Source: Isurus oxyrinchus (taxonomy: Eukaryota). From it: a stretch of 64,000 nucleotides of DNA. Of the stretch, positions 1 to 64,000 are shown one piece after another (position 1 is the first letter of the stretch; every line of letters begins with the position of its first letter). The translations under genes and the position numbers were made by a program. The notes beneath the pieces are model-generated. The model had not been told where the DNA came from. It made no database searches and saw only the letters and a list, made by a program, of their open reading frames with translations. The stretch is taken from assembly GCA_026770705.1 (NCBI GenBank), contig JANJGN010000029.1, forward strand, positions 10,230,001 to 10,294,000, read 5' to 3'.

Positions 1-1059
1 GGGGGGGGGGGGGGGGGGCGGCGGTGGAATTAGACAGGAGACTAATGGGAGGAGGGCCAACTTCCATGAGTTGAAGAGGGATCTGAAGAAGGTGAATAGG
101 AATCAAAAATTGATAAGGAAAACAGTCATTGAATAATGGGAGGACTTCAAAGAGGAGATGGTTCAGGTACAGAATAGACACGAGGGAGGGGGGGAAGGGT
201 ATACCAAGCCAGAGATCACTGGATGACTGAAGATACAGAGGCTGAAATAAGACAGAAAAGCCTTTTGTCAAAAATAAGTTAATAGCACAAAAGAGAACCA
301 AGCTGAATTTAGAAAGGAGAGAAGGCCTTAAAAAAAAAGGCAGAAAGAGAATGAGAATAAATTAGCAGCTAAAATAAAAGGGAACCCAAAGTTTCTTTTG
401 AGATTTCTGGAGGCAGAGGACACTGCCGAAGCACTAAGTGAGTATTTCACATCTAATTTCACTGGAGAAGGGGATGCTGCCAATGCAGGAATAAAGTAAG
501 GGGGAACAGCAATATTGGATAGGATAAAAATAAAGGGTTACTTAAAATATTGGCAGTACTCGAGATTTATTAGAATGGTACCAGAGTGCCTTCAGTTATC
601 TGGAGACCGGAGCTGTTCTCCTTAGACTAGAGAAAGTCAAAAGGAAATGTGATAGAGGTGTTCAAAACTATGAATGGTTTAACACAGTAAGTAAGGAAAA
701 ACTGTAACCAGAAGCAGCAGAGCAAAAAATGCCTGAAAGGGTGACGGAAACAGGCTCAACAAAAGCATTCAAAAGAGAACTGAATGAACATTCGAAGGAA
801 AAAATAAAATACAGACTATAGGGAAAGAGCAGGGAACTGGGATTAACTGGACAGCTCTACCAAACAGCCAACATAAGGATGATGGCCTGAATGGCTTTCA
901 TCTGTGCTCTATCATTCTATGATTCAAACAGGTATCCCCGAGGCAAGTCCTTAGGGAATTAAATTGGAGATTAATGCAAGTTAATAGTAAGCTAGCAACA
1001 TCCAGACGTACCAAAGTTTCATACTTGTTTTTTTTAATTGCTGAAAAAAGACATGTTGG

Positions 1060-1310
1060 AGCTTTATGTCTTCAATTTTAAACAATGCTAGGCAGTTAAC
1101 TGTCAGTCACCATCACTGGTACATTCTCCATGGCAACGCCTCTACCAGAGTCCACCTGCCAACCAATCAGCACTCTCTTCACATACAGTATAAATTGATG
1201 TTGTCCCCTTATATTGGTATTCTTGCGAAGTGTTCTGATGAGTGCAAGACAAAAAGCTTCAACATGTCTCTTTTTTCAGCAATATTCAAGTTCTGTACCA
1301 CTAAACGACT
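1060..1310 (+). mobile_element. Solo terminal repeat of the same Penelope family
   Basis: Strongly similar to 4430-4660, including the ctgatgag...agcttc motif. Confidence 0.75.
1231..1264 (+). ncRNA. Minimal hammerhead-like motif, second family (G12 mutated to A)
   Basis: tgtt CTGATGA gt gcaag ac aAAA AGCT TC aaca: perfect stem I and palindromic AGCT loop 3. Confidence 0.6.
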
Positions 1311-2198
1311 TAGTCTTCTTTTTAAAAAGTGGCTTTACAAATTGGCTGCTGTGCTGAATTTCTTTTTTCTCCCCCGATTTTTGATGGAGAAGTTTGGCCA
1401 TTATCTAATTGGCCAAATTGCTATGTGAAATGATTATTAGAGGCAAGTTTCGAGAATAATATCATGATGAAGGAATTCACCCAGAGAATGGATGTGCGTA
1501 GCATTTCCCAAATCACTGCCATTAGAACAAAAAAAAACACCCCATTTCCAAAAGAATTAAAAAACTATTATATCAACTGATACTCGATAGCATGTAAAAT
1601 CATGGATTTTTAAATTTACTCTTTTCCTTCACAGGCTGTTTTGTAAACTTCCTGCCTGGTTTGCTAAGAGACAGAGCATTGTAATCTACATGCTGCAAGA
1701 GACACAAAATCCCTCATCTAGAACATGGACTGCAGTGGTTCAAGAAGGCAGCTCACCACCGCCTCTCTAGGGCAATTAGTGGGGGGGCAACAAAAATGCT
1801 GGCCTAGCCAGCGACACCTATGTCCCATGAAAAGAATTTTAAAAAATAAAGACTTTCTCGACAGGAGCTCCTTTCCTTTCTCACCTGCCCTCCAATACCG
1901 GTTTTCCTACAGCACTGGGTAAATAATTCCACTGAACAAATGTGAAACCTGTAAATGCACAAATGCAAAACTCCCACATTCTACCCTCATGCAAAGTTAC
2001 CATAAAACAGACTGACTAATGATTTATCTCATTACTGTTTTGGAATCTTATTGTGCAAAATAGTTGCTCCATAATATTCAATATGTAATGTTCACTACAT
2101 TTCAAAGTAACTCACTGTACTTGTTCTGATGAAAGACCATTGACCCGAAACTGTTTCTCTCTCTCTGACCTGAATATGTCTAGGATTTTCTGTTTCTA

Positions 2199-2462
<264 letters not shown>

Positions 2463-2699
2463 TTACTAGTCATCGGTTTTGCAGGAATTACTGCTTGCAT
2501 TGATTTTTAAAAAATAATCCTTTATTGCAAAGTTTCTGCCATCCCTTTAGGCAAGCTGAAAGACTCCCAGGCAAGCTGAAAGACTCCCAGGCTTACAGGG
2601 AAACTAACCCAATCGTACCTAGTAGCTTTGAAACACACAAGATTAGATCAAACTGCCCTGCCATGTCTGGGTTGGAAGAAGCAGGAAAGAACATTTTCG

Positions 2700-4660
2700 G
2701 AATTATTATTCTTGAGTATTGCTGAAAGAAGAGACATGTCAAAGCTTTTCATCTTGAACTCATCAGGATACTTCGCAAGAATACCCAAATAAAGGAAAAC
2801 AACAACTTATACTGCATGGGAAGAAAGGGTTGATTGCTTACCAAGTGGGCTGTGATTGGCAGAGGCTTTGCCATGGAGAATGCACCAGTAATGGTGACTG
2901 ACAGTTAACTGCCAAGCATTGTTTCAAATTTAAACCAGGCAGCTTGACCCCCGACTGGTCAAGACATTGCCCTGAGGAATGAGTGTCACTTATTTTGTTT
3001 AGTTGAAACAGGCACAATGTGTGTACATGTTTTTTCTGTCTGTAAAGAACAGAGCCCTAAGTATTAATATATGTAGCTCCTAGTACACATAAATGTACCA
3101 CACTGCAAGCCTGACTGTCAATCTTAAATTGGTTGGCAGCCTAATTTTTAGCACAATGAGGATCATTTAGCAAATGTTGCCCAATTGCAGAATCACATCT
3201 AAAATTGGACACTGTTTTGAGTCTTGCAAACACAGGCCGGTCAGGTGCGGTCTGTACCTCCTCCATTGCAAACAGCTTCTGGGACATGCTGTTGATACAA
3301 TCTACCAGTCTTTGGGGTGTATGGCCTACATACCTAGCATCACAGTGGCACTGAAATTCATATACCACTGATGTTGCTAGGTATAGCAACAGCATGAAAC
3401 AGCTAGCTTCACCTGTTGCGCAAGATTACCCTGGAAGGGCAAGGTAAGGTGGACCAGGCACCTTTCAGTGCTGAAAGTGACGGCCTTAGGCCCGATCATG
3501 AGTTTGCGATATACAGCACAAAATTATCTCATCATGGTAGCCATTATCCCGCAGGATGCCTTTGATACGTCCTATTTCAGCATCAAGCTTGCATGGTGAA
3601 AAAATGGCTCGGACCCTATTTACAAGGTTGCTGATAAGATCAAGCTTATAGCACGTGGAACTACAAGAGTCCCAACGTGTATACTGACCAGTGAAGGTAG
3701 GCTTCTGGTAGACCGTGGTAGAGAACCCCCGGCAGATTTCTCAACAAGTATGTCAAGGAAGGGGAGCTCATTTGACCGCTCCTTTTCAAAGGCGAATCTG
3801 TGCGCAGGATGGAGCCCATTAAGACATGTAAAGAAATTACTACATGCAACGGCAGATACAAATATAGTGAATGTATCATCCGCATTATTGGAAATATGCG
3901 AGGGGCAGAAGATTAGGTGTTATTCCATCGAAGACACGTTTCTCATGGAACCCAACAAAGATGTTTATGAGAGCTGGACCTTGTGGGGATCCCATGGCAA
4001 CACCATCTATTTGGGCATACACGATGTCATTAAAACTGAACTCAACCGCAAGTTGCCAAGTTCATAAGTTCAATGAATACTGATTCATGCAACGGTGGTG
4101 GGTCAAGATCGCCATGACATATTGCTACAGCGCAAATATCTATGGCTAAGTGGAATATTGGTGAATAGGCTAGCAATATCAAAAGAGTAGATGGACACAG
4201 CACTGCTATCAATATGCAAGTCCTGTATGACATCTGCAAACGTGAAGGAATCCTTCACCATGTATGTGGAAAGCTTGCTCAAAGTTAATGCACAGGGCCA
4301 TGTTCTTTGCAGACAGAAAGAACATGTACACACATTGCGTCTGTTTCAGCTGAACAAAATAAGTGACAGCCATTCGCTGACTCATTCCTTAGGGCAATGC
4401 CTTGACCAATCGGGGTCAAGCTGTCTGGTTTAAATTTGAAACACTTGGCAGTTAATTGTCAGTCACCATTACTGGTACATTCTCCATGTAATACCTCTAC
4501 CAGAGTCCACTTGCCAACTAATCACATACTCTTTTCACATACAGGATAAATTGTTTTCCCATGTATTAGTATTCTTGCGAAGTATCCTGATGAGCGCAAG
4601 ACAAAAAGCTTCAACAGCTCTACTTTCAGCAATACGCAAGTTCTGTACTACCAAACGACT
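2700..4660 (-). mobile_element. Penelope-like element (RT plus GIY-YIG remnant) with inverted pseudo-LTR
   Basis: Minus-strand fragments: SFDIASLFTNIP, GVAMGSP (RT) and VVYEFQCHCDARYVGHT...SAIGQHL (GIY-YIG). 2700-3060 is an inverted copy of 4295-4640; both carry hammerhead-like motifs. Confidence 0.85.
2737..2770 (-). ncRNA. Minimal hammerhead-like motif with intact core on the ATP13A1 sense strand
   Basis: Minus strand reads tatc CTGATGA gttcaagat GAAA AGCT TT gaca; stems weakened by mismatches. Confidence 0.55.
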
Positions 4661-4849
4661 AATTATCATTCTAACAAAACCCAGTGTGTCATTTGCCGGA
4701 ATTCTCCAAAATTCCTACAATCCAGTGGTGCAGAAACCCTTCGCTAGGGGAAGGAGATTTTTTTGGAAAAAGTTATGTTGCTCTGAAATGCACTGCCTGA
4801 AAAGGAGCAGTGGAAGCAGATTTGGCAGTAACTTTCAAAATGGAATCAC

Positions 4850-5850
4850 TGCCACAGGATCAATGCTAGGTCCTCAGCTATTTATAATTGACATCAATGA
4901 TTTGTGTGAAGGGACCAAGTGTATGGTGGCTAAATTTGCCGATGACACCAGGATAGGTAGGAAAGCAAGTTTTAGACTCTCTACCTCCTCTTGACAAAGA
5001 GATATGGACGGGTTAAGTGAGCAGACAAAAATCTGACAGATGGAATATAACGTGGGAAAATGTGAACTTTGCCAGGAAGAATAGAAAAGCAGTGTGTTCT
5101 TTCACTGGAGAGAGGTTTCAGAACTCGGTGGTAGTGGGATCTGGGTGTTCTGGTACAGGAATCACAACATTTGTATGCAGGTATAGCAAGCGATTAGGAA
5201 GGAAAATGGAAAGTTGGCGTTTACTGAAAGGGGAATGGAATATAAAAGGGAAGTTTTATGGAAACTGTACAGAACATAAGAAATAGGAACAGGAATAAAC
5301 CATTCGGCCCCTCGAGACTGCTCCGCCATTCAATAAGATCATGGCTTGTGTTTCGATTTCCACATTCCCATCTGATCTTGGTGAGACCACATCTGGAATA
5401 CTGTGTACAGTTTTAGTCTCCATATTTGGAAAAAAAGATATAATTATCTTAGAAGCATCTCAGAGGAAGTTCACTTGACTGATTCCTGTTAAGATTGAAC
5501 AGTTTGGGCCTATAGGGTAGTTGTCAGCAGGATGTTTCAACTTGTGAGAGAGACTAGAACCAGGGGACACAGTTTAAGAATTAAGGGGTCTACTGTTTAA
5601 GGAGATCAGGAGAATTTTTTCTCAAAGGGTCATTAGCATGTGGAACTCTCTTTCCCAGAAAGCAGTGGAGGCTGGGTCATTGAATTTATTCAAGGCAGAG
5701 TTGGGCAGATTTTTGATAGACAAGAGAGATAAGGTTTAGGGGGGTAGGCAGCAAACTGGAGTTGAGACCACAACCAGATCTAATTAAATGGCAGAGCAGG
5801 CTCACAGGGTTGAATGGTCTATTCCTGTTCCCAAGTCCTACGTTCCCATG
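4850..5850 (+). mobile_element. Old CR1 LINE 3' remnant
   Basis: GSMLGPQLFIIDINDL...KFADDTRIG and a HER1-like 3' tail. Confidence 0.8.
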
Positions 5851-6312
5851 TACTTGAAATCGGAAGGACCTTGAGAGAAAGATCAGAGAATTGGCCTAAT
5901 TGGATAGCTCTTCAAAAGAGCCGACACAGGCTCAATGGGATGAAAAGGCTCCTTCTGTGGCTTAAAATTCTACGTTGAGTGCATGCTTTCTGTCCCATGA
6001 CAATACTTTTAACAAGTCTCAGTGTCAAGAAGATAACTTGTCTTGCAGTATCGATTCTGCATTTGATGCAAGATACCATCAAAAAAAATTGGTTCAGTCA
6101 ATTGATTTCCAGTACCGCTACCTTTCAGCAGCAATATTGTTCACTATAATGAGCAAAATATTGATATAGAAAATAAAATTAATAATACACACAAACCACC
6201 AAATCAATTAGTTACTGTTCTAGAGGTGAAGAAATGTATACTGCTGATTACAGAGATGGCATAAGGAGAATGGCACCGTCTTTCCTCAGAGTTCCCAAGC
6301 TGCAGTACATAC

Positions 6313-6500
6313 TTGTTTGAGCCATATTTCCTTTCTGCTGCTTCAAGCTCCTTCTCATCCTGGAACCCCTTGGCTGCCTGGTAGAACTGCAGTTGAAAAG
6401 TCACTGGGAAAGCCACTGGATGGAACTCTTTTGTATTTTCATCAAACCAGTATTTAATCTTCTGAAACTCAAAAGAGATGGTTTTCTGATGGCTCTCATC
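6313..6500 (-). CDS. ATP13A1: ATP13A1 exon 3
   Basis: tgcag|GAT...AA|gtatgt; 188 nt; DESHQKTISFEFQKIKYWFDE...FPVTFQLQFYQAAKGFQDEKELEAAERKYGSN(K); its phase-2 end fits exon 4. Confidence 0.95.
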
Positions 6501-7431
6501 CTGCACAAAGAGAGATAAAACTGCTTAAAAGACCAGTATGAGAACAATGGGATTCAGGGCTGCAGCAAGAATCAGAATATAAAGACGAGAAAGGGCCAGT
6601 CTACTGAACTGGGACTCTTAAATGAACCACCAGGAACCTAACTGGCACCTAATCGCTCCCAGCCTAACACATTACACTGTGAATTCCCTAATGTTCTTCG
6701 AGTCAACAACTTTGCTTGGTGGATTATTCCATTTACTATCCATTAACCTCGACTTTAAATTTACCTTTCACAAATTTAAGCTCTCTTGTCCCATTGACTT
6801 GTCTCGTCTTTAATATTCTGAACTCATCTTAGTTATGTACCATTAATCACTTCCAATACTGTCAACTGCTTGCTTTTTAGACTCCAAAAGCTGATACTTC
6901 TCTAAATCCTCCACATAGTTCACACCCTTACACTTTGTGTGCTGTTCTTTACACCCATTGCGATGGATGAATGCCTCTATGGCGAATGTGATAAAAAACA
7001 GTACTTAAGTGAAGACTATGGTGCACTGTAAAACATCAGTATAACCTTTTCACTTATGCCCCTCTCTTCATACGATTCATCCCAATGTCCTACTTGCTGT
7101 TTAAATTGCTTGTCAATATGCAAAGTTCGACCAAACAATTTAATTCCGACTGACCGAGTTTGGGGTTAATTAACAATTGAACTTTATTAAAAAGGTCATA
7201 AAAGGGATGCATTCTACCTCAGTAGCAGAATAATATTGTACTAGAATCTAATAATTTGCATTTTTTTCTTAAAATCTTGTGATCTATGATCAAAATATTA
7301 ATGTAGATATCTTTACAATTTAAACATGCATTAAAATTGCTTGCAAGAAATACAGGCATTAGAGACATAAGTGAATCAACAGCATTAGAAAATCTGATCC
7401 ATTTTTGTTAAAACAAAAGGTTTCATTTTAA

Positions 7432-7915
7432 GGAGAGCTCTGATGAAAGGTCACAACATGAAATATTAAATTTGTTTCTCTCTCCACAGATGTTGTTAAA
7501 CCTGCTGAGCCTTTCCAGCATTTTCAGTTTTTATTTCAGATTTCCAGCATCCGCAGTATTTTGCACGTTTCATTTTAACAGGTTATTTGTGCCTAGATTT
7601 ATGGCAGGTTTGTAGGGCGTCTATACACACTACTCCTCCTCATTGTCCCAGTAGCACCCACTGTTGTCATCCACCATAACCTTTGTCCTTTAATCACTCC
7701 TCCCCGTTATCCCATCTTTTGTTTCTTCCCTGCCCCTTTTCCCCCAGCCTGAATTTGCTTAAAATCTGTTCATCTTCCGGTTCTGAGGTAAAGGTCATCG
7801 ACCCGAAACGTTAACTATTTCTCTCTGCACAGATGCTGCCTAACCTGCTGAGTGTTTCCAGCATTTTCTGGTTTTACTTCAGATTTCCAGCATCCGTAGT
7901 ATTTTGCTTTTGCAA
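7432..7915 (+). mobile_element. Two adjacent non-coding Penelope terminal fragments carrying hammerhead-like motifs
   Basis: Each has ctga..aaggtc...gaaa..tt followed by the shared tail cagatgctg...cctgctgag...ttccagca...atttccagcatccgcagtattttg. Confidence 0.75.
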
Positions 7916-8005
7916 TTTAAATAAGTTGGGTTTCCTGGAAACCGAGAACACCTTCGGCCTTGTGCGTGATTGAAGAGCTCCCGCTGGCGGGGATCTGCTG
8001 CGTAC

Positions 8006-8095
8006 CTGGTCATGCTGGAGCGCCACCAGTTCAGGGGACCCATTGTTGGGCGTTGGGACCACCTTGGCCCAGGCAGCTTTGAAGGGGTTGGGCTC
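8006..8095 (-). CDS. ATP13A1: ATP13A1 exon 2
   Basis: tgcag|GAG...CAG|gtacg; 90 nt; EPNPFKAAWAKVVPTPNNGSPELVALQHDQ (KVVPTPNNGS motif of ATP13A1/Spf1). Confidence 0.95.
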
Positions 8096-9439
8096 CTGCA
8101 GCATATGGAAACAAAACAGGTTATAATACAGGTAGACTCAAGCTCTCTTGTGCATCTTAAACCATTCAGCAAGCTCATAAAGACACATTTTCATGAGTCT
8201 GGGGAAGCACCACAAGTTCCAAGCATTCATGTCTGGGAATGTTTTAAACAGTAAGCTAAAACAAAAAAATTGTTGTAATAGTCAGCCTGCCCACTCTCCT
8301 CCCCCTCTATTCTTATTATTTCATAGAAATACAGGAATCTCTTGAGGTAAAAAGATTAACGTTCATCTAGTTGACCTGGTGGACGCATGCTACAATGATA
8401 ATGGAGTTGTTGATTAATCACAATCAATCTCTATTAATGAGTCTTCAACAGGCCCAAGCATGAGGTGAGCAAAATCTAGTGGCAATCAGCTTTGGGACCA
8501 TGGATCCAAAGTCACATGTTCCTCCCAAACATGCTACACTCACCTCACGTCAAGTCTCAAATTATTCAGATCCTGAATCGCAAAATGCTACTTTCTGAAC
8601 AATCTGAACTAATTTCACCCCTCCCCACCCCCTTCTGCCCCAATGCCAAACCCTTTCCCAATTCCATCCCAATGCCAAACACTCTCCTGCCTTGAAAGCT
8701 ACCAGCCCCACCCTCAGCCTCTCCCCTGCCACCTTCCCCATTCTGATAACACCCACAGAATCACTGAATTATTATGGAGTAGAAGGAGTCTGCACCCATC
8801 ACAGTACCAAAATGTTAACAGGAGGTGGGGATGCAGTGGTCATTACAGATGCACTGGACTGAATAGTTGTAGTTTATAGTTTCAATGGAAAGATAACCTG
8901 GGGCAAGGAGGGGGAGGGAGGCAGAAAGCACCCAGCCCCTCGCAAATTCTATAGAAAGAGTTAATGCACTGTGGACACCATGCAGAAAGTGACCCTAAAT
9001 TTAACCATGCCACACTAGGATATGTGGTTCCTGCACTGGGTTTATCAGTCATCACTTGACTTACCACAGGACCCAAGAAACTTTTACGATGAAGATAATC
9101 CTCGTGAGACAGGGCTGCCCTACATAACAGCATTAACCTCCTCAGGGTAGAGGAGCACTCAGTCAGTCTGGCACCCAGTTCACAGCTTTTGGCAACAGGA
9201 CACTTTGGTACAGTCTCATCTATCGAGCAGGTGCATCGACACCAATTTGGTTCTTGCACTATACATGATGATAAGCCCATAACAGGCTGTAGCAATGAAT
9301 TAACCCCCATAGTTAATTAAGCAATGAATTAACCCCCAAGTGCAAACAGCTGATTGGAGCTGCACAACGTCTCCACTTTCCAACATGTTACCACAGAGTA
9401 TGCTCATGACAATGGTTAGGACATATAAAGCCATCGGGC

Positions 9440-10780
9440 TATTATCTGAATGGATAGTACAGGAGCTCACCAAGGGACATGGGGTAAAGGATAATTATTC
9501 AGCTTGGAGGAATATAGAGAGCAGTGTTGCACAAGGATCAATGATGGGAGTCACTGTTAGTCATTTATTTTAAGTCCAAATCTTTGAAGTAAATTATGAA
9601 TATCAACATATTAAAACGACATCCAACTTGGAGGTAAAGCTAACAGAGAAATAATGCAACCCAATACGTGAAGACATTAGAAAACCACAGGCAGCCAGTT
9701 AAGTGGCAAATGAACTTTAACATAAGTGGTGAGGTGATGCACTTTGGTGGGAAAAACAAACCTTACCTAAACCTTAGAAAATAAAACAAACTGAATAGAT
9801 GGAACAGCAAACCAACAAAAGCAGAACTGCAGGACATCAAAGCAATTCAAAATACTAACAAAGCGCTCGATTTATTTCTGGGGGTGTAGAATTCAAAAGT
9901 GATGCAATTATGTTAAACTTGTGCAGGACTAGAATGGTTTCAGGATTGAGGGATTTTAGCTACAAGGTTAGATTGGGAAGGCTGGGATTGTTCTCCTTGC
10001 AGCAAAGGAGATTTTATATTAATGCAAAAGATTATGACAGGTTTAGATAAGTTAGACAAAGAAAAGCCATTCCCCTTAGCTGAACATACAAGGTCAAGGT
10101 ACATGGTTTTAAAGGTGTGGGCCAGAGATGCAGGGTGATAAGAGGAAGATTTGTTTTTTTAAACTCAGCAAGTGGTAATCGTCTGAAATTACTTCAAAGG
10201 TGGCGGAAGCAGAGACAATCAATGATTCCAAAAGGAAATTGGATTGGCACTTAAGGGAAATAAACTTGCAGGGCTATGGGGATGCAACCTGGGAATGGGA
10301 CTGACTGGACAGCTCTATAGAGAGCCTGTATGGACACTATGAGTCGAATGACCTCCTGTGCTGTGACGTCTCTTTGATCCTTGTCAGGCTGCACTGAAAG
10401 AGTACTATGCACAGTCCTGATTTCCACACAATAGAAAGAGAGCTCAGAAACACGGCAGCAAGTGCAAAAGAGACTGACAAGGGTGAAAGCAGAAATGAGA
10501 GATTATGACCATTTGGAAAGGTTGGGGCTTTTATCGTTAGAAAATACAGGAGTTAGAGGAGACCCGAGGGACTTTCTATCAGAAAGTGACTGTGGCAAGA
10601 ATATTTTCAAAAGGAAACTAGACAAATATAGGAGAGAAAGGGGAATTGAAAAATTTGCTGAAAGGTTAAGATGAGGTAAATGGAATGGAAGATGGATAAC
10701 CTGTGAGAAGTATAAACACCGGTACAGACTGCTGAGGCCGAACAGCCTGTTTCTATGCTGTATATTCTATATATTTCTAT
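9440..10780 (+). mobile_element. Nested old CR1 LINE remnants
   Basis: SVAQGS-like RT motif, LERLGLLSLE, and two CR1 3' tails. Confidence 0.65.
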
Positions 10781-12614
10781 GTAGTTAATATCCCATTGAA
10801 GTGGCTTGAAGGCCTGACTTTCCTTGAAATAAGCAGAGTTTTTAAAGTGCTAAGCACCTAAATGCCCAAAATAGACCGCACTCTATATACATTGTAAATG
10901 GCACCTTTAATTGACTCCTAGGATAGTGACAGACTGCCAGTGTTATTTTCTGGATATAGGTGGCTGTCCCTAATAAGCATGGATGGCACATTTAAGAAAC
11001 ATACTAAATGAAACAATAATTTCCTCAGACTCCACACCCAATTATTGCAGCAATATCACCGACTGAAGCAACACAGGGGATTATCTTCCCATCACGTTCC
11101 TGCAGCAGGACATGAAACTGTCCAACAGATCATGCTCAGCACTCAATACTTAGACTCTTCTAATAGGTATCCATTTTGGTCAAAGCAGCGACAGTTTGGA
11201 TTGGGCAATCAACATCAAATTTTCTTTTTATTTGGAGTGGGAGGAAGATCAAGAACAAAAAATGTTGGATTTGTTGAAACAAGATCAAGTATGAGTAGTA
11301 AACTATAGTTGCTAGATGATTTGTTTTTGTGGGTAAATTTGGTCTTAGGGTGTGGGCATTGTTGGCAAGGTCAACATTTGGAGCCCATCCCTAATTGCCC
11401 TTGAACTGAGTGATTTGCTCGGCCATTTCAGAAGGCAGTTAAAAGTCAACCACATTGCTGTGGATCTGGAGATACCTGTAGGCAGACTGGATAAAGACAG
11501 CAGATTCCTTCCCCTGAAGGACATCAGTGAACCGATCCAGTACTTTCATGATCATGATTGAGACTAGCATTTTATTCCAGATTTACTAATCGAATTTAAA
11601 TTCCCCCAGATGCCCTGGGGTGGTGGTTTGAACTCATGTCCCCTCAGCATTAGCCTAGGCCTTTGGATTACTCATCCAGTAACCTAGCCACTAAGCTACC
11701 GTCCCCACTGGGTTCAACTGCTTGCAAAAAAGTGATTCAAATAATAACACATACAGTAACCAAAGTCTTTCAAACATGAATCAAGTATAAAAAGATTGAC
11801 AAGTGGGTTAAGAGATTCTGACTAGCATAACTATTTTAGAAGCATAGAAGTCTCCAGCACAGAACATTGCCATTTAGCCCATCATGCTGGTTCTTTACTA
11901 GAACAATTCAAAGCAAATCCCACTGTCCTGCCTTCTCTCCTATAGCTGAATATTGTCCTTTACTTCAACAGTTTGTCTAATTTTCTCTTCAAAGATGCAA
12001 CGGACTCTGTTTCAACCATCTCACAACAAAGCATTCCATTCAAAGTTGATCACCACTCACCAACAATTCCCCAACCAGAGGAAAGAGAGAGAATAGGGAA
12101 AAACTATGTAATTTTAAAAACCTCTATTTAATGTTCCTTGCTCCAGCAAAAATGTAACCAGTTTCTCAAATCTCATCACCATGGTTCCTCATCCCTAGCG
12201 TCATACTGGTGAATCAGTTCCACTCTCCACGGTTTTCAAGTCCTTTTCATAATGGGGGTGGGGGTGTGTGCCCAAAACATCACATAGTCTCCAACTGTGG
12301 TCACTTCCTAACCACATACAAATTTTTCATAGCCTCTTTGCTATTTGTACAATCCAATGCTAATGGTGGGTTGGGGGGGGGGGGGGGGGGGGGGGGGTTG
12401 GGGGTTGGGGGTTGGTAATTAAGGCTTAAACTACCTACAATCTCTCTTTCAAAGAACTTTACATTTATCCCTGGCCCACCTCAACCTCCCTTCCGGTCTC
12501 GCAGTTTCAGGAAGAATGTATTGCCACACATCTCACTTCAAATTATATGTCATCTTTAGCTCCATTCCACTAAGCAATGTATTCTCTGCTGAAATCCATA
12601 GTCTCACTCACTGC

Positions 12615-13342
12615 TGGCCTGGGTGACCGCTTTACAGAAAACCTTCGGTCTGTCTGCAAACATGACTCAGACCTCCCTGTCACTTGCCATTTCAACACTT
12701 CACCTTGCTCTCATGCCCACATGTCCATCCTTAGCCTGCTGCATTGTTCCAGTGAAGTTCAACGCCAACTGGAGGAACAGCACCTCATCTTCTGGTACTT
12801 TACAGCCTTCCGGACTGAACACAATCATGAACTGTCTCCTCCATCCCCACCTCCTTTCCAATCCCCCTTTTTTCCAATAATTTTTATAGATTTTTCTTTT
12901 CCCACCTATTTCCATTATTTTTAAATGTATTTCCATCCATTGTTTTATTTCTACCTTTTAGACTTTTTCGATCCCTTCCCCTCACCTCACCCCCACTAGG
13001 GCTATTTGTACCTTGCTCGTCCTGCTTTCTACCCTTAATTAGCACATTCCTTTAGATAATATCACCACCTTCAACACCTCTTTGTCCTTTTGTCCATGAC
13101 ATCTTTTGGCTATCTCCGCCTATCACTGGCCCTCTATCCAGCTCTACCTGTTCCATCCCACCCCCCAAACCAGCTTATATTTCACCTCTTTTCTATTTTT
13201 CCTTAGTTCTGGTGAAGAGTCATATGGACTCGAAACGTTAACTGTGTTCCTCTCCACAGATGCTGTCAGACCTGCTGAGTTTTTCCTGGTATTTTTGTTT
13301 TTGTTTCGGATTTCCAGCATCCGCAGTTTTTTGCTTTTATAT
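12615..13342 (+). mobile_element. Shorter copy of the same Penelope-like family
   Basis: LGDRFTENLRSVCK...PVTCHFN...LEEQHLIF; 3' part collinear with 19520-20280. Confidence 0.85.
13205..13243 (+). ncRNA. Minimal hammerhead-like motif (core variant CUGGUGA)
   Basis: agtt CTGGTGA a gagtc atatg gactc GAAA CG TT aact. Confidence 0.6.
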
Positions 13343-13344
13343 CC

Positions 13345-13780
13345 CCAAGGGTTTTGGGATTAGAAGACGGGGATAGGGAAGTGCAAGATCATGGAGGGAT
13401 TTAAAAACAAGGATGAGAATTTCTTAAAAAATTGAGGCATTGTTTATTGGAAGCCAACGTAGGTCAGGAGTGATGCGTGTATGGGACCCAGTGCAAGTAA
13501 GGACACGGGCAGCAGAGTTTTGGATGACCTCAAGTTTACAGAAGGTAAAATGGGGTAGGCCAGCCAGGGGTGCATTAGAATACTCAAGTGTGAGTTACCA
13601 ACGGCATAGAGGAGGGTTTCAGCAGATGTGCTAACGAAAGGGTGAAGTCGGGTGATGTTAGAGAGGTGGAAACAAGGATTCTTAATAATGGCGCAGACAA
13701 GTGGTCAAAAGCTCAGCTCGGTGTTATATATAACACCAAGGCTGCAAACAGTCTGGTTCAGCCTCAGACAGCTGCCAGGA
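13345..13780 (-). mobile_element. L2-type LINE 3' remnant
   Basis: ggagggatttaaaaacaaggatgagaat...gcagcagagttttggatgacctcaagttta; related pieces at 49170-49450 and 58080-58500. Confidence 0.6.
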
Positions 13781-15199
13781 GGTGCTGCTACATTTCTTTG
13801 CATATCGCTTATCTAGGTATTTATAACAAGCCTCATTAAAAAAAACACCTTGACAAATCAGAAAATTCTATCTATGTAGTCACTTCATAAAAAAGACTAA
13901 TAAATTGGTTAAACAATTAGCACTAAATTCAAATTAGTCCTTAATAAAACCAATGGAATTGAAGTGAAAAAGACCAGTGACTTGAAGAAGCAAGATTTTG
14001 GTCTGCAATTGGAAAAAGCTCTCTTGAACAGAAAGTAAAATAATTGCTGAATGGAGGTGGTTGGTCAAATGCCAGCTCAAGGCCTGTATTTATAAGCATA
14101 GTGTATTGCAATGTATTCATTGATCTAGTGAACCACGCACACATTCCTATCTGTCCACAACTTAAGCAAAATCTAGGCTGACACTTCACTGCAGTGATGA
14201 GGGAGTGATGCACTGCTGGAGGTGTTGTCTCTTAGGCAGAGACTTCCTCACGTGAACATAAAAGGTGGTATTATTTCAAAGAAGAGCAGAAGCGTCCTCC
14301 ATGGTGCCCTGGTCAATACTTAATCGCACAAGTAAGGTCTAAAAATGAAGATTATCTGATTATTATCACGTTGCTGTTTGTGGGGCCTTCCTCTATATAA
14401 GCTGGCTGCCATGTTCTTATGTTGCAACAATATCTGCACTTCAAAAAGTACTTAATTGTCAGTAAAGCAGGTTGGGACAGAGAGCCTGAAACGTGCTATG
14501 TAAATGGAAGCTTTTCTTTAACAGAGTACAGTCAAACGACATATTGGAAGCTCTGTTTATAGAAGATCCAGAATTCTGTCAGCCAACTGAACAAAAAAGG
14601 TTCAAATCCAAAGAACACGCTCCTTTCATCGTATAACTCTGCTCAAAAAACTTAACACCAAAGAAAATCTTGAATACAGAAGTACAGAGAACAATGCTTA
14701 AATCTCTGAATGATCAAGGGCCTTTGAATATTTCACAAGCTAAAGATGGAATGCTATTCACAAACCATCCCTGTTTAGTCATCTGATGGAGACAGTAAAA
14801 TTACAGGAATGAATGTCACCACTCCAAGCTTGTGTTCTCGACTTGGGTGGAGGTGACAATACAATCTACCATCTAGCCAAAGTTGCTGAACTCAAAAGAT
14901 CAGGTAATTTGAACTAAAATTGTGCAAAAATGGCACTTATGAAGTTTTGTTTACATTTTTTCAACAGCTTGGAACATTATTGGAATGAACAAACCTTTAA
15001 TTACTGAACAGAAGCAACAAGTAGTATACTCTACATGCACTGCTCACTTATACAAACCCTTACAACGCTACTTTATTTTGCTGTGAATGAGCAGAAAGAA
15101 CATTATGTTTAAATCCTTGATGCTAGGCGTACATAAAAAATCCTGGACTTAAATCCACCAATGTTGAATATTAACCAGTTACTGATGTTGACAATAAAG

Positions 15200-16060
15200 A
15201 TGAGATTTATCCAGAGCTCACACTGTGACCAAATAGCGAGGCTAGAAGATAGATAATCAGACATGTCTCAAGGGAAGAGGGGAGTACAACAGGAGTACTG
15301 TTGCCAAGAGAACTACTGCAGAGGTAAAAATTATAGGCAAGAACATAAACTTGCAGTACGCTGATAATACAGCATGGCTTAGAGAATAAGAGGCAAAATA
15401 TCAGAGATTAGGTAAAATCTAGAAGTTTAGAATCTGGATTGAGTATGAACACCAAAAAGACAAAAACAATGGTAGTTATAAGGAATACATTAGAAGATGC
15501 TAGAGTGAAGATTGAAGTGGATGGACACTGGAACAAGCAGACAGGTTTGTCTATTTAGGACAAGCAATACCAGAAGATGGTTGGATCTGATGTAGACGTT
15601 GGAAGGACAGAGACAACTAGAGTAATTTTGTGAAGATTAAGGATGCATTAACAAGGAAATTCATAAGATGGGGCATTCCACCCACTTTCCTTCTGCCTCA
15701 GAAACTTGGACAATAAGTAAAGATCATCAGAAGAAAATAGAGACCTTTGAAATGTGGATGCTATGATGCATGGCAAAAATTTCACGTACAGATCATAAGA
15801 CAACAAAGAGGCAAATAAAATTGCAAGTGAAAACAACGCTAAAAAGTGACATCCAGGAAAGAAAATGTCAGCATCTCAGCCATTTGATCAGAGCTGAAAA
15901 GCTACTGAGATCTCGACTGGAGAGCAAAGTGGAGGATAGCAGAAACAGGGCGCAACCTCAGCGTAGTTGGATGAAGGACATCACAGAGCGGTTGCAGACA
16001 AGCAGTGAATGCGTGAGAATTGCACAAGACAAGTGTGATATACCATGACAGCAGATCTGG
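15200..16060 (+). mobile_element. Degenerate RTE-clade LINE fragment
   Basis: GVQQ, LQYADN(D)TA, EQADRFVYLG and ...RSWMKDI motifs typical of RTE ORF ends. Confidence 0.65.
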
Positions 16061-16329
16061 ATAGGAGTAGCTACAAACTGCAGCAACCAGTTACACCCAC
16101 ACTATTATATCCACAGTCCCTGTATCCAGGTATACCCAATTCATCCACTCCTAATCCCAGTAGCTGACCGAGATCTGCCCAGCTGGTCTATTTCCAATCC
16201 CCACGTCTGGGCTGGTCCACTGCCAATCCCTGTACCCAAGCTGTCTTGATCCCAATCCCTGTCTATTCCCAATACCAGGGAGTACCTGGATTGTCTATTC
16301 CCAATCCTAACACTGTACCAGTATCTGCC

Positions 16330-16800
16330 CAGGCTGGTCTATCCCCAGTGCCTGTCCCCAGACTGTACTGAGCCCAGTCCCTGTCCCAGTCTTGCTCCTG
16401 TCCAATCCCTTTCCCAGTCCAAATCCCATGCCTAATCCCTGCTCTTCCCCAATCCAATCCCAGTCCATTTCCCAGTGCATTCCCAGTCTGTCCTATTCCC
16501 AGTCCAAATCCCAATCCAATCCCAGTCCATCCTTTCCCCAGTCCAAATCCCAATCTGTCCTTTTCCCAGTCCAAATCTCAATCCAATCCCAGTCCATTCC
16601 CAGTCTGTCCTTTTTCCCAGGCCAAATCCCAATCCAATCCCAGTCCATTCCCAGTCTGTCCTTTTCCCAGTCCAAATCCCAATCCAATCCCAGTCCATTC
16701 CCAGTCTGTCCTTTTCCCAGTCCAAATCCCAATCCAATCCCAGTCCATTCCCAGTCTGTCCTTTTCCCAGTCCAAATCCCAATCCATTCCCCAATCCCGG
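16330..16800. repeat. ~50-bp minisatellite at the start of ATP13A1 intron 1
   Basis: Unit cccagtccattcccagtctgtccttttcccagtccaaatcccaatccaat, near-perfect at 16590-16790 and degenerate leftwards. Confidence 0.9.
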
Positions 16801-16860
16801 TGCATTCCCCAGCCCCAATCCCTGCCCGGGTCCAGCCCCGGCGCGAGGACGCGCTCTCAC

Positions 16861-17157
16861 CTTCGTGCACGTCAGCAGGCAGTGCGCGTGCACGGACCAG
16901 TGCCCGGACAGCACGGTGAGGATGTGCGCGATGCCGATCACGGCCAGGGCGATGAGGCCGGCCTCCGGGTACTGGCTCACCCCGTACTCGCATACCCACA
17001 GGTAGAGCCAGGCGGCGTACAGCGCCGCGAACGGCCCCAGGGTGCCGTGGAGGAGCAGCGGCCGGCGCCGGTACAGCGACACGCTCTGCACCAGCTCCTC
17101 GCCGAAGGCGGCCACCCCACTCGGCCTGGCCTCTGAGTCCAGCTCCGGCTTGTCCAT
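16861..17157 (-). CDS. ATP13A1: ATP13A1 exon 1 (ER transmembrane-helix dislocase, P5A-type ATPase)
   Basis: Translates MDKPELDSE...EELVQSVSLYRRRPLLLHGTLGPFAALYAAWLYLW...PEAGLIALAVIGIAHILTVLSGHWSVHAHCLLTCTK, matching the ATP13A1 N-terminus. ATG in strong Kozak context (gccATGG); ends at AAG|GTGAG donor; 297 nt, phase 0. An in-frame upstream ATG lies at 17199. Confidence 0.95.
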
Positions 17158-17642
17158 GGCCGCAGGCCCGACACGGTGACGCTGCACAGCAACCGGCATC
17201 CCCGCCCACGTGACCCCCGGCCTGGCAACCGCCGCTTCCGGTTCAGGTCGCCCCTCCCCGCGCCCCCCCTCCCCTTAGCAACCAGCACTTCCGCTGATAA
17301 AAAAGAGCCGCGAAAAAAAAAGCAACCCTCATCCGGTATAAAAAAAAGCTTCCCCTTGTCGATTAGAATTGATATTCTATGATTCCTCGTCTTTTATTCA
17401 TTTGATCTGGGAAAGCAACCAATGAGCGTTTCGGAGGCCGCCTATATTAACGTATCAGCAGAGAGAGAGAGAGAGAGTGAGGGAGAGCCTGCTGATGGAC
17501 AGTCGGGTCAGCGAATGAGCTGCTGGTATTTTGACAGGCGGAGTCACAGGATGGCCAATGAGCGCTATGGACGGGGCCAATAGGCTCCTCCCTCCGGACC
17601 CGCCCCCTGACCTTGTGCAGCGGCCCCGAGTGACCGGCAGCA
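17158..17642. promoter_or_regulatory. Bidirectional CpG-island promoter and 5' UTRs of ATP13A1 and CHCHD5
   Basis: CpG-rich. ETS/GABP-like CTTCCG motifs near 17235 and 17288; CCAAT boxes at 17419, 17555 and 17577 (CCAATGAGCG occurs twice); GC boxes; no clear TATA. Confidence 0.8.
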
Positions 17643-17644
17643 AT
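17643..17644 (+). CDS. CHCHD5: CHCHD5 exon 1 coding part (AT of split start codon)
   Basis: gcagcaAT|gtgagt is a consensus donor just after the CCAAT/GC-box promoter; exon 2 begins with G, completing ATG in frame with QAAFEITARYC. Confidence 0.8.
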
Positions 17645-17679
17645 GTGAGTGAGGGGGGCTTCAGTGACTACTGGCCTGG

Positions 17680-18870
17680 GGATAGGGGGAGGGGAATTCT
17701 GGTCTGGGTTGGGGGGGGCATCCTGTTCTGAGCGGGGGGAAGGAATCATGGTTGAGGGTGGGGGTCAAGGGGGTGGGGGAGAAGAGGGGACCGTGGTCTG
17801 AGTTGGGGGAGCATTGGGGAGGTGATCCTGGTCTGGGGTAGGGGATCCTGGTTTGGGGGGGGGCAAGGGGGAGGGAATCATAGACAGTGGGGGGAGAGGA
17901 GGGGGACCTGGTCTGAGTTAGAGGACTAAGGGGGAGGGGAACCCTCATTTTGGGGGGGTGGGGGGAGCAAGGGGGAGGGTATCCTGGTCTGAACGGTGGG
18001 GGGGGGGGCAAGGAGCTGAGGATCCTGTTCTGAGGGAGGCGGGAGGGGAGTACAAGGCTGGGTAAATTGCTCTGAGGAGGAGGGGAGCACAGGGAAGGAT
18101 ACCCTGACCTGAGGAGGGGGAGGGGGTCATGGGGAAGGGTATCCTGACCTGAGGAAAGGGGGCATGGGGCTGGGTAAATTGTTCTGAGGAGGAGGGGAGC
18201 ACGGGGAAGCACACCCTGACCTGAGGAGGAGGAGGGCATGGGGAAGGGTATCCTGATCTGAGGAGGAGGAGGGCATGGGGAAGGGTGCCCTGACCTGAGG
18301 AGGAGGAGGGCATGGGGAAGGGTACCCTGACCTGAGGAGGAGGGGAGCACGGGGAAGCATACCCTGACCTGAGGAGGAGGAGGGCATAGGGAAGTATCCT
18401 GATCTGAGGAGGAGGGCATGGGGAAGGGTATCCTGATCTGAGGAGGAGGAGAAGGGCATGGGAAAGGGTATCCTGATCTGAGGAGGAGGAGGACGGCATG
18501 GGGAAGGGTATCCTGATCTGAGGAGGAGGAGGAGGGCATGGGGAAGGGTATCCTGATCTGAGGACGAGGAGGGCATGGGGAAGGGCATCGTGATCTGAGG
18601 AGGAGGGCATGGGGAAGGGTATCCTGATCTGAGGAGGAGGAGGAGGGCATGGGGAAGGGTATCCTGATCTGAGGAGGAGGAGGAGGGCATGGGGAAGGGT
18701 ATCCTGATCTGAGGAGGGAATGGGGAAGGTGTATCCTGACCTGAGGCAGGGGGTCATGGGGCTGGGTAAATTGTTCTGAGGTGGGAGGGAGACATGGGTG
18801 GGCACCCTGGCCTGAGGAGGAGTGGGACATGGGGGGAGGCTATCCTGGTCTGAGAAGGGGAGCACAGGGT
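17680..18870. repeat. G-rich ~36-42-bp minisatellite at the start of CHCHD5 intron 1
   Basis: Unit gagggcatggggaagggtatcctgatctga(gga)n with variable GGA number; produces the spurious Pro/Ser-rich ORFs. Confidence 0.9.
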
Positions 18871-19052
18871 GCCTAGGATGAATGGATTGTGGGGTGGGGG
18901 CTGTATTACCTGGGGTATATTTGTTAAAGAGTTGATTAAGATAAGGAAAATAACAAAGGAGTTGAAAAGTAGAATCTGCTGGAACCCCTGGCTGCAGCCT
19001 TTTAAAGAGATATTTACATTGAAATTAGAAATGAAACAGACTGTTTAAAACA

Positions 19053-20284
19053 TTGACAGGGCCCTCAACCGTGTCCGGCCCATCTCCCGCGCATCCGCCC
19101 TTGCGCCTTCTCCTCCCTCCCAGAAACATGATAGGGTCCCCCTTGTCCTCACTTATCACCCCACCAGCCTCCGCATTCAAAGGATCATCCTCCGCCATTT
19201 CCACCAACTCCAGCATGATGCCACCACCAAACACATCTTCCCTTCACCCCCCTTATCGGCATTCCGTAGGGATCGCTCCCTCCGGGACACCCTGGTCCAC
19301 TCCTCCATCACCCCCTACTCCTCAACCCCCTCCTATGGCACCACCCCATGCCCACGCAAAAGATGTAACACCTGCCCCTTCACTTCCTCTCTCCTCACCG
19401 TCCAAGGGCCCAAACACTCCTTTCAAGTGAAGCAGCATTTCACTTGCATTTCCCCCAACTACTGCATTCGTTGCTCCCAATGTGGTCTCCTCTACATTGG
19501 AGAGACCAAACGTAAACTGGGCGACCGCTTTGCAGAAGACCTGCGGTCTGTCCACAAGAATGACCCAAACCTCCCTGTCGCTTGCCATTTTAACACTCCA
19601 CCCTGCTCTCTTGCCCACATGTCTGTCCTTGGCTTGCTGCATTGTTCCAGTGAAGCCCAACGCAAACTGGAGGAACAACACCTCATCTTCCGACTAGGCA
19701 CCTTACAGCCTTCCGGACTGAATATTGAATTCAACAACTTTAGGTCGTGAGCTCCCTCCCCCATCCCCACCCCCTTTCTGTTTCCCCCCCTTTTTTTTCC
19801 CAATAAATTATATAGATTTTTCTTTTCCCACCTATTTTCATTATTTTTAAATATTTTAAAATCTTTTATGCTCCCTCCACCTCCACTAGAGCTATACCTT
19901 GAGTGCCCTACCATCCATTCTTAATTAGCACATTCGTTTAGATAATATCACCAACTTTAACTTTAACACCTATGTGTTCTATTGTACTATTGTCGTTGAC
20001 ATCTTTTGATGATCTGCTTCTATCACTGCTTGTTTGTCCACACAACCACACCCCCCACCTCTCTCTCTCTCTATCTCTCCGCCCCCCCACACACACACCT
20101 TAAACTAACTTATATTTCAACTCTTTCTTGGACTCGAAATCAAGTTCTGTCGAAGGGTCATGAGGACTCGAAACGTCAACTCTTTTCTTCTCCGCCGATG
20201 CTGCCAGACCTGCTGAGTTTTTCCAGGTAATTCTGTTTTTGTTCTGGATTTCCAGCATCCACAGTTTTTTTGTTTTTATCTGTA
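19053..20284 (+). mobile_element. 5'-truncated Penelope-like element (GIY-YIG end plus 3' region with hammerhead)
   Basis: YCIRCSQCGLLYIGETKRKLGDRFAE..RSV...PVACHFN...GTLQPSGLNIEF is a PLE GIY-YIG C-terminus; flanked by a tttaaaaca direct repeat (19044-19052 and 20285-20293). Confidence 0.85.
20143..20181 (+). ncRNA. Minimal type-I hammerhead ribozyme-like motif (core variant CUGUCGA)
   Basis: agtt CTGTCGA a gggtc atgag gactc GAAA CG TC aact: stem I agtt/aact, stem II gggtc/gactc, palindromic ACGT stem III, GUC triplet. Confidence 0.65.
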
Positions 20285-20949
20285 TTTAAAACAACTGTTT
20301 ATCTAACACCTCAGCACTTCTTCAAAGCACCTCCAACAATAACAATCGAAGTACACTCACTTTGTTATATATGCAAATGTGGGAGCCAATTTGAAGAGCT
20401 CTCAGTTTTGGGTGGTGTTGGAGAAATATTGTCCTGGATGTCAGGAGAATTCTGCTTTTTCAATAGCACCAATAGGTTACACAGAAGCCTTCCATCTGAA
20501 TTATATGCTTCAGTGTGTAATGGGACTTGAATCCTCAATCTTCTGACTTGGGTGCGAGTGAGGATGATACACAAGTGGTTGGTGGGCATATTGTAAACCT
20601 GGAACTTCCTTCATGGTCACAACTCTGAATGTTAGGACTCTATTCTACCGGTGTTAAGTTACCTACAAATTTCCTGCCGATCATAATTATAACAATTATA
20701 AGCCTAAGTGTAAATCCACTTAGTTAGGCCGTGTGATTTGAATGCAAATGGAGTATAATCAATGGGCCCTCAGTGTTAAAATGGAGGGCTATAAAAATGG
20801 AAGAAAAACCTTTTCCTTCGATGAGGCTGGAACATGTAAGGTAAGAAGAGCACTGGTCTCTAATAAAGATTTCTAATCAATTAATTTAAATTGCTATGTT
20901 TGGAATCTTCAATGCCTCAAATCTTTTCCTTGTAGCTACCTGGCTCAGG

Positions 20950-22640
20950 AGAAGGTTGTTAAGAAGAAGGCTTTCCGCTTCACTGAAGATCTGGATTGGA
21001 TGGTGCCAGCTACTCAACTCCCCTATAGCTCTCACATAGCCAGGAGTGAGGAGCCGATGTAGGTGGTAAAAACACTGAGTGCCACATTCATAATGCCTAG
21101 GGTGGCAAAGTAGTGCTACAAGAAATTCAATGACCAGACCATGGAAGATGGAGTACTTAGTACACCTTTCTTCCTTGTCCATAGTGAATACTACCCTCAG
21201 GCATTTCTGGTTGATTGGTGGCCATCCAATGAGACCCCTTGGAAGGATGCAGACAAGTAGCTCCTTGCTCAGATAACTGCAAGCCAAGTTTTTCATTTTG
21301 GCTTTGCAGGGTAAGGTGGTGCATGATACTCAGAGAAGGGCAAGGGGAGGCAGGGAAGAGTCCCAATCCTTTGCTCTCTGACCCTCCTTGAGAAGAAGAG
21401 GTGGTGCCACTGTGTTTCTACACCACTGGCCATGTTGGGGGAGAGAGTCCAGAGCTAGGTCCACCCATGATCAATGTTCCCTGCCTTTCCCTACCTATCC
21501 CCTGAAAGGGCCTTTCAGCACTGGCAAAGGCAGCCATTGTAAATCTTTGGTTTGTCTTCCAACAGGACATTCAGACAGCTTGAAGACACTGTGTAGGAGT
21601 AATGGAAGGATCTGAAGGTGTGGAGTGAGAAAAGAAGAGCTATAGAAGTTTGTTGCAGCACTGTTCCCTGTTGAGATGAGGGATCGATGGTATGCTAGAG
21701 CACTATACCTCCTCTCTTGAGAATGTACCCTCACCTTCAGATCACCCTCTTGTTCTCAAGCACTACCAGCCACCGGTGCTGGAGAACCAGTGCACCAGGC
21801 AGTGATGGCGTTGGGGTGCATTACAGATACCCTCGCAGGGGGCGGTGAGGGAGTAATCAGAGCTTTCAACTTGACAGAATTTCAGATATCTGCACCTAAG
21901 GCTTTGGGTAACAGACAGGAGCGCATGAAGAATTGGGGCTTCCAGTCTCTTATTGAGGCCTTGCAGGATCTGAGGACTGCCAGACTTCAGACTGAGTCCT
22001 GGGGCTGCATTTCAATGGAAGGGCAGCTGGTGCAGTCGCAGTGCTTACTGCTGCAGCCATTTCTCCCAGCAGGCTTGGTGTCACATGTTCACTGCAGACT
22101 GCACAAGGGAGCTCGACGTCCCCCATCTGGGATCCAGGCAGGAGGAGCACATGAGCAATCAACCTGGCATTATACCCCCATGCCCCACCTCTGTGGCCTC
22201 AGGTTTACTGGGCACTGGGACTCAGAAAGGCGGATAGAAGGATTAAGGGGAATTTAATTCCTGTCTCAGTTACATCCTCCCACTTTGTCGGGAATTGTCT
22301 GCTGGAATGGGGATGAGAATGGCTTTGGTGCTTCAATGATCAGCTGATTCTCGCCGGTGACTGTGGGTGCCCATGCCCCTGAAAATCTGGTCACAATTTG
22401 AAGGGAGCTTCGGAAGAAGTGCGATCTGTGGAAATATGCCTCTGTAACAGCAGTGCTGGGTATTCAGGGTTGAAACAGGGTGTTTGGGGAGGTATTCGAG
22501 GAGGTTGGCTGTACTTTACTGGGGGTCCTAATTCACCTCCAAATTCTGCGGTAGTTTAAACTGCACCCCGTTGCATGTCTCTGACCATTAACAGATAAGA
22601 AATTCCAGGTCCTAGTTTCTGAAAGTTAACAGTTAGTAAC
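20950..22640. mobile_element. Possible Harbinger-type transposon remnant (Myb/SANT-like accessory ORF)
   Basis: Plus-strand fragments KKAFRFTED and CYKKFND resemble MADF/Myb-SANT-like domains; heavily degraded. Confidence 0.35.
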
Positions 22641-22859
22641 TTTAAGTCGTTTGTCCATTTTAGTTATTCTATTGCTCTTGAAAATAATCATATTTTCATT
22701 TATACAAATGCTCAATCTCCCATGCAGTTTTCTCTTAAAAAATGTTGTTCTCCTCTTATAGCTGTATCTGGTTTTCTCTCTTCATCTCTCTCTCTCTCTC
22801 TCTCTCTCTCCCTTCCCCCTCCCCGTATGTGTCTGATCTCTGGTTTGTTTTACTGGCAG

Positions 22860-23000
22860 GCAAGCCGCATTTGAGATAACCGCGCGCTACTGTTCAAAGG
22901 AAATGGAGGCCTATGGACAGTGTGTCGCCTCCAACCCGGCCTCGTGGCAGAAGGACTGTCACCAGCTGAAAACCAGCGTTGCACAGTGCACATCATCACA
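22860..23000 (+). CDS. CHCHD5: CHCHD5 exon 2 (first CX9C-CX9C pair)
   Basis: ggcag|G CAA GCC...TCA CA|gtgagt; (M)QAAFEITARYCSKEMEAYGQCVASNPASWQKDCHQLKTSVAQCTSS(H), closely resembling vertebrate CHCHD5 (MQAALEVTARYC...). Missed by the ORF track. Confidence 0.93.
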
Positions 23001-24509
23001 GTGAGTTTGTTGGGGCGCGGGAGGGCCTACTGACAGCGTTCTCGGTAGTGAAGAGTCGAGCATGTGGGGCGCAGCCCAGGGCCCAGTGGGTAGCACTTGC
23101 ACCTCTGAATCAGAAGGATGCGGAATCCAGTCCCGCCCCAGAGACTTGAACACAAAATCTAGGCTGACCGTTTCAGTGCTGTACCAAGGGAGTGCTGCAT
23201 TGTCAGAGGTCCTGCCTTTTGGATGAGATGCTAAATCCCTCTCAGGTGGATGGAAACAATGCCTTGACACTATTTAAAGCAGAGTAATTCTCTTTGGTGT
23301 CCAGGGGCCAGTGTTTGTCCCTCAACCAACATCACTTAAAAAGAAGTATGAGTCACTATCACATTGCTGTTTGTAGGAACTGCTGTAGGCCCATTTCCTA
23401 CTGTCAGTGAGGGGCTGGAGTGTTCTATCCCTCCGCCGTCATGTAAAGTCGGGTTAAGAAAATCAGTCAGCCGATAAATTTAAATACCTCCAAGTATACC
23501 TGGAAAGTCTGTGCAGGAATCAAGCTGAGGCAGTGCTTCACTGGGCTCCATCTACTGAGCTGCCTCTCCTACATTACATTCTCATTGGCTGTAAGGATCT
23601 TTGGGACATCCTGTGGCCATTCTGTCCAATCCAATTGGAATCTTGGCATAATTTCTGACTCTTTTCTAAATCCCTAACTTTTAAGTATGGATCCCATCAT
23701 TCTACACCCCTCAACCACTCTAAATGGTCAGCTTCCAAATACCCTGTCTCATCCGTTCATAATTTAAAATACCAGTATTTCGTCCAGTTAACTGCATTTG
23801 TTCTAACAAATAAAAACACTCACCATTGTCTCTTGCCTTTATATTATATTTTACCTTAACCCTCTTAAGATAACCTAGAATTTATTTTGCTTCTTTTGCA
23901 GCCTTATCAAATGGAGAGCTGCCTTTAATATCTAACATGCACCTCTCCCCCACCACTACCCCTAACAAATCCTTCTGCTCTTTTGAGCCTAGTTCTGTTC
24001 GCAGTATAATTATTACTGCTACTGCTAACTAAATGGCATCACCTCACACTTACTGATATTGAATTCCATCTGCCACTTTTTAGCTCACTCTCCCCTTGGC
24101 TTGTCAATATCCCTTTGTTGTTGCTTTCATCTTCTAAAGGATTAACTGACCTATTTTGGTATCATCCACAAATGTCAACATCCCTCCCTCTTGGCCTGTA
24201 TCCCAATCCTAGATGTATGCAGTGAACCACAGGACTGAACCCTGTGGGGCACCCAGTACCCACTTTCAAACATCTGGAAGACTTGTCCTTAACTCCTAAT
24301 CTTCTAACCAATGTTGTTATCCAGCTACTAAGTTCATATGCCTTTGCCTTCTCTTGTAATCTGTTAGCCCCTCAAAGAATTCTGAGATTTATTAAGCACA
24401 ATCATCGCTTTTGGAATCTGTGCTGCTGACTCCTGCTAAGTGTTTTCTCTTTACTGGGATCTGGTAGTGGTGGTGCTTTCAGGGCAATCCAGTGAAACCT
24501 TTTGCTGCT

Positions 24510-26800
24510 CTTGAGATGTGGGTGTAGTTGGCAAGGCCAGCATTTATTACCCACCCCTATCGCCCCTGAAGGTGGTGGTGAGCTGCTTTCTTGAACCTCT
24601 GCAGTCCATGTGGTGTAGGTACACCCACAGTGCTGTGACGGAAGGAGTTCCAGGATTTTGACCCAGCAACAGTGAAGGAACAGTGATGTATTTCCAAGTC
24701 AAGATGGTGTGTGGCTTGGAGGGGAACTTGTAGGTGGTGGTGTTCCCATGCATGTGCTGCCGTTGTCCATCTAGATGGTAGAGGTTGCGGCTTTAGAAGA
24801 TGCTGTCAAAAGGAGCCTTGGTGAGCTGCTGCAGTGCATCTTGTAGATGGTACACACTGCTGTCACTATGCACCAGTGGTAGAGGGAATGAATGTGGTGC
24901 TTATCAATGGGCTGCTTTTTCCTGGTTTTGAGGTTCTTGAGTGTTTTTGGGGCTGCACTCATCTAGGCAAATGGAGAGTATTCCATCACGCTCCTGACTT
25001 GTGTCTTGTAGATGATGGACAGGATTTGGGTAGACAGAAGGTGAGTTGCTCTGCAGAATTCCCAGCCCCTGACCTGCTCTTATAGCCACAGTATTTATAT
25101 GGCTGGTCTAATTCAGTTTTTGGTCAAAGGTCACCAGGATGTTGATAGTGGGGGATTCAGCAATGGTAATGCCAAAGAACGTCAAGGGGAAATGGTTGGA
25201 TTCTGTCTTATTGCAGATAGTCATTGCCTGGTTGTCTGAATTTTCCTTGCCACTATCAGTCCAAGTCTTGCTGTATATGGGAATGGACTGATTCAGTATC
25301 TACTATCTGAGGAGTCATGAATGGCACTGAACATTGTGCAATGATCAGTGAATATTCCCACTTCTGACCTTATGATGAAGGGAAGGTCATTGATGAAGCA
25401 GCTGAAGGCAGTTGTGTCTAGGACACTATCCTGAGAAACTGTTATGTGATACACTGAGGCTGAGATGATTGACCTGCAACAACCATCTTCCTTCATGCTA
25501 GATATCACTTCAACCAGTGGAGAGATTTTTCCCAGATTCATTGACTCCAGTTTTGTTAGGGCTCCCTGATGCTACCTTGGTCAAATGCTGCCTTGATGTC
25601 CAGTGCAGTCACTCTCACCTCACCTCGAGTTCAGTTCTGTTGTCCACGTTTGAAATAAGCCTATAAAGAGGCCTGGAGCTGAGAGTCTCTGGCTGAGCTG
25701 AAACTGAGCATTGGTGAGCAGGTTATCGCTAAGTAAGTGCTGCTTGGTAGCATTGTAAATAACACCACCTATCACTTTGCTGATGATTGAGAGTAGGTTA
25801 ATGGGGTAGTAATTAGCTGGATTGGATTTGCCCTGCTTCCTGTGGACAGGACATACCCAGGCAATTTTCCCCATTGCCGGGCAGATGACAGTGTTGTAGC
25901 TGTACTGGAACAGCTTGGGTAGGAGCACAGCTAGTTCTGGAGCACACATCCAATACTTCAGCCAGGATGCTGTCAGGGCCCATAGCCTTTACAGTATCCA
26001 GTGCCTTTAGCTGTTTCTTGATATCATATGGAGTGAAGTGGATTGGCTAAAAACTGGCATCTGTGATGTGGGGACCCAAGGAGGAGGCCAAGATGGATCA
26101 TCCACTCGGTAGTTTGTGTTGTAGGTGGTTGCAAACGCTTTCAGTCTTGTCTTTTACACTGTCGTATTGGGCTTCTCCATCATTGAGGGCAGGAATGTTT
26201 ATGGAGCCTTCTCTTCCAGTTAGTTGCTTTCAGTTGATCATGACTGTATGTGACAGGACTGTGGAACTTTGATCTCATCTGCTGAGTGTGGGATAACTTT
26301 GCTTTGTCTATCATATGCTGCTTCCACTGTGTAGCATGCATATAATCCTCTGTTATAGATTCAGCAGGCTGGACCTCATTTCTATGTATGTCTTGTGTTG
26401 CTCCTGCAAGCTATCCTGCACTCATTGAACTGGTGTTGAACCCCTGGCTTGATGGTAATGGTGAAGTAAGGGATGTGCCGGGTTATGAGATTACAGATTG
26501 TGCTTGAATACAATTCTGCTGCTGATGGCCCACAGCGCCTCGTGGATGCTCAGTTTTGAGCTGCTAATCTGTTTGGAATTTACCACATTAAGCATTGGTG
26601 GTAGTGCCACACAACATGATAAAGAGTACTCTCAGTGTGAAGACAGGCGTTTGTCTCCACAAGGACTGTGCATTGGCCACTCCTACCAGTACTGTCATAA
26701 ACAGGTACATCTTCTACACGTAGATTGGTGAGGATGAGATAGGTATTTACCTCTTGTTGATTCTCTCTCCGCTTCATGTAGGCCCATTCTGGCATGTCCT
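24510..26800 (-). mobile_element. Degenerate copy of the second LINE family
   Basis: Minus-strand fragments CAPELAVLLPKLFQYSYNT...NPANYYPINLLSIISKV and CFINDLP; same 3' tail. Confidence 0.85.
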
Positions 26801-26829
26801 GGTAGATTTTTCAAGACTTGGCCAGCTCA

Positions 26830-27182
26830 GTCACCAGAGCACAGCGGCAGCAATGTGCACCATTTGCAAGTTGCACTGCAGCAACTTGCCAAGGCTCCTT
26901 CAACAGCATCTTCCAAACCCATGACTTCTGTCTCCTGGACGAACAAGGGCAGAAGGTGCATGGGAACAGCACCACCTGCAAGTCCCCTCCAAGTCAGACA
27001 CCATCCTGGCTTGGAGATGTATCACTGCTAGATCAAAATCCTGTGGGGTGTACCTACACCACAAGGACTGCAGCAGTTCAAGCAGGTGGCTCATTACTAC
27101 CACCTCACGGGCAATTAGGGATGGACAATAAATGCTAGCCTAGCCAGTGGTCACCACATCCCATGAAAGAATTTTTAAAAAA
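26830..27182 (+). mobile_element. 3' fragment of the second LINE family
   Basis: Matches 40370-40748, including the tail. Confidence 0.8.
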
Positions 27183-29074
27183 TGCAGGGATCCACAGAGA
27201 CTCTAAGGAGACTTTTCTAAATATTTGCAAAAGGTGCAACAAAAACATCCAGGATTTAGTTTGTATTTGTCATTTTTGCACCAGGTGGGAGTGGTGAGAA
27301 TGTGGAACTTCTGACCACAGGGAGAAGTTGGTGGATGCATTTAAGGGGAAGCTAGACAAGTCCATGAGGGGAAAAAAGGGAAGAGGTTTAATTAAGCACC
27401 AGCGCAGAGGAATGGAGTGTTTCTGTGCTGTAAGTTCTATGTAATTCAGCAATGCTCAGTTTTCACCCAGGTTTCAATCTCCCCATTTTCTTGCAATGCT
27501 GCAGAACTAGTGCTCAATATCCACAATTTTTTTAAGCACCTTTTTTTTTAAACTTGTTATAATGTTTTCCTGCACCTACTGAAGATGTTGCTGCCTTTTG
27601 TCCCTGCAGGTTTTCTGTAGATTGTTTTCCTTCTATTTTGGGATAGCTTGTTTATCACGGATATGCCTTGCATGTGTATCTTGCTTAATTATTATCCATT
27701 GCTTAATGTTTCATTGTTGTTCTTCCACATGTAAAGACTTCACACCTTAGAAATTTTTGTTGGGTTTAATCAACAAAACCCTAGAATAATGTTCTTTGGG
27801 GGAGTTGACCATATATAAACCACCAGTTATATAATCCACCACTTCTCAGATTCTCAACTGATCTAGTCAAGGTAAATCGGGAAACATTTTTCCCACACAA
27901 GGGTGCTAGAAATAAGGAATTCCCTGTCCTAAAAGGCTGTAGGTGCTGGGAGTTAATTGGAGCAATTAAGATCAATAGGTTTTTGTTGGGTAAGAGCATC
28001 AAAGAGGTCAGTTTGCTCAATTGTCTAGATGGCTTGTGTGCGCTGCAGAATGACTTCAACAGCGTGGGTTCAATCCCCATTCAGACTGAGGTCGTTCAGG
28101 AAGCTCACCTCCTTGCCATGACCCATAGTTGTGGCATGAGCCATGAGCAACCCTTGCACAACAGGACACTATATGAAGAGAGGGAAGAATAAATAGGGAT
28201 ATTGAGCAAAGGCAGGTAAATGGATTGAGGTGTGGAGAAGCCAAGATCTAACTGAATGGTGGAGCAGGCTGAAGGTGCTGAATGATATTCTCCTGTTCTT
28301 ATGTTTACAGAGTTTACATGCTACTTATCATGTGCAGTGAGGGTTTTACAGCGATCAAAAGATTGGATTCGCACTGAAGATTGGCATCCAAGCACCTGCC
28401 CTTTGGGGATGGCTGGGGCTTGGGGTAGATGAAAGCAGGCCTGGCTGCATTCACCTACCTCCGATGTGGTCTGGGATAGATGAAGCTCAGAGCACCCATA
28501 TACGCCTCCTCAGTTTCAGAACAGTGCTGGTGGAATTTTGGGAACCAGTTGCCTCTCAGACTTTGTGCTTTGAGCGTGTGCAGCACGGGGAGCACACCGG
28601 GAAGTGGTAGGGCGCTTAGTGGGAGTCCCCTGGAGAGCAAGAATGGAACAGAATGTGGACAGATGTCATCAGTCAGAAGGATTAAGGGGACACAGTGCAG
28701 AATTTTAAAGCCAGGAGAGGGGAGATATCAATATCAGCCCATTTGATGTAACTCACACGGCTGCTAAAAATAGGACTGATGGAAGCAACACAAAGAAGTC
28801 TTGAAGAAAAACTTGGGAAACTCCTTTTCTAGTGATTTGAAACTAGAGGGAGAGGCACTGAATTATTTGAACAGAAACAAGCCGATAGATTGATAGATAA
28901 TGACTTACAGCATTGACTGGTGTGGAGGGCAATTGTGACTTTGTGTTGCGCTGTAATGTTCCTGAGTTATTCCAGAGAAGATCCTGTTATAATGTTTATA
29001 TCCAGACAGACTCCCATAAAACTGAAACCGCCTGCTGCTATGAAATCTCAAAACTAACTTCTGTCTCCTTACAG

Positions 29075-29226
29075 CCCAGTCATTCAAAAGATCCGTACCG
29101 AGTGTGCACATTCCTTCCTGGCTTTTGAGCAGTGTTTGAAGCAGAATCAGTCTTCTGTTTTGAACTGCACAGACCACGTCAATGAGTTCCTGGCCTGTGC
29201 GGAGAAAGTCAAAGTGCCAGCTTTAG
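29075..29226 (+). CDS. CHCHD5: CHCHD5 exon 3 (second CX9C-CX9C pair)
   Basis: ttacag|C CCA GTC...TTA G|gtaaag; PVIQKIRTECAHSFLAFEQCLKQNQSSVLNCTDHVNEFLACAEKVKVPAL; phase compatible with exon 2. Confidence 0.93.
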
Positions 29227-29799
29227 GTAAAGAATTCTGTGATTGAACGATTTTAAAATTCTACCAAAAGTTAATAAATAGAACAATGCAACCTATTATT
29301 ACACATATTTAACACACACAATTTTGCAAATTGTCATCGCATCAAATCTACTCCGTCTTCTTGCCTCCGAATCACTGGTACTGAAGAATGCTGCATTGTC
29401 GGAGGTGTCGCCTTTTGGATGAGATGTTAAACCCAGGCCCTGTTCTGCCTTCTCTGGTGGACTTGAGGGATTCCACTTCTAGTCAAAGAACATCAGGAGG
29501 ATTCCTCCATCCTGGCCACTATTTATCCCTCAACCATCCGTTACTCAAACAGATTACCTTTTCATCTTATTGCCATTTCTGGGCGCTTGCTGTGTGCAAA
29601 TGGGTTCCTGTGTTTGCTACAAGGCAAAGATAATATACTTCAAAAGAACTGCGTTGGCTGTAAAGTGCTTTGAGACATCCTGAGGCCATGGAGCCTTGTT
29701 TTGATGACCTGGAATAGACCCTGAAGTACTGTGTCTTACTGTTCCATGGTTCAGGGCACAGTGCTGTTTCATATTCAATACTATGTAAACTTACAGATA

Positions 29800-30720
29800 T
29801 GTATCTGCTGCCCTTGTTCTTCTAGATGGTATCGATCGTGAGTTTGGAAGGTGCTGCCTAAGGAGCCTTGGTGAATTCCTGCAGTGCATCTTGTAGATGG
29901 TACACACTGCTACTACTGTGCGTCGGTGGTGGAGGGAGTGAATGTTTATGGATCAGATGCCGATCAAGCGGGGCTGCTATGTCTCGGATGGTGTTGAGCT
30001 TCTTGAGTGTTGTTGGAGCAACACTCATCCAGGCAAGTGGAGAGTATTCCATCACACTCCTGCCTTGTGCCTTGTAGATGGTGGACAGGGTTTGGAGGGT
30101 CAGGAGGTGAGTTACTCACTGCAAGGTCCCCAGCCTCTGACCTGCTGTTGTAGCCACAGTATTTATATGGCTAGTCCAGTTCAGTTTCTGGTCAATGGTA
30201 ACCCCCAGGACTAGGGGATTCAGCGATGGTAATGCAGTTGAATGTCAAGGGGAGGTAGTTGGATTCTCTCTAGTCGGAGATGCTGATTGGCATTTGTGTA
30301 GCGTGAATGTTATTTGCCACTTATCAGCCCAAGCCTGAATGTTGTCAAAGTCTTGCTGCATATGGACATGGACTGTTTCAGTATCTGAGGGGTCGTGATT
30401 GGTACTGAATATCGTGTAGTCATCAGCGAACGCCCCCACTTCTGACCTTATGCTGGAGGGAAGGTCATTGACGAAGCAGCTGAAGATTGTTGGGCCGAGG
30501 ACACCACCCTGAGGAACTCCTGATGTGATGTCCTGGAACTGAGATGATTGACCTCCAACAACCACAACCAATTTGCTTTGTGCTAGGTATGACTCCAACC
30601 AAGTTTTCCCACAATTCCCATTGAGTCCAGTTTTGCTCAGGCTCATTGATGGCATGCTTGGTCAAATACTGCCTTGAGTCACTCTCGCCTCTCCTCTTGA
30701 GTTCAGCTCTTTTGTTCACA
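29800..30720 (-). mobile_element. RT fragment of the second LINE family
   Basis: WLESYL...SGVPQGGVLGPTIFSCFVNDLP...FADD. Confidence 0.85.
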
Positions 30721-31724
30721 TCCTGTAGAATCTGAGTGAAAGAGAGTGAGAAATTGTATCGGGGGTTTCTTCCAGTATGTTTTCTCCATTGTCTGCTATG
30801 TTACTTAGCCTTGGAATGTAAGAACAAGATGAATCCACTATTGGGTTTGGGTATATTGTGCAAATCATGTTCACATGTCTATACTCAGTGTAAGGAGTGG
30901 GAATCATAAATAAAAACAACCCCCAAAATCATACTGCGTACTATTCCATTCTCTGAACATCTCCTTTTATACTTCAGGAAGGTTTGACCCCTCCAGTACT
31001 TTGTCCAAATAGCCAGTGTTCACATGTGACCCCAGGCTGCAGGGAGCTTCACAGCTGAACCTCACCCAGTGTTCACATGTACCCTCCATCAGGGGTTACT
31101 GGGTGTCAATCGGGAGTGGCAACCTTAATAATTTTTTCTTCTTTATATCGCCTGTCCATTGCCCAGACATGAGGCCAATTCTAGGGCGTTTACTGCCATC
31201 CCATCTCAGATTACCCAATCAGCAAGATTCGGGGACGACTTGGTCTACATGAGTCAGGCTACTTACCAAATAAACTCGTTGTGTTATCACTAAGTGCCGT
31301 TGTATATCTGTTGCTTGTTCACCAATTGTGACATTGAAACCTTAAGATCACTGGGATGAAACCACTCTTGACTTCCATTATCCTAAGTGTAATTAGCACA
31401 AACAGAGGGGAACAATCGATTTCTCAATGCAAAGACGCAGCATGATAATTGACAAGCTTTGCTGTCTTTGCTGAGCCCCTCATCCTCACCACTGATGGGA
31501 AAATGGGCTGTAAGAATCAGGGTCTTCATATGAGCAGCTGTTTTCCAAACCGGAGGCAAGTGTGTTCCCCAGGAGTCAGCATTATGACCACTGCTCTTTT
31601 TGTTAAATGTTATTACCCTGGACTTGGATATACAGGCCATCGTTTCAAATTGTGCAGATAACAGAAAACTTGGAAATGTTGTAGACAGTCAGGAGGGTAG
31701 AAACATGGCAGATGAAATTTACTG

Positions 31725-32461
31725 CCGAGAATCCAACCACCTCCCCATGACATTCAGTGGCATTACTATCGCTGATGCCCCTACTATCAATATACTAATG
31801 TTTACCATTGGCCAGAAACGGAATTGGACTAGCTGTATAAATACTGTGGCTAGAAGACCAGGTCAGAGGCTGGGAATTCTGTGGCAAGTAACTCACCTCC
31901 TGACTCCCCAAAGCCTGTCCATCTGCAAGGCACAACTCAGGAGTGTGATGGAATACACTCCACTTGCCTGGATGAGGGCATCTCCAATAACACCCAAGAA
32001 GCTTGACACCATCCAGGACAAAGCAGCCTGCTTGATTGGCACCCCATTCACTACCTTAAACATTCACTCCCTCCACCACCGATGCACAGTGGCAACAGTG
32101 TGTACCATTTACAAGATGCACTGCAGAAAGTCACCAAGGTGCCATTGACAGCACCTTCCAAACCCGTGACCTCTACCACCGAGAAGGACAAGGGCAGCAG
32201 ATAGATGGATACTACCACCTGCAAGTTCCCCTCCGAGCCGCACACCATCCTGACTTGGAACTGTATCACTGTTCATTCGTTGTTGCTAGGTCAAAAGCCT
32301 GGAACTCCCTCCCTAACAGCACCGAGGGTGTACCTACACCACATGGGCTGCAGCGGTTCAAGAGGGCAGCTCACCACTAACTTCTCGACGGCAGTTAGGG
32401 TAGGGCAACAAATACTGGTCTAGCCAGTGACATCCACATCCCATGAAGGGGTAAAAAAAAA
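31725..32461 (+). mobile_element. 3' fragment of the second LINE family nested in an older CR1 remnant
   Basis: RSVMEY..LAW...KKLDTIQDKAACLI plus tail; CR1 RT remnant on both sides (31490-31720 and 32470-33230). Confidence 0.8.
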
Positions 32462-33669
32462 TGTCAGTGCATATTGATAGGAAGAATGAGGAGAGACAAT
32501 ATAAGCTAAATAGTACAGCTTTAAAGGAGGTGTAGGAACTGCGAGGCCTGGAGGGGGTATGTGCACAAGTCTTTGAAGATGGCAAGAAAAGTTTACAAAG
32601 CTGTTAACAAGGCACACAGTATTCTTGGCTTTATAAATAGAGTGATGGAGCATAAAATCAAATTATGTTGAACCTTTATAAAATCGTAGTTAGATCCGGA
32701 TGGAGTATTGCAGGCATTCTAGGCGCTGCACTTTAGAAAGGATGTTAAAGCTTTAGGAAGGATGCAGAGGAGATTTATTAGAAGAGACCAAGGATGAGAG
32801 ACTTCAGTGATGTGGAGAGAGTAATGAAACGGGTTATTCTCCTCATTAGCGGAGAAGGCTAAGGAGAGATATGGAAGAGGTGTTCGAAATCATGAAAGTT
32901 TTTGACAGGTTAAATAAGGAGAAACTGTTTCCAGTGGCAGGAGATCAGTAACCAGAGGATAGAGATTTAAGGCTTTTGGCAAAAAAGGAACCAGAGGCGA
33001 CATTAGGAAAGAAATTAACGCAGCAAGCTGTTGTGGTCTAGAATAAACTACCTGAAAGGATAATGGAAGCAGATTCAAAGAACAGCTTACGATGGGAATT
33101 GAAAAAGTACTTGAAACAGTAAATTGGCTGGGCTGTGGAGAAAGAACAGGAGAGTGGGGCACATTAGATGCCTCTTCCAAAGAGCCGGTACAGGCACGAT
33201 GGGTCAAATGACGACCTTCTGTGCTGAATCGTTCTGTTTTATGAGTTGTACCTTTGTCCTAGTGCTTTATGTAAACTCTTTAATACCAAGGGCAAAATTG
33301 GTGCTTGTGAATAATGGCTGTGGTTTAGATAGTAGAGTTATTTACCTCAAGTTATTATTGTGACGCCAAACACAGAGTCAGCCAGTTAGCTCTTGCAGCC
33401 TGGAGTGTTTTGCAGTAGTATAGACTGGTTTTCCAGCTGGGCATGAGATAATGTGGCTTTGTGCCAGTCATCAGTTACATAGTGAGTGACCCATTCAAGT
33501 GCCAGTGCAGGATGGGAGAGGCACCCCTGGGAGCTGGTTACCAGCTTGCCAAACGAGCCACACTAACTTGAGAAGCCCAGGAAAGAGAAAAGAAAAATTA
33601 CCTCAGAAGAATTGGAGGTTAACCCTACTGAAAGGGAAAAAACAAGTCCATTGATTAAAATTGAAAACA

Positions 33670-34137
33670 TGTAGTGGTATTGTCACTGGGCTGGTAATCC
33701 AGAGACCCAGGGTAATGCACTGAGGACCTGGGTTCGAATCCCACCACGGGAAATGATGGAATTTGAATTGAATAGAAATCTGGGATTAAAAGTTTAGCGA
33801 TGACCACGAGACGATTGTCGATTGTCATAAAAGCCCATCTGGTTCACTAATGTCCTTTAGGGAAGGAAATCTGCTGTCCTTACCTGGTCTGGTCTACACG
33901 TGACTCCAGACTCACAGCAATGTGGTTGACTCATAAATTTTTTTAAAAATTCATCCACGGGATGTGGGCTTCGCTGGCTGGGCCAGCATTTATTGCCCAT
34001 CCCTAATTGCCCTTGAGAAGGTGACGGTGATCAGTCTTCTTGACCCACTGTAGTCCAATGTGGAACAAGAGCAATTAGGGATGGGCAATAAATGCTGGCC
34101 TAGCCAGCGATGCCCACATCCCGTGAAAAAAAAAGAA
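33670..34137 (+). mobile_element. tRNA-derived SINE sharing its 3' tail with the second LINE family
   Basis: Head gtagtggta...gggttcgaatccc (A/B boxes); tail gggcaataaatgctggcctagccagcgatgcccacatcccgtg(A)n. Relatives at 11345-11710 (-), 46070-46440 (-) and 53395-53700 (+). Confidence 0.8.
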
Positions 34138-34399
34138 ATAATGCTAAAACGCACATACCATCCTGACTTGGAAATATACTGTCATTTCTTCAATGTTATG
34201 GGATAAAATCCTAGACCTCCCTTCCCAGCACACTGTGAGTGTATCTGCACCAGATGGATTGCAGCGGTTCAAGAACACTGCTCACCACCACCTTCTCGAG
34301 GGTGATAAGGGGTGGGCAACAAATGCTGGCCTTGCCAGTAGTGCCCATATCCTATGAAAGAATAAAAAAAATCTACAATGCATGGCGCTCTAGGGCGCT

Positions 34400-34960
34400 T
34401 CACACCACTTACAACATGAATTGCATCTATATTTACAGTACATTAAACATTTCCAGATACAAACAGCCAGGGAGATTTCACATTGGTTGCAGCCCCTCGG
34501 TACACTATGGCCAAAGAGCCTAGACTGGTCTTTCCCCGTTTAGCCTTTGTGGTGGCTGCCCCAAGCTTGGGTGTGCCCCTCAGCTCATCATCCTGGACCC
34601 TGGAATAGACAGCTCCTTGCACTGGAAGACCAATAAGTTTCGGGCAAACGAAAGAGCATTGACGCCCCTCCAGCAGCAGTTGGTGGTGTTCTTGGTGTGC
34701 GTCCCTGGAGACGGTCTGTAGAACCATTAGAGTTGCTGGAGATGAATCCCAACAAAAACCACAGCAATTCTTTCCAGGAATTCTTTGCACATGCGTATAT
34801 TAGGAGCGGGTGGATGGCAGCCTCTTCCTCACCACAGCAGCCTCAAGGGTGGCATGCAATGCTGCTGATACTCTGGGTGTGCGTGAAGGATCTGATGGAG
34901 AGAGTCCTTTTCACCGCCAGCTCTGCTTGTTGATGAGGCATTCTGTTTAGAGATGTGCCT
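34400..34960 (-). mobile_element. Degenerate L1/Tx1-like LINE C-terminal fragment
   Basis: Minus-strand frames give PGTHT..NCCWR and ARNLLVFQCKELS...RVQD, resembling vertebrate Tx1 ORF2 ends. Confidence 0.5.
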
Positions 34961-35943
34961 TACCAGGGACCTGAGTTTGATGGTGACACTAGGTTCCATT
35001 CCCCCATCACAAGCATATCCACCTGAGACGGCAGAAAGACCTTGGTTTAACATCCAAAATAAATCACCGCTGATAGTGCAGCACTCTCTTGGTACTGCAC
35101 CGGAGTGTCAGCCGAGATAAAATGCTGAAGTCTCTGGAGTGGGGTTTGAACCGACAACCTTCTGACAAAGGTTCACCTTGGTGAGCACACCATCCATTAA
35201 AAAAAAATCTTAAAAGTAGCTCATAAAACGTTAAATTATAGTACAGTTTTATGGGATTTCAAGATGCAACCAAATTCTGTTTGTAACAACATTGATAACT
35301 TGATTTTATGCATACACCAGATAATAGACCTTTCACAGTTGGTGATAACACAAGATTTATGAATTCCATGTAATTAAACTAGTTAGTTTGATTTAACCTG
35401 GTTGACAAAGAAACAAATATAACATGTTCTAATATAAGTTGTCAGCGGTGACTCAGTTGGTAGCTCTCTTGTCTCTGTCAGGAGGTTGTCGGTTCAAACC
35501 CCACTCCAGAGACTTCAGCATTTTATCTCGGCTGACACTGCGGTGCAGTACCAAGAGAGTGCTGCACTATCAGCGGTGATTTATTTTGAATGTTAAACCA
35601 AGGTCTTTCTGCCCTCTCAGGTGGATATGAAAGATCCCATTGCACTGTAAAAAAAAAATTCAGTGTCCTCTCCGATATTTATTCCTCCACCAGCAGCATT
35701 AAAACTAATTACCTGGCCATTATGATATTGCTGTTTGTGAGATCTTACTGTGTGCCATTTACTTCATTTTTGCTCACTACAGCAGGGACCACACTCCAAA
35801 AGTATTTTATTGGCCGTGAAGCACATTGGGACCTCTTGCAAGCTTGAAAGGCGCGATATAAATTCAAGCCTTTTATGTAAGTAAACTCAATCTGATGACT
35901 CTGCCCCTGACAATTCACTTATGCTGTCTGTTTCTGATCATAG

Positions 35944-35969
35944 GGGCGGCTGTACAGCAAAGCATGTGA
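35944..35969 (+). CDS. CHCHD5: CHCHD5 putative terminal exon 4 coding part
   Basis: Pyrimidine-rich tract plus catag| acceptor; phase-1 continuation gives GAAVQQSM-stop; followed by ~1 kb of non-repetitive UTR-like sequence and AATAAA signals. Confidence 0.6.
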
Positions 35970-36957
35970 GGGCGCAACAGGCTTGGGATCATCACCGCCA
36001 CAGATTCACTTGTAGGCAGCTGCCCTTATCAAGAACCTGCCGGAGATGGATGATGTGTAACCTGACCAGCTGTCAACATTGGAAACAGAAGCAAATGGCT
36101 GTAGAACAGCTTGTTTAAAATAATTACATTCGGAATGGTGAAGAGTTTAAGATGAAGCTTGTTCATAAAGGGAGCAGCTATATAGGCCTACAGCTTTAAG
36201 AAGTCGTTATAGCTGCTTAAAGAGGAACTTGTAAGAGGTATTGCCATGAAACTCCTAAATTTTCTCAGGGACAGTAGGGGGGGTGTGTGGGCAACCATGT
36301 ACTGTCTGGTGTCTTTGATCTCGCGTTTTATTCTCCAGAACAGATTGGAGTCGATATTTTACATAGAATCCCCTCTCTGGTTCCCTGTGACTGGGGATAT
36401 ATATCTGCGGACAGCACAGAACTTGTCACATTACTGAAGAGGACCAAGTTGTGATAGGAAATCTTTGGGTTATTGTAACGTGAAAGTCCTTGAAAGGAGA
36501 TGTTTGAGAGAGGACATCGTGGAAATAGGTTACAGTGAACAGCCAGACTCCAGACCATCATTCTTTTCTCCTCTGTCTGACCCTTTGTGACACTACGGCA
36601 ACACTTCTATTCCCTACCAGCTAGCTCCTGAAGAATCTCATTGATGCGTGTTATTCCTATTTAGGATTGCCTCCCTTTCGCTAAGAAATACATTCCCAGT
36701 GCTTTCAATGAAACCTGATTTGAATTTGGTAGAGGTGTTTTGTGTTTCACTCAACAAAGGACTGCTATATTTTTGAGAATCCTCAAATGGTAGCTGAATG
36801 TAAAAGCCTGAGTGGGAGATGTACGTGGTTTTGAAACTAATCCCTTGTCACTCGGGCAGTTTTTGGAGCCTGTACGTTATCACCATTTATTGAAGTTAGC
36901 TCAGACAGTTTGCAGTTCCCTCAGTGTTTGGTCTTTTTAAATGTGATTTTTTTTTTA

Positions 36958-37019
36958 AATAAAGAATTTGTATTTATTTATTTAAGTCTTGCACCTTTTC
37001 CACTTGGGGTAGCAATAAA
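36958..37019 (+). terminator. Candidate CHCHD5 polyadenylation signals flanking an AU-rich element
   Basis: AATAAA at 36958-36963 and 37014-37019; TATTTATTTATTTA at 36971-36984. Confidence 0.5.
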
Positions 37020-38009
37020 GGGGAAGGGTGCATGTTTCAGACATAACACCTGCTCTTGGAGGAGAAAGATAAAGTGATTTTGCATTCTCCCACCTAGCTA
37101 AGGCTGACTTCAATGTGATGGGGCAGAGACTGCCCACAGAAAGATGGGCAAATCTGTTAATGGGTAAAATGACCGAAGATCAGTGAGAGGCTTTCAAGGA
37201 TTGTGATACAGAACCAGTGTATAGCCCTAAGGGGCAAGAGCTCTACTTTTCAAAAAAAAAACAGCCATGGATGACTTCAGAGGTGAGGGACAAGATAAAG
37301 TGGAAAGGAAAAACAGGCAAAAATGAACACAGATTCTGGTGAATGGGTGAGACGTAAAGAACAGCAATGGGTGGCAAAACAGTAAGAGCTGTGAAACGGG
37401 AGCACAAAAAACTTGCCAAGGATCTCAAAATACAAAAAAATGTTGACAATTATTAGGGAATAGGATGGTCATTGAAAATAAGGAAATGATGGGTGTGTTC
37501 AGTAATTATTTTGCATTAGTATTTGTATCCCAAGGAAACTAATATTGAAGCAGGGACTCACCAAAATTAGCTTGAATAATATAACATTAATGAAGAAAAT
37601 AATGGTACTAAAGAGTGACAAATGTCCAGGAAAAATGGGTTTTTAAATTTTATATAAATAAATGTGACTTATATTTTACATTTTATATTTATATTTTATA
37701 TTTTTACACTATTTTATATAAACCTTAAAAAATTCGAGATGGCTTCTAGAATTCTAAAGGAGGATTTGTGGTTGGGGCCTCAACTATTCACTCTAATTGT
37801 TGGTGACTTAGATAATTGGATCCAAGTTTACTGAGGACGCAGAGGTAGGCAACTGTGTAAGCAGAATAGTTGAAGTAAAATTCCAGAGAGAAATTCATAG
37901 ATAAGTGATTGGGCAAAAGTGCAATAAATGGATTCCAGTGTAGGTAAATGTGAGGTCATCCACTTTGCTCTTAATAAAAGATCTATAACAATCGTGAAGA
38001 TCCAAAGAA

Positions 38010-40748
38010 ACTAGTGCCAAAGTTGGGAGAGCTGTCTCACAGACTAGTCAAACAACAGTCTGGCATAGTCATACTCTCCGAATCATACCTTACAGCCAAT
38101 GTCCCAGACACCACCATCACCATCCCTGAGTATGTCCTGTCCCTTTGGCAGGACAGACCCACCAGAGGTGTCAGCTGGTAATACACAGTCGGGAGGGATT
38201 TGCCCTGAGGGTCCTCAACATCGACTCCGGACCCTACGGAGTCTCATGGGATCAGGTCAAACATGAGCAAGGAAACCTGCTGATTATCACATACCACCCT
38301 CCCTTAGCTAATGAAGCATTACTCTTCCATGTTGAACACCACTTGGAGGAAGCACTTGAGGGTGGCAAAGGTATAGAATGTACTCTGGGTGGGGGACTTC
38401 AATTTCGGTCACCAAAGGCTCCTCGGTAGCAATGCCCCTGTGTGAACTGGCCAAGTCCCAAAAGACATACCTGCTAGACTGGGACTGTGGCAGGTGGTGA
38501 GGGAATCAACAAGCGGGAAAAACTTACTGGACCTTACCCTCACCAATGTACCTGTTGGAGATGCTTGCCCATGACTATATTGTTAGGAGTGACCACCGCA
38601 CAGTGCTTGTGGAGATAATGTCCCGTCTTCACACTGAGTATGCCCTCCATCATGTTGTGTGACACTATCACTGTGCTAAATGGGATAGATTCAGTACAGA
38701 TCTAGCAGTTCAAAACTGGAAATCCATGAGATGCTGTGGGCCATCAGCAGCAACAGAATTGTATTCAACCTCAATCTATAACTTCATAGCCCAGCATATT
38801 CTTCACTCCATTACTATCAAGCCAAGGGATCAACCCTGGTTCAATGAAGAGTGCAAGAAGACATGCCAGGAGCAGCACCAGCCATACCTTGAAATAAAGT
38901 GTCAACCTGGTGAAGCTGCAACACAGGACTACTTGCATGCCAAACAGGAGAAGCAGCATGTGATAAAAAGAGCTAAGCAATCCCACAACCTAATGATCAG
39001 ATCAAAGCGCTGCAGCCCTGCTACATCCAGTTGTGAATGGTGGTGAGCAATTAAACAACTAACTGGAGAAGGGGCAAATATCCCCATCCTCAATAATGGG
39101 GGAGCCCAGCACATTAGTGCAAAAGACAAGGCATGTGCACCCATCTTCAGCCAAAAGTGTTGAGTGAATGATCAATCTTGGCCTCCCCCTGAGGTCCCTA
39201 GCATCACCAGTACCAATTTTCAGTTAAGTTAATCTACATGATATGAAAAACAGATAGAGGCACTGGATACTGGAAAGGCTATGGGCCCTGAAAACACCCT
39301 GACAGTACTAAAGACGTACTCCAGAACTAGCCACACTCTGAACCAAGCTGTTTCAGTGCAGCTACAACACTAGCATCTACTGGACAATGTGGAAAATTAC
39401 CCAGGTATGTCCTGTCCACAAAAGTGCAAGACAAATCCAATCTGGCCAACTATTGCCCCATCAGCCTACTCTCGATCATCAACAAAGTGATGGAATGTAA
39501 GATTGAAAATGCAATCAACTGGCACTATAGAGCAATAACCTGTTCACTGATGCTTAGTTTGGGAGGTTTGCGAAGACCGCTCAGCTCCTGACCTCATAAT
39601 AGCTTTGGTCCAAATATGGACAAAAGACCTGAACTCAAGAGGTGAGAGTGAATGCCCTTGACATCAAGGCAGCATATGACTGAGTGTAGCATCATGGAGT
39701 CCTGGCAAAGGAAGGTGGCTGTGGTGGTTGGAGGCCTATCTCAGTCCCAGGACATCACTGCAGGAGTTCCTCAGGTTAATGTCCTGGGCCAACCATGTTC
39801 AGCTACATCATCAATGACCTTCCTTCCATCATAAAGTCAGAAGTGGGGATTTTTGCTGGCAATTGCTCAATGTTCAGTATCAATCACAACTCCTCGGATA
39901 GTGAAGCAAACGGTGCCAATTTGCAGCAAGACCTGGACAGCATTCAGGCTTGAGCTGATAAATGGCAAATAATGTTTGCACCACACAAGTGCCAGGCAAT
40001 GACCATCTCTAACGAGAGAGTCTAATCATCTCCCCTCCTTGACATTCAATGGCATTACAATTGCTGAGTTCCCCATTACCAACATGCTGGGGGTTACCAT
40101 TGACTAGAAACTGAACTGGACTAGCCATATAAACACTGGCTACCAGAGGAGGTCAAGGCTAGGAATTCTGTGGCGAGTAGCTCACTTCCTGATTCCCCAA
40201 GGCTTGCCTATCATCTACAAGGCACAAGTCAGGAGTGTGATGGAATATCTCCACTTTTCTGGATGAGTGCAGCTCCAACAACACACAAGAATCTCCACAC
40301 CATTCAGGACAAAGCAGCCTGCTTGATCAGCACCCCATCCACCAACTTAAACATTCTGTCCCTCCACCACCAATGCACAATGGCAGCAGTGTGTACTATA
40401 TACAAGATGCACAGCAGCATCTCGCCAAGGTTCCTTTGACAGCGTCTTCCAAACCCATGACCTTTGCCACTTAGAAAGACAAGGGCAGCAGATACATGGG
40501 AACACCACCACCTGGAAGTTCCCCTCCAAACCATTCACCTTCCTGAATTGGAAGTATATTGCTGCTCCTTCACTATCACTGGGTCAAAATCCTAGAACTC
40601 TCTGCCAGGACTATTGGCGTATTTATACCACATGGATTGCAGTGGTTCAAGAAGGCAGCTCACCATTACTTTCTCAAGGTCAATTTAGGAATGGGCAACA
40701 AATTCTGTCCTAGCCAGTGGTGCCCGCATCCCATGAAAGAATTTAAAA
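38010..40748 (+). mobile_element. Degenerate near-complete ORF2 of a second LINE family (CR1/L2/Jockey group, clade unresolved)
   Basis: APE start LVPKLGELSHRLVKQQ, GDFN-like and DHR motifs, RT GVPQ..VLG and INDLP, and a 3' tail ggcaa.aaatgctggcctagccag...cccacatcccatgaaagaa(A)n. Confidence 0.85.
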
Positions 40749-40949
40749 AACATACATAGACCATTATGAATATGTGCAGACAATAATCAATAACCTAATA
40801 GATTGTTGGCCTATACACCTAGAGGACTAGATTACCAGGGATCAATTATTTATTTTAAATCCGAGATTGACATTTTTATTAACCAAAGATATTAAAAAAT
40901 ATAGGGCAAAGGTGGGTATATAAAGTTAATCCACCAAGATCTTACTGAA

Positions 40950-43900
40950 TGCCAGCTGCAGCTCCTGGAAGCCCGGGTTTTGGAGCTGGAGCGGCAGCTG
41001 GGGACACTGGAGCATCCACAAGGCGGAGAGTATGGTGGATGGCATGTATAGAGAGGTGGTCACACCGCAGGCTAAGAGTCCACAGGCAGGAAGGGAATGG
41101 GTGACCACCAGGCAAAGCAAGAGGACTAGGCAGGCAGTGCAGGAATCTCCTGTGGCTATTCCCCTGCAAAATAGATATACCGCTTTGGATACTGTTGGGG
41201 GGGACTGGCCTCTCAGGAGAAAGCAGTAACAGCCAAGTTCATTGCACCGCAGTTGGCTCTGCTGCACAGGGGAGGAGTAAAAAGTGTGGGAATGCAATAG
41301 TTATAGGGGATTCAATTGTAAGGGGAATAGATAGGCATTTCTGTGGCTGCAAACGGGACTCCAGGATGATATGCTGCCTCCCTGCTGCTAGGGTCAAGGA
41401 TGTCTCAGAGCATCTAGTGGACATTCTGAAGGGGGAGGGTGAACAGCCAGTGGTTGTGGTACACATTGGTACAAACGACATAGTTAAAAAAATGGGATGA
41501 GGTCCTAAAAGCAGAATATAGGGAGCTAGGAAGTAAGGTGAAAAGTAGAACCTCAAAGGTAGTGATCTCGGGATTACTACCAGTGCCACGTGCCAGTCAG
41601 AGTAGAAATAGCAGGATATATCAGATGTATACGTGGCTTAAGAGATGGTGTGAAGGGGAGGGTTTCAGATTCCTGGGGCATTGGGACCGGTTCCAGGGGA
41701 GGTGGGACCTGTACAAACTGGACGGTTTACACCTGGGCAGGACCGGGACTGATGTCCGAGGGGGAACATTTGCTAGAGTGGTTGGGGAGGGTTTAAACTA
41801 AAATGGCAGGGGGATGGGAACCTATGCAAGGAGTCAGAGGAAGGGGAATCAAAGACAAGAACAAAAGACAGAAAGCGGAAAAAGAAAAGTGATAGCCAGA
41901 GAAATCAAGGGCAAGAATCAAATAGGGCCTCAGTGAAAAATAGTGGGAACGGGACAATTGATGTTAAAAAGACAAGCCTTAAGGCTTTGTGCCTTAACAC
42001 GAGGAGCATTCGCAATAAAGTGGATGAATTAACTGCACAAATAGATGTAAACAGGTATGATATAGTCAAGATTACGGAGACATGGCTGCAGGGTGACCAG
42101 CGATGGGAACTGAACATCCAGGGGTATTCAGTATTTAGGAAGGACAGACAAAAAGGAAAAGGCGGTGGAGTTGCATTGCTGGTTAAAGAGGAAATGAATG
42201 CAATAGTGAAGAAAGATATTAACTCTGACGATGTGGAATCTGTATGGGTAGAGCTGAGAAACACTAAGGGGCAAAAAACGTTAGTGGGTGTTGTATATAG
42301 AACCCAAACTGTCGTGGTGATGTTGGGAATGGCATTAAACAGGAAATTAGAGATGCATGTAATAAAGGAACATCTGTAATTATGGGTGACTTTAATATGC
42401 ATATAGATTGGGCAAATCAAATTAGTAACAATACCATAGAGGAGTGTATACGGGATGCTTTTCTGGACCAATATGTTGAGGAACCAACGAGAGAACAAGC
42501 CATCATCGACTGGGTATTATGTAATGAAAAAGGAATAATTGGCAATCTAGTTGTGTGAGGCCCCTTGGGGATGAGTGACAATAATATGATAGAATTCTTC
42601 ATCAAGATGAAGAGTAACGTAGTTGGTTCTGAGACTAGGGTCCTGAATCTTAATAAAGCAAACTACGATGGTATGAGGCATGAGCTATGATGGATTGGGA
42701 AACGTTACTTAAAGGGATGACGGTGGATAGACAATGGCAAACGTTCAAAGAGCGCATGGGTGAACTGCAACAATTGTTTATTCCTGTTTGGTGCAAAAGT
42801 AAAACAGGAAAGGTGGCCAAACCATGGCTTACAAGGGAAATTAGAGATAGTATTAGATGTAAGGAAGAGGCATACAAATTGGTCAGAAAAAACAACAGAC
42901 CTGAGGATTGGGATCAGTTTAGAATTCAGCAAAGGAGGACCAAGGGATTGATCAAGAAGGGGAAAAGAGAGTATGAGAGTAAGCTTGTAGGAAACATAAA
43001 AACTGACTGTAAAAGTTTCTATAGGTATGTGAAGAGAAAAAGATTGGTGAAGACAAATGTAGGTCCCTTACAGTCAGAAACAGGGGAATTTATAATGGGG
43101 AACAAAGAAATGGCTGACCAACTAAATACATACTTTGGTTCTGTCTTCACAAAGGAGGACACAAATAACACACCAGAAATGTTGGGGAACACAGGGTTTA
43201 GTGAGAGGGAGGAACTGAAAGAAATCAGTATTAGTAGGGAGATGATGTTGGAGAAATTGATGGAATTGAAGGCCGATAAATCCCCGGGGCCTGACAATCT
43301 ACATCCCAGAGTACTTAAGGAAGTGGTCCTAGAAATAGTGGATGCATTGGTGGTCATCTTCCGAGATTCTATAGACTCTGGAACAGTTCCTACAGATTGG
43401 AGAGTAGCTAATGTAACCCCACTATTTAAAAAGGGATGCAGAGAGAAAACAGGGAATTATGGACCAGTCAGCCTGACATCGGTAGTGGGGAAAACTCTAG
43501 AGTCCATTATAAAAGATTTAATAGCTGAGCACGTGGAAAACAGTGGCAGAATCGGACAGAGTCAGCATGGATTTATGAAAGGGAAATCATGCTTAACAAA
43601 TCTACTGGAATGTTTCGATGATGTAACTAGTAGAATTGATGAGGGGGAGCCAGTGGAAGTGGTTTATTTGGACTTTCAGAAGGCTTTTGACAAAGCCCCA
43701 CATAAGAGATTGGCGTGTAAAATTCAAGTGCATGGGATTTGGGGTAGTGTAATTGAGATGGATAGAAAACTAGCTGGCAGACAGTTAACAAGAGTAAGAA
43801 TAAATGAGACTTTTTCCGAATGGCAGGCAGTTACTAGTGGGGTACTGCAGGGATCAGTGCTGGGACCCCAGTTATTCACAACATATATCAATGATTTAGA

Positions 43901-44858
43901 TAAGGGAATTAAATGTAATATCTCCAAATTTGCAGATGACACAAAGCTGTGTGGGAGGGTGAGCTGTGAGGAGGGTGCAGGGATGCTTCAGTGTGATTTG
44001 GACAAGCTGAGTGAGTGGGCAAATGCATGGCAGATACAGTATAATGTGGATAAATGTGAGGTTATCCACTTTGGTAGCAAAAGCAGGAAAACAGATTATT
44101 ACTTGAATGGTTATAAATTGAGAGAGGGGAATGTGCATCGAGACCTGGGTGTCCTCATACACCAGTCGCTGAAGGTAAGCATGCAGGTGCAGCAGACGGT
44201 AAAGAAGGCAAATGGTATGTTGGCCGTCATAGCGAGAGCATTCGAGTATAGGAGCAGGGATGTCTTGCTGCAATTGTACTGGGGCTTGGTGAGACCACAC
44301 CTGGAACATTGTGTGCAGTTTTGGTCTCCTTATCTGAGGAAGGATGTTCTTGCTATAGAGGAAGTGCGACGAAGGTTTACCCGACTGATTCCTGGGATGG
44401 CGGGACTGACATATGAGGAGAGATTGAGCCAATTAGGATTATATTCTCTGGAGTTCAGAAGTATGAGGGGGGATCTCATAGAAACCTATAAAATTCTAAC
44501 AGGACTAGACAGGGTAGATGCAGGAAGGGTGTTCCCGATGGTGAGGGAGTCCAGAACCAGGGGTCACAGTCTGAGGATATGGAGTAGACCATTTAGGACT
44601 GAGATGAGGAGAAATTTCTTCACCCAGAGAGTGGTGAGCCTGTGGAATTCGCTACCACAGAAAGTAGTTGAGACCAAAACATTGTATGTTTTCAAGAAGG
44701 AGTTAGATATAGCTCTTGGGGCGAAAGGGATCAAAGGGTATGGGGAGAAAGTGGGAGCAGGCTATTGAGTTGAATGATCAGCCATGATCATAATGAATGG
44801 CAAAGCAGACCCGAAGGGCCGAATGGCCTTCTCCTGCTCCTAGTTTCTATGTTTCTAT
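40950..44858 (+). mobile_element. Near full-length CR1-clade LINE (HER1-like): ORF1 esterase domain, ORF2 APE plus RT
   Basis: ORF1 IVIGDSIVRGID...VVVHIGTND...DGLHL (SGNH/GDSL esterase). APE CLNTRSIRNK...ITETW...GGGVA. 693-aa RT ORF 42687-44768 with YLDFQKAFD, QGSVLGP, FADD. 3' tail with (tttctat) repeats. Frameshifts and stops in ORF1 and APE. Confidence 0.95.
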
Positions 44859-44989
44859 AGACTGTTCCTATGTTCTTCTATCCCAGTTTCAACTTGTGCG
44901 TGCTCTCTCTGTTGAAGCAAGTGTGCCGCTTTCGTTGATTGTAGCCAAATGGCTCCTTCAGCAGTTACAGGAGCAATATTTGGACTTGC

Positions 44990-45440
44990 TGTGGCTCAAT
45001 GGGTAGCCCTCTGAGTCAGCAGCTTTGTGGATTCAAGTCCCACTCCAGAGGCTTGAGCATAAAATCCAGGCTGACACTCCCAGTGCAGTACTGAGGGTGT
45101 GCTACATTGTCAGAGGTGCTGTCTTTTGGGTGAGACATTAAACCCCGGGGCCCATTCTGCCCTCTCGGGTGAATTGAAGATTTCTCAAGCCGCTATAAAA
45201 TAAAAGTTAATTATTATTTAATAATAATTAATAAATTCCTCCAGTATCCTGGACAACATTTATCCTTCAACCAGCAACATTAAAACAGATTATCTGGTCA
45301 TTGCCTGTTTGTGGGAGCTAGCTATGTGCAGTTTGGTTGCTGTGTTTCCTACATTACAATAGTGACAACACTTGAAAATTGCTTGTAAAGCATTTTGCAA
45401 TATCCTGTGATTGTCAAAGGCACTATAGAAATGGCAGATC
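44990..45440 (+). mobile_element. DeuSINE (SacSINE1/AmnSINE1-like)
   Basis: tRNA-like head (tggctca...ggttcaagtcccact), Deu-like core (aaacagattatctggtcatt...gtttgtgggagct...tttcctacattacaa), L2-like tail. Further copies at 14170-14515, 23075-23400, 29355-29690, 35445-35870 and 47285-47600 (minus). Confidence 0.8.
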
Positions 45441-48400
45441 ATCTTAGAAAGCTGTTTCAACACAAGGGCCAGTGGAAAATCTTCCTTAGAAGTTGTTCAA
45501 AACAGTGCCCCCCCCCCCCCCCCCCCCCCCCCCGAACAGTTTTCGCTCCTGTCCTGTTTTTGTCCTTCTCTGTTCCTCTTATTTGGGTGGCATTTTCCAC
45601 TCGTTACAACACTGGCGACCGAGGTTGCAGGTACACAGAAGATCCAGGGAGCAGATAGATATGTCTCTCAGTGCACATTCTCCCTGGAGGGAGGAAGCTA
45701 ACAAAGTAAGGTGGCAGGAAACAAGAAGGAGGGGTGAAGGTGGAGAGAAGAAGGGGCGGTCAAAGGAATAAGCCACCTCCCCTCCCACGCAGCTTCTGTA
45801 AAGCAGCTTAATGCTGCCGGCTACCCTCCTGTGAAGCACTTTGGGACTTTTTACAACTTTAAGGGTGCTATCTAAATGCAAGCTGCTGATTACGGAATGA
45901 ACATGAGACAGGAAAATGGCCTTTGGGCAATGGTGGGTGGAGATGCTGCTGCGGAACCCAAAAAAGGTGACAAAATAGAACCAATAACAATGCAAATCTG
46001 GGCTCTGTGTGTTAAAATCTACTATGAATCCACATGTTCCCTGAGTGGATAGCACATGGTGTTTCTTCCTGGGATGTGGATGGCACTGGCAAGGCCAGCA
46101 TTTGTTGCCCATCCCTAATTGCCCTTGAACTCATTGGCTTTTTTGACCATTTCAGAGGTTGACCACATTGCTGTGGGTCAGAGGAGTCACATGTAGGCCA
46201 GACTGGGTAAGGATGGCAGATTTCCTTCCCTAAAGGGGGCATTGGTGAACCAGATGAGTTTTAACAACAACTGATGATGGTTGTCATGGTAACTGGGACT
46301 GGCTTTGCGTTCTGGATTTATTAACTGAATTTAAATTCCACCAGCTGCCATGATGGGGATTTGAACCTGTGTGCCCAGTGTATTAGCCTGGGCCTCTGGG
46401 TTACCAGATCAGTAACATTACCACTATGCCACCATTTCCCCCCACCACCCCCCAAACAAAGCCAGGAGTTGTTGGCAAGTTAAGGCAAGTAGTTGAGGCA
46501 AAGTATTTGGTACTGTGGTAAGGGGAAAGAAAAGAATGAAGGAATTTTGACTGCAGTCAAGGTCGACAGGAGTGATATGGGCTAAGGAATCAAGCAGGTC
46601 TTACCACATACACCTGTAGCTTTATTCTTAAAGGAACAACACCATATTTTCAATATGACTGCATTTTTTCTCTTGCCTTGATTAATCTGTCAAGTTCCAT
46701 AATGGTCTATCTCTCCCCAGAGCTTTTGCCAGTGCATCAGATAAGCAAGGGAGAGAAAAAAAACAAGACTTGAAAGAAAGACTTGCATTTATAAAATATC
46801 TTTGACTGCCTGAGATTGTCACAAAGCACTTTACAGGGTTGAAGGTTTAGATTAGGTTAGATGCTCAATTGCTCCCTCGGCAATAAAGAAACATACAGAC
46901 CATGAATGGAGAAGGTTAGTTAGTCATAAGACTGGATTAATGTCCTGGAGTTGTATTTCATGCATTAGGGAGAGAATTCAGAGGTTTTATCTGCTTGCTA
47001 ATTTTACCTATACCAAGTCACCTCACTTGGATTAAGTCATGTGTCTTTTGAAGAAAACGGCACAAGTTCTGTGGAAGGGACCTACTCAGTCGATTGCCTG
47101 AAAGGGTGGTGGAAAAAGATTCAATAGCAACTTGGGTATATACTTGAAGTGGGAGAATTTTCAGGGCTGCGGGTGAATAGCAGGGAGATGGGAATAACTG
47201 GATAGCTCTTTCAGCGAGGCTGCATAGGCAAGATGGGCTAAATGGTCCTGTTCCGTGCTGAGCAATTCCAATTCTAATTCAGTCAACAAAGTACTTTTGA
47301 AATTCAATCACTATTGTAATATAGCAAACACGGCAGCCAATTAGTGCACAGCACAGTCTCACAAACAGGAATGAGATGACGCCCAGATAATCTGTTCATA
47401 GTGATGTTGGTGGAGAGGTAACAATTGGGCAGAACAATGGGGAGAAGGCCCCTGCTGTTCTTTGTAGTAGTGCCACAGAATCTATTCCGCCCACCTGAGA
47501 GGGCAGACAGAGCCTCGGTTTAACATCGCCTGCAGGAGATGGCACTGCTAACAGTGCAGCAGTCCCTTGGTACTGCACTGGGAGTGTCAGCCTAGATTTT
47601 GAAAGAGGAAAAAACATACAATTGTCTAAAACGTCAGAAGATCTCTAAGAATCAGTTTATTTATAGAAGGTTGTTTCATCTTAAATAGCTGCAGAAGGAA
47701 AGTGATTGCAATAAAAACTTGGAGAGTAAACGAAAGAATTCCAGCTGATAAATTTGTGTCCTGTGGGTGCTGAAGGTTCTCAATATGTATAAAGCTCCGT
47801 CTGGGGAGACTGCATTATGAAGACACAATAATTCCACATGAATGAAGTTTACACATGTACAGCTTCTATTAAAATGTCAGGCTGACACTAAAAAGCCGAT
47901 TTTTATTGCTTGTGTTCTGAGCTGTGCCCCCCAGAGCCCTCACACCAAGTCCCTCTTCCAGCTGTAATGATCCAGCCTGCATCACACCACAAGGATGGGA
48001 TTTGATTAAAATCATCGTAGTTTCATGAAAATAAACCACAGGGGATCTCTGCGAATATTGCTTCAGGCACCGAGAGGCCACTGATTATGAATATGTTTGT
48101 ACGGGCACTGTGTAACCTGTCTGCACGTGAAAGGTGCAGTTTGTAAGTGTGAGAGGGACTTGGTTAGTTTGTTGAGAGAGAATTGGTTAGTGCAAGAGGT
48201 AAGTGATATGTGATTTTTAAAGTTCTCATTCTGGTTTTCAAATCCCTTCCTAAACTTCTCACTCCCTATTTCTAACTTATTTCGGAAAAGAATATTATGT
48301 TTGACAAATCTGTTTGAGTATTTTGGGGTTGTAACGAGTGGGGGGGCGGTGAGGGGTGGGGGAAACCAATGAGTATAGTGCGTTTGGATCATCAAAAACT

Positions 48401-49505
48401 TTCAATAAGGTGCCACACAAGAGGTTACTACGCAATGTAAGTCTCAAGAGATGGGGAGTAATATTAACATAGATTGAGGATTGGTCATTGGACAGTAAAC
48501 AGGGAACATAAACAAACAGGTCAGAGGGTTGTGCGACTTTGGAACTCTCTGCCTCGGAAGGTGGTGGAGGCGGGGTCAGTGAATATGTTTAAGGCAGAGG
48601 TAGATAGATTCTTGTTAGGCAAGGGAATCAAAGGTTATCGGGGGTAGATGGAACTGTGGAACCTGAAACACAAACAGATCAGCCATGATCTTATTGAATG
48701 ACGAAACAGGCTCGAGGGGCCTAATGACCTACCTCTGCTCCTATTTCGTATGTTCATATGTCATTTTTGGGCTGGGTACCGCAAAGATCGTTGCTTGGGT
48801 CTCAGCTATTTACAATCTCTATTAATGACTTAGAGGTTACCAAGTGTAGCATATCCAAGTTTGTTGTGAGGAGAATGCAAAGGGATCATAGACTGACTAG
48901 GTGAGCGGGCAAAGCACTGTTGACGGAATATAATGTGGGGTGGTGTGAATTTACCCACTTTAGTAGGAAAAATAGAAAAACCGAATACTTTTTTAAATAG
49001 TGAGGGACTGGATATACTAGTATTCAGAGGTGCCTTGGTGTCCTTGCACAAGAATCACAGGAAGTTAGCATATGGGTACAGCAAACAATTAGAAAAGCAG
49101 ACACTTAGGAAAGCAAATGGTAAGTTTGGCCTGTATTACAAAGGGATTAGATTACAACAACAAGGCAATTAGAATTTACATAGTGCTTTTTAAAACATGC
49201 CAGAGTGCTTCTCAAAAATGTTACAAAGCAAATTTTGACACTGAGGCACATCAGGTAATAATAGGACAGATGATTAAAAGCTTGGTCAAAGATGTAACAT
49301 TTAAGGAGGCACCGAAAAGGAAGAAAGAGGGTGGGGTGGTTTAGGGAGGAACCTTGGCGCTTTGGTCCTAGGCAGCTGGAGACATGGCTGGTGGAGCAGA
49401 ATTAGACAAGCGTAGGGATCTTGAAGGGTTATGGGGCTGACAGAAATTAAGAAGATTGGGAATATAAGAGTAAAGAAGTCTTGCTACAATTAGATCAGGC
49501 CATGG

Positions 49506-52037
49506 TGTTACAGTGCCAGCTGATGTTAGTATTGCACAAGTCAGATCCCAGCGTGAGACCTGCTTGATAGATCCTAACTTTGTTTTATTTTTAGAAACTG
49601 TGGAGGAAAGTTACTGAACAGGAGTCTGCTGATGAACTTTTAACACAAGAAATAAAATATTTATTGAACAAGAAAAATGAACAATATTACACTAGGCAAA
49701 AAGGTTGGAAAGATTTCAATACAAACACAAGAAGATGCTTCAAATTCACACTATTCCTTTACCCAGCAATATCTTTACAGACACATATAAATTTCAGGCA
49801 GATAAACAATTTGCAATATCTACCTTATACTCTAACATTCAGAGTAAGTATGAGGTACATGTGAATTAACAAGTGAACTGTGGTCAGACACACCACACTC
49901 CAAAATAAATGACAGATGTGACCAAAGCAGATTCCATAGATTTCTCAACAATCCACCCAGGCATATGTCACATTCTGAGCCAATAGGATTGATATGCATC
50001 AAATAGGATTGATATGCATCCATATTTATGTGATATAAATGACTCTTGCCTAGATTTCTCAACTTTAATACAGAAGAACATGGGATTTTTCTTACTCTTC
50101 TCCATATTTGCAATGGACATCACGTAAGCCTGATTGGCAACCAACTTCAAAATTATCTTTCCCGCTCATTTCTTCCATAACAGATGTCCTGTTTTCATCG
50201 CTTTGATCAACATCAGATGAATGAACTTGCACCAAAAGACTTTTTCTCCTTTCACTCAAGTCATTTTCTAGTTTATCCAAGATTTATGCTACATTCTTCT
50301 GAACACATTCATACTTTCCCTGTTGACATCTCAGGACTGGAACCTTCCTTTCCAATTCTTTCCCAAGTTTTGTTAATCTTTTCATTTAGCTCAGCAACTA
50401 CTTTAGTGATTTCAGCTGTTTTTGTTTCAGAGTCATTTGTGTAACCCTTATACAAGGTGAACAACTTCGCATGGGCATTCAGTTCATTTCAGAATCTTCC
50501 TTCCATAGTTACTGACTGTTCTTTAGACTTCCTTAATTCATTAGACCATCAATCTGTAAGATTTTCCCTGTCTGCTTTTAAATTCTGGATCCGCTCTTCA
50601 GTACCATACATCTTGTTCTTCTGGTTCTCCAAATCATATCGGAGTTCTAGAATCTCATTTCTCTTTTCACAAAGAAGTTCCAACAGTTCATCAGTCTTTG
50701 TTTTAAATTCTGCACTCAACCAACTGTTCTGGTTCACCAGCAATTCCTTCTCCTCTCAAGGCGTTTTTCACCATACTTCATAGAGACTTCTGCTGCTTGA
50801 AGTTCATGATGTTTCAACTGAAGATCTGCCTTTGTTGAATTTGGTTCTACAAGTTTATCCTTTAGATGTTTCAAGTGTTCAGTCAAGTGTTCCACTTCCC
50901 ATGGCTGATGCTCAATTGTTCTCATCAATTCTTGTTTTTCATTAGCAAACTCATCTTTCATGCATGAAACTTGGTTCTTTACACTGATCAGGTTTTCCTC
51001 CAATTGCTCGTTTTCGGCAATCAGTTTCTCGCATTTGGCCACAGTGATTTTTTTTTGGAGTTTGGTCATATCGGCATGATCAAGCACCAGCTGCTATTTT
51101 ACCGTCTCCATGAGCCAAATCATTCCCAGAATTAAGTCTACCCCTTCAATAGGTGATCTAGGAATAATTCCAACCGTAACAATTTCATTTACTTAGTCAC
51201 TTGATAAATTGACTTTACTCAAAGGAACAGGTTTATAAATGCCATGGATATCTCCTATTAACACCTCTTGCTTCATCAAACTATCTGGAACACAGATTAC
51301 ATTATCAGCCACCAGCAATGACTGATCTGCAATTACTTTTAGTATGTCCAGTTTTGCAATGGAAGCATACTATTTACATCACTTTTAGGTTCTAGCCTAC
51401 CTCCTCTATTATTTTGGCATCCTCCTGTCTGCTCCCTAGAACCTTTTCCATCGCCAGGTTTTCTATTCCTCCAATTTCCTTGCTGATTCCCATTTGACCA
51501 TTTCCCCACGTGTAACTGTCTGCGTGAGATATCATAGGTACCAGCCAAAGCTGCCGCTTCTTGGATCTTTGATACTTGATGCTGATCTAAATAAGTCTTA
51601 ATGGTTACTGGAATGCAATTCTGGAATTCTTCCATGATCATAATTTCCCTCACGTTCTCAAAAGTTTTCTCTAGCTTCAGCGATCGAAACCACTGATCTC
51701 ACAGCATTTCTTTTTCCCTCGCAAATTCTACAAATGTCTGATTAGGTTTTTTTCCTTGTGGTCCTAAGCTTTATTTGATAAGATTCAGGGACAAGCTCAT
51801 AAACTTGCTTCATCAAACTGTCTGGAATACAAATTACGTTATCAGCCACCAGATCATGACTGATCTGCCATAGTCTACAAATTGGTCTTCTGACAGACTA
51901 GTGTACACATTCATATCTGTACCTGACAGGACACTTTGTAACATTAAGGTCCAAGCATCTTTTGGCCACTTCAACTTCACAGCTGTCTTTTCAAATGAGG
52001 TGAAATACCTTTCAACTCCATCCTCTGTAAACTTTGG
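49506..52037 (-). mobile_element. Decayed Ty3/Gypsy-type LTR retroelement (gag, CCHC, partial protease, captured TPR segment, probable 3' LTR)
   Basis: PKFTEDGVERYFTSFEKTAVKLKWPKDAWTLMLQSVLSG; YELVPE; EEFQNCIP...EAAALA; CFHCKTGHTKSNC; PIEGVDLILG. LTR-like end ...TAACA at 49506 with a minus-strand AATAAA near 49660. Interrupts an older CR1 remnant. Confidence 0.8.
50340..51000 (-). pseudogene. TPR: Intronless, disabled fragment of the nucleoporin TPR N-terminal coiled coil, inside the Gypsy element
   Basis: EKQELMRTIE...NSTKADLQLKHHELQAAEVSMKYGEKRLE / [31 protein letters not shown] / KEQSVTMEGRF*NELNAHAKLFTLYK..DSETK parallels recalled vertebrate TPR ([42 protein letters not shown]...NELNAHIKLSNLYK). 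One frameshift near 50754; stops at 50549 and 50489. Confidence 0.85.
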
Positions 52038-53994
52038 TCAAGTCATGCTGCCTGATTTCTTTCTCTCTTTGAGGGGATAGGAGAGACTGAGTAGACCAGG
52101 CCTACTTCTATAATTTAGAACAATGTGAGATGATCTCATTGAAATCTATGAAACTCTTAAGGGGCTTGACAGATTAGATGCTAGGAAGACATTTCCCCTG
52201 GCTGGGGAGTAAAAGTCTCAGCATCACTGTCACAGAACAAGGGTTGACCATTTAGGACAGAAATCAGGAGAAATTTCTTCTCTCAAAGGCTTGTGAATCT
52301 TTGGAATTCTCTACCCCAGATAGCTTTGGATGTTCAGCCATTGAATATTCAAGACAAGGATCAATAAATAACTAAGGGAAGTAATGGATTTGGGGATGGT
52401 GCTGGAAGTGATGTTGAGGTAGAGGATCAGTCATGATTTTGTTGAAAGGCGGTGTGGGCTTGAAGGGCCCAATGACCTACTCCTGCTCCCATTTCTTGTG
52501 TTCTTATATTCAGCCCTACAAGATCTCTGCGCACCTCCAATTCTGGCCTCTTGGATATCCTGATTTTCTTACCCTTCTGTCGCTCCTTATGCTGCTTCAG
52601 CCCTGAACTCAGGAATTTCTTCCTTTAGCTGCTCTGCGTCTGGACCTCTGTTCCTTTCAGAACCCCTTAGAGGTCTTGGCTAGGTCTTTGGTCATTTGCC
52701 CTAATATCTTCTTATGTGACTGAGTGTTAAATTTTAATTTGATAATGTCCTTTAAATGCCTTGGGACATTTTGCTATGTTAGAGTCACCGTACAAATGCA
52801 AGTTGCTGTTGTGTAAGAATGACTTGGTTGTATGTATGAGCGACTTGGGAATGTGTTGTGTGAGAGTGGTTTGGTGTATGGGGAGTGGTTATTTGGAAGT
52901 GGCTGTTCATATGAGTGACCGAGCTGGGTAATTAGAGGGGAGTGTTTGAAGTGCTTTTAAATTGGTTAAGCTGACAGAGACTGTACATTCTGAGCCATGA
53001 AGACGCCAGGCTTGGACCTCAATCTGTGCAGAATTGGCTAAAGTCACCTGGGCTGCTGTAGAATTGATCTCAGCACCTCCAGGCTCACCAGAGGACACTC
53101 AACCAGCATTTGATCCCCTCACTACTATCTTTTGTGTATGTGGATTCGGGGTAAGGATAGAGTCCAACTTGCCAGTTAAACAGCCTCCCTTAAAACTGTC
53201 TATGCTCACATAATGAGAAGCGGCATTCTACTTGCAAATGTGCCACTGTGTTGATCAGATTAAATCAGTACCTTAAGAAGAGGAAGCTTTGGTGTTCACA
53301 GAAAATCATCCATAGAACCATAGAAAAGTTACGGCACAAACAGCAGCCCTTTGCAGACATCTTTTCTTCTGCAGCCACTCTGCATTAGAGAAGGTGATGG
53401 CATAGTGGTGTTGTCACTGGCCTTATACTCTAGTAAACATAGGGGAGTAGGTTCAAATCCCACCAAGGCAGATGGTGAAATTTATAATCCAATGAAAATC
53501 TGCAATTAAAGGTTGAATGATGTTAAAAACCCATCTAGTTCACAAATATCAATTAGGGAAGGAAATCTGCTGTCCTTAACTGGTCTGGCCTACATGTGAC
53601 TCCAGGCCCACAGCAATTGACTGTCAAAATGTTCTCTGAACAAGGGCAACTAAGGATGGGCAATAAATGCTGGCCTAGCCAGTTCTGCCCACAAACAGAT
53701 AAAAAAGTAGCTGCACTATATGCCAGCCAATCATATTTTCAGCCTTATGTTGTTAATCTAAACTCCTCTTTCCATATTACTGCTTTTGAACAATTGTTCA
53801 TTATGGAGGCCAGGGGATTTGGCACTGAGTAAATACACAAGTCAGGTTCTTCAGTTCTGGCTGCCCTTTACTTGCCATTCAGTGTATCTGTGCGATCCTG
53901 TTACAGCAAGCCTGGGTGATTGTGAGTTGAATCCCATTTACAAGATGACAAGATCATAAGATCGTAAGAAATAGGAGCAGGAGTAGGCCCCTTC

Positions 53995-54600
53995 AACATT
54001 GCAGCACACCCATACTGTCTGTCCAACAGTGCAGCACTCCCTTAGTACTGCCCCTTTGACAGTACAGCACTCCCTCAGCACTGTCTCTGCAACAGTACAG
54101 CACTCCCTCAGCACTGTCTCTTCAACAGTGCAGCACTCCCTCAATACTGTCACTTCAAAAGTGCAGCACGCTCTTAGTACTACCCTTTTGACCGTGCAGT
54201 GCTCCCTCAGTACTGCCCCTTCAACAGCGCAGCACCCCCTTAGTATTGCCCCTTTGACAGTACAGCACTCCCTCAATACTGTCTCTGCAACAGTGCAGCA
54301 CTCCCTTAGTACTGCCCCTTCAACAGTGCAGCACTCCCATACTGTCCCTCCAACAGTGCAGCACTCCCATACTGTCTCCCTAACAGTGCAGCACTCCCAT
54401 GCTGTCTCTCCAACAGTGTAGCACTCCATTAGCTCTGCCTCTTTAACAACGCAGTGCTCTTTCAGTACTGCCCATCTGACAGTGCAACACTCCCTCAGTA
54501 CCACTGTCCGACAGTGCAGTGTTCTCTTGGTACTGCTCTTCTGACAGTGCAGTGCTCCTTGAGTATTGCCCTCCGACAGTGCAACACAGCCTCAGTACTG
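53995..54600. repeat. ~27-30-bp minisatellite derived from a SINE internal segment
   Basis: Unit acagtgcagcactccctcagtactgcccctt; its reverse complement matches the agtactgagggagtgctgcactgt segment of the local DeuSINE copies. Confidence 0.85.
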
Positions 54601-55633
54601 GCGTCTGAACCCAGCAACCGGGAAGAGTGCTAAGGAGTGACTGCCAGCACCCCTTTCAGAACCTGCTGTCCAGGCCATTCTATTTTCCCAGCTAAGGAGG
54701 GAGGTGCAAATAATTGGGAATAATTTAATCGCTCGGATGGGTTAGCAATGGTAGAGGAAAGATAAATAAAAGCATCACAGGGCATCTGAAATTTTTAAAT
54801 TAAACCTGAAATCATTTCAATCTAATCATTCTTCTGTTCAGTTACCTGATCTTATTGTTGCCTCACTTCTAAATTACCCTGTGTGCACAGGGAGCACCCT
54901 ATTTAAATATGGGTTTGTGAAATTGAATTTGACCTGAAACTGACAAGCAGGCCATCAGGGCTGGGTGAACAGGAACTCTGACATCTGCACAGTGACTAAC
55001 TCAGATAACAGGAGCTTTGCACAGTTACACAGTGACCAATCCTTGTCCTGCTGAAAAGACAGGAACTGTACCCTTACCCCGCTGTTTAACCGGAAGCTTT
55101 GTCCAGTTGCACAGCGTGCAACCTTTACCCTTCTGGATAGTTAACAACAAGTTGAATTTATATAGCACCTGGTTTATTGATCACACATAACTATGTACAA
55201 ATATACAGGGTATAGCCCAAGCTATGAGCTAACTCCATGCTTGCTTCTACACAGGTCTCTGCCCAGTCCACAACTGACGCTAACCCATAGTCAACTCTAC
55301 CAAGATGCAAAGAGATGTAATCAGTTGAAAATGGATGCCGAGTCAAAGCAAGAGCTTGGAATGGGTTTGCGAGGTGTTGAGGCAGGGGTGCGGGTTGTGG
55401 ATGTCATTGGAGGTGGGGGAAATTTTGTGGGGAATCTTAAAGGAGGAGAGGTGTTTCAGGTTAGGGGGAGGGGAGACGTTCCAGAGTGTGGAGATGACAA
55501 AGACACTGTTGCTGAACAAGAGTGGGTCATTTATCTCCTTAAGCTGAGGCCCAGAATGGATCCCTGCAGAACATCGTTCGTCATATCCTGCCAATTAAGA
55601 ACCTGTCCGGAATACCCACTGTTATATCTTCTG

Positions 55634-55880
55634 TGTAGCATAACAGATGGGATATGCTAATGTATGACATGGGTGATGATGTGCTACTGCCGTCAGTCAG
55701 TCATGTGTTAGACTCGAGAGAGTTGCAGCCTTGCCTAGGAGCTACGTGCCTACTCTGTAACCTGTTTGGATGTAATACTCATAAACAAGTGTTAAGCAGA
55801 TAACAGAATATTATCTACAGTCTTTTTACTAGCCAAGCCCCATAACTAGAGTCCAAGATAGAAGAACTCATCTCAGAACA
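55634..55880 (+). mobile_element. Solo LTR with 5-bp target-site duplication
   Basis: TGTAGC...AGAACA flanked by TTCTG on both sides (55629-55633 and 55881-55885). Confidence 0.75.
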
Positions 55881-56260
55881 TTCTGCTTCCCATAGGTTGG
55901 AAAATGATCACATTTTTAGACTCAAAGTGCCAGAGCTTCATTGAGTGTGTTTCTTGCTGCTCTCCATGTGATTGGTGAACTGTTGCTCGGTACCTGACTG
56001 CAGTGCAGCGGTAAATGTGGCACCCTGGGTGTACATTCGCATAACAATTAGTTCCTAACTCTTTACGAATAATATAACAATTTCACACCCCACTCTCTGT
56101 TTCCTGCCATTCAACCAATGGTTAGTTAATAGATAGATCATAGATAGGTCAGTAATTTACTGTCAATTCCATAAGCTTCAGCTTTACCTAACAGCTTCTT
56201 ATGAGGGACTTAATTAAATCTCTTCTGGAAGTCCACATAACTAACATCTGTAGACATTCC

Positions 56261-56536
56261 TGCAGTATAAGGGTATCTGACGTAGCAAAGGTTAATGTGA
56301 GACTGGGAAACAGTACCGCCCACAGTGTGGTGTAAAGGCACACATGACCTGAGACTAGAGTCAGTTGTGGCCTGGACAGAGACCCATGTAGAAGCAAGCG
56401 TGGAGTTAGCTCATAGCTTGGGTTTACACCCTATATACAGGGACATAGTCATGTTGTTGTAAATAAACAGTTAATGTTAAACCATGCAAGGTTCAGAACT
56501 GCTTCGTGAGACCTACTGAACATACAACATATGACA
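56261..56536 (+). mobile_element. Solo LTR with 5-bp target-site duplication
   Basis: TG...TGACA flanked by ATTCC (56256-56260 and 56537-56541); internal AATAAA; inverted partial relative at 55170-55290. Confidence 0.7.
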
Positions 56537-57148
56537 ATTCCCCTGTCCACTACCTTAGTCACCTCTTCAAAAGATTTAATCAGGTTCACCAGACATGACC
56601 TACCCTTTACAAATCCACACTGGCTCCCTTTGATTAGCTGAACATTTTAAAAATATTCAGTCACCTTATCCTTAATTATAATCTCTGAAAATGTTGAGAA
56701 AAGGCAGGGGGATTGCAAAAGACCAGTATTAGGAGATTTCATATTTCTATGTGTGCAACTGATGTTGTAGAGCTGGAGGGGTTTACAGGGATTAGGTTTT
56801 GCCAGGATCCTCCAGGATCAGCCTGGAGTCTCCAGGAATTGAAGATCAATCTCCAGGACACTGCTGTGTGCAAACCATGGAGACAAATCATTGGGACATG
56901 TAAAAAGATTGTTTTTTTTTGGTCATTTTCTTTGAACATTTCCCTTTACCAGATCTAAAAATATTGAAAATTGGGAGCAAAAAAAATGCTGTTTGGCTGA
57001 CGGTCAAACATCATCCAATTGGGTAATGAGCCTTTTTGCTTTCCAGTTGCTGTAGGAAGACAGGGCGTCACAAGGATGGATGTGTTGGCCGACTAATGAC
57101 TGGAGCGTGGGGGTAAACCATGTGATGAAACCTCCAGGAATACATTTA

Positions 57149-58054
57149 GGGCAGAATTTTTAGGTTGGTGTGTGTGTGTGCGTGCACGCCCAACCCGACT
57201 GGATGTGAAATCGCCTGAGATGACCTCGGGTGAACATTCCTACATCACCTGGTGCTCCGCGATATTTCGGAATGTGGGCGTGCGCAAGTGTCGGAAGAGG
57301 GCTCGCCGACAATTAAGAAGAGAATTAAACTTGTTAAAGTACCAAAGTTAAGATTAGATAGTATTACCACCGTCAACACCCCTTTGTCCTTTTGCCTCCA
57401 CCTATTAATGGCCCTCTATCCAGCTTGACCTGTCCCACCAGCTTATATTTCACCCCATTTCTCTATTTTCTTAGTCCTCTTGAAGGGTCATACGGACTTG
57501 AAAGGTCAACTGTGTCCCTCTCCGCAGATGCTGTCAGACTTGCTGAGTTTTTCCAGGTGTTTTTGTTTTTGTTCTAGATTTCCAGCATCCACGGTATTTT
57601 GCTTTTATGTTAAAGTTTCAATTGTCCCCGATTTCCTGTGGTCCGTCCAACCGTACGGTTGGCGGATAGGTGAACCTCCCAGGTGGACTTTGCATTTTTG
57701 ATGTAACCTCATCCAAGGGTGGGACGAGGTCTCTGTTATTAAAACTAAAAAAAAGAAATGTGCGGACAGAATTTTCATCCTGTACATGCTCTGACGCGTG
57801 GACATTTTTTTCCTGGATTTTAAAATCTTTATTTGATTGTTTTGAAGTCTTCAGCTCCCTGGGGCAGCTCTCTGCCTTCAGGGAGCTTTCATTCAGCGCT
57901 CGCCCGCACCTGAGTTTATGTCAGCACCTGACCTCCTCTCCCCACCCCGACCCTGGAAGCGCTGAGCATTCCAGCGCACGTTTCACACTGGCTGGCCATT
58001 GGCCACTCCCAGGCCCGCCGATCGGGCCCCCCCACCAACCTTAAAATCCCTGCA
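57149..58054. mobile_element. Non-autonomous DNA transposon (PIF/Harbinger-like) nested in the hAT MITE
   Basis: Imperfect TIRs gggcagaatttttaggttgg and ccaaccttaaaatccctgcac with TTA on both sides; contains a Penelope tail fragment at 57350-57607. Confidence 0.55.
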
Positions 58055-58838
58055 CTTAATCACAGTTGGCAGCCCTGTCAGGGTCACAGAGGTGAGAAGC
58101 CACGGAGGGTCCTAAACAGAAGGATGAGAAAGTTCAATTGGAGGCACAGGGGGACGTGAATCCATTGATGGGTGCGTCAGATAGAGTAGAGGCAGCTGAG
58201 ATTTGGACGAGTTGGTTTACAGTTGCACTGGGGGTGGGAGTTTGGCCAGGAACACGTCGAGATACTCAAGGCCGAAGGTGACAAATGCATCGGTGGGAGG
58301 TGGTTTCAGCAGCAGGTAGGCTGAGGCAAGGGTAGTGGCGGGCATTGTTACAGGGGTGGTATGCAAGCTATAACTGGATAGGTACGAGTGGAACCCAAGT
58401 GAGCCCAATCCCTCTCTACTGGACAATGGAGGGGAGTCATTGGGGGAATATGATGGGGGCATTCTGTGTTGCAGAGAGGTTAAGGAAGGGTAATGCAGTG
58501 CGGTGACTGTCACATCTCACTGACTCCAATGCAAGCCAGTCCTAAGTTTGATTGTTCTTAAGGTTGTTTGGTGTCTTACGGGGAGGTTTGGAGGCCTGTA
58601 TACTTAAACGTAAGCCATTTACTAGTGACCCATAACTATACACATATCCAAGGTACTGCCTTCCATGTGTGCTGCCTCCATGCTGGCTCCTTCCAGACTC
58701 TACCACACACCCCAGTCTATTGTCACGTGACCCTCTGCATCAGACAGTGGGTGGCACTGTTCTCCAGTCTGACATTAGCCCTTGCTCTGCAAGTCCCTTA
58801 ATACATTAACCCCCCCCTTATACGACAGATATTAGTGT

Positions 58839-59229
58839 TAGGGTTGCCAACTGTGATTAAATGTATTCCTGGAGGTTTCATCACATGACTTGCCCCCACG
58901 CTCCAGCCATTAGTCGGCCAACACATCCATCCTTGTGACTCACTGTCTTCCTACACCAATGGGAAAGCAAAAAGGCTCATTACCCAATTAGATGATGTTT
59001 GACTGTCAGCCAAACGGCCTTTTTTCTCCCCCCCGCGTTCCCACCCCCCCCATTTTCAGTATTTTTTTTTCTGGTCCAGAGCATTGTTCAAAGAAAATGA
59101 CATATAAAAACCCATATTTTTTATACTGCCCCGATGATTTGTCTCCAGGGTTGCACACAACAGTGTCCTGGGGATTGATCTTCAATCCCTGGGGACTCCA
59201 GGCCAATCCTTGGAGGGTTGGCAACACTA
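58839..59229. mobile_element. ~390-bp hAT-like MITE
   Basis: TIRs TAGGGTTGCCAAC and GTTGGCAACACTA; an inverted copy at 56793-58077 is split by a nested insertion. Confidence 0.75.
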
Positions 59230-60204
59230 ATCCCTGTAAACCCCTCCAGCCGTACAACCCCAATACACACACAGAAATCTACAACCTTCTAATGGGTGGG
59301 GATTCACTGGTATCTAGGCCCATTTGCTTCAGTCCCTGAGACAGCGATTTATAACTTGTGGGTTTATGGCCTATATCCAATGCCTTCTTATGTATTCTGT
59401 GTTTCACACGGTTTAAGTAAACTATTTTAACATATCATCTGAAAGGAAGGGACTCTGACAATGTAGCACACTGCTCTATACTCTGGGCCTACAGCAGGAC
59501 TTAAACCTTTGGATTCAGAAACCAAGGTGCCACACATGAGCCATGCTGATCCCCCGGTTCAATCCAATTTCGATTTGAGGCTCGGTGAATTTCCCAGGTT
59601 TGAGCAGCATCGTCGAGTTTCCACAATAGGTTATTTGGAACGAAGTAGATCAACAGGCTGGAGCCTCAGTGAGAAACACAGGCACCCTGCGGGAAGTGGT
59701 GAGGTACAGGCTGGGACGCGGAGGCTGCTCTCCTCTCCAGGGAGATGGGAGTTGCCACGTCAACACAGCTAGAAAATAGGTCACATCTGACTGAAGGAGC
59801 TGCCTCTCTCTCAGGGGTTGCTGACTTCTGCTGAACTGATATCAAGTGGGCTTCATAATCTCAGTGCTGCCCATTAGAGATAAGGGAACAAATTGCTGTT
59901 TTCGCACGTCTGTCTCGCTGCCAGAGTTATAGCACTGGATAGGAGTTGGCAGTTTACTCATCTCTGGTTATGGAGGGAGACGGGAACAAGGATTATGGGG
60001 GGAGAAGAGAATAAGGTCATGGAGGGAGATGGAGTAAAAGTTATGGAGGGAGTATGGAAGGAGACGGGAGTGAATGGTTCTGGAGGGAGACGGGAGTGAA
60101 AAGTTACAGAGGGAGACGAGAGTGAAGGGCCCTGCTTCCTGTCACTGAACCAATTACATTTCCATGAACTTACATCTTATCCTGCTCCTAATATGTCCCT
60201 TTAT

Positions 60205-61720
60205 TGTTTGTTCATGGGATGTGGGCATCGCTGGCTGGGCCAGCATTTATTGCCCATCCCTAATTGCCCTTGAGAAGTTGGTGGTGAGCTGCCTTCTTGA
60301 ACCGCTGCAGTCCAGGTGGTGTAGGTACACCCACAGTGCTGTTAGGGAGGGAGTTCCAGGATTTTGACCCAGCGACAGTGAAGGAACAGCCGATATATTT
60401 CCATGTCAGGATGGTGAGTGACTTGGAAGGGAGCTTGCAGGTGGTGGTGTTCCCATGTATCTGCTGCCCTTGTCCTTCTAGATGGTAGCAATCGTGGGTT
60501 TGCAAGGTGCTGTCTAAGGAGGCTTGGTAATTTGCTGCAGTGCATCTTGTAGATGGTACACACTGCTGCTATTGTGCGTTGGTAGTAGAGGGAGTGAATG
60601 TTTAATGTGATGGATAGGGTGTCAATCAAGTGGACTGCTTTGTTCTGGATGGTGTCAAATCTCTTGAGTGTTGTTGGAGCTGCATTCATCCAGACAAGTG
60701 GAGAGTGTTTCATCACACTCCTGACTTGTGACTTGTAGGTGGTGGATAGGCTTTAGGGAGTCAGGAGCTGAGTTACTTCCCGCAGGATTCCCGGCCTTGT
60801 ATATTCATATCAAGAGTCGAGTCAAAGATTATCGGGGGGAGGTGGGAATGTGGATTTGAGACCACAATCAGATTAGCCATGATCTTATTTTAAAATTAAT
60901 TTTAGAGGATGTGTGGTGTTGTTCCTATGTATCTGCTGCCCTTGTCCTTCTAGATGGTAGTGATTATGGGTTTGCAAGGTGCTGTCTAAGGAGGCTTGGT
61001 AATTTGCTGCAGTCCATCTTGTAGATGGTACACACTGCTGCTATTGTGTGCTGGTAGTGGAGGGAGTGAATGTTTAAGGTGGTGAATGCTGTGGCAATCA
61101 AACAGGCTGATTTGTCCTGGATAGGGTCAAGCTTCTTGAGTTGGAGCTGCACTCATCCAGGCAAGTGGAGAAGATTCCATCATACTCCTAACTTGTGACT
61201 TGTAGCTGGTGGACAGGCTTTGGGGAGTTACAAGATGAGTTACTCACAGCCGGATTCCCAGCCTCTAGTCTGCTGTTATAGGCAGGCACAGAACTTATAT
61301 GGCTATTCCAGTTCAGTTTCTGGTCAATGGTAACCCCCAGAATGTTGATAGTGGGTGATTCAATGATGGTGATGCCATTGAATGTCAAGGAATGATGGTT
61401 AGATTCTTTCTTGTTGGAGATGGCCATTGCCTGAACTTGTGTGGCATGAATGTTACTTGCCTCTTGTCAGTCCAAGCCTGGATATTGTTCAGTTCTTGCT
61501 GCATTTCGATACAGACTGCTTCAGTATCTGAGGAGTTGCGAACATCCCCACTTCTGACCTTATGATGGAAGGTTACTGATGAAGTAGCTGAAGATGGTGG
61601 TGTCCTCGGCTCAACCATTTTCAGCTGCTTCATCAATGACTTTCCTCCCATCATAAGGTCAGAAGTGGGGATGTTCACTGATGATTGCACAATGTTCAAC
61701 ACCATTTGCAACATTCACGG
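60205..61720 (-). mobile_element. Two partially redundant fragments of the second LINE family with a terminal fold-back
   Basis: 60455-60800 repeated at 60925-61260; hairpin at 61541-61676. Confidence 0.8.
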
Positions 61721-64000
61721 CCATGTGTTTGGAAGGTGCTATCTAAAGGACCTTGGTGAGTTTTTGCAGTTCTGTGTTTATTGAATGGCAGAGCAGGCTT
61801 AAGGGGCTGAATGGCTTTCTCCTGCTCCTAATGTGTATGTTCAGATCTTATCAAGCCTCCTGTGCGGCAATTTGTTGAAGGCCTTCCTGAAGTCACCGGG
61901 ATCATGTAGAAATTTGAAGAAAACTCCAGTCTGTTGTTTGTAATACACATGAAGTCTTTATCATTTAACAAAATGGTAGAACCAAACCATTGTACAGTCA
62001 ATACTGTTACTAACATAAATAATTAAACATATTTAGCACAGCCATTTGCACAAAATGAGAATACCATGTCCTACAAGCATGTTTCTACACACGGATGCTT
62101 CTATTGTAAAAGGGTGACATGTCTCGCATTCTGGGCTCCACACAATAGTGCTGACTTCAGTGTGAGTATCCCATGAGCTAGATTGTTATTCACTTGAAAC
62201 AGAACCTAGTAGTGCGAGAATCTTTAGTTATGAGCAACGGTTCTGAAAATTTGTATTCTTTGAAAAACCTTGAACTCTGAATGTGACAAATTTAAGTTTC
62301 AAGATTAAAGAACAAATTGACCAGTTGAATCAAAGGGCCCAAATATCAGGGTGTGCCAAAAGTTTTGAAGTTAGAAACCTGACAAAAATGCTTCATTTTA
62401 GTTTACGATCAGTGTTATAGCTTCTTTCTCCTAAGGAGTTAAGATGTTTCAGTCTACTGTGGCCTACTCCCACTCCTAATTCGTAAGTTCGTATGTTGAA
62501 GGAAAGGATTGCTAAGAGTGCCTATTGGGAATTCAAGTTGCAATGCACAGTTTAACACTATATGGCCTCAACATTGGAACATTATGGTCCATATTAGCAT
62601 AAAGCACTCCCAGGACAACTAAAACAGATGGTTAATTCAGAATAACCCTCCCTCAAGTATACTCCAACAATCTTAATCTCAGATGAACATCCTTTGCTAT
62701 GACTTTTCCATTTCCCTCAAACGAATGGCTCCTCTGAGTGGAGCTGCCAACTTAATGTCACCCCATGGCAAGTTTGGGACCAGTTTCTGTGCACCCACCG
62801 GCTGCCCAAACTCATTTCAGGTCGGACGCTTTTAGACTGCAGAGGAAGAGGGTGCTCTCAGCCTATACCCACCTGGGTTCAATTCAAACCCAGGTGAGAT
62901 GCCAGTGTACTGACCCATTGCAGTCTGCAGTCCCCTTGGTGGCAACTCTCAAGTAAGGTGATTGCTATCCCATGGGTTTAAGTGGGCTGCATATTGTAGC
63001 CTAGAAGGTGCGGTACGAGAAGATGCTGGTATGAAATTCCCTTCGTCACCTTCTTCAGTGAAGCTGTTCATTCACCTGAGGTAAACTGAATGGCGTCTGC
63101 TTTCAAATAGTGGGCAGCCATTTTGACCATACGCATTAACCTGTGCATTGATTTCGGCAAGAACAACAGCTTGGGCAGAATGTTATGTCCCCTCCGCCCT
63201 CACTGGCGGGTTTGTAGATGGCAGGGGGGGGGTGGGTGGGTGGGTGACTGTAAAATTTTTCGGAAGACCTTCCTGCTCAGCTCCCGTCTGCCTGACCTCT
63301 TCGCAATTTTACACCAGGACAGGCGAGGCCTCGACTGCTCAGCTCGCCATCGCCCTATTGGAAACTCTCATGTGGCCAATTATTGACTGCTTAAGGGCTG
63401 TTTCCCACACAGCCTCAATTTTCAGGCGGGAGGGGGGAGTTCAGGGGCCAGGGTGGGGGTCGGTGGGTGTGGGGGGGGGGGGGGGGGCGAAAATTAACCC
63501 TGTTTGGGCCTAGGGTGGGAAGAGAGGGGGGAACGTGCCTCCCTCAACAGCTTCCTTTAACATCGGACAACCCCTACAAAAGGTCTGACCCCAGCAGCGG
63601 CTTCCTTCTCCCACACCCCAGGCCTCTCCACCCTCCTCTGCCCACTCCCCCAAGCTTCACCTACCCACCCTGTCCAGAGACCAGCACACTTACCTTGCTC
63701 TGAACTCCTGGGGCTTAGACTCTGGGGACTGCTTGGAGTCCCGGTCCTGTCCACTGCAGCTTCTGGCACTGCAGGGTCTCGAGACATTGGCCAGCGCCTC
63801 TCTGAGGCAGGAATGCCTCCCGAGTGAGGGCCAAGTCCCACCTCCAGCCAATCAAAGCTCATTGGAGCATGAGGCTGCGGGGCAGCCGGTACAGACAGGG
63901 ATGTGTTTGCTACCGACTCGCAGATAGCGGGAAGGAGAAGTCCAACATTCGAGCTATCCTGGCCCCTGCTTTATAGCTGCTTTAACGCTGTTCCAAGTTG

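Follow-up and report, generated by a model that had tools for sequence, protein, structure and literature searches.

At positions 49506-52037 of the 64,000-nt stretch of Isurus oxyrinchus DNA analyzed here (the window, which lies on contig C29 of a 5.0-Gb genome), the minus strand carries a damaged member of a large family of LTR elements that have acquired pieces of two spliced host mRNAs. The family occupies at least ~140 distinct loci, a count reached from 151 matches after subtraction of 8 double hits and the host exon, and displays the order LTR-gag (with SCAN and zinc knuckle)-protease-TPR-NCOA7-LTR, without integrase, reverse transcriptase (RT) or RNase H.

Structure of the window copy and its family

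The order gag, knuckle, protease C-terminus, coiled coil and LTR end, which the first-pass annotation had read from the minus strand, is borne out by comparison with other copies. The gag fragment (51334-52037, on the minus strand like all features of the element described here) includes capsid-like, SCAN and knuckle portions, is 77% identical to the gag of locus L036, matches Pfam SCAN at 51339-51698 (E 1e-6) with the domain itself placed at ~51695-51525, and shares 33-34% amino acid identity with the gag of pol-bearing relatives. Embedded within it, as seen in the window copy, is a 68-nt duplicate of a protease piece (51804-51871), 88% identical to 51333-51267. The CX2CX3GHX4C zinc knuckle (51329-51367) is followed at 51329 by a deletion of ~300 nt, which leaves this copy without the protease catalytic motif, and then by the C-terminal part of the protease (51108-51328), which bears a GNDLA motif at its end and has 39% amino acid identity to the protease region of a pol-bearing relative, L158 (E 1e-8). 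Beyond this are captured TPR sequence (50269-51107), captured NCOA7 sequence that is shortened in this copy (50012-50268), and the 3′ part of the 3′ LTR (49506-49983), which ends in ...TAACA and is 81% identical to the 3′ LTR of L036.

The copy is dead, as had been supposed. Stops and frameshifts interrupt its TPR part, no 5′ LTR or beginning of gag is present in the window, and neither the polypurine tract nor the first ~870 nt of the 3′ LTR is retained, ~1.3 kb being missing ahead of the LTR remnant. Dispersed repeats that flank the element (52240-52520, 48520-49130 and 44040-44860) recur in the window and at many other loci and presumably resemble CR1-type LINE ends. Elsewhere in the window, a 33-bp tandem repeat of ~18 units (53960-54600) yields, on the minus strand, an open frame of 217 codons.

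A non-autonomous LTR family had been proposed, with a search of this genome for further gag-protease-TPR junctions as its check, and that search supports the proposal. A DNA search with the TPR part returned 1518 candidates, of which all 40 that were scored match (74-84%), and a search with an ORF covering the TPR end and NCOA7 gave 151 matches among 150 scored of 368 candidates. The protease-to-TPR junction is present at 25 of 30 loci, and gag lies within 1.5 kb at 14 of these 30. Among 20 long loci read over 10 kb, 13 have repeats on both sides (longer than 900 nt in four, 72-84% identical) and nine retain a D-T/S-G protease motif, with no match to a Pfam protease; the 16 in which the site was located mostly show a purine-rich tract ahead of the 3′ LTR. 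The LTR ends are of the TG...CA type, target duplications of 4 bp flank both copies checked, and a stretch that is conserved beyond the 5′ LTR could be a tRNA-Pro primer-binding site, which it resembles. The pol domains (RT, RNase H and integrase) are absent from the interior of all 20 long loci, the one RT match, at L042, lying outside the element and on the opposite strand. A putative RNase H remnant after NCOA7, recognized by eye alone, was rejected, as only 2 of 11 copies beat their own shuffles, with differing motifs, which is not significant.

Every copy examined is broken, and these copies are old: pairwise identity is 72-88% (median 79%, 980 pairs). In a tree of 38 copies (of 61 distinct loci, with 23 left out for short coverage), the tips are long and there is one strong split (support 0.998). 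Near-identical contigs under a second species label cover the window locus, pieces of them running across both the protease-TPR and TPR-NCOA7 joints as well as the 5′ edge, and the insertion therefore predates the separation of the two species. One presumed-RNA data set contained short related pieces only. Pieces of the family LTR also reside in unusual positions, inverted beside gag in one copy (L005:3405-3588) and directly ahead of a shortened TPR part in another (L029:1320-1456), an arrangement that suggests nested insertion or rearrangement.

Pol-bearing elements in this genome that display the order SCAN-PR-INT-RT-RH share 33-50% amino acid identity with the gag and protease of the family; their integrase precedes RT in L158 and L160, and an integrase zinc domain follows the protease in L099, L109 and L111. 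A link between SCAN and Gmr1 was reportedly drawn by Emerson and Thomas in 2011. Integrase upstream of RT marks the Gmr1 clade of Ty3/Gypsy (PMC8220671). The gag, which is SCAN-related, and the protease are related to those of Gmr1-type Gypsy elements, from which the family differs in having no pol, so that its membership of the clade is read from gag and protease. The homology of the relatives to the family stops at GNDLA, where TPR begins, and, as pol is absent, the internal ORF was replaced and not interrupted. A search among 37 pattern matches (30 fetched, 8 extended) yielded no close pol-bearing helper, the best pol-bearing relative having 68-72% DNA identity over the protease.

Captured TPR and NCOA7 sequences

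The host TPR gene resides on contig C16, where exons 1 to 13 are separated by 12 GT-AG introns and give an open frame when spliced; residues 1-501 of its product are 93.6% identical to whale-shark TPR and 77.5% identical to chimaera TPR. The TPR part of the window copy aligns with this spliced form at 78.6% identity over 873 aligned nt and crosses the junctions into exons 4-9 without introns. Pfam Nucleoprot-TPR matches at 50549-50755 (E 2.7e-12), and tblastn with fish TPR recovers residues 81-317 (E 6e-39) plus a weaker piece at 420-496, so that the TPR search on whose failure the first-pass annotation had staked its reading gives a strong result. Three to eight exon junctions are spanned at 30 of 30 loci, with 77-83% identity to host TPR. 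The intron-free match to the host's own gene therefore indicates capture from mRNA, as had been claimed. The identification as TPR stands, and the extent first assigned to it (residues ~105-320) is too small: the copy begins in the 5′ UTR, at about -9, extends to about residue 462, and contains ~10 nt of 5′ UTR, part of exon 1, the end of exon 3 together with exons 4-9, part of exon 10, and exon 12. Host residues ~35-103, ~305-336 and ~356-418 are missing from the window copy.

TPR deletions are common to the family, with a net 201 nt lost at 17 of 30 loci, 96 nt at 21 and 186 nt at 19, and they therefore arose before amplification. The 96-nt deletion has a 13-nt repeat at its ends; of four deletion ends compared, strong similarity (15 of 30 nt) is seen at one, and the others have 8-11. 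The TPR piece does not end in poly(A).

The capture is also larger than first described, since the stretch that follows TPR, overlooked by the first reading, derives from NCOA7. The frame runs on past TPR, and a natural 146-aa ORF of copy L010 matches 26 proteins (best E 2e-10); the 10 of these that were looked up comprise seven NCOA7 or NCOA7-like proteins, two TLDc-domain proteins, one of which is a member of an NCOA7-named cluster, and one unnamed protein. At the DNA level, this piece consists of an exon end (C6:76786228-76786408) joined to the next exon (from 76788557), with the 2.1-kb intron gone. Positions 50268 to ~50012 of the window match the same two exons, spliced, and spliced NCOA7 is present at 20 of 20 and 28 of 30 loci in two further sets. 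A short sequence match exists at the TPR-NCOA7 joint, and similarity at the remaining switch points is weak. The captured NCOA7 sequence is situated upstream of the TLDc domain, the region of the protein reportedly tied to V-ATPase binding (PMC8608904). An atlas search with the NCOA7 piece gave nothing useful.

A sister family with other cargo

A sister Gmr1-type family (L166-L185; for example, C16:56821839-56822859, minus strand) appears, judging by its sequence, to have made a similar swap at the same point with two other host genes. Here the protease end is followed by a CEP152-like coiled coil and an eIF4G1 eIF4E-binding peptide, again with no integrase at that point, and all 40 scored of 375 candidates match. 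The peptide matches the eIF4E-binding region of eIF4G1 (PDB 5t46_B, E 1e-15), and its motif is found at 13 of 20 loci. The coiled coil matches a host exon (C25:20894232-20894662, minus strand) at 20 of 20 loci with 66-75% identity (tblastn E 6e-35), and this exon lies on the same strand of C25, ~20 kb upstream of the CEP63-binding exon of CEP152; the name CEP152 is given on the strength of this position and an atlas lead (0.86). A search of solved structures returned no match for L172.

Several further loci contain host-like sequence near related elements. The broken copy L199 (C3:129804504-129807605) both matches the sister family and contains the CEP63-binding part of CEP152, and is possibly a longer, earlier form of the CEP152 capture. 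Another locus (L125/L164, C16:97207137, minus strand) has an LTR end and a gag piece that are 77% and 72% identical, respectively, to those of the TPR family; a fibronectin type III match after its protease (E 0.003) could, given how weak it is, possibly reflect a third cargo. A Leg1 match (E 8e-14) ~600 nt after the protease end of L113/L162 (C6:78820409, plus strand) was considered as a multi-copy capture and rejected, as only the first 176 nt recur; it is probably an exon of the host next to a truncated element. The small contig C426 (421484-445060) and the chromosome-scale C5 (154072547-154096081) have TLDc exons that score identically and are perhaps an unmerged haplotype.

Reading frame, origin and known systems

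The first-pass annotation had inferred a Gag-PR-TPR fusion, and across the family the junction is indeed in frame. The distance from GND to the start of TPR is 30 nt at 17 of the 21 loci that have both motifs (30 examined), TPR and NCOA7 lie an in-frame 36 nt apart at 28 of 30 loci (61 examined), and natural ORFs in different copies (L008, L016, L006, L011, L021, L017, L002 and L010) extend across each joint. It had also noted that the window protease frame runs into TPR and that a frameshift would be needed to restore LGNDLA; a fused frame does exist, but the one in the window is the product of two copy-specific frameshifts that cancel out, and the family junction is directly in frame. All of the five to six joints keep the frame, an outcome with a chance of ~0.004 to 0.1 depending on microhomology bias, and in part expected, because 53-65% of high-similarity offsets in host TPR are in-frame. 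No small indel is common to more than four of 35-46 copies, and 216 of 265 indels shift the frame. Subfamily-diagnostic or near-fixed changes include 0 stops, where the decay spectrum predicts ~4.4 (P~0.01, a rough estimate). With in-frame joints and no widely shared stop or frameshift, the active element therefore probably made a single Gag-PR-TPR-NCOA7 protein. In other species, fused proteins were seen neither among 103 candidates, nor in a profile search whose 8 matches are all ordinary TPR, nor among the 10 of 26 phmmer matches looked up, all three being searches that are weak for decayed repeats.

Selection on the amino acids of TPR is weak. Its non-CpG subfamily-diagnostic changes comprise 9 synonymous and 14 missense, versus 22.6% synonymous in decay (p=0.055), and the p-value is 0.13 with CpG sites included and 0.32 in a transversion-only test; the corresponding NCOA7 changes are 3:7 (p=0.38). 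The copy-to-host dN/dS of TPR, 0.29, is largely a reflection of purifying selection on the host gene, and near-fixed residue changes number 28 on the element side versus 4 on the host side. A frequency-class dN/dS (p 5e-7 without CpG) is inflated by recurrent transitions and by synonymous changes on the host side, and its place as main evidence is taken by the subfamily test. Probably, then, the frame was kept open and the TPR sequence was only loosely conserved.

For the origin of the family, we infer a history to which we assign a probability of roughly 60%. The RT of a Gmr1-type Gypsy element would have switched template onto co-packaged host mRNAs, passing from the protease end to the TPR 5′ UTR, several times within TPR, then to NCOA7 and finally returning to the 3′ end of the element, and would thereby have replaced integrase, RT and RNase H while retaining both LTRs, gag and protease. 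A pol-bearing helper would then have copied and inserted the element in trans, at least ~140 times, in two or more waves. One open frame, Gag-PR-TPR-NCOA7, would have been kept while the element was active, probably because Gag and protease came from the element itself in cis and a long open frame was favored, via RNA stability or a self-associating tail. The coiled coil would in that case be a generic tail with weakly constrained TPR amino acids, and not a module for docking at the pore.

A less probable contender is that the host pieces were never selected at all and that the element spread by virtue of its LTRs and packaging signals, with A/G-rich coiled-coil mRNAs supplying microhomology that happens to favor the frame. 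The near-neutral missense load and the bias of microhomology toward in-frame joints fit this, and Tan et al. (2016, PMC5131818) describe captures driven by microsimilarity as common by-products. It sits poorly, however, with the five to six in-frame joints (at the odds given above), with the absence of any shared stop (P~0.01) or shared frameshift, and with the strong similarity found at only one of four deletion ends.

Somewhat more doubtful is a broader scenario in which an accessory gene repeatedly arose where pol had been in Gmr1-derived parasites of sharks and rays. Host coiled coils and short interaction peptides, such as TPR with NCOA7 and CEP152 with the eIF4E-binding peptide of eIF4G, attached to Gag-protease, would there have been selected as modules that engage the nuclear basket, the centrosome or the cap-binding machinery, winning export, translation or packaging against helpers.

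Docking at the nuclear basket itself, as first proposed, is unlikely. For human TPR, residues 435-649 are the smallest region that binds the pore, and 1-256 and 1-304 do not localize there (PMC2175216); L458 and M489 mediate binding to Nup153 (PMC3258255). As the capture stops at about residue 462, almost all of 435-649 and the position of M489 are missing, and direct pore docking would not be expected.

A related and rather improbable idea is that of a decoy, in which the fusion dimerized with host TPR at the latter's N-terminal coiled coil, weakened the retention of unspliced RNA and so helped export of the element's genome. Knock-down of TPR does increase CTE-dependent export of unspliced Gag/Pol RNA, but N-terminal TPR fragments rescued retention and did not block it in the same work (PMC3258255). 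The capture begins exactly at the TPR N-terminus, and there is a slight synonymous excess among the TPR subfamily changes; the 28 versus 4 near-fixed residue changes point the other way, as do the loss of most of the pore region and the failure of TPR 1-304 to reach the pore (PMC2175216). The centrosomal coiled coil occupying the same slot in the sister family likewise argues against a TPR-specific role. Weak support comes from a predicted complex between a piece of L012 and whale-shark TPR 90-225 (score 0.53, best control 0.00), whose runs agree in at least 97% of contacts with partner pLDDT of at least 85. The score mark was reached by 51 of 78 solved pairs and 2 of 108 mismatched pairs, but passing scores of 0.60 or less include only 5 of the 78 solved pairs and all 4 mismatches that passed, and the L012-TPR value may reflect mere likeness to the TPR homodimer. 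A solved-structure search returned no match for L021.

Finally, independent arrival of a TPR retrocopy in a dead LTR element at one site, with which the lack of a 5′ LTR and polypurine tract in the window copy would agree, is refuted for practical purposes by identical junctions at many loci on many contigs and runs against the lack of poly(A) where the TPR piece ends.

The preferred history, template switching followed by spread in trans, has close precedents. LTR-mediated capture of mRNA by microsimilarity, including multi-gene chimeras, is described in animals by Tan et al. (2016, PMC5131818), and the likenesses extend to replacement of part of the internal ORF by partial spliced mRNA without poly(A), possibly short similarity at some joints, the occasional use of more than one parental gene, and the possibility of secondary retroposition. 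The retrocopies described there are young and small in number, at 15 in fly and 3-10 in each other species, whereas the one shark chimera gave rise to at least ~140 loci, with subfamilies, and is in frame with gag-protease. The maize Bs1 element, as cited in the same source (PMC5131818), is similarly a pol-less LTR element with a hybrid ORF and pieces of three host genes; it differs in its plant host and its cargo, the shark cargo being joined to the Gag-PR of a Gypsy element within the germ line of a vertebrate. In the literature searched, which did not take in Repbase, Dfam or most subscription journals, no description of the TPR-NCOA7 family or of a like case was found.

Captures of mRNA by LTR elements have hitherto been recognized mainly as single- or few-copy chimeras and somatic oncogenic retroviruses. 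In this genome, such a capture founded a lasting germ-line family, and did so at least twice, each time with the layout protease end, coiled coil, second host peptide. How retained cargo benefits pol-less LTR elements is a question that this raises in testable form. Hundreds of TPR-, NCOA7-, CEP152- and eIF4G-like fragments are also relevant to the annotation of shark genes, and, speculatively, they could be a source of small RNAs against the genes of the same names.

Acutely transforming retroviruses, too, possess a helper-dependent genome in which spliced host sequence is fused to gag. The N-terminal 140-230 residues of TPR are oligomerization-promoting fusion partners in TPR-MET, TPR-RAF and TPR-TRK (PMC2175216). 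Unlike gag-onc retroviruses and TPR-MET, the shark family has neither env nor kinase, has spread in the germ line, and pairs a scaffold coiled coil with a non-catalytic piece of NCOA7. Overall, the family operates as known LTR capture of mRNA does, and it is in its scale, its in-frame fusion to Gag-protease and the repetition of its design that it differs.
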